Positions 1 to 64,000 of a stretch of 64,000 nucleotides of DNA are shown one piece after another. A program made the translations under genes and the position numbers. Position 1 is the first letter of the stretch. Each line of letters starts with the position of its first letter. The notes under the pieces are model-generated. The model made no database searches. It saw only the letters and a list, made by a program, of their open reading frames with translations, and was not told where the DNA came from. The DNA is taken from NCBI GenBank assembly GCA_964016885.1, contig OZ024756.1, forward strand, positions 27,094,001-27,158,000, read 5' to 3'. Source of the stretch: Eledone cirrhosa (lineage: Eukaryota).

Positions 1-7
1 ATTATAT

Positions 8-488
8 ATGTAGCAGCTGTGCTGGGACAGCAAGCAGCAAACAGCCACAGGAACAAGTACAACCAAACTCTGGGAGGCCTCTGTAGAGACAGTAGACAGC
101 TTCTGCTACCTAGGTGACCGAATTAGCAGCGGAGGTGGGTGTTTGGAAAGTACAATAACTAGGGTAAGAACGGAATGGAAGAAGTTCAGAGCTACTGCCA
201 CTGCTAGCTGCAAAAGGCTTTTCCCTCAAAATGAAAGGCAGACTGTATCATGTGTGTATACGAACAGCGATGTTACATGGTAGTGAGACCTGGGCGCCAC
301 GGAAAAAAAGCACCCAGCACTCACTGTAAATGAGGTTGGTGTTAGGAAGGGCATCCAGCTGTAGAAATCAAGCCAGCATCAGTTCCTGTATGAGCAAGGC
401 ATGGTCAGCCGACCGGACACTGCCCACTAACCCATCTAACCCATGCTAGCGTGGAAGAACGGACGTAAAACGGTGATGATGATGATGA

Positions 489-491
<3 letters not shown>
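8..491 (+). mobile_element. Degenerate internally deleted RTE copy (sister subfamily)
   Basis: Similar to 36050-36260 (VDSFCYLGDRISSGGGC) joined to UTR ending (GAT)n. Confidence 0.85.
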
Positions 492-572
<81 letters not shown>

Positions 573-990
573 GAGAGAAAGAGGAGAAAGTGGGAGAGAA
601 ACTTGTATGAGAGTGTATGTGTGTGTGTAGACAGTTTGACAATTTACGGCACCTGATCAACCTAACAACAACAACATTTACAAGGACACAATCCATCGAG
701 AGAAGAGCCTTTATATGATCAATTTACCAGTTAGAAAAAACAAATGACCATATCTTTCTCAAAACACAACGCACCATTACACAATGACCATATCTTTCTT
801 GGATCACAACGAACCATTAAATAAAACCCAATAAGGAGACATTCAATAACATAGTCCTGTGATATATAATATATGTAATGGTCAAGGTGGAATGACTTTG
901 ATCAGACACCTTCTATTTCAGTGTGCAGCCCCATCGCAGCAACAACAACAATATTATTATAAAGAGAAAGTAAATTATAAAACGTCTTAC

Positions 991-1074
991 TTTAGCGACT
1001 TGCGATGCAACTGGACCATTCTCTTCAATTAAGGAAATTATCAGTTGTGCAATACACATTCGTAGTTCCAATGC
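991..1074 (-). CDS. ITPR: ITPR-like exon (ALELRMCIAQLIISLIEENG...)
   Basis: tctag/gtaag, 84 nt, phase 0-0; resembles ITPR1 VLELKNNASKLLLAIME. Confidence 0.92.
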
Positions 1075-1364
1075 CTAGAGTAAGATGTGAGAGTAAAGAA
1101 AAAAGATGAAGAAAAAAATAAAAGTGAAAATAGAGAAGGGAAATGAAAGGAAAATGAAAAAGAAACGAAAAGAAAAAAGAAGGAAAAAGAAGTTGTGGGG
1201 GTTATATTAAATTCTGAAGTGCATAATGAATATAATGAAAATATTGGCAGAGTCGTTAGAAAGTTTGATTGAATGCTTTACAATAAAATGAGTTTAAATC
1301 CCACTGAGGTCAACTTTGCCTTTCATCCATTCAAGTTCAATAAAATAATTCTTTGAGTTCTTTG

Positions 1365-1694
1365 AACCCCTTTGGTCACAAATGACCATGGGATTTGCAC
1401 CTAGAAAGTTTCCCCTCCGAGGCACAAGTCCGGGCAAGGTTGTTTGTGGTAGGCCAGCAGTCACCCATGTATATCTGTTTCCCTTCTCTACACCATTAAT
1501 GTTGTCCAAGGGAAAGGCTATGGCCGATGCAGCTTGGCACCAGTGACGTCGCAACTCATTTCTACAGCTGAGTAAACTGGAGCAACGTGAAATAAAGTGT
1601 CTTGCTCAGGGACACAACGCATCATCCGGTCCGAGAATCCAACTCACAACCTTCCGATTGCAAGCCCAATGCTCTAACCACTAAGCCATGTGCC
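1365..1694 (-). mobile_element. CORE-type tRNA-derived SINE (related copies near 5150, 19790 (+), 28500, 31490)
   Basis: tRNA head GGCTTAGTGGTTAGAGC then TGAGCAAGACACTT..CTCAGCTGTAGAAATG CORE-like block. Confidence 0.75.
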
Positions 1695-1826
1695 TTCAAA
1701 AATAATTACCAGTCTAGTGTTGAGGTCGACTTTTCTTTTATATCTCTTTCTCACTCTGTATCCTTCTCTGGAAGAAATTTGCTGTATTCAGACTCAGAGA
1801 AGAGATGGGAACCACCAGATTTTAAA

Positions 1827-2108
1827 ATGGCCCAGAAAGCTGTATCTCAATGCGGCACCCCTTCGGCATTGCAAGAGTTATGATGCTTATCTGTCTTTGA
1901 AAAGAGATATCAAACCACAAATGGCCCAGAAAGCTGTATCTCAATGCGGCACCCCTTCGGCATTGCAAGAGTTATGATGCTTATCTGTCTTTGAAAAGAG
2001 ATATCAAACCACAAATGGCCCAGAAAGCTGTATCTCAATGCGGCACCCCTTCGGCATTGCAAGAGTTATGATGCTTATCTGTCTTTGAAAAGAGATATCA
2101 AACCACAA
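1827..2108. repeat. 94-bp tandem repeat x3, apparently identical copies
   Basis: Unit starts at 1827, 1921, 2015. Confidence 0.95.
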
Positions 2109-2287
2109 AGAGTGTATTGGGAGAAAAGAAAAAAAGATTTGAAGTTTTATATGTTTCTGTTGCCAATATATAGACTCTTACCAGTTTCCTCTTTAACTTG
2201 TCATTAAGACAATTTGGTAAACTCTGGCTACATGATATAAACTCACACAGGTGCAATTTGATTAGAATAAAGAATTAAGGCTCTTAC

Positions 2288-2389
2288 CTTTTCTGGGGTA
2301 CATTTGGCAAACTCTCCAGAGCGCAGTATGAAATTTATATAATCTATGACTTTTTTATCATATATCACAACACGATTTTCTTGGTTACC
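2288..2389 (-). CDS. ITPR: ITPR-like exon (GNQENRVVIYDKKVIDYINFILR...)
   Basis: tttag/gtaag, 102 nt, phase 0-0. Confidence 0.93.
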
Positions 2390-2467
2390 CTAAAGTATCA
2401 ATGAAAAAGCACTTTGGCATTAATGTGCTGTCTATCTGCACTGTCTATACGCAACTATATGAATATA

Positions 2468-2661
2468 TGGGAGCTGAAAATTTCATAGGCTGACTATGAA
2501 GGAGCGATGCTAGAGCTGTGAAAATTTTCATGAATTAATTTCAACTCTTCTTATTAATAATTACATTGTTTCCTTCCAAGGACAATGTTGAAAAATAAAA
2601 CTCATTTGGTCATTGCATGAAAGTATCTTGATCAGCCAATAAATTTTTCAGCCGACCCTCA
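2468..2661. mobile_element. Mariner-type MITE (copies at ~49279, ~49681, ~63405-63590)
   Basis: GAGGGTCGGCTGAAAA-type TIRs. Confidence 0.7.
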
Positions 2662-2750
<89 letters not shown>

Positions 2751-2838
2751 GTGCATAAAGTAAATAGAAATAACAAAGCAAACGACAGAGTCGTTTGAAG
2801 AAATATATTAGTTTAATGCTTGATATAGTAAGAAAAGA

Positions 2839-2876
2839 ATCTTGATGTTTCGGACACAAGTCCTTCGTCAGAAGAT
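2839..2876 (-). ncRNA. Minimal hammerhead remnant (family copy at 60765-60800)
   Basis: ATCTT CTGACGA A GGAC TTGT GTCC GAAACATC AAGAT; sister copy has GAAACGTT, implying ancestral GAAACGTC. Confidence 0.6.
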
Positions 2877-2981
2877 AGGATGAGAAATAAAAGATGAAAT
2901 AGAAAGATAAAGAGTGAGAGGAAGAAACGGGAAAATAACGTTTTGAGAAAAAACACGTTTGTATTCAGTCAGCCACACACA

Positions 2982-3019
<38 letters not shown>

Positions 3020-3156
3020 AATATAGATGAGATTCTACAGGACTAGAACTGTTTCATTCATTAGAAATCATCAGGAATCATGAGAAAACTTTTATACTCT
3101 GCTATGTATTGAGTACCTTACTTACTGTGGTTACCTCCGATTCAACCCGGAATAAC

Positions 3157-3253
<97 letters not shown>

Positions 3254-3401
3254 CATACACATATATATACACATATATATATACACACATATATATATAC
3301 AAACATATATACAAATACACATTTATAAACACACACACATACATATATATATAAGCAAAGGGATATTTAATTTGTTGGCATATATATATATATATATATA
3401 C

Positions 3402-3493
<92 letters not shown>

Positions 3494-3765
3494 GGAATAG
3501 AATGAAACGAAATTTCATTTCTCACTCTTAGTATGGCACTTACTTAAATGTATGTATGTATGTATACGTACATACATATATGTATACAGACGTACAGTAG
3601 TATGTATATATATACATACATACACATATATATATATGCACGTATCGGTTTACCGAACATTTATTATAATGCTCGGTTTGTCTGTAAACAAACAAACAGC
3701 CCGAATTACGCCGTACAGTGTTTAGGCAACCACGTCACCTTTTTGTTCAACACTGACAAGGGAAT

Positions 3766-3804
3766 GATGTACTAGTTTCAAGCTTATTAGCTATCGTCAG
3801 CATC
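3766..3804 (-). ncRNA. Minimal type-I hammerhead ribozyme, canonical core
   Basis: GATG CTGACGA T AGCT AATA AGCT T GAA ACTAGT A CATC: stem I GATG/CATC, stem II AGCT/AGCT, palindromic stem III, GUA site. Confidence 0.8.
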
Positions 3805-4183
3805 GTATACCTTCCTGCCAGATGGTTGAACGTCTGAAAGTATATACTTTCTTTATGCATATTAACGGCTGAGCAGCATAATTTGCATATCGAGTGAGTT
3901 TAGTCGGCCGGGCGCACCGAAAACGATGAATGGAATAGAATGAAACGAAATTTCATTTCTCACTCTTAGTACGGCACTTACTTAAATGTAAGTATGTATG
4001 TATACGTACATCCACATATGTATACAGACGTACAGTAGTATGTATATATATACATACATGCACACACATATATATATGCACATATCGGTTTACCGAACAT
4101 TTATTATAATGCTCGGTTTGTTTGTAAACAAACAGCTCGAATTACGCTGTACAGCGTTTAGGCAACCACGTCACCTTTTTGAC

Positions 4184-4225
<42 letters not shown>

Positions 4226-4491
4226 GTCTTGAAAATAAGACATTGTATAATGTAGTCTATGAAACGTAATAAATGAGAGAAGGGTAAAACAGCCAGGATT
4301 GAAACACCTGGGCTGAGGAGGAGGGGGGGGGGGGTTTAAACAAAACAACAACAGGAACAGCAACGAGTAAGAAATAAGGAACAAACACACACAACAACAA
4401 AAATCCATCCTATAAAAAATAAATATTTCTTTAGTGAAATTTAAATGGAAATTTTTTATCTGTGTTTTGATGTTGCTTTACTGCTACTTAC

Positions 4492-4641
4492 CGAACAGAA
4501 TTCGTTGAGGGTGCTGAATAATTGTATAACAAGGTCAATTGTTTTTTCACTTATGTTGGTGTAAACCACATTGAGGAACTGGGCAGTTTCCCCGACGATG
4601 TTGAATGATTTTAGGTTATCCGGCTGTTCTCTCAGATAGTT
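4492..4641 (-). CDS. ITPR: ITPR-like exon, RIH-associated (NYLREQPDNLKSFNIVGET...TLNEFCS)
   Basis: catag/gtaag, 150 nt, phase 0-0; hallmark QNYLRxQ motif. Confidence 0.95.
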
Positions 4642-5287
4642 CTATGAAATATTTAAACAGAAACAAAAAAAAAGTCTATAAAATTATTCTGGTGGATTTG
4701 GCAGTAGAATCGGTGGAACGTCGAACATGCTTTATGGCATAGAGTTATGGCCCTTTATGATCTGAGTTTAAATCCTGCCAAGGTTAGTCGGCTTTGCTTT
4801 TCATCCTTACGGGCTTGATAAAATAAAGTACCAGTAATGCACTGGGGTTCATTTAATCGACTTTCCCCTACCCCAAAATTGTTGGTTTTTGTGCCTAAAT
4901 GAGAAACCAATATGTGTTTTCTCGGACACCGATAATATGGTAAGAATAGAGGTTCTTAATTCGAAGAACCAAATGGAGGTAGCTGTGTATTTTATGTTAA
5001 AATCGCTCTGATCGATTGATAAGATCCCAGACCTCATTCGCTTGCTGAGTAGGGTGGACCTCGTCAAATTGGACCAAGGAAACAATCTTTCGATTGGTCT
5101 TTCCATTACTGAAACTATCTACCAGTTGTAACTCCTGACAGAAGGAGCAACGGGAAATAAAGTGTCTTGCTCAAGGACATAACACATCACCCAGTTCGAG
5201 AATTGAACTCGCAACTTCACGGTTGTGAATCCAACTCTCTAACCACTAAGATTAAATGTCTTTTAACTATTAGGGAAAGCAGCTTAC

Positions 5288-5425
5288 CTGGATTCCTGTG
5301 TTTTGACCGTCACAGATTCGAGCCAACAGCTTGAGAACCAATTCAATGTAACCATCGTCTTTATATTCAAATATATCTGGAACATCCTCAGATGACTGCT
5401 GCTGTTCGTAATCGGTCACTGGTTC
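5288..5425 (-). CDS. ITPR: ITPR-like exon, start of RIH-associated domain (…LVLKLLARICDGQNTGIQ)
   Basis: ctcag/gtaag, 138 nt, phase 0-0. Confidence 0.93.
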
Positions 5426-5464
5426 CTGAGAGAACACAATACAGGAAACAATAATATATATATA

Positions 5465-5546
5465 CAGGGTGTCCCCCAAAAATGTATTCACACTTTGATT
5501 AGAATACTGTTGAAGTCTGTATACATTTTTTGGGGGGAAAACCCTG
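5465..5546. mobile_element. Tc1/mariner-type MITE (copies at ~48709-48860, ~61705-61805)
   Basis: CAGGGTG..CAAAA TIRs, TA flanks. Confidence 0.75.
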
Positions 5547-5577
<31 letters not shown>

Positions 5578-5599
5578 ATATAACAGGTCCTCAGTAAAA

Positions 5600-5720
5600 T
5601 TATTCCGATGAAATGACAGTTGATAATAACATTGAAATATTGAATGTCTGCATAACTAATACTTTGTAGATAGCAGCTGTTTTCAGGTTATGTAACTGTT
5701 ATAGAAACACGTGTCAATAA
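5600..5720 (+). ncRNA. Second copy of long-loop-II hammerhead, core CCGATGA
   Basis: Same family as 47810-47929; stems retained. Confidence 0.65.
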
Positions 5721-5754
5721 ATTCCTTTTAACTAAACTGTATCCATTCAAATCT

Positions 5755-5802
<48 letters not shown>

Positions 5803-6959
5803 TTATTTTATTAAGGCTAAATAGTAAATCTTGTTACTCTGGAGTTTTGCCTCTTTAGTATATTTGAATTCTGATCACAAAGGAAACTACAGACCTGTCA
5901 ACTCTTCCTGTCTAACAAGACATCTCTCATCCACTTTGAGGTGGGTGACAGATGTCTTATTTTACTCTTGTAAAAATGCGTATAGATTTTATTATGTAAA
6001 AATCTCTCCATTTTGCCTAATTTCTCCCTAATTTGGGGCACTTTTTTTCATGGTACTCCCCACTTGGGATTTTAGAGGTTGCTAGGTCTGTAACTAAGGT
6101 GTAGAATGCTTTATGGTATTCGTTCCGGCTTTCTACTCACTGAGTTCAAATCTCACCAAGGTCAACTTTGCCTTTCATCCTTTCGAGGTCGAGAAAAAAA
6201 GGTAGCAGTCTAGTACTGGGGTTGATTCTTCCTCTATATCTCTTTCTCGTTTCCCCTCTCTCACTTTCTATCTTTCTCTGGAAGAAGTCTGTTGTACTCA
6301 GACCTGGAGAGGGATAGGCTCCACCAGGCTTAAAATGCCCGAGAAATGCTGTATGACAATACAGCACCGTTACAACTCTGACAGGAATAACAGCATCAAG
6401 AAGAACAAATGAGGTCTGTAACTAACACAAATAACTTTTGATTCTAGCAATGAAAAGCTATTCATTACAAAAGATGTTAATAAAATCATCGCTAAAGTTG
6501 GTATGTGAGTGCCTTCAGATTTTTACGTTTAAATTTCGAATCAACTTTCTCGTAACATAAGATAGTGTCATAGTTTCGCTACTTTAAATAATGGTATAAA
6601 GTTACATAACAAACATTATTATTACATAACATAATATAATTTTCCACAAGAAATATGAAGAAACCACCGTGTTTGACTTAGCTTGTTCAGTGCAGCAACT
6701 AATGTATTTCTGAGAGGTTGATGAGTCTGCATCTGTATATGTACGTGTGTGTGTATGTGAGCATGTATATATATATATATATATACACGCACACACACAC
6801 ACACATATACATACATATATATACATACATATCTACATACATACACACAGTCGTCATCCTCTCAGAAAAACATTAGTTGGTGCACTGAACTCATGACAGC
6901 TTACTTATCTTAACTCACACACAAACACAAACACACACACGCGCATACATTCACACTCA

Positions 6960-7740
6960 AAGTCTGTTGAAAAAATATCTGAGCTAGACTTATTGTACCG
7001 CCACACAGCCGAGCGATTCTTCCACAGTTCAAAACATGCCTAGAATGCTTCTTCCAGAACGACTCTCAGATCTACCGTCGCAGTCCACACGATATCCTCC
7101 TAGCTCTCAAAGCAGGAACCTTTCAGTGACATCTTCATTCGTGGCAACAATTAGAGGTTGGAAGGAGCCACGTCTAGAGAGCGTTGTGAAGGAGCAAAAA
7201 ATTATATTAGAATGATCCCTGGCTTACCATCACTGCAAGACGTGCAAAATATTGTTTTAACTAGTATGACACACAAAAATTGTTTTAACTAGTATGACAC
7301 ACATATTGAGAAGAACACTAGCCTTGGCTAATAAGCTTTGGTTTATCTGCGATGAGTGAGCTGGGGTGATGTCATGATGCAGCTGTCAGTTTTGCAAGGC
7401 CCACAGATCCATTATTTTGCACTGAACTGCATCACAAAGACGTCGGAGGATTCCTGGTATGACTCCTTTGTATTTGTTCGTCCTTCTGTTGTGTGTTCAT
7501 GATGCACAATACCTCGGTAGTCTAAGAAAATAGTCAGCATAATTTTGATTTTGTTTCGCTCTTGACATGCTCTTTGGGGCATGAAGTACCTCCACTTGTA
7601 TTGATTGAGCTTTAGTTTCTAAATCGTACTCATACACCCACTAGTTATCAGGGTATTCAAAAACTCAAGGTCCTTGGCAATATTGGGCGAAAGGAAAATG
7701 CGACTATAAAATAATGCAACACTTCACACGCTGGCAGCCT
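6960..7740 (-). pseudogene. Decayed mariner-type transposase, interrupted by a Dong-like fragment
   Basis: Minus translation LHHDITPAH, SLDVAPSN..LLPRMKMSLKG with stops. Confidence 0.65.
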
Positions 7741-8014
7741 GACAACGACCAACGCATCATTTAGATAAACTACCTTATGGTGTTTAGTTATATTCTGAAA
7801 TAAAATTCCACTGAAGAGAACTTTGCTTTTGTCCCATCCTGAAGTCGATTAAATAAATTATCAGTAACACACCATTAATAATCCTATTTGTAACAGAATT
7901 ATATTCAATAATATAAGAGTGCTCGATTATTTCCATCTGACATAGTTATGGAATATAATCAAATAAAGTTATGTAAAAAGAATTACATAGACGATTATCA
8001 TTCTTACAGCGATA

Positions 8015-8462
8015 GTGCTCTTCTCAATATGTGTCATACTAGTTAAAACAATTTTTTGCACGTCTTGCAGTGATGGTAAACCAGGGATCATTCTAATATA
8101 ATTTTCTGTTCCCTTTTTTTTAAATCATTTCTAGAGCTCCTACAATCATTGGTATTGTAACCACCTTCAGATCCCACATTTTTTCAATTTCAATAAGCAG
8201 ATCTTTATATTTTCTGAGCTTGTCAAATTCTTTTTGCTGCGATATTGTGATCACATTGGATGCTCATATTAAGCAATAAACAGACATTGTTATTTTGGTC
8301 TTCTACAATAATATCCATCCTGTTAGCTTTTATGGTTCTGTCTGTATGTACAAGAAAGTTCAAAAGAATTGTCACATTTTCTCACTCAGTTACAGCCTCA
8401 GAGTGATGTTTATACCACTTGTCTAACCAGTGTAGATATTGGCCAACTCTGTCATGCCTTGA
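8015..8462 (-). mobile_element. R4/Dong-like LINE remnant
   Basis: Minus translation RHDRVGQYLHW...TDRTIKANRMDII...KYKDLLIEIEKMW; its end is repeated inverted at ~7200-7320. Confidence 0.75.
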
Positions 8463-9103
8463 TTAATAATAATAATTATTACTATTATTTATCATTAATA
8501 TATTAAAAAGTGCAGTGGCTTGGCAGAATCGGTGGATGGATAAAATAAAGTACAAGTCACGTCTGGGGTCAATTTCATTGACTTTTTTCTCCCCCAAAAT
8601 TGCTGGCCTTGTGCCTATATCATAAACCATTATTGCTATATTAAACAGAAATAATAATAATAATTATTATTGGATTGTTAGCTCTCGTTACTGGATATTA
8701 TTTTTGTGATTTATTCTGAAAATTAGACAATGTCTGTGTAAAATTTCGTTCAATATGATTTAAAGGTGAGCAGTTTTGTTTTAATATTGATTTTTTTAAA
8801 ACTCAAATTTGGAGAAAAAAAAAAGACATTTAATATATTTTTTTAATTGACATTCAACAACAAATGACGAGAAATTCCCACAAAAAAAAAAGCACGGAAT
8901 TATCTTAGCCGTCAAGACCCGACTCTTTGTAATATATATATAATGTACATGTACATTTGAAAATTGAATTAACAGTTTTCACCATGTTTTTTTTTTTTTA
9001 CTACAGAAAATAGAATTAAAATTGTTAATTTAATTCAATTACCAAATTCAAATTGTCACCGTTTTCTAAACCACACATGATTTGTGTTATATATATACAT
9101 GTA

Positions 9104-9144
<41 letters not shown>

Positions 9145-9197
9145 TTATTTACCTGTTCCAGCCATCCGGCTGAGGTCATGCTGGAGAACTGCTCTTG

Positions 9198-9252
<55 letters not shown>

Positions 9253-9260
9253 TATATATA

Positions 9261-9302
<42 letters not shown>

Positions 9303-9366
9303 TAACAGATTAAAGTTTAAGCAAAGAATCGCTGCTTTCACCCTTAACGGGATCTTATATATATAA

Positions 9367-9397
<31 letters not shown>

Positions 9398-9403
9398 TAT
9401 AAA

Positions 9404-9505
<102 letters not shown>

Positions 9506-9793
9506 CAGATATGTGTAACATGCAAGATGTAGGTCTGATGGAGATATCACATAGATACCAATTGGATAAATAGATACCCATAGATTACAAGTAGAAGTAA
9601 AGAAGCAATTTTATTTTAGTAATCTTAAGGATAACCATAACCATTACCACAACCAGAACTACAACTATGGAGAATAAAGAAAGAATACCCACACACACAC
9701 ATATATATATGATATATAATATAAATATTATATACAATATATATATACAATATAAATATGATATATAATATAAATGTTATATATATATATATA

Positions 9794-9852
<59 letters not shown>

Positions 9853-9898
9853 GCATATATATATACACACATACACACACACAAACACAACACATACC

Positions 9899-9932
<34 letters not shown>

Positions 9933-10199
9933 CACGAACATTTGAAAAATCAATAAAAAAAAAATGAGACAAAAAGCAGTTTTAGCATGCAAAAACCAGC
10001 ATAACCAATGAGGATTCTTTAACCCCCCAAAAAACCTTCACAGAAAGAAGCCACTATAAGTGTTTATCCCTGGCATCAGGGTGTCTACAGGCCCTCAGAG
10101 ACAAAAATAAAAAAATAATAATATAGAATAGAATAAAAAGAAGGAAGGTTGTGAGCATGCGAGAACGTGCGGCAAGCAATAACGATCTCCCATGCTTAC

Positions 10200-10391
10200 C
10201 TCTATGTAAACATCAGAGAGTTCAATATCACATTTGCTTATCAGAGCCTCGTTATCACGACTCCAGGTGCCATTGCTAAGCAAGGCATTTTTCTTGTGGA
10301 ATTTTCTGTCATCGACGGCTTTCTTTCTCCAACTTAAACTTCGTTTCAGCCTGGGTTCCTGAGAGGGCTGTTTTGCTTTATTAAGGGCATT
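10200..10391 (-). CDS. ITPR: ITPR-like exon, variable linker (NALNKAKQPSQEPRLKRSLSW...DVYIE)
   Basis: cctag/gtaag, 192 nt, phase 0-0, open. Confidence 0.8.
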
Positions 10392-12016
10392 CTAGGATTG
10401 TATGAGATAGGGAGTGATAAGTAAAATGAAGGATTTAAATATAATTTGCTATATATAAATTTCTGCAATTCTGTCACAACATATAAAGAGAGAGGAGTAG
10501 TTTGATTACCTCATACCACTCCTCACCCTTTATGTCTGCTGCCTGCATTAATGTTTGTGTGTGTAAAAGGAAGGAGGGGGATGGTGAAAAAACTACGCTG
10601 TGTGAGTGTATGTGCATGTGTGTGTTTGTGTGAATATATGTGTGTGTGTGTGTGATTGTATGTTTGTGTTTCTGTGAATGTATGTGTGTGTGTGTGTGTG
10701 AATGTATGTGTGTGTTTGTGTGAATATGTGTGTGTGTGATTGTATGTTTGTGTTTCTGTGAATGTATGTCTGTGTGTGTTTGTGTGAATATATGTCTGTG
10801 AGTGTGTACTGTTGTAAGTGTATCTGTATTTGCATGTTTATATCTATATACTCATAGATATAAATGTATCTATATGCACATATACACATACGCATCAGCA
10901 TATGGAAAAAATTTCTAGTAAACTAAAAGTATATATCAGATAACAAACAACATTTCTGTTTCAAAGAAAGGAGATCTTTAAAGAATTTTATCATTTTTTT
11001 AGTTTAGTTAATTTTACTACCTGGATTCTTGAGGGTTTTTTTTTATTTTAGTTTATTCAGAACATTCTAGAATGTAAGTGTTTGGAAAAGAGAAGGAAGA
11101 ATTAAGTAAATGATTTTTAAAAAAATATCTAACAAAAATTTAAAATATATTATGAATGATAAACAAAATGTACACACACGCACACACATCTATACAGAGA
11201 GGTATTTCTTAAATAAGATCCATAGTGAATGAAAATGAAACTTTGGCTGGGGATAGACAGTGCCAGCTGTAACAAAAAACAAAAAAAAACAAAACAAAAC
11301 ATAATGGTTTCTTATATAGAAATTTTGGGGGAGGAGAAAGTCGATTAAATCGACCCCAGTACGTGACTGGTACTTTATTTTATCGACCCTGTAAGGATGA
11401 AAGGCAAAGTTAACCTTGGCGGGATTTGAACTCAGATCATAAAGGGCCGTAACTCTATGCTGCAAAGCATGGCGTCCGACACTCTACCAATACTGCCAAT
11501 CTATCACCCTAACAAAACAAAACATAATACAAAACGATTTGTATTAACTGACGATACAATATAAGATATTGTGTGCGAACAGATGACAGACAAATGGAAC
11601 TGACTGTGTGTTGACTTCTGACACATAATGTAGCGTTCTGCATGAAAAACCGAAACGAATAATGAGTGTTCAGACAACACAATATATGGCTATTTATGTA
11701 AAGTGATGGGGTGAAAAAAATGGAACATTTATTTTGTAGACGCACGATAGGAAATTAAACAATGGATATAAAAATGGTGACAGAAAGTAAAACTGTATAT
11801 GTGTAGGTGTGCAAAATGGAGCAATCGATTAGGAAAGTGACAGACGACACAAAATGGGCTATGTAATGTAGTGTGACAATAATAAACATTTTTTTTATTG
11901 CCTATGTAAACATATGACCAGATATGGAAAAATGAAGCAAACATTAGATAATGATATAGTTAGTATAAAATGATAATATATAATAAAGAAAAAAACAAAC
12001 AAATATATATATATAC

Positions 12017-12067
12017 CCATCCATGAAGTCTTTCGTTTTGAAGTTTTGTTTCATATGTTTGGATTTG
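12017..12067 (-). CDS. ITPR: ITPR-like exon (QIQTYETKLQNERLHGW)
   Basis: ttttctag/gtata, 51 nt, phase 0-0. Confidence 0.72.
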
Positions 12068-12164
12068 CTAGAAAATAAAGAAAATAATAACATACCTTCA
12101 GTTTATTGATAAAGTAAATGTTTCTATAATTTCTTCTTGACTTAACATAAAGTATATATATATA

Positions 12165-12684
12165 GAAAAACCTGGGACGAGCTGATAAACTCCGACCTCA
12201 CACACTTACACCTCTCCAAGACAATGTCACTGGACAGAGACCTTTGGCGGTACTCAGTAACAGAGAAGACCCGCCTTACCTAAATACATAGTAAAACCTA
12301 CTACACCCAGTAGGCATCTCTAACAAAATAAACCCCCCCCCCCCCATCCCACCCCCACCCCATCCACACCACCCCGTTCTATGTAAAGTTATGTTGGTGC
12401 CACACCATCCAGGCCGAAACAAATGAGATCGTATAGGTGTCACGACAAAAAAACACACAGTCCACGCTGTAATGTGGCCGTGTAGGCAACACGGCAAAAA
12501 CCTCCCAGACCCACACTGTAAATGTGGTTGGTGTTAGGAAGGGCATCCAACTGTAGAAAACCTGCCAGACAGTCCTATGCGAGCAAGACAATCACTCTTG
12601 CCTCAAGTGGGACTACCCCCGTGCAAACCCATGCTAGCGTGGAACATGGACGTTAAACGTTGATGATGATGATGATGATGATGA
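12165..12684 (+). mobile_element. 3' fragment of same RTE family
   Basis: Matches 36517-37033 with a few substitutions, (GAT)n tail, (TA)n flanks. Confidence 0.95.
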
Positions 12685-12910
12685 TATATATATATAGTAA
12701 TAATAAATGTGAAGACTAAAATCCAAAGAGGGCTCGATAAGGATAAATATATATAAAATATATAAGAACCCTAGAGCAAATATTTATTAAAATAACAAAT
12801 TAAAGTTTAAGCAAAGAATCGCTGCTTTCACTCTTAACGGGATCTTCTAGTTTCAGAAGATGCTGTTAAGAGTGAAAGCAGCGATTCTTTGCTTAAACTT
12901 TAATCTGTTA

Positions 12911-12958
<48 letters not shown>

Positions 12959-13702
12959 TAAGCGTGAAACTAATACCTTTTGTAAGTTGTACTCCTGTGT
13001 TGTTGTTGTTTTTTACTTTCCTATATACTTATATATATATATATAAAGGATTGTGAAAATATGATGTTTGACATTCATACATTAGTCTTCAGCCCAGCTC
13101 GTGAAAACGTGAGATTTGGTATTTATACATTGATTCATTAGTATAATCTTCAGGACAATTTCTGAAACTTAACCCCTTTCTCCCCATAAAACCCCATATT
13201 TTCCTTGTTGAGTGCTAGTGATTATTTACTAAACAATTAAAATTTCAATTAATTCTTAACCTCCTGTAATGGGATTGTTGATTCAAATGTTTGTAATGTG
13301 GAAAGTGATATATGTAAGAAAGCTAAAACAATTAAAAATGGACGGTAAGATGAAGGCAACGAAAAAGTTAGTTACCCAGTAATATTTTTTTTTCCCATCC
13401 TAATATTTTGGGACTTAAAATTCCCTTCGTCAGAGTATAAGGAACAACCAGAGAAAAACGTTCCGGTCCATTCGCTTTGAAATTAGATTTAAAATATTTG
13501 TGTTTTTCCCAGTGGACAGATCTTGGTGAAAATTTGCAGTATGACATTATAGTGATGATCATGCTGGTGGTACTGATGGTGGTGAGAGTGATGGCATAGG
13601 TGAGGGGTGGTGATATTCATGGTGATGTTGAAAATGATGATGATGGCAATGATTGTAATAGCAGTTGACAAAATCTTTGTCATAAAAGGAGGGCATACTA
13701 AC

Positions 13703-13805
13703 CTGCAGAGCTTTACGCCCAATTGTAAGGAAAGAGATTTGATTGGATGCCTGATTCTGATTCTGGTCTTTATATCTGATCTTCTTTTGAAGCATTAGGT
13801 AACGG
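13703..13805 (-). CDS. ITPR: ITPR-like exon (RYLMLQKKIRYKDQ...GRKALQ)
   Basis: tccag/gttagt, 103 nt, phase 2-0. Confidence 0.82.
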
Positions 13806-14114
13806 CTGGATAAAAGGGAGAAAAACAGAAACATTATATATATATATAACTTTGATTAACTTTGATAGGTTTCAGCCAGTATTGGCCCAGGCCATGTCTA
13901 ACTTAATAGCACAAATATATATATATGTATATATATATATATAAATATATATATATATAAGGAGATGCCTGGACATTGGTGGTAAATATGTTATTTATAT
14001 TGTTTAATGCATTCTGAATAAATCAATACAGAGAAATATAATGGAACATCTTACTGTACTGATCGAAACATTCGTAAATCAATTAAATAATTTAATGTAA
14101 TGGCTATTTTATTC

Positions 14115-14162
<48 letters not shown>

Positions 14163-14296
14163 GGGAGGGTTTTTTTTAACAAAATGAAAAATAACCGAGG
14201 TGTCCTACACGAGTGAAAGTATAAAGAAAAAAAGATGAAATCGAAAATGCAACTGGAGACTTATTTAAAAAAAATATATATATATTTATTTGGTTC

Positions 14297-14332
14297 CTTT
14301 ACCGGTTTCGCAGTTCTTCTGCTTTTCAAAAG
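14297..14332 (-). ncRNA. Hammerhead-like motif with U3:A8 core (inverted copy 14412-14447 +; third copy 56551-56586 +)
   Basis: CTT TTGAAAA GCAG AAGAA CTGC GAA ACCGGT A AAG. Confidence 0.6.
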
Positions 14333-15704
14333 TAGAGTTGAGATGGAGGGTCTGTGGTTTTTCTCACATCTGAGATATGAGAAAAACCACAGACCCTCCA
14401 TCTCAACTCTACTTTTGAAAAGCAGAAGAACAGCGAAACCGGTAAAGGAACCAAATAAATATATATATTTAAAAAAAAATAAGACTCCAGTTGCATTTTC
14501 GATTTCATCTTTTTTTCTTTATATATATATACATATATATATATATAATTTGTTTATATATATATACACATCAAATTTTATTTCCTCTTTCCAATATAAA
14601 GTGTGAAACTAATAAGACTTTTTATACCTCTGTTTCTTGTCTCCTTGAACTATATATATATATATATATATGAAAACAGGGAGAAAGAGACGATTATTAG
14701 GAAGAAAAATATATTTTTTTCCTTTATATACATATAGTTATGGGTAGAATCAAAAGAAAAGAGCAATCAACACAATGAGGAAGTAGAATATTTAGAATAA
14801 CAATTTGATTTAACTCCGCACTATCAGTGGTATTAAGTCGATTACACATAAATCTTCAGATGCATTTAGGTTTCGGGCCAATAATCTTCGTTATAATCTA
14901 TGTTTTAAAAACATAACAATAATGACAAAATAAAACAAAACGGAATAATCTTTTTAAAATAATTAGCTAGAAAAAGATAATTCTGACATATATACTTTCA
15001 TAACTATTACATACATGAAGATATATAGATATACGCATATAGCCATATAGACATGCACACATACTATATATTATCCTAAATACGTGCAATACATGCAGTA
15101 CAAACACACAGATAGACATGCACGCACACACATATATATATATATAGGGCATGGCTTAGTGGTTAGAGCATTGGGCTTTTTGAATTACAGGTACAACATC
15201 TCTATATGACTGTTAGCTGAACACCCTAATCACTAAGCCTTTCCAATGCAGTGACAGTACTTTCAGCAAAATAATTGGCTGATACCGCCCATTACATTAT
15301 GCTATCATTTGTATCTGTATCTTCTTTTTGATACATCTTTTCATATTGTGCATATATGTATGGACCCATACCTCTTGGTTGTGTAGCAGGGGTGCTTTGG
15401 ATATTTAAAACCTGGTGGAGCCCATCTCAGGATTTGAATACAGCGCCAAATTTTTCTTTTTGAAGGAGTGAGAAAGTGTGTGTGATAAAGCGGAAGTGAG
15501 AAACGGATATGGAGGTCAGTACTGGACTAGTATTTTTTTATCACCTTTGAAAGGATGAAGGACAAAGTTGACCATAATGGGATTTGAACTCAAAGAGTGC
15601 AATCTAAGAATGATTACCACAAACCATTCTATCTGACGTTCTAACAATTCTACGAATTCACCACTTTACTATTGTTTGGCAGTCAATATATATATATATA
15701 CACA

Positions 15705-16380
15705 TCTTCTTTTCTTCACCCACTTATTACCAGCAGGTCCTATCAAAAGCAGCCGTCACCAACTGATCCGTCTGGATCCCTAAACAAGACCACCCAAGTT
15801 TATGGATGTTACCCAACCATCTTGCTCGGGGTCTACCCCTGGGTCTCTTGCCGGTTGGTTTTGCCTGTAAAATCTGTCCAGCGATTCTCTTCTAAGACAT
15901 TCTAACCATATGCTCATAGTATTAGAGCTGTGATCTCTCAATTCAGAGAAGTGGTAGCTCTACCTGGTGTGACTCTCTGATCTCCGAGCTACAGATCTGT
16001 TCAGTGATTCTTTCCTGAGACATTCTAACCATATGCCCATAGTATCAGAGCTGTGATCTCTCAATTCAGAGAAGTGGTAGCTCTACCTGGTGTGACTCTC
16101 TGATCTCCGAGCTACAGATCTGTCCAGTGATTCTTTCCTGAGACATTCTAACCATATGCCCATAGTATCAGAGCTGTGATCTCTCAATTCAGAGAAGCGG
16201 TAGCTCTACCTGGTGTGACTCTCTGATCTCCGAGCTACAGATCTGTCCAGTGATTCTTTCCTGAGACATTCTAACCATATGCCCATAGTATCAGAGCTGT
16301 GATGTCTCAATTCGGAGAAGTAAAAGCTCTACATGGAGTGACTCTCTGATCTCTGAACTTCGTACTTTACTGAGTAATCT
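15705..16380 (-). mobile_element. Degenerate RTE-like LINE 3' end containing ~4 tandem copies of a 123-bp unit
   Basis: Minus translation YYGHMVRM...GKRPRGRPRARW with stops; unit recurs at 15896, 16019, 16142, 16265. Confidence 0.8.
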
Positions 16381-16679
16381 TACTCCAAAGACACTTCAGA
16401 GGAACCCCATTTTGGTCGCTTGTATTTGCGATTGTATATAAATATATATAAAAAATGGATGGCAAAAAACAAAAATAACAAAGCATGCAAAGCAAGCAAT
16501 CCGCAAACAACCTGAAAGGTTAAAGAAAAGAAGAAAAGGAAAACGAAATGAAACCAAATAAGGAAGCATATAAATGAATAATAATTCAAGAGAAAGGAGA
16601 AAACAGACCCGAAGAGCTGACAGGGTTATATATGTATATACCATATTTAAACCGTAAAGAAAAACCAAAGATATATTAA

Positions 16680-16741
<62 letters not shown>

Positions 16742-16759
16742 CATACATATATATATTAC

Positions 16760-16790
<31 letters not shown>

Positions 16791-16862
16791 GCAGAGAAAT
16801 AGGGAAGATATGATGCAAACATGCACAAATTTAGATTAGAGTTATATTGAGTTTTTAATTAC

Positions 16863-16898
16863 CCATCCTTCCGGCGAGATTTTTTTTGCAATAACGAT
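16863..16898 (-). CDS. ITPR: Probable 36-nt cassette microexon (SLLQKKSRRKD), phase 2-2
   Basis: T-rich tract + ttcag acceptor, GG|gtaatt donor, frame-preserving, no stop. Confidence 0.55.
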
Positions 16899-17559
16899 CT
16901 GAACAAAAGTAAATAATAATAACAATAAGAACAATTAATGTAACTGAGCTTTCAAACTGTGACAGCATAAAATTTGATTGACTGTCTGTTAAAAATATGG
17001 CTGGCCATTAAAATCTTGTCAGACTGTTAAAATGTGACCGAATATTTTAAAATGGCATTATGTTTGATCGGATGTTAAAATGGAAAATTTTGTTTGTCTG
17101 TTAAAAATGTGGCTAACCATAAATCTTGTCTGACTGTTAAAAATGTGACCGAATATAAAAGACAATGGGACAGCATTAAATTTGATCGGCTGTTAAAATG
17201 TGATTGAACAAACAATTTTATTGAGTGTTCAATTTGATCAACCATTAGAAATGTGACCGTCTGTTAAATCTTTGATCATTAAATCTCTGACTGACCATAT
17301 GGTCGAAATATATTTATCGAACTCTAAAGTTGAAAGACAGAAAAGTAAAATAAAAGGCCCTTAACTGGAATTGTGTGGGCACTGCCCCGACACACATTGT
17401 GTCTTGGACATTTTAAATATGATGGAGCCCATCCCCTCTCTAGTTCATAACACAACTGAGAATGACAGAAAAACAGCAGTTTTAAAGAATTTCTCAGACA
17501 AAGGAAATAAAAGAAGATAGGAGAGCACAACATATGAAGTTAAAAAATTAGCAACTTAC

Positions 17560-17657
17560 TGTTCTTTGATAGAATTTGTGGAAACCTGCATTCTGTATCG
17601 AACTGCCATGAAGAACACTTCTTCTCTCGTAGACAGGAAGTAATCATACAAAGATTT
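17560..17657 (-). CDS. ITPR: ITPR-like exon (KSLYDYFLSTREEVFFMAVRYRM...)
   Basis: tttag/gtaag, 98 nt, phase 0-2. Confidence 0.92.
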
Positions 17658-18311
17658 CTAAAACAAAATGGAGAGAAATCGAATAAAATATTAACACTTT
17701 CATTAACAAATTTCCAATGGAAGACATTGCTTTTGATTTCCAAACAATTGTAGGACATATATATTGAATTTCATATATAATATGAAGAGTCGTAAGGGTT
17801 CTGTATTGACATACAGTGTTTCCTGGGCATTTTAAGCCTGGCAGAGTCCATCCCTCTCCAGATCTGAGTACAGCATATTTCTTCCAGATAAAGATAGAAA
17901 GAGAGAGAGAGGAAATGAGAAAGAGATATAGAGGAAGAATCGACACCAGTACTAGACTGGTACTTTTTTTCTTAACCTCGAAAGGATGTAAGGCAAAGTT
18001 GACCTTGGCGGAATTTGAACTCTGAGTCGGAATGAATACCATAAAGTATTCTATCCAATATTCTAACGCCTCTGCCAATTAGACGCCTATAAATAATATA
18101 CTTTATAAAATAAACATATTAGTAGTTACTATATTTGATAGTAGTGCTCTTCTACGGCCACTGTCTAAGTCCGTTAAAATAATTTGTGAATAATATTATA
18201 AGTGAGACATAAAAGAAAAATGATGATGAGGATGATGATGATTATGATGAGGCGGTGAAATGAATGAAGATGATGACGGGAAGATGGTGAGCTAAAGAGA
18301 GGAGAGCTTAC

Positions 18312-18468
18312 TTGCACATTGCGGTTTGCATTAAAGAGCATGATGACAATAAATGAGAGAACCTCTCGGATTATTGCCTCGCTCTTCCGGGCAAGATGTG
18401 GTAGCGATGTAATAATGGCGTTGTGTGAATTAATGGCGTTCTGAATCTCACGAATGTAGTCAGTTTGT
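18312..18468 (-). CDS. ITPR: ITPR-like exon (QTDYIREIQNAIN...MLFNANRNVQ)
   Basis: ttcag/gtaag, 157 nt, phase 2-0; resembles ITPR LLEGGNTTIQ. Confidence 0.92.
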
Positions 18469-18543
18469 CTGAAGAGAAATAAGAAACACAGGAAAGTGAT
18501 TTGAGAATGTTAAATACAGAATAGATACGTGGAAAAAGCATAT

Positions 18544-18746
18544 TTAAGCCTTTAGCATTCACATTACTCTATATCTACTATTGTATTTTCACAGTAAAGG
18601 CTTTACCTCACATAATTATCTCACATATCGAATCTATGAGATTTTGATGTTGTTTATTTTGAGAACAATACCTTAACATAAGTATGAGCAACCAGATACA
18701 GCCAGTTTGAACAGAAAGAGGTGAGAGAATTCTGCTAAAGGGTTAA
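18544..18746. mobile_element. piggyBac-type MITE
   Basis: TTAA flanks, CCTTTAGCA terminal inverted repeats; same family at 40026 and 44285. Confidence 0.75.
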
Positions 18747-19567
18747 TGTTTAAAATATTAAAAAAGAAAACACAGAAATAAACATACAGAAATAATTAAA
18801 ATATAGTCAGATACATGATTAAAAAAGCTATAATATTTGTGAATAGACAACATGGGATGTGTTATTGATGCCTTGTGACAAAATGAGATCTTTGTACATT
18901 AGCCGAAGTATTTGTTCATTTATCGATTGTAATAATTGCTGCCTAATTAATAAGCGGAAAGTATGGAATATACCATTGGGCATAGGAAATGATTAATTAT
19001 TTATGAAAATAAATTTATGTATTAGTGAATGTTTATGTTTATAATAGGGAGAAAAAAACTGAAGCTATAAAGCAGAAGCTGAATAATTTATTTGTAGTTT
19101 AAACATATACATATATTGAGCCTATGTTTCATTCATGCAACTCCAAAAATCTAAACTGTTATTCCATCTCAAGTATTAATCTATATACTACTAAAACTCT
19201 GTGGTTGTGTGCTTGTCTGTAATTTAATACAGCAAAAACGGTGCATGATGGGAATACAAATGGAATAAAACAAGTTTCGTGGACATTGGAACACGGGTTC
19301 CTGAGATATGGGGTTTTTCCGGGTACCTTTATAAATAGAGAGAGAGAAAGATAAAGAGAAAGAGATAGTGGTTGTGAGAGAGTAGATTTAAATTTTCATT
19401 TTATATTATGTATATGTCTGTATATATTTTAATTATTTAAAAATTATTTTTAAGTGAACATGATTTAAAAAAATATTTTTAAGTGAATGTGACCCAACGG
19501 GTCTAGTTTCATATAAAGGCAACATTTTAAAAGAATGACGATTGAACAATATTTTATATGGACATAC

Positions 19568-19726
19568 TTTTTTATCTTCGGTGTTGAAGAACGCGTCTCC
19601 CAATCTTCGGGAAGTTTTCTCTCATCATTCATGACAATGGCTCGCAACAGCTGCAGGCATTTGACATCCAGCTCCTCATTAGCTGCACATTTGGTTCGAC
19701 TTGATGTATGAGCTTTGATGGAAATA
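19568..19726 (-). CDS. ITPR: ITPR-like exon (ISIKAHT...LDVKCLQLLRAIV...)
   Basis: tacag/gtatg, 159 nt, phase 2-2. Confidence 0.9.
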
Positions 19727-20454
19727 CTGTATAATGTCATATGAAATAAAATAAAACACAAGATTTTAGATGGATGCATAGAATATGTGAAGGCGCATGG
19801 CCCAGAAGTAAGGGTGTTGGGCTAACGATTATAATGTCGTAGATTCGATTCTTGGGCTGGATTGTGTGTCGTGTTCTTCAACAAAACACTTCATTTCACG
19901 TTGTTCCAGTATACTCAGCTGAAAATGAGTATCAGCAATAGCTGGGAGGTTTAACTCTGCAATGAACTGTCATCCTGTCCAGGGGGAAGTCTTGTACTCT
20001 CAGTCACTTCTTGCCGGGATACTGGGATAAGCCCTGGCCTGATGAGCCAGACAAACTTAAGACAAACTTAAGACAAAATAATAATCTGATAATAGCATTA
20101 AATGAGGTTTCAGGAGATTCATCATAAATGGCCAGTAACTTTAGAGGGAGAGGAAATAGTCGACAATTAAATCGACCCCAGTACTTTACTGGTACTTTAT
20201 CTTATCGACCCTGGCAGAATGAAAGACAAAGTTAACTGTAGCTCATCATAAATGGCACCAATTACTTGCAGAGATAGAAGTGTTTACATTCATAGAATTT
20301 TAGCAACAATTCTACAATATATACTAGCCATTCATTTATAATATATACACATGCAGAATTTGCATATTTTAGTAAAGCCTTTTGTTCTACAGCTGTTATC
20401 ACTCGTCTTTACCAATGTGGGCTCCTGGCAAGAACTTTGTATAAGAAAAACACA

Positions 20455-20662
20455 TTCTTTATATATAAAAGAATATGTTTATATATCATCATCATCATCA
20501 TCATCATCATCATCGTTTAACATCCATCTTCCACGCTTGCATGGGTTTGGACACATATATATATATATTATATAAAAGAATATGATTATATATATATATA
20601 TATATATATTATATAAAAGAATATGTTTATATATATATATATATTATATAAAAGAATATGTT

Positions 20663-20693
<31 letters not shown>

Positions 20694-20743
20694 AAAGAAT
20701 ATGTTTATATATATATATATATATATATTATATAAAAGAATAT

Positions 20744-20781
<38 letters not shown>

Positions 20782-20790
20782 AAAGAATAT

Positions 20791-20840
<50 letters not shown>

Positions 20841-20890
20841 CATATATATAAAAGAATATGTTTATATATATATATATATAAAAGAATATA
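20455..20890. repeat. Compound repeat: TATAAAAGAATATGTTTA interspersed with variable (TA)n
   Basis: Unit seen ~8 times. Confidence 0.9.
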
Positions 20891-21574
20891 TATATATTTA
20901 TATATATATAGGAAAAGAGTCAGGACCCCTGTTTCGACAGCTAGATCCGAACTCAGAGTTTGGATCTAGCATTCGAAACGGCCGGAGCTCAGCCATATAT
21001 ATATATAAATACAAGTTAATATAAATTAATATATGATAAACACCTAAGTGTTTGTATTGTAAATGACGAAGTTAGCTAGAATGAAATCAACTAATTGAAT
21101 TAGTTGATTTCATTCTATTTAACTTCGTCTTTTCCAATACAAACACTTAGGTGTTTATCATATATTAATTTATATTAACTTGTATTTCACGGCTCAGAAA
21201 TGCTTCTTTGTTTGAGCTAATTAATTGTAAATGACTCTAAATATAATATGATTTATATATATATATATATACATATATATATCATAGCATGATTGACATT
21301 AATTACCTTTATGAAAAAAAAAAAAAAAAAAAGAAAGGTCTGGCATATATTCAATATCAATTATATAATAAAAGGCTACAATAGTCTTCTTAGATAATTT
21401 TAATAGTTTCAACAGCTGCTGTATACTTTGGGCCATAATCTGAAGCAAACTTATTCATAAAAAAGAAAAAGAAAGTCGACTGATAATCAAACCTGTCACC
21501 CATCCTATAATATATTTTAATTTTACAGCATCTACAGCTTGTTATAAACACATTTCTTGTGTATGGATTAAGCT

Positions 21575-22013
21575 CCAACATCTGGCAACTGACTTGGTAA
21601 ACACCTTCAAAATTATTAACCACCTTTCCAACAACAACCCTGAGCACCTTTTTGATTTCCATGTGTCTAACACACGTGGGCATGCCTACAAAGTCAGAAA
21701 ACAGCACAGCTCCTATGACTTTCAGAAACATTTTTTTCACGCTCAGAGTTGCTGAAGCATGGAACAAACTACCTGTATCAGTTATTAGCTGTCGAGACAC
21801 TGCATCCTTTAAAACCTCCATGCTTCCTGAGATTCGCCAACACTACACCTGATGTCCCCCCCCTCTATATACATGCACACATGTATTTCCTGACTCGTAC
21901 ACTGTTCATTTTCCTGACATTTGTGCATTATTCTATGTACTATAGATGTACCTTTGATGAGTTGTAGTGCACCTGAGCACCGTACACAATTTTATTATCA
22001 TTATTATTATTAT
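21575..22013 (+). mobile_element. CR1/L2-like LINE 3' end
   Basis: TRGHAYKV...HFFTLRVAEAWNKLP...FK motif, (TAT)n tail. Confidence 0.85.
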
Positions 22014-22247
22014 GTAACTCCTGTTGAGACATTTCTTGTGTATGGATTTGTAATTCCTGGTGACATTTATGTTTATGGACTCGTAACTCTTGATGGAGTT
22101 GTAGGGACACCATATTGATATACAGTGTTTCTATGGTCTTTTAAAACATAGCGGAGCCCATCTCCTCTCCAAATCAATTATATTGTTTGGTGTTCAAAAT
22201 AAATTTTATATCTAGTCAATATTTCAAACAAATCATTCAGTTCTTAC

Positions 22248-22386
22248 GCCAAAAGGTCGACCAGTTTCTTCGCCGGTGCATATCTCTTCGCTGGCTTCTT
22301 TTCATTCTGTGCAACAAAACAACGGACAAAACTTTGGAATTCATCTCCAAGTGGCAGTTCTTCGTCACCACCAATATTAGTGTACT
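22248..22386 (-). CDS. ITPR: ITPR-like exon (EYTNIGGDEELPLGDEFQ...)
   Basis: tgcag/gtaag, 139 nt, phase 1-2. Confidence 0.9.
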
Positions 22387-22658
22387 CTGCAAAAGCAACA
22401 ACAACAAAAATTTAAAAAACAACAAATCTAATCTATGTTTTTTGTTAGCTGTAGATCAGTCCCAATTCTTCACGACTACAGACGTTCCATATGTAGCCAT
22501 CCTGACTTTTATTTCTATATATGACTAGATTACATTATGTGTTCTTTTCGTTAAGATGATAGGGTGCAATATGAGGGAAATTTGGTTTATGTTTCTAGCT
22601 AGTCGAGTGACCATGTAATGGTTTTTTTTAGAGGTGTGTTTTTTAAGCAACGACTTAC

Positions 22659-22791
22659 CATTTTTGATGTTCTTACACTTGAGTTGAGCCGCCACTGTGT
22701 TGTGACCACTGTAGACAATCTTGCAGTTCCTGGCAAAAGTATGGAACTTCGCATTCAGTTCGATTTCAGCTGCGTAATATTCCATATTGCC
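22659..22791 (-). CDS. ITPR: ITPR-like exon (GNMEYYAAEIELN...GHNTVAAQL)
   Basis: taag/gtaag, 133 nt, phase 0-1. Confidence 0.9.
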
Positions 22792-23196
22792 CTTAAATCA
22801 GAAATCAATATTATTTCTAATATAGACACAAGGTCACAATTTCAATAGAAGGAATATTGAATTCAATCAACTCTCTGTACTTGACTGGTACTTTGAATTA
22901 TTGATCTCAGAAGATGAAAAGTATAATCAAACTCAGTGAGTATTTCCTCCGATAGTGTACTGTTAGAGAGTGCATTTCAATATTCTACCAACAGTAGATT
23001 ATAGTCATAGTAATACTAATATAGTTAACTAGTTTTGACACAAGTCAGCAAATACCTCAGTGCTTTACTGGTGCCTTATTTATCGACCCTGTAAGGATGA
23101 AAGGCAAAGTTAACCTCAACGGATTTTAACTCAAAATGTAAAGGGCCATAACTATGTTGCAAAGCATGGTGTCAGACGCTCTACCGATTCTGCCAA

Positions 23197-23472
23197 AAAA
23201 AGATTTGGGACTGTCATGAGATCAAGGTCATCCCAATTGTCATAGGAACACTAGGTACTATCTCAAAGAGTTTCCAAGGATGGTTAAAGAAAATTGGTCC
23301 CACTCCACTTTTTGGAACACTTCAAAAGGCATGCTTGCTGGGAACAGCAAGAACCCTCCGATACGTCCTGAATATCTGAGGCTGCAGATAGCGGCTTGAT
23401 GTTCATTTCAACAAACTTTCCAGTTAAATAACATCAATGACTGAGACTCAAAGAACAATAATAATAATAAAT
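23197..23472 (+). mobile_element. R4/Dong-like LINE 3' end
   Basis: VIPIVIGTLG...LQKACLLGTARTLR, ends in (TAA)n. Confidence 0.8.
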
Positions 23473-23474
23473 AA

Positions 23475-23662
23475 TTGTTTCTACTTTAGGCACAAGGCCA
23501 GCAATTACCCAGTGCATTACTGGTACTTTTATTTTATCGACCCCATAAGGATGAAAGGCAAAGTCAACCTCGGCGGGATTTGAACTCAGATCGTAAAGAA
23601 ACGTAACTATGCTGGAAAGCATGGCGTCCGACCCTCTACCGATACTGCCAATCCACCGCCCT
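23475..23662 (-). mobile_element. tRNA-derived SINE (further minus copies near 11305, 23035, 24610, 24815, 25697, 26271, 30603, 32487, 42753, 43635, 44632, 62612)
   Basis: Same family consensus recognisable at each site. Confidence 0.88.
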
Positions 23663-23701
23663 CATAATAAATAATAATAATAAATAATAATATTTTCTTA
23701 C

Positions 23702-23773
23702 CCTTCTTACTGCTATTTGGTCATCTTCAAAGCTTATTTCACTTGAAAACTTTTCCAAGATTCCAATAAGCAT
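23702..23773 (-). CDS. ITPR: ITPR-like exon (MLIGILEKFSSEISFEDDQIAVRR)
   Basis: ttcag/gtaag, 72 nt, phase 0-0. Confidence 0.87.
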
Positions 23774-24404
23774 CTGAAAAACAAAATGGATTCTAACATT
23801 GACACATGGTCAGAAATTTCGAAGGAAATGTGTCATTTGATTAAATAGACTCCCTCCTTCTGGCCAAATACTCCAAAGTTGACCTCAATGGGAATTGAAC
23901 TCTGAAGGCAAACAGCCGGGAGATGACTATGATTGCAACAACAATAATTTATTCTGTTATTATTGCCACAAGGTTGATCGATAAAGTAATATTATAGAAG
24001 CAGGTTTTAAAACACACGGGTGTTTATATTGAAATCAGATGATTGAAAAAGGAAATAAAAGAAAGATTTTATACATGGAATAAAAATATATGCTAGAGTC
24101 CTCAGAGAGGATAGTCCTTCTGAGGTACTAATGAAAGAAACCACTGTTAAAACGGCAAAAGCATTACCGTGGATAATGGCAAAAGAAACTCTCTGCAACA
24201 GCCACCTCATCTCACAGGGCTCCGTCAAGTGGGCCACCATCTTGCTGACTTTATGGAGGAAATCAGCAGTGCAGGGACCAAAAAGACCAGAAGTCTTGAC
24301 GGAGACTGCCGGTGCAAAGAGAAAGCAGTGGGTCAGGCCCTGGTCACCAAATTTAGATATCAGAACAAGGTAATTTTACCCTATAAAATTGTATTTATAC
24401 TCAC

Positions 24405-24509
24405 AGTTTTTGAAACACTTGAGGTGGCGATGACACTTGTTAACGATGACACCACAGTTTTCATATGGAATGGTTTGATAAGCATTGGACTGATGAGTTC
24501 ACAAAATGT
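24405..24509 (-). CDS. ITPR: ITPR-like exon (TFCELISPML...SVSKT)
   Basis: ttttgaag/gtgagt, 105 nt, phase 0-0. Confidence 0.87.
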
Positions 24510-25121
24510 CTTCAAAAGATGAGAAAAAAAAAAAAAATGTCACATTTTCTGATTTCACACCCAGTATATTGCAAAACAAATAAAAAGAAAATGAAGTACA
24601 TAAATTTGGAACATTTGGAATAAAGTCTGCAATTTTGACAGGAAAGGGAAAGTCGATTAAATCCATCCCAATGCATTTCTGTTGCTTTATTTTAACCGAG
24701 TAAGGAAGAAAAGTAAAGTTAACCTCGGCGAAATTTGAACTCAGAATGTAACTCGATGCCACAGCTCATGTTTGTCCAACGCTCTACCGATACTGCCAAT
24801 CTACTGCCGTAAATATTGGTTTCTGATTTAGGCACGAGGCTAACAATTTCTGTGAAGAGGAAAGTCGATTAAATCGACCCCAGTGCATTACTGGTACTTT
24901 ATGTTATCGACTCCGTAAGCATGAAAGGCAAAGCTAACCTCGGTAAGATTTGAAAGATCGTAAAGGGCCGTAACTCTATGCCACAAAGCATGTTGTCCGA
25001 CGCTCCACCGATACTGCCAATCCATCACACTCACTGCCGTAAATATTAATAAGAAAAAAACAATAACAGTAATGACTATGTTTGAAATAGATAGAAAGTA
25101 TAAAGGAAAAATGCAACTTAC

Positions 25122-25208
25122 CACAAGTCCTTTGGCGAGGTTTTCTGTGATAGTTACTTCATTTTGAAATAATGTTTTATCAGGCATATAGTAGAACATG
25201 TAGAACAC
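25122..25208 (-). CDS. ITPR: ITPR-like exon (VFYMFYYMPDK...AKGLV)
   Basis: gaag/gtaag, 87 nt, phase 0-0. Confidence 0.88.
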
Positions 25209-25889
25209 CTTCAAGTAAACAAATATATAAATACATACACACACATATATATATATATAGACCCCCCCCACACACACACACAATATATACATATATATAT
25301 AAGGGCAGTATGTAGTATGCATCTAGAGAAGCCCCCAGCCCACACTGTAAAGTGGTAATGATGGTGACATAGCAAAAAGCGCCCTGCCCACACCATAAAG
25401 TGGTTGTGTAGGTATCATGACAAAAAGCAGCCAGTTTAAAATCACAGATGATAGAATGATGAAAATGATACCTTTGTTATTTCAATATAATTTTTGTTAT
25501 TAATAAAATACTATGTACATTAAATACTAAATTGTTTTTAATGCTTTGGTGTGCAACTAACGGCCCACCCTATATATTAAAACCATTATTTCATACATAT
25601 ATTAAAAAGCAGCTTACATATTAGAAAAATGCTGATACCAAATTTACCGAACAGATTTACTTGATAAAATGCAATACCCTATGTATATAAGAATAATTGT
25701 TTCTACTTTAGGCACAAGGCCAGCAATTTGAAGGGGAAGGGAACGTCAATTAAATCGACCCCAGTGCATTACTGGTGGTTTATTTATCGACTCCATAAGG
25801 TTGAAAGGTAACGCTAACCTCAGCGGTATTTGAACTCAGAACATAAAGGGCTGTAACTCTATGCTGCAAAGCATGGCATCCGATGCTGG

Positions 25890-26270
25890 CATGTGTTGTG
25901 AATATTGCTTCTGAGTGGGACCACAGAGTGAAAGAGAAGGAAAGTGAGAAAGTTTAGAAATACCAGGAGCTGAAGAGAGAAATCAGGAAACTGTGGCGTA
26001 TCCGACACATAGAACTGGTACCGATTGTGGTTGGTGCACTGGGAGAAGTTAGTAGAAGGTTAGATGCATGGCTTGAGAAGCTAGGAATTACCATCAGGAT
26101 AGGTTTGTTGCAGAAAACAGCCTTGCTGGGAACAGCAAGGATTCTAAGGAGTGTGTTGGAAAGTTGAAGGAAAAGGAATTCCCCAAACGACTTTTGGCCA
26201 TTGGCTATCGTCTGCTTATATTGTCAGTATAACATCAGCCAGAACAAAAGTGTTACGAATAATAATAATA
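25890..26270 (+). mobile_element. R4/Dong-like (restriction-like endonuclease) LINE 3' end
   Basis: KYQELKREIRKLW...VPIVVGALG...LQKTALLGTARILR, ends in (TAA)n. Confidence 0.85.
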
Positions 26271-26427
26271 ATTGTTTCTACTTTTGGCACAAGGCCAGCA
26301 ATTATCCCAGTGCATTACTGGTACTTTATTTTATCGACCCCGTAAGAATGAAAGGCAAAGTTAACATCGGCGAGATTTGAACTCAGACCTATGCTGAATA
26401 ATAATAGTAATAATATAATTAACTTAC

Positions 26428-26512
26428 ATGTAAGAAGGGGAGAACCCCTTCAAGAACATAATAGAGGTTGCCATGGACTATGCCTCTAGTGTCACTATTG
26501 TCTGCAATAGCG
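26428..26512 (-). CDS. ITPR: ITPR-like exon (AIADNSDTRG...GVLPFLH)
   Basis: tacag/gtaag, 85 nt, phase 2-0. Confidence 0.9.
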
Positions 26513-27394
26513 CTGTAAAACACAAATAAAGATTGTTTAAGAAAATATAAAACATGAGCAATATTTGTCACCCAGAATAAAACCCTGAGCAAAATGGTTG
26601 GATAATATCCACCATGAGCTTGGCTGGTCTCGTTCGGGGACCTAGCTGGAGATGGTTGCTTTCGACAGGACCCACTGGAAGGAGTGTTTGAAGACTCTGC
26701 CTCCCACGACCTTTTCAGGAATAAGTGAGGGAAGGGGAAAAATTATGGGAACTAGGAAGACCACAAATCAGAGAAGTACTCAATATATGGTATGATGCAG
26801 AATGGGTATATTAGTGAAAGTAGAAGGTTACCTCTTCTAAACTATGTATATACATATATATAGAATAAGAAAATAGTTTCAGATGTTAAAGTCCTTTATT
26901 GATAAGGCTGTGATACATATTTCAATGATGACAGGGGCCACGCAATTCTACGTACCCAGTGCCATGATCTCATCAAACAGTTTCATTAGATAATAAGGTT
27001 ATCTTCTTGAGGCAATCAAAACTAAAATGACAAGGGAACAGACAAAAATGATGTCTTTGAAGCCTTCGCCTGTCCTCACAGATATGAGGCCCACTACTAA
27101 ATATAATGGTTGGTGATTGGGTGGGCCTCCCATATGTGGAAACCATGATAAAATCGGTACATTTATAAGAATAGATGTGCCCTCTGGCCCATCTAGAAGG
27201 ACAGTAGCTTCTATAAAATATTGACTTGTTCTGTGACAACCCCTTCCAGCTCATACTAACATTGGAAAGAAGACATTAAATGATGACAATGATATATACA
27301 TATACACTCAACTGTTAAAGCTAGAGCAGCAATAGGTACAACAGTTATAACACAAAGAATAAATAAATGATTTTAAAAACTCGAAAGATTATAC

Positions 27395-27508
27395 CTTTTG
27401 TCAGGATGTGTTTTCAGGAGAGCAGTAGTCCTTTCTCGATAGCGGGAAACAGATTCAAACAGGTCATTGATTGTCTGAACAGCCGTTGAAAGGAATTCCC
27501 ATATTTTC
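27395..27508 (-). CDS. ITPR: ITPR-like exon (KIWEFLSTAVQ...THPDK)
   Basis: aacag/gtata, 114 nt, phase 2-2. Confidence 0.88.
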
Positions 27509-28657
27509 CTGTTATAATAGATACATATACATATGTTCATGTACTTGTTTTACAAGATTCTTGATATGAAATCGTGTGTTAAAACAGATGTTATATTTGG
27601 GGGTGGTCATGCTGCCAATATTGACAACAAAAGCATGCAGACTATTTATTTTTACTTCAGCTTTGTTATCTAAATATTAGTTAGTTCGTCAAAGTTCTTT
27701 CATCACATTCTAAGATATCCTTAATGACTATTTCTTTTCCTCTGTGCCTCCCATCATTCAGCTCTTAATTTGTTTACTCCAGTTTGTCTCTCTGAAATCA
27801 GTCTGGAAAACGCAGTGACAATATCGAGCTATGCATAGGGCTAACGTGAAAAAGAAAACTCCTTTTAAGGTTCAATGGAGTATCTTCGCTTAGGCAGAAA
27901 CATACAGCAAGGGAAGCTATCCATGCAACCACTGCTCTGTGGAAACCATAAATATATTGTTTGGTAATGGACAACCACTCAACTGGAAGACCGAACTCAT
28001 TACTACGTGTAGACACAATATATAAAACTTACCTCAACCTCAAACCCATGCACGACTCACCCCAGGGGGTAAGACTATTGGCTACTATTTGCTACTATAA
28101 CATACACAGACACCACTAATCACCAGATGATTCAGAATCAACAGCACACACTAGTTATAAAGAACAAATTAACATAAGACATACATCACTCAACATCATA
28201 ACACACATTTTCATTCTCACTCTCCCTCTCCCTGGTATCATCTTCTAGCTGTACCTAGCCAACCCTAAACACTATCATAACACACATTTTCTTTTCAACA
28301 ACCTCCTGCTGGCTAGTCTCTATGATAACCAGACCACTATCACTCTGCTTTCATAATTATTGCTGTTTATTTTAGGTTCTTGCATTGAATGGCAGGAACC
28401 ATAGAACACCAGACTACATAATTTATGTCACATTTGTCAGATGTGCTTCAAAACAGGCTGTGTCACAGTAGTTTTCTCTGCCATTCTCCCTTGTGTGCTT
28501 CAGTGATTGGTTGACCCGGGGCCATGGTAGAAGACATTTGCCCAAAATACTGTGCTGTGGGATTGAACCCGATACCACATTGTTGCAAAGTGAACATCTT
28601 AACCACACACACAACCCTATACACACACACACACACATATATATAGATAGATATGTG

Positions 28658-28689
<32 letters not shown>

Positions 28690-28694
28690 GAGAG

Positions 28695-28757
<63 letters not shown>

Positions 28758-28942
28758 CAGATAAATCGATATGTATATATATATATATATATATATAAAT
28801 AAAATATAGTTATGTAATAAACAACATAAGATATATACATCATATATATATATAAATATATATAAAATATATAATAGGTCTGTATTATACATAGAGCACT
28901 CTTCTTCCCTTTACTTTTTCTATGGAAATACTGAACACATAA

Positions 28943-29003
<61 letters not shown>

Positions 29004-29764
29004 TCAGGTAGATAGATAGATGTGTTTGTGCACCCCACTACATAACGCACCACACAGCACAGCAAGGTAGATAGATAGATGTGTGTGTGTGTGTGTGCAC
29101 CCCACTACATAACGCTGCACACAGCACAGCATGTAGCACCGTAAGTCAGTCCATCAACAGAACTAGAACTATATGTATATAAGATATGGGCCACTGATGC
29201 TGTAAATAGAGAACATGTACTATACTCAGAGTTAAGGAAAATAAACAACCAGTAATTGTGTCTCCTCGTATGTGGTAACGTGTGTGTGTGTGTATCTGTG
29301 TGTTTCTGTGTGCATGTGTGTACTTGTATGTTGGAACATGTGTGTGCATGTGTGTGCATATGTGTACTTGTATGTTGGAATGTGTGTGGATCTGTGTGTG
29401 CATGTGTGTGCATGTGTGTACTTGTATATTGGAACGTGCATGTGTATCTGTGTGTGCATGTGCGTACTTGTATGTGGGAACATCTGTGAGTGAGTGAGTG
29501 TGTGTGTGTGTGTGTGTGACTGTGTGTATGTGTGTGTGAGTGTATGCGAGTGAGTGTGTGTGAGTGTGAGTGTGTGAGTGAGTGTGTGTGTGTGTGTGAC
29601 TGTGTGTATGTGTGTGTGAGTGTATGCGAGTGAGTGTGTGTGAGTGTGTGAGTGAGTGTGCAGAGATAAAGTGTTGGAAACATTAAAACTGTATTCATAT
29701 TTTAAAAAATCTGTATTGGAATTATAATCTACATCGAAATTAATCTTTTCAACACCATCTATCT

Positions 29765-30336
29765 ACGCATTGGTACACTGCTCGGGCGTAGCTGATCTGT
29801 GGGGCTATGTCGAACGACTGCTATCACGGGTGGGACCGATCCGGTTGACAACCGAGGCCATTGTAACGATTAAGCCACCTCCCCCCTTCAAAAATGAAGG
29901 AGAGGCGGTGTTTCTGTGCGTAATAGCCATGGTGAAAGAGGTTGTATGGTGGACGCGTCTGAAAGGACTGAGGTCAGACACCTTTCTCTCTGGCCAACAA
30001 CTGATCCGTTTCTTCCGATATCATTTCGGAAGAAGGATCAGGATGGAGAGAGAGGTGCTGCACTCCAGCCGTTTTTATGAAAGGTGGGTGAAAGTGGCGA
30101 GAATGGCCCGTGTGAATGGGCCTTCTCTTTACATCAGCCTGTAGGTGGAGAAGAGGAAGGAACGAGGCAGCACCCTCTCTATGTACTCCTGAGGAGAAGG
30201 GGTTGCACTCCCTATTGAGGACTTTATTGTTAATTTTATATTTGTTATTTGTTTTCTTAACTCGCCTTTTTCTGTAAACTCCCCCCATTGTACTTGTCCC
30301 ACTTCTTGATGCCCTGGTGGCAAATAAAAAGAAACA
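29765..30336 (+). mobile_element. L1/Tx1-like LINE 3' end
   Basis: ALVHCSGVADLW...VVWWTR post-zinc-knuckle region, T-rich UTR, AATAAA, followed by (TATC)n. Confidence 0.7.
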
Positions 30337-30343
30337 TATCTAT

Positions 30344-30394
<51 letters not shown>

Positions 30395-30929
30395 CCTACC
30401 TCCCTATCTATCTACCTACCTCCCTACATACCTACCTATCTACCTACCTACCTCACTACCTATCTATCTATGAGTGAGCTCAAAGGAACCAGCCAATCAC
30501 CCAACCAACAAACAAACATCTCTTTTTTATATTATATATAGATATTACAATTAGCCATCATTTTTTATGGCACGGGGCCAGCTAGTGTAATAATAATAAT
30601 AATTTCTACTTTTGGCACTAATCCCAGTGCAATTATCCCAGTGCATTACTGGTACTTTATTTTATCAACCCTGTCAGGATGAAAGGCAAAGTTAACCTCG
30701 ACGGGATTTGAACTCAGATCGTAATGGACTATAACTCTATGCTGCAAAGCATGGCATCCAACCCTTAATAATAATCAGAGTAAAAGCATTGAGATAACAA
30801 AGACAAAATGAAAGGTTTGCAATAATAAGTTCAAGTCTAATTACACATACTGAAATCCTAACTTCTGGGGCAATGGTTAACACACTTGACTAGGAAACAG
30901 GAGATCACAGGTTTGACACTTGTCAACCT

Positions 30930-31160
30930 CAAGATGCTTCAGTTTCCCTCATCACACAGGTCGTCTTGGAGACCTCAGGTGTACTTGGACTCCGTACAGC
31001 CGAGCTCTTCCGCAAGATTGGAACGTCGGTGGCCCATCTGAGGAAGGAATCCTGCGAGGTTAGATGGCTGTTGCAGCAGGTGTCACTGGCCATTGTCCGC
31101 GGGAATGCTTTTGTGGTCATGTTCTCTGGGAGCAGCCCCTTTACCCCCATGCTCTAGGCC
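30930..31160 (+). mobile_element. CRE-like LINE 3' end (second copy on minus strand at ~24130-24370)
   Basis: ETSGVLG...WLLQQVSLAIVRGNA motif. Confidence 0.7.
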
Positions 31161-31710
31161 CAGAGCCCAATCACCCTCACCCTCTACATTCTTCTATGAC
31201 ACTGGAGTCCCTGCAATTCCCTTTCTTTTCCGGTTTTTCTCTTTTTCTCCTTTTTCTTTATATTTTCTTATTTTACATTCCATTCTTCTCAATCATCATT
31301 TCATCATCATCATTTCATTTTACGTCCACTTTTCCCTGCTTGCAAGGGTGGGACGGGAACTGATGCTGGCTTGATTTCTACAGCTGGATGCCCTTCCTAA
31401 CACCAACCTCATTTACAGTGAGTGCTGGGTGCTTTTTTGCCGTGACACCTCCACGACCACTTTGCAGTGGAATGATAGGGACCCCAGTCCCTATCATCTC
31501 ATTTCTACAGCTGAGTAAACTGGAGCAATGTGAAATAAAGTGTCTTGCTCAAGGAAACAACACATCAATCTAACTTTTTTTCTTTCTTTTTCTATTAAAC
31601 TGTATTTACACGATATATTCCATATATAAAATAAAGGCAGTGCCCCAGCATGGCCTCAGCCAGATGGCTGGAACAGGTAAAAGAGTAAAAGAGTAAAATA
31701 TTATACATAC

Positions 31711-31898
31711 TTGTCGTGTTGGATGTCAGAAAGACTGCTCTCATTCTCATCCGGGTTTGATTTAACATAGACACCTAGTATAAATTTCAAGAACGGTGTT
31801 TTCAAGTTGTTATCAATTCCTGTATGGTTGAGAATCCACAGTAATTCCTCAAAAGGAAGAATAGTTTGGCAGAGTGAATCAATGAATTTGTTCTCTCC
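31711..31898 (-). CDS. ITPR: ITPR-like exon (GENKFIDSLCQTILPFEELL...)
   Basis: tacag/gtatg, 188 nt, phase 0-2. Confidence 0.92.
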
Positions 31899-32793
31899 CT
31901 GTAAGTAGGTTACAAAAAAAAAAAAAAAAAATATGGAACTCAATAAATTGGCATTTAGGGGCACAACTGAAGTATACCTTCCAAAATATTGTGTAGGGCC
32001 CATCCACATATTCCTTACTTTCATTCTTTACGGGGGCCGATAAAATAAAGTACCAGTAATACACTGAGATAATTGCTGGCCTTGTGCCGAAAGTAGAAAC
32101 AATTATTTAAAGGGCGGTGGATTGGCAGTAGTATCGGTAGAGCGTCGGACAACAGGCTTTGCGGTATAGAGTTATGGCCCTATATGCCGTAACTATATGC
32201 CACAAAGTATGTTGTCCAATGGTCTACTGATAATGCCAATCTACTGCCCTTAAATTGTTTCTACTTTTGGCACAAGGCCAGCAATTTAAAAGGAAGGGGA
32301 AAATTATATAAAGGTGTTTGTGTGAATGTATGTCTGTGAGTGTGTATTTTTGTAATTGTGTCTGTGTTTGCGCATTTATATTTATATACTCATACATATA
32401 AATGCATGCAAATACACATACACACATGCACACACATATATACACACACACGTCAGCGTATGGAAAAAAATCTACTATATAATAATTGCACAAGGCCAGC
32501 AATTATCCCAGTGTATTACTGGTACTTTATTTTATCGACCCTGTAAGGATGAAAGGCAAAGTTAACCTCAGCAGGATTTGAACTCAGTCCGTAAAGGGAC
32601 GTAACTGTGCTGCAAAGCATGGCGTCCGACCCTTTACCGATACTGCTAATCCACCGCCCTCTATCAATCTACTATATAATAATGAAATCAGAAAATAAAT
32701 AAATAAACAAACAAAAACAAAGCACAAAAAAAAAATGAGATACCCTAAAGAAAATTAAAATGAAAGAAATGTGAGTATAAAATGAAGACTGAC

Positions 32794-32878
32794 CTCAGCA
32801 CAGGTGGCCAGTAAATCCACGAGACAAATGAAGTAAGTTCGATGTCCTTTTTCAGTATTATTGGTCAGTATTCTTTCT
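32794..32878 (-). CDS. ITPR: ITPR-like exon (ERILTN...LVDLLATCAE)
   Basis: ttcag/gtcagt, 85 nt, phase 2-0; resembles ITPR1 LVELLAVCTEG. Confidence 0.92.
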
Positions 32879-32995
32879 CTGAAATAGAAAGTGATATTAG
32901 ATATATTAAACTATTATGAGAAGGCCATAGAAACAGTTTCTGAAATACAATACATTGCTCGCTTGCTCGCTCACTCGTGTTAACACAATTTAGAG

Positions 32996-33323
32996 CAGCG
33001 GTCGTCAATCGGTGGTCCAAGAGAAAATTATGGTGGTCCGCAGAAAAATTTGAGTGTACCGGATTTCCCGGCGTCGAAGACGCTACTTTTTTCCTAAAAT
33101 AAGTCTAAAAAATCTACTATGTATCCTGGAAGCCAAAGGTTGTTTATTATATTTTTTTTTTAATTTTTGGTTGTCAAAATTAGGGTGTGTCCTTGAGGAC
33201 GAAGCGTCTTCGGTGCCGGTAAATACAGTTTTTAACTTTTAAAAAAAATTCATATTAGTGGTCCACGAGATTTAAAATTATGAATTTAGTGGTCTGTGAG
33301 GTCCGAAAGATTGATGATCACTG
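32996..33323. mobile_element. hAT-like MITE with nested pogo/Tigger-like MITE (33057-33228; second copy ~56261-56420)
   Basis: CAG...CTG imperfect TIRs; inner TACCG..CCGGCGTCGAAGACG inverted ends. Confidence 0.55.
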
Positions 33324-33363
33324 ATTTAGAGTGCATTTAAAAAAAAATGTTTTATCAACATAC

Positions 33364-33602
33364 CTTACAGATCTGTCTTGATCAAGAACATAAGCGGCCT
33401 TCTTGAAGTTCTGCATGATATATTTCATGACCAGGGTTTGGTTGTGTTTCAACGTCACATCGAGTCCTTCCACTTTGACCAATGAACGTAAAAGATCAAG
33501 GAATTCGGGTGCTTTCTCTTGGTTCTCAGAGGCAAGAAGAACTAGTTTCTGGATTTGCCTAGAGTTGATTTTCAGACAGCTAAGCTGGTTTCCTATGAAA
33601 AC
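33364..33602 (-). CDS. ITPR: ITPR-like exon, RIH domain (VFIGNQLSCLKI...KHNQTLVMK)
   Basis: gaag/gtatg, 239 nt, phase 0-2; within track ORF 33318-33752. Confidence 0.92.
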
Positions 33603-33824
33603 CTTCAGTGTCGTAACAATAAGAGAGACAATAGAATGATAGAATTTGTGTTTGGAACACCACTTTATTTCCCACTTTTTTTCTTTCACTATGCACACGC
33701 ACACACATATACATAAACTTACACACACACATATATATATATACACACACACATATATATATATTTACATACACACACACACATATATATACCCACATAC
33801 ACATATATAAAGTTTTTACCTTAC

Positions 33825-33986
33825 CTCACGTAAGGCTATGGCCAGTTGAGATTCTACAACCTTCACTTCAAGAAGTGTATCAAGCTTTTCAAACATCTCG
33901 CTTTGTACTTGATGGTTTTCCTTGATCAACAATTTTAAGAGATACAATGTTTTCTCCAGAATGGTTTTCATCCCTCCGTACTGATC
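33825..33986 (-). CDS. ITPR: ITPR-like exon, RIH domain (DQYGGMK...KENHQVQSEMF...ALRE)
   Basis: taag/gtaag, 162 nt, phase 0-0. Confidence 0.92.
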
Positions 33987-34020
33987 CTTAAAAATAATAA
34001 CATTATATATATATATATAT

Positions 34021-36636
34021 ATGGACCTAAATGGTCACGTTGGACAACATTGTGACGGCTACGACGAAATCCATGGAGGCTATGGGTTTGGTACTAGAAA
34101 TGAGGAAGGCTCCAGAATCCTGGAATTCTGTGATGCAAATAACCTAACTATCTGTAACACTAACTTCAAAAAACGTGACAATCACCTGATCACCTATAGA
34201 TCCGGGGAACACACAAGCCAGGTAGATTATATCCTTACCAGAAGACGTGACAGAGTGTCTGTTGTTAACACTAAATCCCTCCCCCATGAAGAATGCACCT
34301 CCCAACATAGACTGATAATTAGCGACCTCATAGTCAGGACGAGACGTACTCGACAACAGAAGAGGACTATCCTCAGGAGGAAAATATGGAAGCTAAAGGA
34401 CCCCACAGCCAGGAATAAATTTCAAAGCATATTACTTGATGCTTTCGACAGTAAGGAAGAACATTTAGAGTCGGACAATATAGAGGGAGAGTGGGAATTT
34501 CTGAAAGCAAACCTGCTGTTGGCGACAGACGAGGTCTGTGGCTGGAGCAGGCCTGTAGGCAGGAGGAGAGTAACATGGTGGTGGAACAGTAAGGTGGAGG
34601 GGTCAATTAAGGCCAAAAAGCAGGCTTGGAAAGTATGGCGGGATGGGGGAAGTAGAGAGGACTATCAAGTGGCCAGGAGGGAAGCTAGGAGACAAGTGTA
34701 CTTAGCAAGAAGGGAAGCTGAGGAAAGAAAGTTCAAGCATGTTCTACAACGCGATGACCAAAAACGTGAGGTGTTCAGGATTGCTAGGCAATGCGTCAAG
34801 GAAAACCGTGATATTGTCGGGGAGAAGTGTGTACTAAACGACGATGGCACACTTGCCATCACCGACGCTGATAAGAAGGTAGCTTGGAAGTGTCACTATG
34901 AAAGGCTTCTAAATGAGGAGAATAATTGGGAGAAAGGCAGTCTCCCCCATATCGACCCAATAGAGGGACCAGCAGTGTTAGTCGAGGGGAGTATAATAAG
35001 TAAGGCAATCAAGGATATGAAGACTGGTAAGGCGGCTGGGCCTTCGGAAATAGTTGCTGAGATGCTGAAGGCATCTGGCACGGTGGGACACACCATGGTC
35101 ACCCGCATAGTTAACCAAGTCGTACAGAACGGGGTTGTTCCGAAGGACTGGCATAGCAGCATCATCGTTAACTGTTATAAGGGTAAAGGAGACGCCCTAG
35201 ATAGGAGTAACTATAGAGGCATTAAATTAATCGACCAGGTCATGAAGGTCACGGAAAGAGTAATAGCGCAACTAATCAGAGAGAGAATTGACCTAGATGA
35301 AATGCAGTTCGGGTTTGTGTCAGGCAAAAGTACCACAGACGCTCTTTTCATAGTACGACAACTACAGGAGAAGTACCTAGCTAAAGGTAAACCCCTCTAC
35401 TTAGCTTTTGTCGACTTGGAGAAAGCCTTCGACAGAGTCCCCCGCTCCATTATCTGGTGGGCTCTTAGAAAACTAGGCGTTGACGAATGGCTTGTGAGGG
35501 CTATACAAGCCATGTATAAAGAAACAGTCAGCAAGGTTAGAATTAACAACGAATATAGTGAAGAGTTTAGCGTAAAAGTCGGCGTCCATCAGGGCTCTGT
35601 TCTCAGTCCACTACTATTTATTATTGCCCTTCAGGCTATAACAGAGGAGTTCAAGACAGGCTGCCCATGGGAACTCCTATACGCAGACGACCTGACACTC
35701 ATAGCGGAATCAATGGCCGAGCTAGAGAAGAAATTCCAAACATGGAAGCACGGCCTAGAGTCAAAAGGACTTAAAATTAACCTGGCTAAGACCAAAGTAC
35801 TAGTTTGTAGGAAAGAAAACAAGGCGGCGGTCCCTTCGGGGAAATGGTCGTGCTCGGTGTGTAGGAAAGGCGTAGGTAGAAACTCCATTTTATGTCCTAA
35901 ATGCAAAGTATGGGTGCATAAAAGATGTAGTGGGATCACAGGTAAGCTAACTAAGAACATAGATTTTACATGTGGCCGGTGCTCTGGTGCAATAAGTAGC
36001 AGCAAGTGCCCACAAACTACTAGCTCTTTCAATTGCGCAGAGGGTTCTATAGAAATAGTGGACAGCTTCCGTTACCTGGGCGATAAAATCAGCAGTGGGG
36101 GAGGGTGCTCTGAAAGTACTGTAGCTAGAGTCAGAACTGGTTGGAAAAAGTTCAGAGAGCTTATACCACTATTAGCTGCTAAAGGGTTCTCACTAAAAAT
36201 GAAAGGCAGGTTGTACGATGCCTGCATACGAACAGCAATGCTGCATGGCAGTGAGACCTGGGCATTGTGTGCAGAGGATATACGCAGACTAGAGAGGAAC
36301 GAAGCTTGCATGCTCCGCTGGATGTGTAACAGTAATATACGTGAACGGCAAAGCATAAACGAACTAAGGAATAAATTAGAGATAAGAGGGATCAGATGTT
36401 GTTTACTCGAGAGAAGGCTACGTTGGTATGGACACGTGATGCGCATGAAAGTCGATAGCTGTATAACAAAGTGCAGGGCAATAAAGATAGACGGTAGTCA
36501 CGGAATAGGCAGACCTAGAAAAACCTGGGACGAGCTGATAAACTCCGACATCACACACTTACACCTCTCCAAGACAATGTCACTGGACCGAGACCTTTGG
36601 CGGTACTCAGTAACAGAGAAGACCCGCCTTACCTAA
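34021..36636 (+). CDS. RTE-clade LINE ORF, 5'-truncated: C-terminal part of AP endonuclease, reverse transcriptase, embedded PHD-like zinc finger
   Basis: DLNGHVG/VDYIL/SQHRL (APE), NYRGIKL, FVDLEKAFD, GVHQGSVLSP, YADD (RT); CxxC..CxxC..HxxC..CxxC; uninterrupted 871 aa. ATG is created by the flanking (TA)n. Confidence 0.95.
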   Translation: MDLNGHVGQHCDGYDEIHGGYGFGTRNEEGSRILEFCDANNLTICNTNFKKRDNHLITYRSGEHTSQVDYILTRRRDRVSVVNTKSLPHEECTSQHRLIISDLIVRTRRTRQQKRTILRRKIWKLKDPTARNKFQSILLDAFDSKEEHLESDNIEGEWEFLKANLLLATDEVCGWSRPVGRRRVTWWWNSKVEGSIKAKKQAWKVWRDGGSREDYQVARREARRQVYLARREAEERKFKHVLQRDDQKREVFRIARQCVKENRDIVGEKCVLNDDGTLAITDADKKVAWKCHYERLLNEENNWEKGSLPHIDPIEGPAVLVEGSIISKAIKDMKTGKAAGPSEIVAEMLKASGTVGHTMVTRIVNQVVQNGVVPKDWHSSIIVNCYKGKGDALDRSNYRGIKLIDQVMKVTERVIAQLIRERIDLDEMQFGFVSGKSTTDALFIVRQLQEKYLAKGKPLYLAFVDLEKAFDRVPRSIIWWALRKLGVDEWLVRAIQAMYKETVSKVRINNEYSEEFSVKVGVHQGSVLSPLLFIIALQAITEEFKTGCPWELLYADDLTLIAESMAELEKKFQTWKHGLESKGLKINLAKTKVLVCRKENKAAVPSGKWSCSVCRKGVGRNSILCPKCKVWVHKRCSGITGKLTKNIDFTCGRCSGAISSSKCPQTTSSFNCAEGSIEIVDSFRYLGDKISSGGGCSESTVARVRTGWKKFRELIPLLAAKGFSLKMKGRLYDACIRTAMLHGSETWALCAEDIRRLERNEACMLRWMCNSNIRERQSINELRNKLEIRGIRCCLLERRLRWYGHVMRMKVDSCITKCRAIKIDGSHGIGRPRKTWDELINSDITHLHLSKTMSLDRDLWRYSVTEKTRLT

Positions 36637-37033
36637 ATATATAGTAAAACCTACTCCAGCCAGTAGGCATCTCTAACAAAATACACCCCGTCCCACCACC
36701 CCCACCCCCACCCGATCCACACCACCCCGTTCTATGTAAAGTTATGTTGGTGCCGCGCCATCGAGGCCGAAACAAATGAGATCGTGTAGGTGTCACGACA
36801 AAAAAACACACAGTCCACGCTGTAATGTGGCCGTGTAGGCAACACGGTAAAAACCTCCCAGACCCACACTGTAAATGTGGTTGGTGTTAGGAAGGGCATC
36901 CAACTGTAGAAAACCTGCCAGACAGTCCTATGCGAGCAAGACAATCACTCTTGCCTCAAGTGGGACTACCCCCGTCCAAACCCATGCAAGCGTGGAACAC
37001 GGACGTTAAACGTTGATGATGATGATGATGATG
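34022..37033 (+). mobile_element. Young 5'-truncated RTE LINE with 3' UTR and (GAT)n tail, inserted in (TA)n
   Basis: ORF above + ~400-nt UTR ending (GAT)n; (TA)n on both sides. Confidence 0.95.
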
Positions 37034-37566
37034 ATATATATATAACAAAATTAATTTTAGTCTTGTAGAAGCAATTTCTACTTATCACACACACATATAT
37101 ATATATTGCATCCTTAAATTTATATTTGATCCATGCACTAGTTTTTATAGACTTTTGTAATGCCTATGTTGTATGTAGATTTATTATTAAATTATATGCC
37201 CTGCATTATGCTTAAATTCCTTATAGCAGCATTTTTCTTTATACCAGCTTGTTTTTAAGTTTCTTAAATGCATCTAGTTGCTCTGATTATTAATTATATT
37301 TATATCATCATGCTTTTCATATCCTTCTTGTTTTCCTCTCTTATATCAATATTAATATCTATTATTTTTGCTTTCTTCCCATATGTGTTAGCCCAGAATG
37401 TTTTTTTACAAATTTATCTGTGTCTTAACTTTTGATTTATACTCCGATGATTCCGGCCTCGTGCTTGGATGAAGCAATCGTTAGTAATTAAATGTTCTTA
37501 AACACTCTTTCATTGTTATTTATAAAGTATATAAAGTATATATATATTATTTATAAAGTATATAAA

Positions 37567-37600
<34 letters not shown>

Positions 37601-37725
37601 AAATATGGAGAAAAATACTGCAGGTAGCGCATGGATAACATGTAATAAAATGAGTCCCTCATCAGTGATTTGCCGACGATCATAGATATTTCATTGCATT
37701 AAAAATCATATACCTCACGTCGGTG

Positions 37726-37780
<55 letters not shown>

Positions 37781-37842
37781 GAATATTTATATATATATAT
37801 ATATATATATGAATATATATATATATATATATATATGAATAT

Positions 37843-37876
<34 letters not shown>

Positions 37877-37895
37877 GAATATATATATATACATA

Positions 37896-37927
<32 letters not shown>

Positions 37928-37930
<3 letters not shown>

Positions 37931-38532
37931 TATGGACACGTGATGCGCATGAAAGTCGATAGCTGTATAACAAAGTGCAGGGCAATAAAGATAGACGGTA
38001 GTCACGGAATAGGCAGACCTAGAAAAACCTGGGACGAGCTGATAAACTCCGACATCACACACTTACACCTCTCCAAGACAATGTCACTGGACCGAGACCT
38101 TTGGCGGTACTCAGTAACAGAGAAGACCCGCCTTACCTAAATATATAGTAAAACCTACTCCAGCCAGTAGGCATCTCTAACAAATACACCCCGTCCCACC
38201 ACCCCCACCCGATCCACACCACCCCGTTCTATGTAAAGTTATGTTGGTGCCGCGCCATCGAGGCCGAAACAAATGAGATCGTGTAGGTGTCACGACAAAA
38301 AAAACACACAGTCCACGCTGTAATGTGGCCGTGTAGGCAACACGGTAAAAACCTCCCAGACCCACACTGTAAATGTGGTTGGTGTTAGGAAGGGCATCCA
38401 ACTGTAGAAAACCTGCCAGACAGTCCTATGCAAGCAAGACAATCACTCTTGCCTCAAGTGGGACTACCCCCGTCCAAACCCATGCAAGCGTGGAACACGG
38501 ACGTTAAACGCTGATGATGATGATGATGATGA

Positions 38533-38534
<2 letters not shown>
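37928..38534 (+). mobile_element. 3' fragment of same RTE family
   Basis: Near-identical to 36425-37033, (GAT)n tail, (TA)n flanks. Confidence 0.95.
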
Positions 38535-38584
<50 letters not shown>

Positions 38585-38728
38585 ACCAAATGTTAATAAG
38601 GTTCATTGATTACTCAATGAATATAGTTTTACAATAGATTCAAAGCACTCAACAGGAAAGTTTTCTGGAGTTATTAATATTATTCAAAATATTAATAAAT
38701 GAAGACGTTCACATAATCAAAATATATG

Positions 38729-38790
38729 TTTTATTATATATATTTCGAAGGTACTGTGTTGTTTTTTCAGTACGTCTTCATCAGATAAAA
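38729..38790 (-). ncRNA. Type-I hammerhead ribozyme (left arm; partial inverted copy at 38824-38878 +)
   Basis: TTTTAT CTGATGA AGAC GTACTG..CAGTAC CTTC GAA ATATATAT A ATAAAA. Confidence 0.65.
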
Positions 38791-38924
38791 TACATGAATT
38801 GATGTATGACATACCTCAACAGTCTGATGAGGATGTACTGAAAAACAGCACATTACCTCCGAAATATATATAATAAAACATATATTTTGATTATGTGAAT
38901 GTCTTCATTTATTAATATTTTGAA

Positions 38925-39009
<85 letters not shown>

Positions 39010-39660
39010 CAAAAGTAATTGATTGAAAAATCAAAATTGGTCAAGTTAAGTTATGCTAACACAAAATCTTAAATTTCTTCTAGGCTTATATATAGTTAAG
39101 ACTTGAAAACCTTGATAATCGAAGATATTCTGCTTCAAATTTGTATTAAAACAACAAAATTATTCCCCCTATTCTCCCACCTAAACTCATCCTCAGTCCT
39201 ACAAAATACATTAATACAGAATGACTAGGTTGTCATTCCTGCATTGAAATTTTGCTTTTCTAGCAGATTTGCACAAGATCCCTTGGTCAAACACATGTAA
39301 TCAAATAGCCACATTGAAGCCAAGGAGGGCTTGACAAATCATGTCTTCAGTTATGGTGTGATATTAACACCAATTAAGGCATGATAAACACTAGAAACCA
39401 CTGGCAACATATATATATATATATCTTTATGAAGACATACATTTGAATAAATATAAAAACCTCATTGATCACTGACCACTCCCTGAAAAAAACAAAACAA
39501 CAAAAGAACTTTAAAGATTATTTATACACAGACTGTCTGCCCATATATGGACTATAGAGGAAACCAGCTAGATTCCCATTGCCCAAATACCAGCGCTCCA
39601 GTTCGGATCTAGCTGTTGAAATGGCCGGAGCTCAGCCATCGGGGTGGTCCTGAATTTTTT

Positions 39661-39698
<38 letters not shown>

Positions 39699-39769
39699 AT
39701 ATATATATATATGTATATATGTATATATATATATATATATGTAAATATATAGTGTAAAGAGATACTTAC

Positions 39770-39825
39770 GATTAGTTTGAAGTCGATCTCTTGCGACAGA
39801 ATGTCAAGGACAATTTTAAGAATAC
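39770..39825 (-). CDS. ITPR: ITPR-like exon ([19 protein letters not shown])
   Basis: ttcag/gtaag, 56 nt, phase 1-0. Confidence 0.9.
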
Positions 39826-40025
39826 CTGAATGTTGGTGATAGTAGAGGTATAAGTAGTTTTGGTGATGGCATTATTATTATTGTTGTTATTGTTGTTGTT
39901 GACGGCGATGGCGACAGCGTTGGTAATGGCAGGAATAGTAGTTTTGTGTATCGCAGGTTGGGAGGAGAAGAAATAAAATAATTATGAATAAAAACAAAGT
40001 ACACAATAAAAGACAGTTTGAAACA

Positions 40026-40251
40026 TTAACCCTTTAGCATTTCTATGACTCTCTCTATATATTATTGTATTTTTATGGTAAAAGCTGTATCTTACATAAC
40101 ATCTAATCTATGTATTTTGATGATATTTTAATGTTATTTATTTTGAGAACAATACCTTAACATCAGTGTGAGTGGCCAGTTACGACCAGTTTGAACAGAA
40201 AGTTGAGAGAATTCTGGCTGGATACAGTCAGTTTAAATGCCAAAGGGTTAA
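40026..40251. mobile_element. piggyBac-type MITE
   Basis: TTAA CCCTTTAGCATT ... AATGCCAAAGGG TTAA. Confidence 0.8.
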
Positions 40252-40959
40252 TGTAAAAATGAGACAGGATCATTGTACAGTTGATATCTATAAATATGGT
40301 GTATGTTTTGAAAAGAAGAGTGTATTGTAGCTAGCACAGTCAAACAGTATAGTTGGTTAGACTCTAGTTACCTGCATTATACCATCTGTAGCTGTGGTGA
40401 AAGGTCTTTAATTGACACTTGTTGGCTCTGTCTGCTTATCTGTTAAAAAGGTCACATGGATGGTGTCGTTTACCACTGTGAAGCGTGGAACAAACTACTG
40501 TTAGCTAATATTTCAATGAGTTTTAGTTTTCTTGCTCAGTCTACTTAACTGTAAATAGGGGCCTATTGAGAGTTCACTTTACTACTGTAAAGCGTTGAAC
40601 AAATTATGATTAGGAAATGTTTCAATGGGATTTTGTTCTCTGGCTCAGTCTATCTAACTGTAAATAGGGGCCTATAGAGAGTTCTCTTTATTGCTGGAGC
40701 ACATTTTAGTTGGTGAATATATTATTCACTTGTAGCATTTGACTCAGTCAACTAAACTGTGAATAGGTCTTCACTGTAAGAAATATACGGCAACACTGTT
40801 TAATTAATCAAGTAACCACACATTTTGTTAGGCCTGCAGAATTGTGTTCAAGTTTCAACTGAAAAACATTTGGAAGACAACAGGCATCAATGGCAGTGTA
40901 ATTTTATAAAGTCCACTCCAGATGGATGATAGGATAAACGAGGGTTCCACATTATTTAG

Positions 40960-41148
40960 GTGAATTGGCAGTATCAGTAGAGGGTCAAATGCCAAGCTTT
41001 GACGCATAGAGTTACGGCCCTTGCCATTCTGAGTTCAAATCCCACCGAGGTTAACTTTGCCTTTCATCCTTACGGGGTCGATAAGATAAAGTACCAGCAA
41101 TGAACTGGGTTAATTGCTGGCCTTGTGCTAAAAGTAGACACAATTATC
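40960..41148 (+). mobile_element. tRNA-derived SINE, plus orientation (others near 4690, 6120, 8510, 32015)
   Basis: A/B boxes and core read directly on + strand. Confidence 0.88.
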
Positions 41149-41567
41149 TATGTTTTGTTCAATGATATTTAACGTTCAATTATAATTAGTTATGACTAAT
41201 TAATTATCAATACATCTAGGCAACTTCTTCAGTATATAACTACCATATATCAATGTGTCAGTAAGATCTGTGTATAAACCAGTCTACATTTAGAGCAGGC
41301 CTAGGGTTACATCAGATCTACAGATCTATATTGAGACAAATGTAAGGCAGCGCGTGGGCCCCCAATTGCTCATAATAGCGAAAGATGGGGAGAGCTGGAG
41401 AGACGGAGGTAGTGACAGTGGGAGTTTGGTTTCTTTGTGTTCGGATCTGGTGTTTATGTTTCACAGACACATTCACATCTGTTATAATATAATCATTACC
41501 ACAAATTTAGAGCAGATGTGGAATCTGACTATCAGACCAATAGAGAGCTAGAGAATTGAAGCCTTAC

Positions 41568-41635
41568 CGTGACTGATCATAATGTTTTGATTCATGTAAT
41601 GTGGCTCTTCCGGTGTTTTTGGTAAATGACAAAAC
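41568..41635 (-). CDS. ITPR: ITPR-like exon (FCHLPKTPEEPHYMNQNIMISH)
   Basis: tccag/gtaag, 68 nt, phase 2-1. Confidence 0.9.
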
Positions 41636-42128
41636 CTGGAAAACAAAAGTACATATATATATATATATATATATAAATATATATGGATTCACCGAACATT
41701 TATTATAATGCTCGGTGTGTTTGTAAACAAACATCCCGTATTAAGCCGTAGTGTCCAGCAACCATCGTTGCTCGTTTGTTCAATGAAATTTCGTTTCATT
41801 TTTTGCGTTTATAAATATATAATTGAATATAAAAGAGAGATAAACACAGTGTTCAAATCGTAAGGGACCAGATTCGCTTTGTATTTCTTTTATATATCGG
41901 TTTGTATTTCTTTTCTTAATTTATTCTTTTAAATTGAGTCTGGCAAACCCTATTATCCATAGTTACTATTTTTTTCACCCTAGCGAATCTGGTCCCTTAC
42001 GATTTGAACACACATATGTATATATCTGTGTTTATCTCTCTTTTATATTCAATTATATTACACGGCCTGGAAAAATCTCTTTCCTTGAGCTATTTAATTG
42101 TAAGAGACTATTTTTAGTTTCTAACTCA

Positions 42129-42192
<64 letters not shown>

Positions 42193-43190
42193 TATATTAT
42201 ATTTTGAGATAAAACTCTCAGTCGTTTACAATAAATCAGCTCCAAGAAAGGGGCATTTCCGAGCAGTTAAAAATACATTAATATATATGATAAACACAAA
42301 ACGTGTTTGCATTGCAACAGACAAAGTTAGCTATCAATGAAATAAACTAATTAAAGTGAATACAATTTGTCTGTCTCGATATAAATCAATAAAGACAAGC
42401 TTATATTGGCAAAGGCCGTGATTCCTGGACAAATTTAAATTTCAAAATCCAAACCCGCTCCATAGATGAATTTGAACTTCGAAACCCAAATATGTTTCGC
42501 AACGATGGTACATGAATTGAAAAATAAAGAGAATCGAAATGGAAATTAGTTTATTTCATTGATAGCTAACTTTGTCTGTTGCAATGCAAACACGTTTTGT
42601 GTTTATCATATATATATATATATATGTATATATATTATTAGAAATGTAAGCTAGAAAATATTCTTACATATATATATATATATATATAGTTAATATTGAA
42701 CCAAAGATAAAAGTTGTATAAATTGCTGATGTACAAACACATTAGTTAGTAATTGTTTCTACTTTTGGCACAAGGCCAGCAATTATCCCAGTACATTACT
42801 GGTACTTTATTTTATCGACCCCGTAAGGATGAAAGGCAAAGTTAACCTCGGCGGGATTTGAACTCAGAATGGCAAGGGCCGTAACTCTATGTGTCAAAGC
42901 ATGGCGTCCGACCCTCTACCGATACTGCCAATCCACCACCCTTAGTTAATAATGTAAGAAATAGTGAGAGAATCTAAAATGCGTGTGAGAAATATAGTGT
43001 TTAAAAGTAATGAAAGAAATATTAGCTAAAAGTGTGTGGTAGGCAGTATACCATAAGTATGATATGATTGTTAATTAAAACTTTGAGAGAGACAAGTAAT
43101 TTCTCATATGTACAAGAGAAAGATAAATATATACGTTAGTAATAAGGTTTAAAAGTTAACAACAATATGTAATGAAATAGATAAACTAAC

Positions 43191-43324
43191 TCAGCCAGTT
43201 CATCGAGGATCTTGCTCATAAGCTTCACTTGTTGGTCATTCAGTTTGGCTCGGGATAATCGTCTCAGGATAGGTAAGGCACGTTGTACTTCTCTGTGCAC
43301 ACGGGCAGAATCTTGGGTCAGAAC
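43191..43324 (-). CDS. ITPR: ITPR-like exon (VLTQDSARVHREV...ILDELA)
   Basis: aacag/gttagt, 134 nt, phase 0-2. Confidence 0.9.
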
Positions 43325-43461
43325 CTGTTTCAATTTTCAAATATATAAAAAGCAAAATGTTACTCTTTGTTAACGATTGTTAAAGATTAATTTCCTCCCA
43401 CTATACTCCAAATTAAATTTCTGAAAATTGAAATGTAAAATGTAAAATATCTGAAAGTTAC

Positions 43462-43569
43462 CAAAGCTTGGGATGCTAGTTTGAACATGTCATCTTGTGA
43501 GGAATACATCTTATTCATGATATCAAGTGCTTTAATTACCATCTGGTCATATTTGTAGTTGGAGAGATC
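43462..43569 (-). CDS. ITPR: ITPR-like exon (DLSNYKYDQMVIKAL...SQAL)
   Basis: tacag/gtaac, 108 nt, phase 0-0. Confidence 0.9.
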
Positions 43570-44008
43570 CTGTAAGAAGAGAAACACGTGTGAGGCTATC
43601 AATACTTTTGTTTAGAAAAATGCTAAGAGAAATAATTCTTTCTATTTTTGGCACAAGGCCAGCAATTACCCCAGTGTATTACTGGTGCTTTATTTTATCG
43701 ACCCTGTAAGGGTGAAAGGCAAAGTTAACCTCGGTGCGATTTGAACTCAGAATGTAAAGGCTCATAAAAACAATATTATAGAATGAAGGTATAACTGGAG
43801 TTTAATAAAACAAACACGAAAGGAGATTATAAAGTGCTATAAAGAAAGGATGGAATGGGCATGGCTGGAACGCCTTTAGTCATAGTTTTGCTCCTTCAAA
43901 TTTAAGATGAGGCTAAAAAAATGATAACAACAAAAAAAAAAAGAAGAAAAACGATGGTTCGCTTTCCTACAGTCCTAACACAACCTTCAATATCAATGAG
44001 TCACTTAC

Positions 44009-44108
44009 CAACAAAATGGCAGTTGTATCTTCAATGTTGAATATGGTTGAATTATGAAACATCTCTCGAATTTCTCGTATTAATTCCTTTTGCTTCTTCA
44101 AACTTTTT
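44009..44108 (-). CDS. ITPR: ITPR-like exon (KSLKKQKELIREIREMF...TAILL)
   Basis: ttcag/gtaag, 100 nt, phase 2-0. Confidence 0.9.
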
Positions 44109-44284
44109 CTGAAGAAAAAGTGAAAACGAGTGAATTATAAAACAATATTTTCTTTGTCAGAAAAAGTTCACCAAGTTTATGAACACAAACACTACTAAAA
44201 TATGGCTTTAGATTGAATAGGTGTGGTTTTAACAATATAATTCCAAATCCATTGATATTTATAATTGAAGACCACATTTAAACA

Positions 44285-44508
44285 TTAACCCTTTAGCATT
44301 TAAACCAGCCGTATCAAGCCTGAATTCTTTCACCTCTTTCTTAACTGGCCACTCATACTGATGTTAAGGTATTGTTCTCAAAATAAATAATATAAAAATC
44401 TCATAGATTTGATATTATGTGAGATAATTATATGAGGTAAAGCCTTTACCACAAAACTACAATAGTATATATAGTATATATAGAGTAATGTAAATGCTAA
44501 AGGGTTAA
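44285..44508. mobile_element. piggyBac-type MITE (opposite orientation)
   Basis: TTAA CCCTTTAGCATTTA ... TAAATGCTAAAGGG TTAA. Confidence 0.82.
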
Positions 44509-44912
44509 CTGAATGAACACTCAATACTTGTGGTAGAAAAATTAACTGTGACTTCAAAGTTTCAGCTTTGTTGCTTGATCTGGCTGAGTCAAGTGATGGG
44601 ATCGAACTTGTTAAATTGATTTATATATAATGATTTCTTATACAGGCTCAAGGCCAGTAATTTGGGGGACGGGGAAAGTCGATTAAATCAACCCCAGTAC
44701 GTTACTGATACTTTATTTTATCGACCCCGTAAGGATGAAAGGCAACGTTAACCTCGGCGGGATTTGAACTCAAACCGTAAAGGGACATGCTGCAAAGCAT
44801 GGTGTCCGACTCTCTACTGATACTGCCGATCCTAATGATAATAGTAGTTGTCTATTTAAAAGTAAAAGTTGCATTACTTAGGCCTAATAAATACAGTGTT
44901 TTAGTGCCTTAC

Positions 44913-45022
44913 TTGCTTTGGTCTTGAGGGTTGTAAGTTTCGTAAAGCAACGGCTCCATGTTGTTTTGATACTTTTTCTTGCCTGCTTGTGTCTCAGTGT
45001 TTTTGAATTTGGTCACAAAAGC
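44913..45022 (-). CDS. ITPR: ITPR-like exon (AFVTKFKNTETQ...NPQDQS)
   Basis: ttcag/gtaag, 110 nt, phase 0-2. Confidence 0.88.
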
Positions 45023-45188
45023 CTGAATGTATCAGAAGAACAAATAAGAGAAGTGTTATAACGATGTAAGGAGTGGATTTCTACTCACATTAGTACATGT
45101 TACATTGAGTCCATAATTAATTTATGTGTGGTGAAGGAGAAATAGAAGTAAAGGGGACATAAACACATTTCTTCAAATCTTCCATCAT

Positions 45189-45254
<66 letters not shown>

Positions 45255-45330
45255 AGCTGGATTTCTGATTTCTGATATATATATATTAAACTGCAAACAA
45301 TGAATTAAATTCTGGGAATACAATACTCAC

Positions 45331-45385
45331 TTTAAGGCGTATGTTTCGTTGATATGTAAAGAGTAAATCAAGGACATCCATTGCT
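45331..45385 (-). CDS. ITPR: ITPR-like exon (AMDVLDLLFTYQRNIRLK)
   Basis: tgcag/gtgagt, 55 nt, phase 2-0. Confidence 0.9.
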
Positions 45386-45456
45386 CTGCAGAGAAAAAAT
45401 TATTTAAGAAAAATTCAGATTTACACCTGTTTCGTCATTTGGAAGATTACGATAAA

Positions 45457-45531
<75 letters not shown>

Positions 45532-45872
45532 ACTCTCTTTCTCTTTGAATGCATATATATATAAATACACAAATATATATACAAACACATGCTCCCCCAC
45601 ACACACAAATACATATATAAGTGTGTGTGTGTGCATATATATATATATATGTATAGTATTAATTATACTATTTATGGTTATGTAAATACAAAAGCCTTTT
45701 GCAGTTATATATATTTTTATACAAACCCTAAATAGTGGTAGGCAGTAATATATTACTACCTTATTACCAGTAAGTTAAGTAGCTCAATGTAAAAACATCA
45801 GATGATTTACAGAGCAGTTATATGAAATATGGGTGAAAAGGAGGTCATATAAGTGTTCATTCATTAATAAAT

Positions 45873-45919
45873 TGCTCCGAAGAATCCAAACCTCGGTTTG
45901 GAGGAAACAGTTGTAAGCA
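45873..45919 (+). ncRNA. Type-I hammerhead ribozyme, U4C core
   Basis: TGCT CCGAAGA A TCCAAAC CTCG GTTTGGA G GAA ACAGTTGT A AGCA. Confidence 0.72.
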
Positions 45920-46097
45920 TAAAAATGTTTTGAACAGTTCTTTGATTCTTATATTTCATATATTTCATATATATGTATATATATATATAATATATATATT
46001 TATATATATATATATATATATATACATATGTATATATATATATATATATATATATTAGACAGTTGACCTCCTGCCGTTAAAACAGCTAATTCCAAAC

Positions 46098-46640
46098 TCA
46101 TAGTTGTATATCTAAAACATTTCATAGTTGTATATCTAGAATATTTCATAGTTGTATATCTAAAATATTTCATAGTTGTATATCTAAAACATTTCATAGT
46201 TGTATATCTAGAATATTTCATAGTTGTATATCTAAAATATTTCATAGTTGTATATCTAAAACATTTCATAGTTGTATATCTAGAATATTTCATAGTTGTA
46301 TATCTAAAATATTTCATAGTTGTATATCTAAAATATTTCATAGTTGTATATCTAGAATATTTCATAGTTGTATATCTAAAATATTTCATAGTTATCTAAA
46401 ATATTTCATAGTTGTATATCTAAAGTATTTCATAGTTGTATATCTAACATATTCTATAGTTATATATTTAAAATATTTCATAGTTATATATCTAAAATAT
46501 TTCATAGTTATATAGCTAAAATATTTCATAGTTGTATATCTAAAATATTTCATAGTTGTATATCTAAAATATTTCACAGCGGTATATCTAAAGTATTTCA
46601 TAGTGGTATATCCAAAGTATTTCATAGTTGTATATTTAAA
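46098..46640. repeat. 24-bp minisatellite, ~22 copies (TTTCATAGTTGTATATCTAAAATA)
   Basis: Direct reading; gives MKYFRYTT repeats in ORF track. Confidence 0.95.
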
Positions 46641-46779
46641 CAACCAATTCGAGTGATAGATATGGAAAGTGTCAATCAATCAACATTCAATAAGAAATAT
46701 GTAATAGTAATACTGGAAGGAGTGTTTGAGGACTTTGCTTCAGCATGACCCCCTCAGGAATAAGTGGATGAAGAGGAAA

Positions 46780-47090
46780 TAGTAAAAGAAGACGAAGACA
46801 AAGAAGAAAAAGATGAAAAGAAAAAGAAAAAAGAAAAAGAAAAAAAAGAAAAAGGAAATAGCAGAAAAAAGATGAAAAAAATAAAAAAAATAAAAAAGAA
46901 GAAAAAGAAAAAAAGGACAAAGAAAAAAGAAAAAAAAGAAAAAAAGAAAGAAAAAAAGAAAAAAAGAAGAAAAAGAAAAAGAAAAAGAAAAAGAAAAAGA
47001 AGAAAAGAAAACAAGAAAAAAAAAGAAAAAGAAAAAGAAAAAGAAAAAGAAAAAGAAAAAGAAAAAGAAAGAAAAAGAAAAAAAAAAGTA
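46780..47090. repeat. Purine-only (GAAAAA)n-like low-complexity tract
   Basis: Direct reading. Confidence 0.95.
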
Positions 47091-47111
47091 AAATGTCTTC
47101 TCATTACGAAC

Positions 47112-47211
47112 TGGAATTTGGCATCAACTATAGCTTCTGTTTCCACAGACTTCTCGTATCTTCCTTCAAGCCGATAATGGTTTACAAGTTTTTGTGATTC
47201 CTTTGAATAAC
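47112..47211 (-). CDS. ITPR: ITPR-like exon (GYSKESQKLV...AIVDAKFQ)
   Basis: aag/gttcgt, 100 nt, phase 1-2. Confidence 0.85.
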
Positions 47212-47809
47212 CTTTTCCGAATATAAAAAAAATAAACCAAGAATGATAACAATATTTAGTTTTAGTGTCTTGACCTCTTCATTTCTTAATGAAACAACAA
47301 CAACAATGTTTTATTTTGGTGAAAATAATTCAAGAAAGAGTGACAGGTAGAAAATTTAAAGAATCCAGAGTACCTTTACCATAAAAGTCATAGAATAGAA
47401 CCATTTTCTCTCCTTGGCATATTTACCTTTTCATACATCATGTAATACATACCATAATAACAGCTTACCTTTTTAAATAAAAAAAAACCCCCAAAACGTC
47501 ACATTAGTAAAACGTCTTTTCTACCCAAAATACCAACTATGAGACATTGTGGTCTGGTTGCAAATATATTTTTTCTTTACTTACCTCAAGTAAGGCAATA
47601 AAGCCACTAAAATGCAAGGGGTTACGTTACTGAGAAGGGAGAAGGACAAGACCGAGAGAACATAATTGTGTGTGTATATATATAAATATATATATATGTG
47701 TGTGCGTGTGTGTGTGCTATCGAAAAACCACTCCTTCAACTATTCTTCTAACAACTTCACCCCTCCCTCCTAATATTCTCTATAAAAACTAAATAGGTCC
47801 TCAGTAATA

Positions 47810-47929
47810 TTATTCTGATGAAATGACAGTAAATAATAACATTGAAATATTGAATGTCTGCATAACTAAAAGTTTGTAGATAGCAGCTGTTTTAGGTTAT
47901 GTAACTGTTATAGAAACACGTGTCAATAA
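47810..47929 (+). ncRNA. Type-I hammerhead ribozyme with 73-nt loop II
   Basis: TTATT CTGATGA A ATGACAGT ...73 nt... ACTGTTAT A GAA ACACGTGT C AATAA. Confidence 0.75.
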
Positions 47930-47963
47930 ATTCCTTTCAACTAAACTGTATCCATTCAAATCT

Positions 47964-48013
<50 letters not shown>

Positions 48014-48657
48014 TAAAAGTGACAAAGGTGCTGTGTGATTACTAATAACTGTTATTTAGAAAACGTAAGAGATACACAAACACAAGGACAATTCCCGTTC
48101 TTCGGCTGACTGCTGTGGGACGCTGACACCTAAGTGAAATCCTTCTGATTTTTTTACCCCAACTTTTCAGTCGTAATTTATCTTTCTATCGTTTTTACGA
48201 TCAAGGAAAACGTATACGATTTCTGAAGAAACAAATCAAAACAACCTGAGTTACCGCCCTTTTGTTTTAATGTGGGCACGAATGTAAATTAGCGCTTGCT
48301 GTTGATGAGCCATATCTCATGCGGCCCAATTTTCGAAAAAGGTTGCCCATGCCGGCAAGAGACCAAATCAACAGAGAAGATACCGAAAACCAAGGAAAGG
48401 AAACAAATAAGAATGACAAAATTCTACACCCATATTTCCAAATATGTGCAGTGAGAAATATGAAAAGCGATTACCAAAGTACGTCTCGGTTGTTCTACGT
48501 CGAATTACTGATGATGCGCGCCGGTTCCATTTCTTTGCATTAGATTCTAAAAAAATACACCAGTGTCTTCTCAACAATAATTTACCTTTTATTAAATAAC
48601 CAAACATATTTTACGTGGAAGAAAGGAGCACATTTCAAGATTTATATAGGAAATACT

Positions 48658-48712
<55 letters not shown>

Positions 48713-48858
48713 GGTGTCACCAAAATATGTAAACACATTTTGATCAGAATGTTTTTGAAGTATGCATACGTTTTGGGGACACCCTATATGTATAAAATAT
48801 ATATACACACACAGGGTGTCCCCAAAATGTATACAAACTTCAACAGCATTCGAATCAA

Positions 48859-48957
<99 letters not shown>

Positions 48958-48978
48958 GTATGTGTATATATATATATG

Positions 48979-49044
<66 letters not shown>

Positions 49045-49200
49045 TAACGAAGGAAATGTGGTAAGTAACCAGGTGGACCATAACGCACCAAAGTACTCAA
49101 TACTTAGGGTAGTAGAGTGGGTAATAGGAACAAGTAAGACCCCGACGACTGAATTAGCCGTCGAAACGGCTTGAGCTCAGCCGTCGGGGTCTTACTTGTT

Positions 49201-49259
<59 letters not shown>

Positions 49260-49408
49260 GTATATATATATATACATGTACGAGGGTCGACTGAAAATTT
49301 CATAGGCTGACTATGAAGGGTAATGCTAGGGCTGTGAAATCTTGCTACCGTCGCATATGTAAATACAGATTTGAATTCGAAAAGGTCTCTGGCGCTATTC
49401 TAACTAAC

Positions 49409-49562
49409 CTTTCCGTCTTTCCTTGTCTTTGACTTTATCTTCGGGAAATGGAATGTCATGGCGACCGTCTAATAAACTAAGAAGTGGCTGCATGAGTTGT
49501 TTTACATCCTCCATGTCCATGTAGTAACCAAACTTCACCAAATAGTGCAGTAACCGCAACAC
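49409..49562 (-). CDS. ITPR: ITPR-like exon (VLRLLHYLVKFGYY...LLDGRHD)
   Basis: tgtcag/gttagt, 154 nt, phase 0-1; resembles ITPR1 VVNLARNLIYFGFY. Confidence 0.92.
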
Positions 49563-49746
49563 CTGACAAAACAGAAAATATATTTTAAAAAGAAATTGAT
49601 ATTAAATGAAAAATACAAGTTAAATGAGAGAAAACTAAATTGGATGGGTGTTCTGCTGATCGGGGCTGGGTTTATGGAAATACAAGGGTTGGCTAAAAAG
49701 TTTATAAGCTGACTATAGAGGAGTGATACTGCCAATAATAATAATA

Positions 49747-50722
49747 ATTGTTTCTACTTTAGGCACAAGGCCAGCAAATACCCAGTGCATTACTGGTACT
49801 TTATTTTATCGACCCCGTAAGGATGAAAGGCAAAGTCAACCTCGGCGGGATTTGAACTCAGATCGTAAAGGGACGTAACTATGCTGGAAAGCATGGCGTC
49901 CGACCCTCTACCGATACTGCCAATCTACCGCCCCTAATAATTATAATAATGGTTTCATATATAGGCACAAGGTCAGCAATTTTGGGGTAGAGTAAAGTTG
50001 ATTAAATCCACCCCAGTATATTATTGGTACTTTATTTTATCGACCCCCGTAAGGATGAGAGGCAAAGATAACCTCGGCGGGATTTGAACGCAGAACATAA
50101 AGGGTCGAAACTCTATGCTGCAAAGCATGGCGCCCGACGCTCTACCGATACTGCCAATCCACCACCGTAATAATAATAATAATGATTTCTAGTATAGGCA
50201 CAAAGACTGTAATTTGGGGGGAGGGGAAAGTCGATTAAATCGACGCCAGTGTATTACTGGTACTTTATTTTATCGACCCTGTAAGGATGAAAGGCAAAGC
50301 TAACCCCGGCGGGATTTGGACTCAGATCATAAAGGGCCGTAACTCTATGCTGCAAAGCACCGTGTCCGACCCTCTACCGAGACTGCCAATCCACCGCCCT
50401 AATATAATAATTGTTTCTATTTTAGGCACAAGGCCAGCAATTACCCAGTACATTACTGGTACTTTATTTCATCGACCCCGTAAGGATGAAAGGCAAAGTT
50501 AACCTTGGCGGGATTTGAACTCAGATCATAAAGGGACGTAACTCTACGCTTCAAAACATGGCGTCCGACTCTCTACCGATACTGCCAATCCACCGATAAT
50601 AATTGTTTCTACTATTGGCACAAGACCAGCAATCACCCAGTGCATTACTGGTACTTTATTTTATCAACCCCGTAAGGATGAAAGGCAAAGTTAACCTCGG
50701 CGGGATTTGAACTCAGAATGGC
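49747..50722 (-). mobile_element. Head-to-tail cluster of five tRNA-derived SINE copies
   Basis: Each copy on minus strand: A box TGGCAGTATCGG, B box GAGTTCAAATCC, core GCCTTTCATCCTTACGGGGTCGATAAAATAAAGTACCAG, (ATT)n tail. Confidence 0.9.
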
Positions 50723-50890
50723 AGAATAGCTATTATTATTATCCACCGATAATAATAATAGCTAGTGTGGAAGATGGACATTAAACGATGATGATGATGA
50801 TAATGATGAATATAATATAATAATAAGAAGAATAAAAAGAAAAAAAAGAACAAAAAAGAAAAACTGTCAATTTGTGGCAGATGCACTTAC

Positions 50891-51007
50891 TTGTTCAATT
50901 AAAAGGTTGTGACCCACTAAAGAGGCCGTCATGATGCAATTTAGAGCTAAGAAATCAGCTAACCAATCTCTCAGGACTGGGAATATTGTTACCAAGTCTT
51001 TCACTAT
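50891..51007 (-). CDS. ITPR: ITPR-like exon (IVKDLVTIFPVLRDWL...GHNLLIEQ)
   Basis: ttcag/gtaag, 117 nt, phase 0-0. Confidence 0.88.
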
Positions 51008-51061
51008 CTGAATACAGAGAAACACACAACAAAATAAATACAAGAAAAGTTAAATAAATAA

Positions 51062-51320
51062 TTGTTTCTACTTTAGGCACAAGGCCAGCAATTATTCCAG
51101 TGCATTACTGGTACTTTATTTTATCGACCCCGTAAGGATGAAAGGCAAAGTCAACCTCGGCGGGATTTGAACTCAGATCGTAAAGGGACGTAACTATGCT
51201 GGAAAGCATGGCGTCCGACCCTCTACTGATACTGCCAATCCACCACCCTAAATAAATAATTGTTTCTACATTTGGCACAAGGCCAGCAATTACCCAGTGC
51301 ATTACTGGTACTTTATTTTA
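51062..51320 (-). mobile_element. tRNA-derived SINE copy plus 3' fragment
   Basis: Same family as 49747-50722. Confidence 0.9.
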
Positions 51321-52257
51321 TGAAAGGCAAATAATGATTGAAATAATAACAACAAAAACCAAAAACAGATAAATCATGACAAGAGATTTTGATGAAACTA
51401 ATTTATTATATATTGTAACATAACACAAAGACATAATTACGTAAAGATATATTATATGAACACATACACATATACATACACGCACAGAAACAGAGGCATA
51501 CACATTACAGTCTATAAAGTATTTGGACCAAGCTTAATTATATAATCAACATTATGTGGTGAATTATCTCACTAATTTTTTAGCTATTGTCATTCGAGAT
51601 CTTAATGTGTCTTGCAAGACCAACGATTTGCATTCGGAAAGTTTCTCTTCAAGGCGCATGCGCGGGCGATCATTTTGTGGAAGATCAGCAATAGAAGGTC
51701 CCCTATATATCGGCCAAGGGAAAGCCAAGGACCAAAAGTGGACCCATGGCACCAGAATTGTCAGAAAGTAATGTTAGAACGCCAAGGACTAAAACAATTC
51801 CTTGGTACCAGTGTTGTCAGAAAGTAATCTTAGAACGCCAAGGACCAAGAGCGATATTGTAAAGCATCCAGAAAATGCTCTAACAACTCTGCAAATCCAA
51901 CACCATCGACTCTACGCTGCAGTGCATGGTGTCTGATGCTCTACCGATATTGCCAATCCACCACCCTACAATAATATTAATAATAATTTTTTTTTTTTTG
52001 TAAATAATCGAACAATCTTATATGATTGATTATAATTCTGTTGTTAATTTGATTTTAAACAGATAATGTGCATATTTTTAAAGCAAATTATATAGTTATA
52101 ACTGTGTAAAGTGTGTGGCATGAATAATCTGGTGTGTTTATTTTTGTGGCTCATCAATGTATGTAGTGAGTTCCTTTGCCCTGGGTGTCGGGAAGATACC
52201 CAGCAAGGAATAGAAATAAGTCTGAAGGAAAATGAAAAACATAAATGATAATGATAA

Positions 52258-52669
52258 TGGTTTCTTATATAGGCACAAGGCCAGCAATTTTGAGGAAGGG
52301 GAAAGTCGATTAAATCAACCCCAGTGCATGACTGGTACTTTATTTTATTGACCCCGTAAGGATGAAAGGCAAAGTTAACCTCGGCGGGATTTAAACTCAT
52401 ATCATAAAGGGGCATAACTCTATGCTGCAAAGCATGGCGTCTGACCCTCAACCGATACTGCCAATCCACCGCCATAAACGATAATTGTTTCTACTTTAGG
52501 CACAAGGCCAACAATTACCCAGTGCATTACTGGTACTTTATTTTATCGACTCCGTAAGGATGAAAGGCAAAGTCAACCTCGGTGGGATTTGAACTCAGAT
52601 CGTAAAGGGACGTAACTATGCTGGAAAGCTTGGCGTCCGACCCTCTACCGATACTGCCAATCCACCGCC
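52258..52669 (-). mobile_element. Two tandem tRNA-derived SINE copies
   Basis: Same family. Confidence 0.9.
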
Positions 52670-53084
52670 ATAAACGATAATGATGATGATGATGATGATG
52701 ATGATGAAATAGTCTTGTTAAAAACAGCGAGGATTCTAAGGATGGTGTTAGAAAGTTGAAGGAGTAGGAATGAGCCAAAGGATTTTTGGCCATTGGTTAT
52801 GGCTTGCTCGTTTGATATAGTGTCGGTATAACATCTGCCAGAGCAAAAGCATTCAGAATGATAAATAGTAATAATCAACGATATTAATCGTATTGATATA
52901 GATACAAATATTGACAAGGAATATTGGGAAAATATTAATAAAAAGCAATAACTGCAAAAATCAATAAAAAATAATTAAAAAAAAAAAAAATAAAAAAATG
53001 TTAAACAAAACATGGTTTTCAAATAAAATAAAAATAAAATAAAATATAAAATATATTTGGCACAAGGCCAGCAATGTGAAGTGA

Positions 53085-54422
53085 TAGTGTTGTTAGCAGT
53101 GGTAATGATGGTGGTGGTGGTGGTAGTGATGATGGTGGTGGTGGTGGTGGTGGTAGTGATGATGGTGGTGATGGTGGTGGTGGTGGTAGTGATGATGGTG
53201 GTGATGGTGGTGGTGGTGGTAGTGATGGTGGTGGTGGTGGTGGTGGTGGTGATGATGGTGCTGCTGGTGGTGGTTGTGGTGGTAGTGTTGGTGGTGGTGA
53301 TGGTGATGCTGGTGGTGATGGTGGTGGTGGTGGTGGTGGTGGTGGTGGTGGTAGTGGTGGTGGTGGTGGTAGTGATGATGGTGGTGATGGTGGTGGTGAT
53401 GGTAGTGGTGGTGGTAGTGATGATGGTGGTGGTGGTGGTGGTGGTGGGGAGGGGTTGATAGTGTTGTTAGTAGTGGTAATGATGGTGGTGATGGTGGTGG
53501 TGACAGCTGTCGAAGGGAGTGTTATCCAGTAAAGGTTGTATACACACACGCACATGTATGTATATGTGTGTATGTATGTATGTATGCATGTATGTATGTA
53601 TATGCATGTGTGTACGTATGTATATATATGTATGTATGTTTGTATATGTATGTATGTATGTATGTATGTGTGTGTATGTATGTATGTATATGTGTGTGTG
53701 TATGTATGTATGTATGTATGTATGTATATGTGTGTATGTATGTATGTATATATGTGTATGTATGTATGTATGCATGCATGTATATGTATGTATGTATGTA
53801 TATGTGTGTATGTATGTATGTATGTATGCATGCATGTATATGTGTGTATGTATGTATGTATGTATGTATGTATGTATGTATGCATGCATGTATGTATGCA
53901 TGTATGTATGTATATGTGTGTATGTATGTATGTATGTATGCATGCATGTATGTATGCATGTATGTATGTATATGTGTGTATGTATGTATGTATGTATGCA
54001 TGTATGTATGTATGCATGTATGTATGTATGTATGTATGCATGCATGTATATGTATGTATGTTGTCACAACACCTTTCTAGAAGAGGGGAAACTCTTAAAA
54101 AAAACCTGCTTCTTCGGAAGCATCCGATGATGTTGACCAGTTCTCCTTTTCGGGTAGTGTTTGCGATGTTCGGAGAGTAGGATTGGTCAAGTGCAAGGCC
54201 TTTCCCCACTTAAAGACCTTCAAAGCACCGGCATTGCTTGTTCAGGATCTGTTACAGGGTTGTGTGACTGGCCGTAGCCTAAAAGTGCACCAAACTCTAT
54301 AACCTGCGATTGCAGTACTCTTAGCATAGTTTGCAGCCATCATATGTGTGTGTGTGTATGTATATGTATGTATGTATGTATATGTATGTGTGTATGCATG
54401 TATATGTATGTGTGTATGTATG

Positions 54423-54457
<35 letters not shown>

Positions 54458-54920
54458 GTTTATTATCTCTTTCTCTTAATTTCGAGTATATTTTTTTGAC
54501 CGGCCACCTTCCTGGTGGCAAGGTTGTAAAAGAAAAGAAATTGTCATCCCTTGAATCGCAAGAATGTTTTGCAAATTTTGAAGGTGCCAGCTATCGCAGC
54601 CATTTATGTATGTATGTATGTATGTGTGTATGTATGTATGTATGTATGTATGTATGTATGTATGTATGTATGTATGTATGTATGTATGTATGTATGTATG
54701 TATGTATGTATGTATGTATGTATGTGTGTGTGTATGTATATATATGTATGTATGTGTGTGTGTATGTATATATATGTATGTATGTGTGTGTGTATGTATA
54801 TATATATGTATGTATGTGTGTGTGTATGTATGTGTGTATGTATGTATATATATGTATGTATGTATGTATGTGTGTGTGTATGTATATATGTATGTATGTA
54901 TGTGTGTGTATGTATGTATG

Positions 54921-54959
<39 letters not shown>

Positions 54960-55178
54960 ATGTATGTATGTATGTATGTATGTATGTATATATGTATGTA
55001 TGTGTGTATGTATGTGTGTATGTATGTATGTATGTATGTATATATATGTATGTATGTGTGTGTGTATGTATATATATATGTATGTATTTGTGTGTGTATG
55101 TATATATATATGTATGTATGTGTGTGTGTATGTATGTGTGTATGTATGTATATATATGTATGTATGTGTGTGTGTATG

Positions 55179-55210
<32 letters not shown>

Positions 55211-55272
55211 TGTATGTATGTATGTATGTATGTGTGTGTGTATATATATGTATGTATGTGTGTGTGTGTATG

Positions 55273-55303
<31 letters not shown>

Positions 55304-55335
55304 GTGTGTGTATGTATATATGTATGTATGTATGC
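53085..55335. repeat. Microsatellite block: (GGT/GAT)n then long (TATG/TG)n tracts around two short unique islands
   Basis: Direct reading. Confidence 0.95.
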
Positions 55336-56705
55336 AGATGATTGAATCAGATTACAAATGACTCCACAATATTCTGATTGACAGAGTGTGTATATTAATG
55401 ATGAAAATTGTGCTGATGATAATGGCGGTGCTATTAATGTTATTGATAGTAGTTGTTTTGGAATCATGGCATTAAAACAAAAATCGTTAAAATATATTGA
55501 TTTCTGCTCAATAATCTCTAGTCCACATGCCAGAGTTAATTATTTCATGCATTTGGTTCTGGTATAACTGTCTTATTTAGGGGCCTATTGTAAGGAACAA
55601 AAATGTATTTGGTGCATAAATAATTAGGACAGGAGCTCTATATGCTGTGATGGCAAATGGCCTTGGGGTATTTGTCTCCTGAGTCCCAAACCACGGTGGT
55701 GTTTACTTTGCCGGTCATACTTCCGCATTCACAAAATAAAGTACCATAAACCCCCTCCCACTGCAAAGTGGTCGTGGAGGTACCACGGCAAAAAAGCACC
55801 CAACCCACACTGTAAAGTGGTCGTGTAGGCGCTACGGAAAAAAAAGCACCTAGCACTCACTGTAAATTAAATGGTTACTTCAAAATGTATCTAGCAAGCG
55901 CAAGCTGCACACATGCGCACAGTAAAGTTTACAATAGAGAATTTAAATACATTTTTCTCAGTATAACGTCGAATGTGATCATATAACTACACGCAGGCGC
56001 AAATTTCAGTAAAACAAATTTACATTCATGCAATGGATACCGGGTGAGATTTTGTTTATATTTCATATATATTCAAGTATTATGTCATATGAATTGAACA
56101 GTAATTTTGTTGAATGTTTCTGTTATACCGTGGAAATATTTTATCTTCTGATAGAGTTACAAATAGGATACTTTATGTATGATTTGATGCTACTGTATAC
56201 AGATTTAAATATTGAAACATAGAAGAAAAATTGTCTTCTAAAGTATCTTAAAATTTTAGTTACCGTATTACCCGGCGTCGAAGACCCAACTTTTTCCCTA
56301 AAATAAGTCTCAAATATCTACCATGCGTCCTGGAGACCGAAGGTGGTTTATTATTTTTTTTTTTAAATTTTTGCTTGTCAAAATTAAGACGAAGCATCTT
56401 CAGCGCCGGGAAATAAGATATTTTAAGAAAAATTCTTTAATATAAATATGAGTGGCTAGTTAAAACCGGTTTGAACAGAAAGAGGTGAGGAAATTCCAAA
56501 GTAGAATTGAGATGGAGGGGAAAAACCGCAAACTCGCCATCTCAATTCTACTTTTGAAAAGCATAAGAACTGTGAAACCGGTAAAGGAAAAAAATAAATA
56601 TTCTTAAAAAGACTCGTTACATTTTCGATTTCATCTTTTTTCCTTATACCTTCACTCGTGTAGGACATCTCCTTTTTTTAATTTTGAAAAAAAACCCCTC
56701 ATTTT

Positions 56706-56740
<35 letters not shown>

Positions 56741-57279
56741 TATGAATGGAATACCCTGGTGGGTTATTTTAAGCCATTAATTTCTCACATTTCACAAAGA
56801 CCACCATAGCTAAAGCTGACCTATAGCTAGACCTGACCAATCTGCGCAGGCAGGGTAAGCAACGTTTGCTCACCTTTCATCGCTGTTAACAATCCGCATA
56901 GCAACACATAAGATGACGGCAGTGACAGGCTTTCGACGAGATACAGTTAAAGCAGATAAACAGGCTGGGGTCGCAAAATGTAAAACAAAATACTGGCAGA
57001 CTGATTGGCGTCATAGGGGTTGTTGAACTTCACATGTGGTTCAACAGACAAAGCGGCATGCTGATGACACATCAACCAACGGGAACATCTAATTATTACC
57101 AGCTGGCAGCCATGTTGCTTCACTTCATCACTTATTTCTTTCCGCATATGGTGAAATAGATGCATTTGTTGAAAGCAATAGTACGAAAAGAGTAAATCAA
57201 ACTATTAATACAGACATTTAACTTTTACACTTCACACATTGGGCGTTGATTGCTATTCTCATTCAGTAACTAACTCTCT

Positions 57280-57328
<49 letters not shown>

Positions 57329-58177
57329 TGGCTGCCAACTCGTTTTCGAGTACGGCCACTACTTTATATCCATCTAGGAGAACCCCTACCGATGCGCTGA
57401 ACGAATATGACTTTTTAGTCCAGCCAGCGACTTGAAAACTCTGGTACAAACACTACACCTGTGACAATTATTGACACATAGTGCTGGGCCCATGGTACCA
57501 TGTGACGGCAAGTGCAGAGAGATCTCCAGATATAAAGCAATGTCTGTGCCGTGAAGCTTTTATAGTGAGCAAAGGCACTGCACAGAGCCAGTCCCACTCT
57601 CTTAACCAAGATGATATTTACCAAAAAGAAGAACAAGTCAACATCATTGGATACCATCAGGGTTGCAGGTGTTATATCAGAGTTTTCCTTCTCCTAGAAT
57701 TCTGCCTTGACAAAGGCTAAGGGGTCATCTCTCCCGGATATATATATATATATATATATATACATACATATAGTGCACCCAGCTAAACAACACTCCCTCT
57801 CACTCATATATATATATAAATTTTATTTTCTTAGTAGTAATAAGTTTGGTAGCTTCAGCTTTCTACATCAAGTTATGTGATCGGACTCTTAAATAGGTTT
57901 TTGCAGGTCTGTGAATTTATAGGAGTATCAGAAAATCTATTTATTTGTGGATTGTGGTATAAGTACCATACTTTCTCCCTGACATCACATAAAATTCTAT
58001 GTGTACTTGTTATAGATTAATTGCTACAAGTTAATGTTTTGTCTTGTCTGTTACACCAGTGGACAGCGCTTACAAGAGAAGTAAGGGATTAAATATATAT
58101 GAAGTGAAATAATTTAGAAAATAACAAAAACAGAGGAAAAGACAGATATAAAGAAAACCCAAGAAGTCACCGAATCC

Positions 58178-58237
<60 letters not shown>

Positions 58238-58447
58238 AATAAATAAATAAATCCAAACTGTGTTAAAAACAAAAGACAAAGAGTGAATAAATATTAGATT
58301 CAAATATTTCAATCAGCTAAAAATTCACTCCTGCAAACCACACACCAATAGCCAAATCCATTGAGAGATGTTGAGGTTGAGATCTAGTAATAACTAGATG
58401 CTAGATAGTTCTATAGGTATGTAGATTAACAGGTAGAGAGATTGAAT

Positions 58448-58520
<73 letters not shown>

Positions 58521-58643
58521 GGAGGTGAGTTTTATTGTAGTACAATAAAGCAATGCAGATATCGGATAAGAAGCACTCTACAGTTTGTAGGACTGGAGTA
58601 TGCATAATATAAGATCAAAAGATGGTTAAAGGAGTTCCATGTA

Positions 58644-58710
58644 TTTTATTATGCGCATTTCAAAAACAAACATCATCATGCAATAATATTTGTGTTTTCA
58701 TCAGATAAAA
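58644..58710 (-). ncRNA. Type-I hammerhead ribozyme (left arm of palindrome)
   Basis: TTTTAT CTGATGA [long stem II] GAA ATGCGCAT A ATAAAA. Confidence 0.78.
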
Positions 58711-58811
58711 CAGGAGAACATGATATGAAGGCTAAAAAACACTTGTGGATAGTGCAGTTTTAAATCAACATATCCACAAGTGTTTTTTAGCCTTCATATC
58801 ATGTTCTCCTG

Positions 58812-58878
58812 TTTTATCTGATGAAAACACAAATATTATTGCATGATGATGTTTGTTTTTGAAATGCGCATAATAATA
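58812..58878 (+). ncRNA. Type-I hammerhead ribozyme (right arm of palindrome)
   Basis: Inverted copy of 58644-58710, one stem-I change. Confidence 0.75.
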
Positions 58879-58910
58879 TACATGGAACTCCTTTAACCAT
58901 CTTTTGATCT

Positions 58911-58968
<58 letters not shown>

Positions 58969-59046
58969 TACATACATATATATATATATATACAAACACA
59001 CACATATATATATATACACACACATATATATATATATATATACACC

Positions 59047-59124
<78 letters not shown>

Positions 59125-59203
59125 CAGTGAAAGAGGAGAGGGTGAAAAAGAGTGATGGAAGGTGAGAAAGAAAGGGGTGTGTGTGTGTGCATGACATAAA
59201 TAA

Positions 59204-59245
<42 letters not shown>

Positions 59246-59497
59246 AAGTGAGTCCTTCATCAGTGACCCTCCAACCGTCCTCGGCATTTCATCGCTTTAA
59301 GGGCCATATGCCTCAGGTTGTTACTCTAGCGTCCCCCTTTATTTACGTGTCCCAACGACTTTTTTTAGCCGTTGTTCGCACCAACCTGAGGCATATGGCC
59401 CTTAAAGCGATGAAATGCCGAGGACGGTTGGAGGGTCACTGATGAAGGACTCACTTTTTCATATGTATCCCATTTGCAACGCCGCAGCTCCATTATT

Positions 59498-59550
<53 letters not shown>

Positions 59551-59577
59551 ATGTAATAAACAACATAAGGCAATTAT

Positions 59578-59635
59578 TCCATTTACCAGTGGTTTCTTAA
59601 AAGCAAAAGGTTTTGCTTTCAATCCTCAGAATGAA
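59578..59635 (-). ncRNA. Type-I hammerhead ribozyme (left arm of palindrome)
   Basis: Reverse-complement copy of 59721-59778. Confidence 0.82.
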
Positions 59636-59720
59636 AAAATCCTGGTTTGTTTATTGAATTTGGATCTTAAAAAAAAGGATCTTTTTTAAGATCCAAATTC
59701 AATAAACAAACCAGGATTTT

Positions 59721-59778
59721 TTCATTCTGAGGATTGAAAGCAAAACCTTTTGCTTTTAAGAAACCACTGGTAAATGGA
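59721..59778 (+). ncRNA. Type-I hammerhead ribozyme, canonical core (right arm of palindrome)
   Basis: TTCATT CTGAGGA TTGAAAGCAAAA CC TTTTGCTTTTAA GAA ACCACTGGT A AATGGA. Confidence 0.82.
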
Positions 59779-59993
59779 ATAATTGCCTTATGTTGTTTAT
59801 TACATAATAATAATTAAGCTCTGTTGCTTACATAGAGCACTCTTTTTTCCTGGACTTTTCCGACGGAATTACTTCATTTATATATATATATATAGATAGA
59901 TATATAGATATAAATATATAGATAGATAGATAGAGAGAGAGAGAGAGATAGAAAAAAAGAGAGAAAGAGACAGGTTGAACGTGAATATCATAC

Positions 59994-60032
59994 CTGGATA
60001 TTTTCATTCGATCCCAAAGAAGAATCAGGAGG
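59994..60032 (-). CDS. ITPR: Probable ITPR-like small exon (PPDSSLGSNENIQ), phase 0-0
   Basis: ttccaattctcag acceptor, CAG|gtatga donor, 39 nt, joins in frame to exon 50891-51007; no recognisable motif. Confidence 0.55.
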
Positions 60033-60165
60033 CTGAGAATTGGAATGAGTTAAAAGCAAAAGAAAATGTTCAACAAATGCAACTAAGGTGAAAAATACAA
60101 AATATACAGAAGACACACCATTTAGCTGACCAGACCATATATATAGGCAGACATAGTAAATACAT

Positions 60166-60218
<53 letters not shown>

Positions 60219-60233
60219 TAAATATATATACAG

Positions 60234-60305
<72 letters not shown>

Positions 60306-60350
60306 ATAATAATAAATGTGAAGACTAAATCCGAAGAGGGCTCGATAAGG

Positions 60351-60386
<36 letters not shown>

Positions 60387-60591
60387 CCTTATCGAGCCTT
60401 TAATCTGTTATTTTAATAAATATTTGCTATATGGCTTTTATATATATATATAAATATATATAAAAGCCATATAGCAAATATTTATTAAAATAAAAGAATC
60501 GCTGCTTTCCCCCTTAACGGGATCTTCTGAAAGTTTCAGAAGGTCCCGTTAAGGGTGAAAGCAGCGATTCTTTGCTTAAGTTTTAATGTTA

Positions 60592-60669
<78 letters not shown>

Positions 60670-61005
60670 TGCATGTATGTAAAAGGTAAACAGAAATAAA
60701 AAAACAAACGGCACAGTATATGGAGGGTATATATTAGTTTAACGCTTGAAATAGCAGGAAGAGGGTCTTAACGTTTCGGACTCTAGTCCTTCATCAGGGC
60801 GGAATCGGAACATTTTTTTTAGACAAAATTAACAGGGTCATTCATATATATATATTTACTTTTTAAATATGTATGCATACATACCTTTATATTCAGCCAC
60901 CGAACCAGACCAAATATACAGGCAGATGTAAGTAAATACATATACATACACAATATAAAAAACAGCAACTAAAATAGTCCTTCGTTAGTATGAATAGAAG
61001 AGCTG

Positions 61006-61068
<63 letters not shown>

Positions 61069-61162
61069 TAAGATGGTAGTATGGACGAAACATTTGAGAG
61101 GGCACGGTACGACAGAGCTCCTGTTATCGCACCACCAGAATTAATATATTTGTATTATACAA

Positions 61163-61209
<47 letters not shown>

Positions 61210-61486
61210 GAATCAAAAAATTGATCGTAGTACGTAGTTTCTGAAGACTGTAGCTCATTTTATCGATATAATTTTGACCAACCGCTAAGTCACAGGACAT
61301 AAGCACACAACATCCGATGGACATCCGTACAGTTTCAATCTACCAAAAATTTCACTCAGAAGTTATTGGTCCACCCAAGGCTATAGCAAAAGCCACCTTC
61401 CCAAGGCCCTACTCAATGAGGCTACCACGAAGCTACAAAGCAAATTCCTTAAGCGCACAGATTTGTCTGTGTGTCTGGGCATATGA

Positions 61487-61532
<46 letters not shown>

Positions 61533-61632
61533 AAATAGTAAAAAGGAAAAATTCAGTAGAAAATGGTGGAGCGAGATTTTTAGTATAATATCAAAACATT
61601 TATTTATAAAGTGGGTATTTTCGCATTTAATA

Positions 61633-61670
61633 GTGGTACCGGTTTCAGCATTATATGCTTTTTCAACGGC
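61633..61670 (-). ncRNA. Hammerhead-like motif with U3:A8 core, stem I decayed
   Basis: TTGAAAA AGCAT ATA ATGCT GAA ACCGGT A. Confidence 0.5.
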
Positions 61671-61802
61671 GGAAGTGCAAAGTACAGTTAAGTTATATAT
61701 ATATAGGGTACCTCCCCACCAAATGTATACACACTTTGATTACCTGTACAGGCAATATTTATTAAAAAGCTGTTGAAATGTGTATACACTTTTGGTGACA
61801 CC

Positions 61803-61895
<93 letters not shown>

Positions 61896-64000
61896 TATAA
61901 GGTCCAAAATCCGAAGAGGGCTCGAAAAGGATTATATATATATGTATAGAGCAAATATTTATTATTAGTACAGAATAAAGTTTAATCAAAGAATCGCTGC
62001 TTTCATCCTATTACGGGATCTTCTGAAACTATATATTTAATTACATAATAAACAACACAATATAATTATTCCATTACATTTGGCAATGGTAATATTATAT
62101 TGCGTTGTTTATTATGTAATTAAATAGCTCTGTACAATACATAGAGCACTCTTCTTTCATTTACCTTTTCTACAGAAATACTTAACATATATATAAATAT
62201 ACACAAAATAACGAGAATGGATTGAAAATTCAAATTAGTAACGTTATGTTTCAAGCTCGATGTGTGTCAAAAATCAGCAAATAAATCGAACAGATTCATC
62301 AAAGGTGAAATCCATATGGAATCAAGAATTAAAATATTGGATAAACTCTTCCGGTTTATTTTATGAGTGCTAATACACTGAGGAATTCTGAAGGGATTTA
62401 AAACATTTCTATTCATCTTACACATGTTTCAGTTATAACAATGTTATCTTGATGCTCGGACGGTTTTTTTAAAGGAGATATCTCTCTTTCAAAATTTATT
62501 TATGTATGTTTTTGGTTTCTTTGACCATATAAAGGAGACAAGAAATTATGTGTTCTTGTAGGTTATTCGGTTCTATTCGTATCTTAGTATAAGGTTCTGC
62601 TCTTATGATAATTGTTTTTACTTTTGGCACAAGGCCAGCAATTACCCAGTGCATTACTGGTACTTTATTTTATCGACCCGGTAAGGATGAAAGGCAAAGT
62701 TAACCTCGACGGGATTTGAACTCAGACCGTAAAGGGACGTAACTATGCTGGAAAGCATGGCGTCTGACCCTCTACCGATACTGCCAATTGACTGCTCTTA
62801 TAATAATGTAGCTTAAGAAAATTCTTCAATTTACCATATTTCTTTGCATTTCATTTGTTGAAACGTGTAAGACCATTAAAATTGCCATATAAATTCCTAT
62901 AGAATTCCTGGATATATTATATATTATAACTTACATTGGTTTATAATAATTTTGCTTTTTGTGAATAAAATAGTTTTAGGACAGTTTTGTTTAGCTGATT
63001 TTGAATACGATAAGTTTTTGTCTCAGATTAATTGCTAAGCACCACAAGCTGGAAATACCAGATTACTCATTTTGGGTTATTTTGGGAATGTCATCTAACA
63101 CATTAATTCTTTCTTTCACACTTTTCTGTTAATTTGAAATTGAATTAGAATGCACAATTATTTTTAAAGCTGATAAACTAGTTAGTTTCTTGTACTCAAA
63201 CAAACAAAATTAAAGGAGGGGCTCTGAAATGCTGTTGTTGGCCATATGGAAAAAATATATGCCTGTCATATGCCAATTACGAAACTATAGAGAAAGTTAT
63301 AGAAGTAATTAAAAGAAACGAACGTATTATGTGCATATCTGATAGAAAAGACTAAAAGAAATAGAAATGATGTTTATATTTGATAGAAGAGATTGTTGCA
63401 AGGCTCATACTTCATAGGCTGACCATGAGGGAGTAATGCTAGAGCTGTGAAATCTTGCACACATTAATTTCAACACTTCTTATTAATAATAACATTGTTT
63501 CTTTCCAGGGACTATGTTGGAAAATAAACCTCATTTGGTCATTCCATAAGAGTATCTTGCTCAGCCTATGAAAGTTTCAGCTGACACACGTATATCGTCA
63601 ATAAATGAACTGAGCCTTTTACTGAAGCTTTATATAAAAAAAATATTCCCCTTATATTTGCTCAACATTTCTTTCTACTATGCCAGCTATTCTTTGACTA
63701 TTAGTGTTTATTTCTGAGGATAGAGCATAGTTTTCTATATTGAAAGAGTCTATATTGGAATTCCGAATTCATTTTTGGTATTGCCGGCATTTGTAAAATC
63801 AGATACCGCTCTCTTACACATGCTAAACATATGTCTACAAGAAACAGGATTCATAACATTTTTTAATAATCGTTTTATTGCATTCAACTTGATTTTCGTC
63901 GTTTTTTTGAGCTTTTTGCTAAAGGTTTGCATGAATAAATATTCTCATTATATCTGCGAAGTATTTATTTATGTAATCATATACGTATATATATATATAT

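Follow-up and report, generated by a model that had tools for sequence, protein, structure and literature searches.

What process lays down three inverted duplications side by side, two of them with a hammerhead ribozyme motif on each strand? We addressed this question for a locus of Eledone cirrhosa within a stretch of 64,000 nucleotides (contig OZ024756.1, positions 27,094,001 to 27,158,000), referred to here as the window, in which the three units are named P1, P2 and P3. PLE-type insertion is overall the very probable origin, with each unit a separate, dead-on-arrival insertion of the terminal repeat (pLTR) of a Penelope-like element (PLE). It is likely that a ribozyme appears on both strands only through the hammerhead-bearing end having been laid down twice, head to head. 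P1 to P3 are an ordinary, well-preserved new instance of an insertion pattern that has already been described.

The original prediction had proposed three adjacent inverted duplications with arms of about 140, 85 and 130 bp, and all three are present, with arms of 148, 83 and 131 bp that hold a single mismatch overall. The P1 arms (58604-58751 and 58771-58918) are complementary at 147 of 148 positions with 19 nt between them, and those of P2 (59238-59320 on the minus strand and 59382-59464 on the plus strand) at 83 of 83 positions, with a non-mirrored centre of 61 nt (59321-59381). For P3 (59544-59674, minus strand, and 59682-59812, plus strand), whose arms had been described as apparently perfect, complementarity is indeed 131 of 131, with 7 nt between the arms. 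Inverted 20-mer seeds numbered 586, against 0 in 5 shuffles, and the window contains 19 inverted repeats with arms of at least 20 bp.

All three units are asymmetric, because a non-mirrored tail extends each of them on one side only. Each follows the order (TA)n, tail-less arm, junction, arm with one-sided tail, (TA)n. The 85-bp tail of P1 (58519-58603, minus strand) begins directly after a TA run at 58453-58517 that is likely the target, and the tails of P2 (59465-59500, 36 bp) and P3 (59813-59878, 66 bp), both on the right side and on the plus strand, each end at a TA run. The P2 tail aligns with the end of a relative at 37596-37728, and the P3 tail is common to relatives at 62034-62202 and 28810-28950. 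In P1, the pLTR-like tail-bearing arm extends from 58604 to 58773 on the minus strand and the inverted arm starts at 58771 on the plus strand, giving a 3-bp overlap (58771-58773, microhomology), and the inverted tail-less arm is 22 bp shorter than its partner toward the 5′ end of the element. The 7-nt centre of P3 (59675-59681) repeats the neighbouring GGATCTT.

All three units sit in (TA)n, and a target duplication is unreadable within a TA run. The predicted separation by (TA)n applies to P2 and P3, between which lies the only spacer that is a plain TA run (59501-59546), and only in part to P1 and P2, whose gap of about 320 bp is mostly (TA)n and (CA)n plus about 70 bp of other sequence. Positions 58400-62200 hold 16 of the window's 81 runs of at least 8 TA, where 4.8 would be expected by length. 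Pairwise blastn comparison found no similarity among P1, P2 and P3; judged by their letters, the three units are unrelated repeat ends. A single composite element was also considered, and rejected since the units share no similarity and their tails point in different directions.

Relatives with this layout also occur in the window, those at 62034-62202 and 38578-38932 being older units. The P3-family relative at 62034-62202 has the same layout with 33-bp arms and no hammerhead, the segment at 28810-28950 is related to the ends of P3, and the P2-family relative at 37596-37728 again shows the same layout. A fourth tailed palindrome at 38578-38932 carries a hammerhead-like motif in each arm, with stem III AUAUAUAU. 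The arms agree at 96% over their outer 92 bp or so and diverge farther in, across the hammerhead, where both sides of stem II have changed; the 5′ strand of stem I is missing from the right motif. In its tail and in the sequence flanking the hammerheads, this palindrome resembles P1.

A descriptor for type I hammerheads, applied to both strands of the whole window, matched only at +58818, -58704, +59727 and -59629. These four matches place hammerheads in both arms of the first and third palindromes, just as the original prediction stated, and 30 dinucleotide shuffles gave 1 match in total. The descriptor is strict and misses hammerhead-like motifs that we saw by eye at 38784/38824, 60797 and 2871. 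Rfam at its gathering score returned 0 matches and did not call the motifs, and at E values up to 10 no ribozyme family was found among 102 matches; these sub-threshold matches (hairpin-driven miRNA-type and others) were taken as uninformative. The left motif of P1 (58642-58712, minus strand; C3 at 58704, GAAA at 58661-58658) has a palindromic stem III, AUGCGCAU, and a predicted cut after 58650 (AUA), and the right motif (58810-58880, plus strand; C3 at 58818) is predicted to be cut after 58872. The sole P1 arm mismatch, at 58877, falls in stem I of this plus-strand hammerhead and shortens the stem from 8 to 4 bp. In P3, the motif of the tail-less arm (C3 at 59629) has its predicted cut after 59584, and that of the tail-bearing arm (CUGAGGA at 59727) has a stem II of 11-12 bp, a palindromic stem III, ACCACUGGU, and a predicted cut after 59772 (GUA). 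The distance from C3 to C3 is 114 bp in P1 and 98 bp in P3. P2 has a CUGAUGA box in each arm (CTGATGA at 59263 and 59439) without a GAAA box after it, and therefore no complete type I hammerhead; read by eye as a permuted hammerhead of type II or III, in P2 as well as in its relative at 37596-37728, the stems fail to close. In every arm the hammerhead, or the CUGAUGA box of P2, is oriented from the centre outward; the arms of each unit therefore face each other head to head, and both of their 3′ ends lie on (TA)n.

Variation within the families spares the catalytic core and mostly keeps the helices paired among the variants listed (40 of 61 for P1 and 40 of 65 for P3), an analysis that covered the left motif of P1 and the two motifs of P3, without the mirrored rows from the right arm of P1. 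Only N7 varies among 13 core positions in these listed variants, and 9 of the 10 listed helix variants in the left motif of P1 and the right motif of P3 keep their pair, all of them through one-sided changes to or from G-U; the variant at 58656 breaks stem III. In the portions of PMC4209133 that treat them, PLE hammerheads are type I with a long helix II and a small palindromic helix III, as are the P1 and P3 motifs with their predicted dimers, whereas helix II here is longer (at least 11-12 bp) and A-U rich, and the G10.1-C11.1 pair of the PLE hammerheads is absent in both P1 and P3. The same source reports that PLE hammerheads did not cleave as single motifs and cleaved at a low level as dimers.

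In folding predictions the motifs do best as dimers. Homodimer cofolding forms intermolecular stems I and III for the P1 left motif, at -34.7 against -22.6 kcal/mol for two monomers (12.1 better), and for the P3 right motif, at -32.8 against -24.8 kcal/mol (8.0 better). Isolated monomer motifs are no more stable than shuffled sequences (z -1.22, -0.34 and 0.20), a point against PLE-type stubs. The P1 and P3 hammerheads are predicted to be of the dimer-dependent Penelope type, and would act in the RNA of the parent element. The full palindromes fold at about -207 to -257 kcal/mol with 95-99% of positions paired, and stems I, II and III then have, on average, a pairing probability of 0.0 on both strands; in a single arm alone, the probability of stem II is 0.86 for P3 and 0.05-0.43 for P1. 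Whichever strand is transcribed, the antisense arm is made first, and the read-through RNA is predicted to fold into a duplex of 130-150 bp that leaves the hammerheads silent.

Short reads bear on whether the units are real and how many there are. Part of the stretch is contained in 20 of the 24 sequencing runs listed, none of which is recorded as RNA, and the best-matching run, X1, may be the source sample. Together with its tail, P3 was found in 2554 contigs of X1, 36 contigs of X4 and 4357 raw reads of X22, and P1 with its tail in 4603 contigs of X1, 492 of X5 and 33 of X6 and in 5556 raw reads of X23, so that both families are also seen in other samples (X4, X5, X6, X22 and X23) under two other organism labels. 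X15, a run guessed to be RNA, gave 0 contigs on P3, a zero that can be false and says nothing on expression. Summed depth in X1 reaches 6e5 for P3 and 2e6 for P1, which is itself no copy number, and contigs with a single junction have depths of 6-55. Such depths imply that both families number in the thousands of copies or more; the reads were examined for P1 and P3, and the results on copy number and junctions apply to these two. The P1 tail is part of its repeat family, at family-level depth in 4 of 4 runs, and 240 raw X23 reads start at 58604 directly after (TA)n, at the tail-less end. From the family-level depth over tails and these 240 reads it follows that these families have two fixed outer ends.

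The turn-round points, unlike the outer ends, vary among copies, with many junction positions at depth 6-55 in both families. Copies that continue past the turn-round points of the window account for 343 reads behind 59673 and 379 behind 58773; beyond 58773 they run into sequence absent here, and loose ends behind this position occur in 4 of 4 runs. At the P3 centre depth falls to 45 in X1 (at 59679; the arms stand at about 1e5) and to 2 raw reads in X22, which comes from another study, so the junction is locus-specific and present in short reads. A further turn-round junction, 59646-59717, is covered by 5 reads with 3 starts in X22.

These observations weigh on an artefactual origin of the palindromes, whether through long reads that folded back on themselves to give chimeras or through faulty assembly. 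Such an origin would suit the perfect arms of P2 and P3, and also the listed contigs, none of which spans a whole unit, and the listed pieces, none of which crosses the P1 junction; the possible identity of X1 with the source sample weakens its independence. The mirroring nevertheless ends at family-defined ends, the host flanks are unmirrored and the tails one-sided; the P3 centre is found both in short-read contigs and in raw reads from another study; other turn-round junctions occur in short-read contigs and raw reads; and older, diverged units of the same layout lie in the window. We regard an artefact as highly unlikely.

We analysed skip joints in more copies, using 15 of 21 for P3 and, for P1, 14 of the 15 listed out of 17, a count that leaves out one opposite-strand joint; arm identity is ambiguous in a joint unless the contig includes the tail. 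Among the joints listed, both arms keep the hammerhead C3 in 7 of 15 for P3 and 5 of 14 for P1, one arm keeps it in 1 of 15 and 6 of 14, and neither arm does in 7 of 15 and 3 of 14. Given this variable retention, the paired ribozymes are a by-product of where copying stopped and reflect no conserved design. Exactly mirror-symmetric joints make up 5 of 15 for P3 and 1 of 14 for P1, and three of the joints listed (59568-59815, 59604-59846 and 58557-58776) join arms that share no sequence; in these non-overlapping joints the shorter side is supported by 20-28 letters.

Variable turn-round points also speak to the resemblance to viroid-like RNAs, which the original prediction had itself called superficial. 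If an ambisense viroid-like RNA replicon, with a ribozyme for each polarity, had used the palindromes as templates or left them as relics, one would expect what each strand of P1 and P3 shows, namely a single hammerhead opposite its own antisense in a rod paired at 95-99% of positions, an arrangement described in sections of PMC8865084 for PLMVd and ELVd, where hammerheads of both polarities face each other. This likeness is one of shape. P1 and P3 differ from these viroids in being genomic DNA with arms that are exact copies of one sequence, in forming no multimer and in having a dimer-type stem III. Each of them has a single predicted cut site per strand per unit, and therefore no unit-length circle, or other unit-length RNA, would be released. 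In addition, helix probability is 0.0 in the full fold, the turn-round points often drop one or both motifs (many family junctions among the joints listed keep one hammerhead or none), and the fixed ends abut (TA)n as in other retro-insertions. A replicon origin is therefore extremely improbable on these counts, and the analysis does not support the comparison. The locus instead serves as a caution, as Penelope-type inverted insertions automatically yield rods with a ribozyme on each strand that can mislead searches for viroid-like RNAs.

A similar judgement applies to a DNA-transposon origin, in which MITE-like or foldback elements would target TA and contain ribozyme-like motifs by chance. 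Long inverted repeats with TA flanks are what such elements would leave, and mariner-type pieces are indeed found in the window (a Transposase_1 match). The ends of the units are asymmetric, however, with a tail on one side, copies with a single arm run into upstream family sequence, and the hammerhead core is conserved. The lack of a fixed centre largely refutes this reading, which we consider to have very little probability.

Within P1 and within P3, the two arms have a further property in common. At 8 of 8 (P3) and 7 of 7 (P1) chosen family-variable sites, the letter of the window is the same in both arms, including one shared letter carried by only 9% of X1 depth; naive products for the shared letters are 0.004 and 0.039, with linkage ignored. 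This agreement points to one source for both arms, and arm-to-arm conversion after insertion would look alike.

Penelope-like elements offer a ready precedent for such a head-to-head arrangement. Passages in PMC8557442 describe EN+ PLE insertions as having an inverted, 5′-truncated copy beside the pLTR and a tail of 30-40 bp at one end, and report a microsatellite bias in Neptune and Naiad; the inverted truncated pLTR with its one-sided tail in endonuclease-bearing PLEs is also covered in part of PMC3846280, in which the inverted pLTR of Adineta Pen2a is 37 bp shorter than the direct copy, with which it has a 15-bp overlap. The locus shares with the EN+ PLEs (Penelope/Poseidon, Neptune and Nematis) of these accounts the head-to-head pLTR pair, the tail at one end only, the shorter inverted copy that overlaps the direct one, the microhomology junction and, in P1 and P3 but not P2, the hammerhead in the pLTR; its (TA)n setting is in keeping with an AT-rich or microsatellite target. 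Unlike those elements, there is no ORF at the locus and no ORF start at stem II in P1 and P3. Dual min-HHRs on opposite strands, about 100-700 bp apart in Schistosoma, had already been put down to truncated PLEs in 2014 according to a passage of PMC4209133. Within the window, the older units 62034-62202 and 38578-38932 have one-sided tails as well, which fits PLE-type insertion. The expectation that inversion is routine in Penelope-type families is supported here by one-sided tails, fixed outer ends, variable turn-round points and the literature.

How would a PLE-type insertion produce both arms? We find it moderately probable that priming was double-ended. A Penelope-type reverse transcriptase with a GIY-YIG endonuclease, encoded elsewhere, would cut both strands of (TA)n, and each DNA end would prime reverse transcription of element RNA from one source. 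Starting at a distal site would give the arm with the tail, and starting at a proximal site the tail-less arm; both cDNA copies would stop early and be joined through microhomology or by a short patch copied from a template. Later insertions would then strike the (TA)n runs newly flanking the unit, giving clusters of unrelated families. The part of PMC11167929 that deals with purified PAc protein reports that it cuts and extends both target strands and prefers AT-rich DNA, that reverse transcription starts at two RNA sites, which delimit the tail, and that insertion in vitro does not need hammerhead cleavage.

Double priming also draws on the three listed joints whose arms share no sequence, which are not directly obtainable from the fold-back of a single cDNA, whereas non-overlapping joints of this kind could be later deletions. 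Contrary to two independent truncations, mirror-symmetric joints fit snap-back or later cruciform deletion better, and deletions at a later time could imitate either pattern. Against PLE-type insertion as a whole, the tails of P1 and P3 (85 and 66 bp) exceed the published 30-40 bp, and only that of P2 (36 bp) lies within it. The competing possibility is self-priming, in which the first cDNA stops and its 3′ end folds back onto a few complementary bases, copying itself up to a proximal end that the endonuclease defines. This has been proposed for PLEs in a section of PMC3846280 and would account for the 3-bp overlap of P1 with its 19-nt centre, for the exact symmetry of 5 of 15 P3 joints listed and for arms that are identical down to rare alleles. 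Two annealing cDNA ends, however, explain microhomology equally well, the three listed joints lack any sequence common to both arms, and in the in vitro results cited from PMC11167929 both target strands were cut and extended; self-priming therefore seems unlikely to us, though less so than the readings dismissed above, and other routes share the small remainder. The high copy number of the families makes them material for studying how PLEs produce inverted copies, from two primed ends or by self-priming.

PLE-type insertion leaves a second question, that of the parent element. No GIY-YIG or PLE ORF was found in the window by Pfam, searched with 86 of 91 filtered stop-to-stop frames and two scanned separately; the search left out three antisense frames inside an RT ORF. 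The sole reverse transcriptase found in the window has a LINE-like layout and lies 22 kb from the locus. Scans of metagenome contigs with the P3 motif and with the P1 motif gave 0 matches each. In P2 and its relative at 37596-37728, the ATG inside CUGAUGA is in a frame that stays open to the end of the tail, which resembles PAc, though about 20 open codons are weak evidence. In P1 the frame from the CUGAUGA ATG stops at the GAAA box, and P3 has a stop in the same position, which likewise ends the frame from the ATG in the family variant of its box. Both differ from PAc in this respect, so that P1 and P3 could be riders without coding capacity, similar to retrozymes.

We hold it possible, if on balance doubtful, that P1 and P3 derive by truncation from retrozyme-like units with a hammerhead and no coding capacity, a few hundred bases long and with tandem or circular RNA, which borrow a Penelope enzyme, and not from the ends of protein-coding PLEs. 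The insertion mechanism would be the same and only the parent would differ, so that this overlaps with a PLE-stub origin and does not exclude it. The missing ORF start at the P1 and P3 hammerheads, the long tails, the very high copy number and a long stem II conserved via pair-keeping changes all suit such a parent, as does a statement in part of the preprint 10.64898/2026.07.22.740005 that animal retrozymes derived from pLTRs. As far as described in portions of PMC7229834 and of that preprint, metazoan non-LTR retrozymes are likewise short, apparently non-coding, abundant and PLE-linked, with a type I hammerhead. Unlike them, P1 and P3, known here from DNA alone, form no head-to-tail repeat of their units within the window and have no pair of same-strand hammerheads per unit. 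No joint that goes back was found among those listed (15 of 21 for P3 and 15 of 17 for P1), and the loose ends behind 58773 differ between runs. One short back-step, from 58629 to 58607, is present in the P1 read data.

A stronger form of the proposal would have P1 and P3 as protein-free ribozyme RNAs that ride the Penelope enzyme, with double-ended insertion filling this cephalopod genome with thousands of perfect hairpins of 100-300 bp; this we consider improbable. If it were true, intronic hairpins would be a major source of dsRNA for editing or silencing, each hairpin would be a one-step route to the opposed-hammerhead rod of viroid-like RNAs, and the unit with diverged arms at 38675-38932 would represent an older stage. 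If the families are expressed non-coding riders, they would be relevant to dsRNA and editing in cephalopods. The P1 to P3 families were not found described in the literature searched, whose scope did not extend to supplements, subscription papers, Repbase and Dfam, and therefore they may already be catalogued there. An octopus repeat annotation reports recently active Penelope families (PMC13282606), and the words hammerhead, ribozyme and retrozyme have 0 occurrences in its main text.

With respect to the surrounding genome, an IP3-receptor-like gene on the minus strand is indicated by a RIH_assoc match at 4459-4641 (E 1e-12) and a RIH domain at 33819-34034 (E 0.008); at about 33400-33620, residues 1271-1336 of ITPR1 are weakly matched (E 0.14). 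Further candidate exons at 43139-43611 and 49407-49601 (minus strand) were recognised by eye only, and two candidate host exons near the locus gave no useful structure match. The N-terminal part is missing and would lie at higher coordinates, and therefore the P1 to P3 locus is likely intronic.

The window also holds other repeats. Single Penelope-type minimal hammerheads of a further family, with a short GC stem II, lie at 60670-60800 and 2744-2871 (minus strand), and the copy at 60797 is truncated immediately ahead of its CUGAUGA box and has no stem I. Another family, with at least 4 copies in the window (60300-60600, 12695-12938, 9203-9356 and 61879-62030), consists of short nested palindromes next to TA runs, in which no hammerhead core was seen. 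Long inverted units without a detected hammerhead are present at 14220-14523 (with a relative at 56494-56645), 21007-21187 and 42281-42615, 41817-42058, and 49124-49205. An uninterrupted frame of 883 codons at 33985-36636 (plus strand) contains a reverse transcriptase and a PHD-like finger and is presumably an RTE-type LINE; its C-terminal end is repeated at about 38000-38140. Short inverted ends flanked by TA at 48709-48865 and 61784-61806 are of a type we take to be mariner, and a partial DDE transposase match is found at 7415-7618. Finally, a SINE-like repeat of 200-230 bp forms a tandem array at 49781-50717 and is also dispersed through the window.
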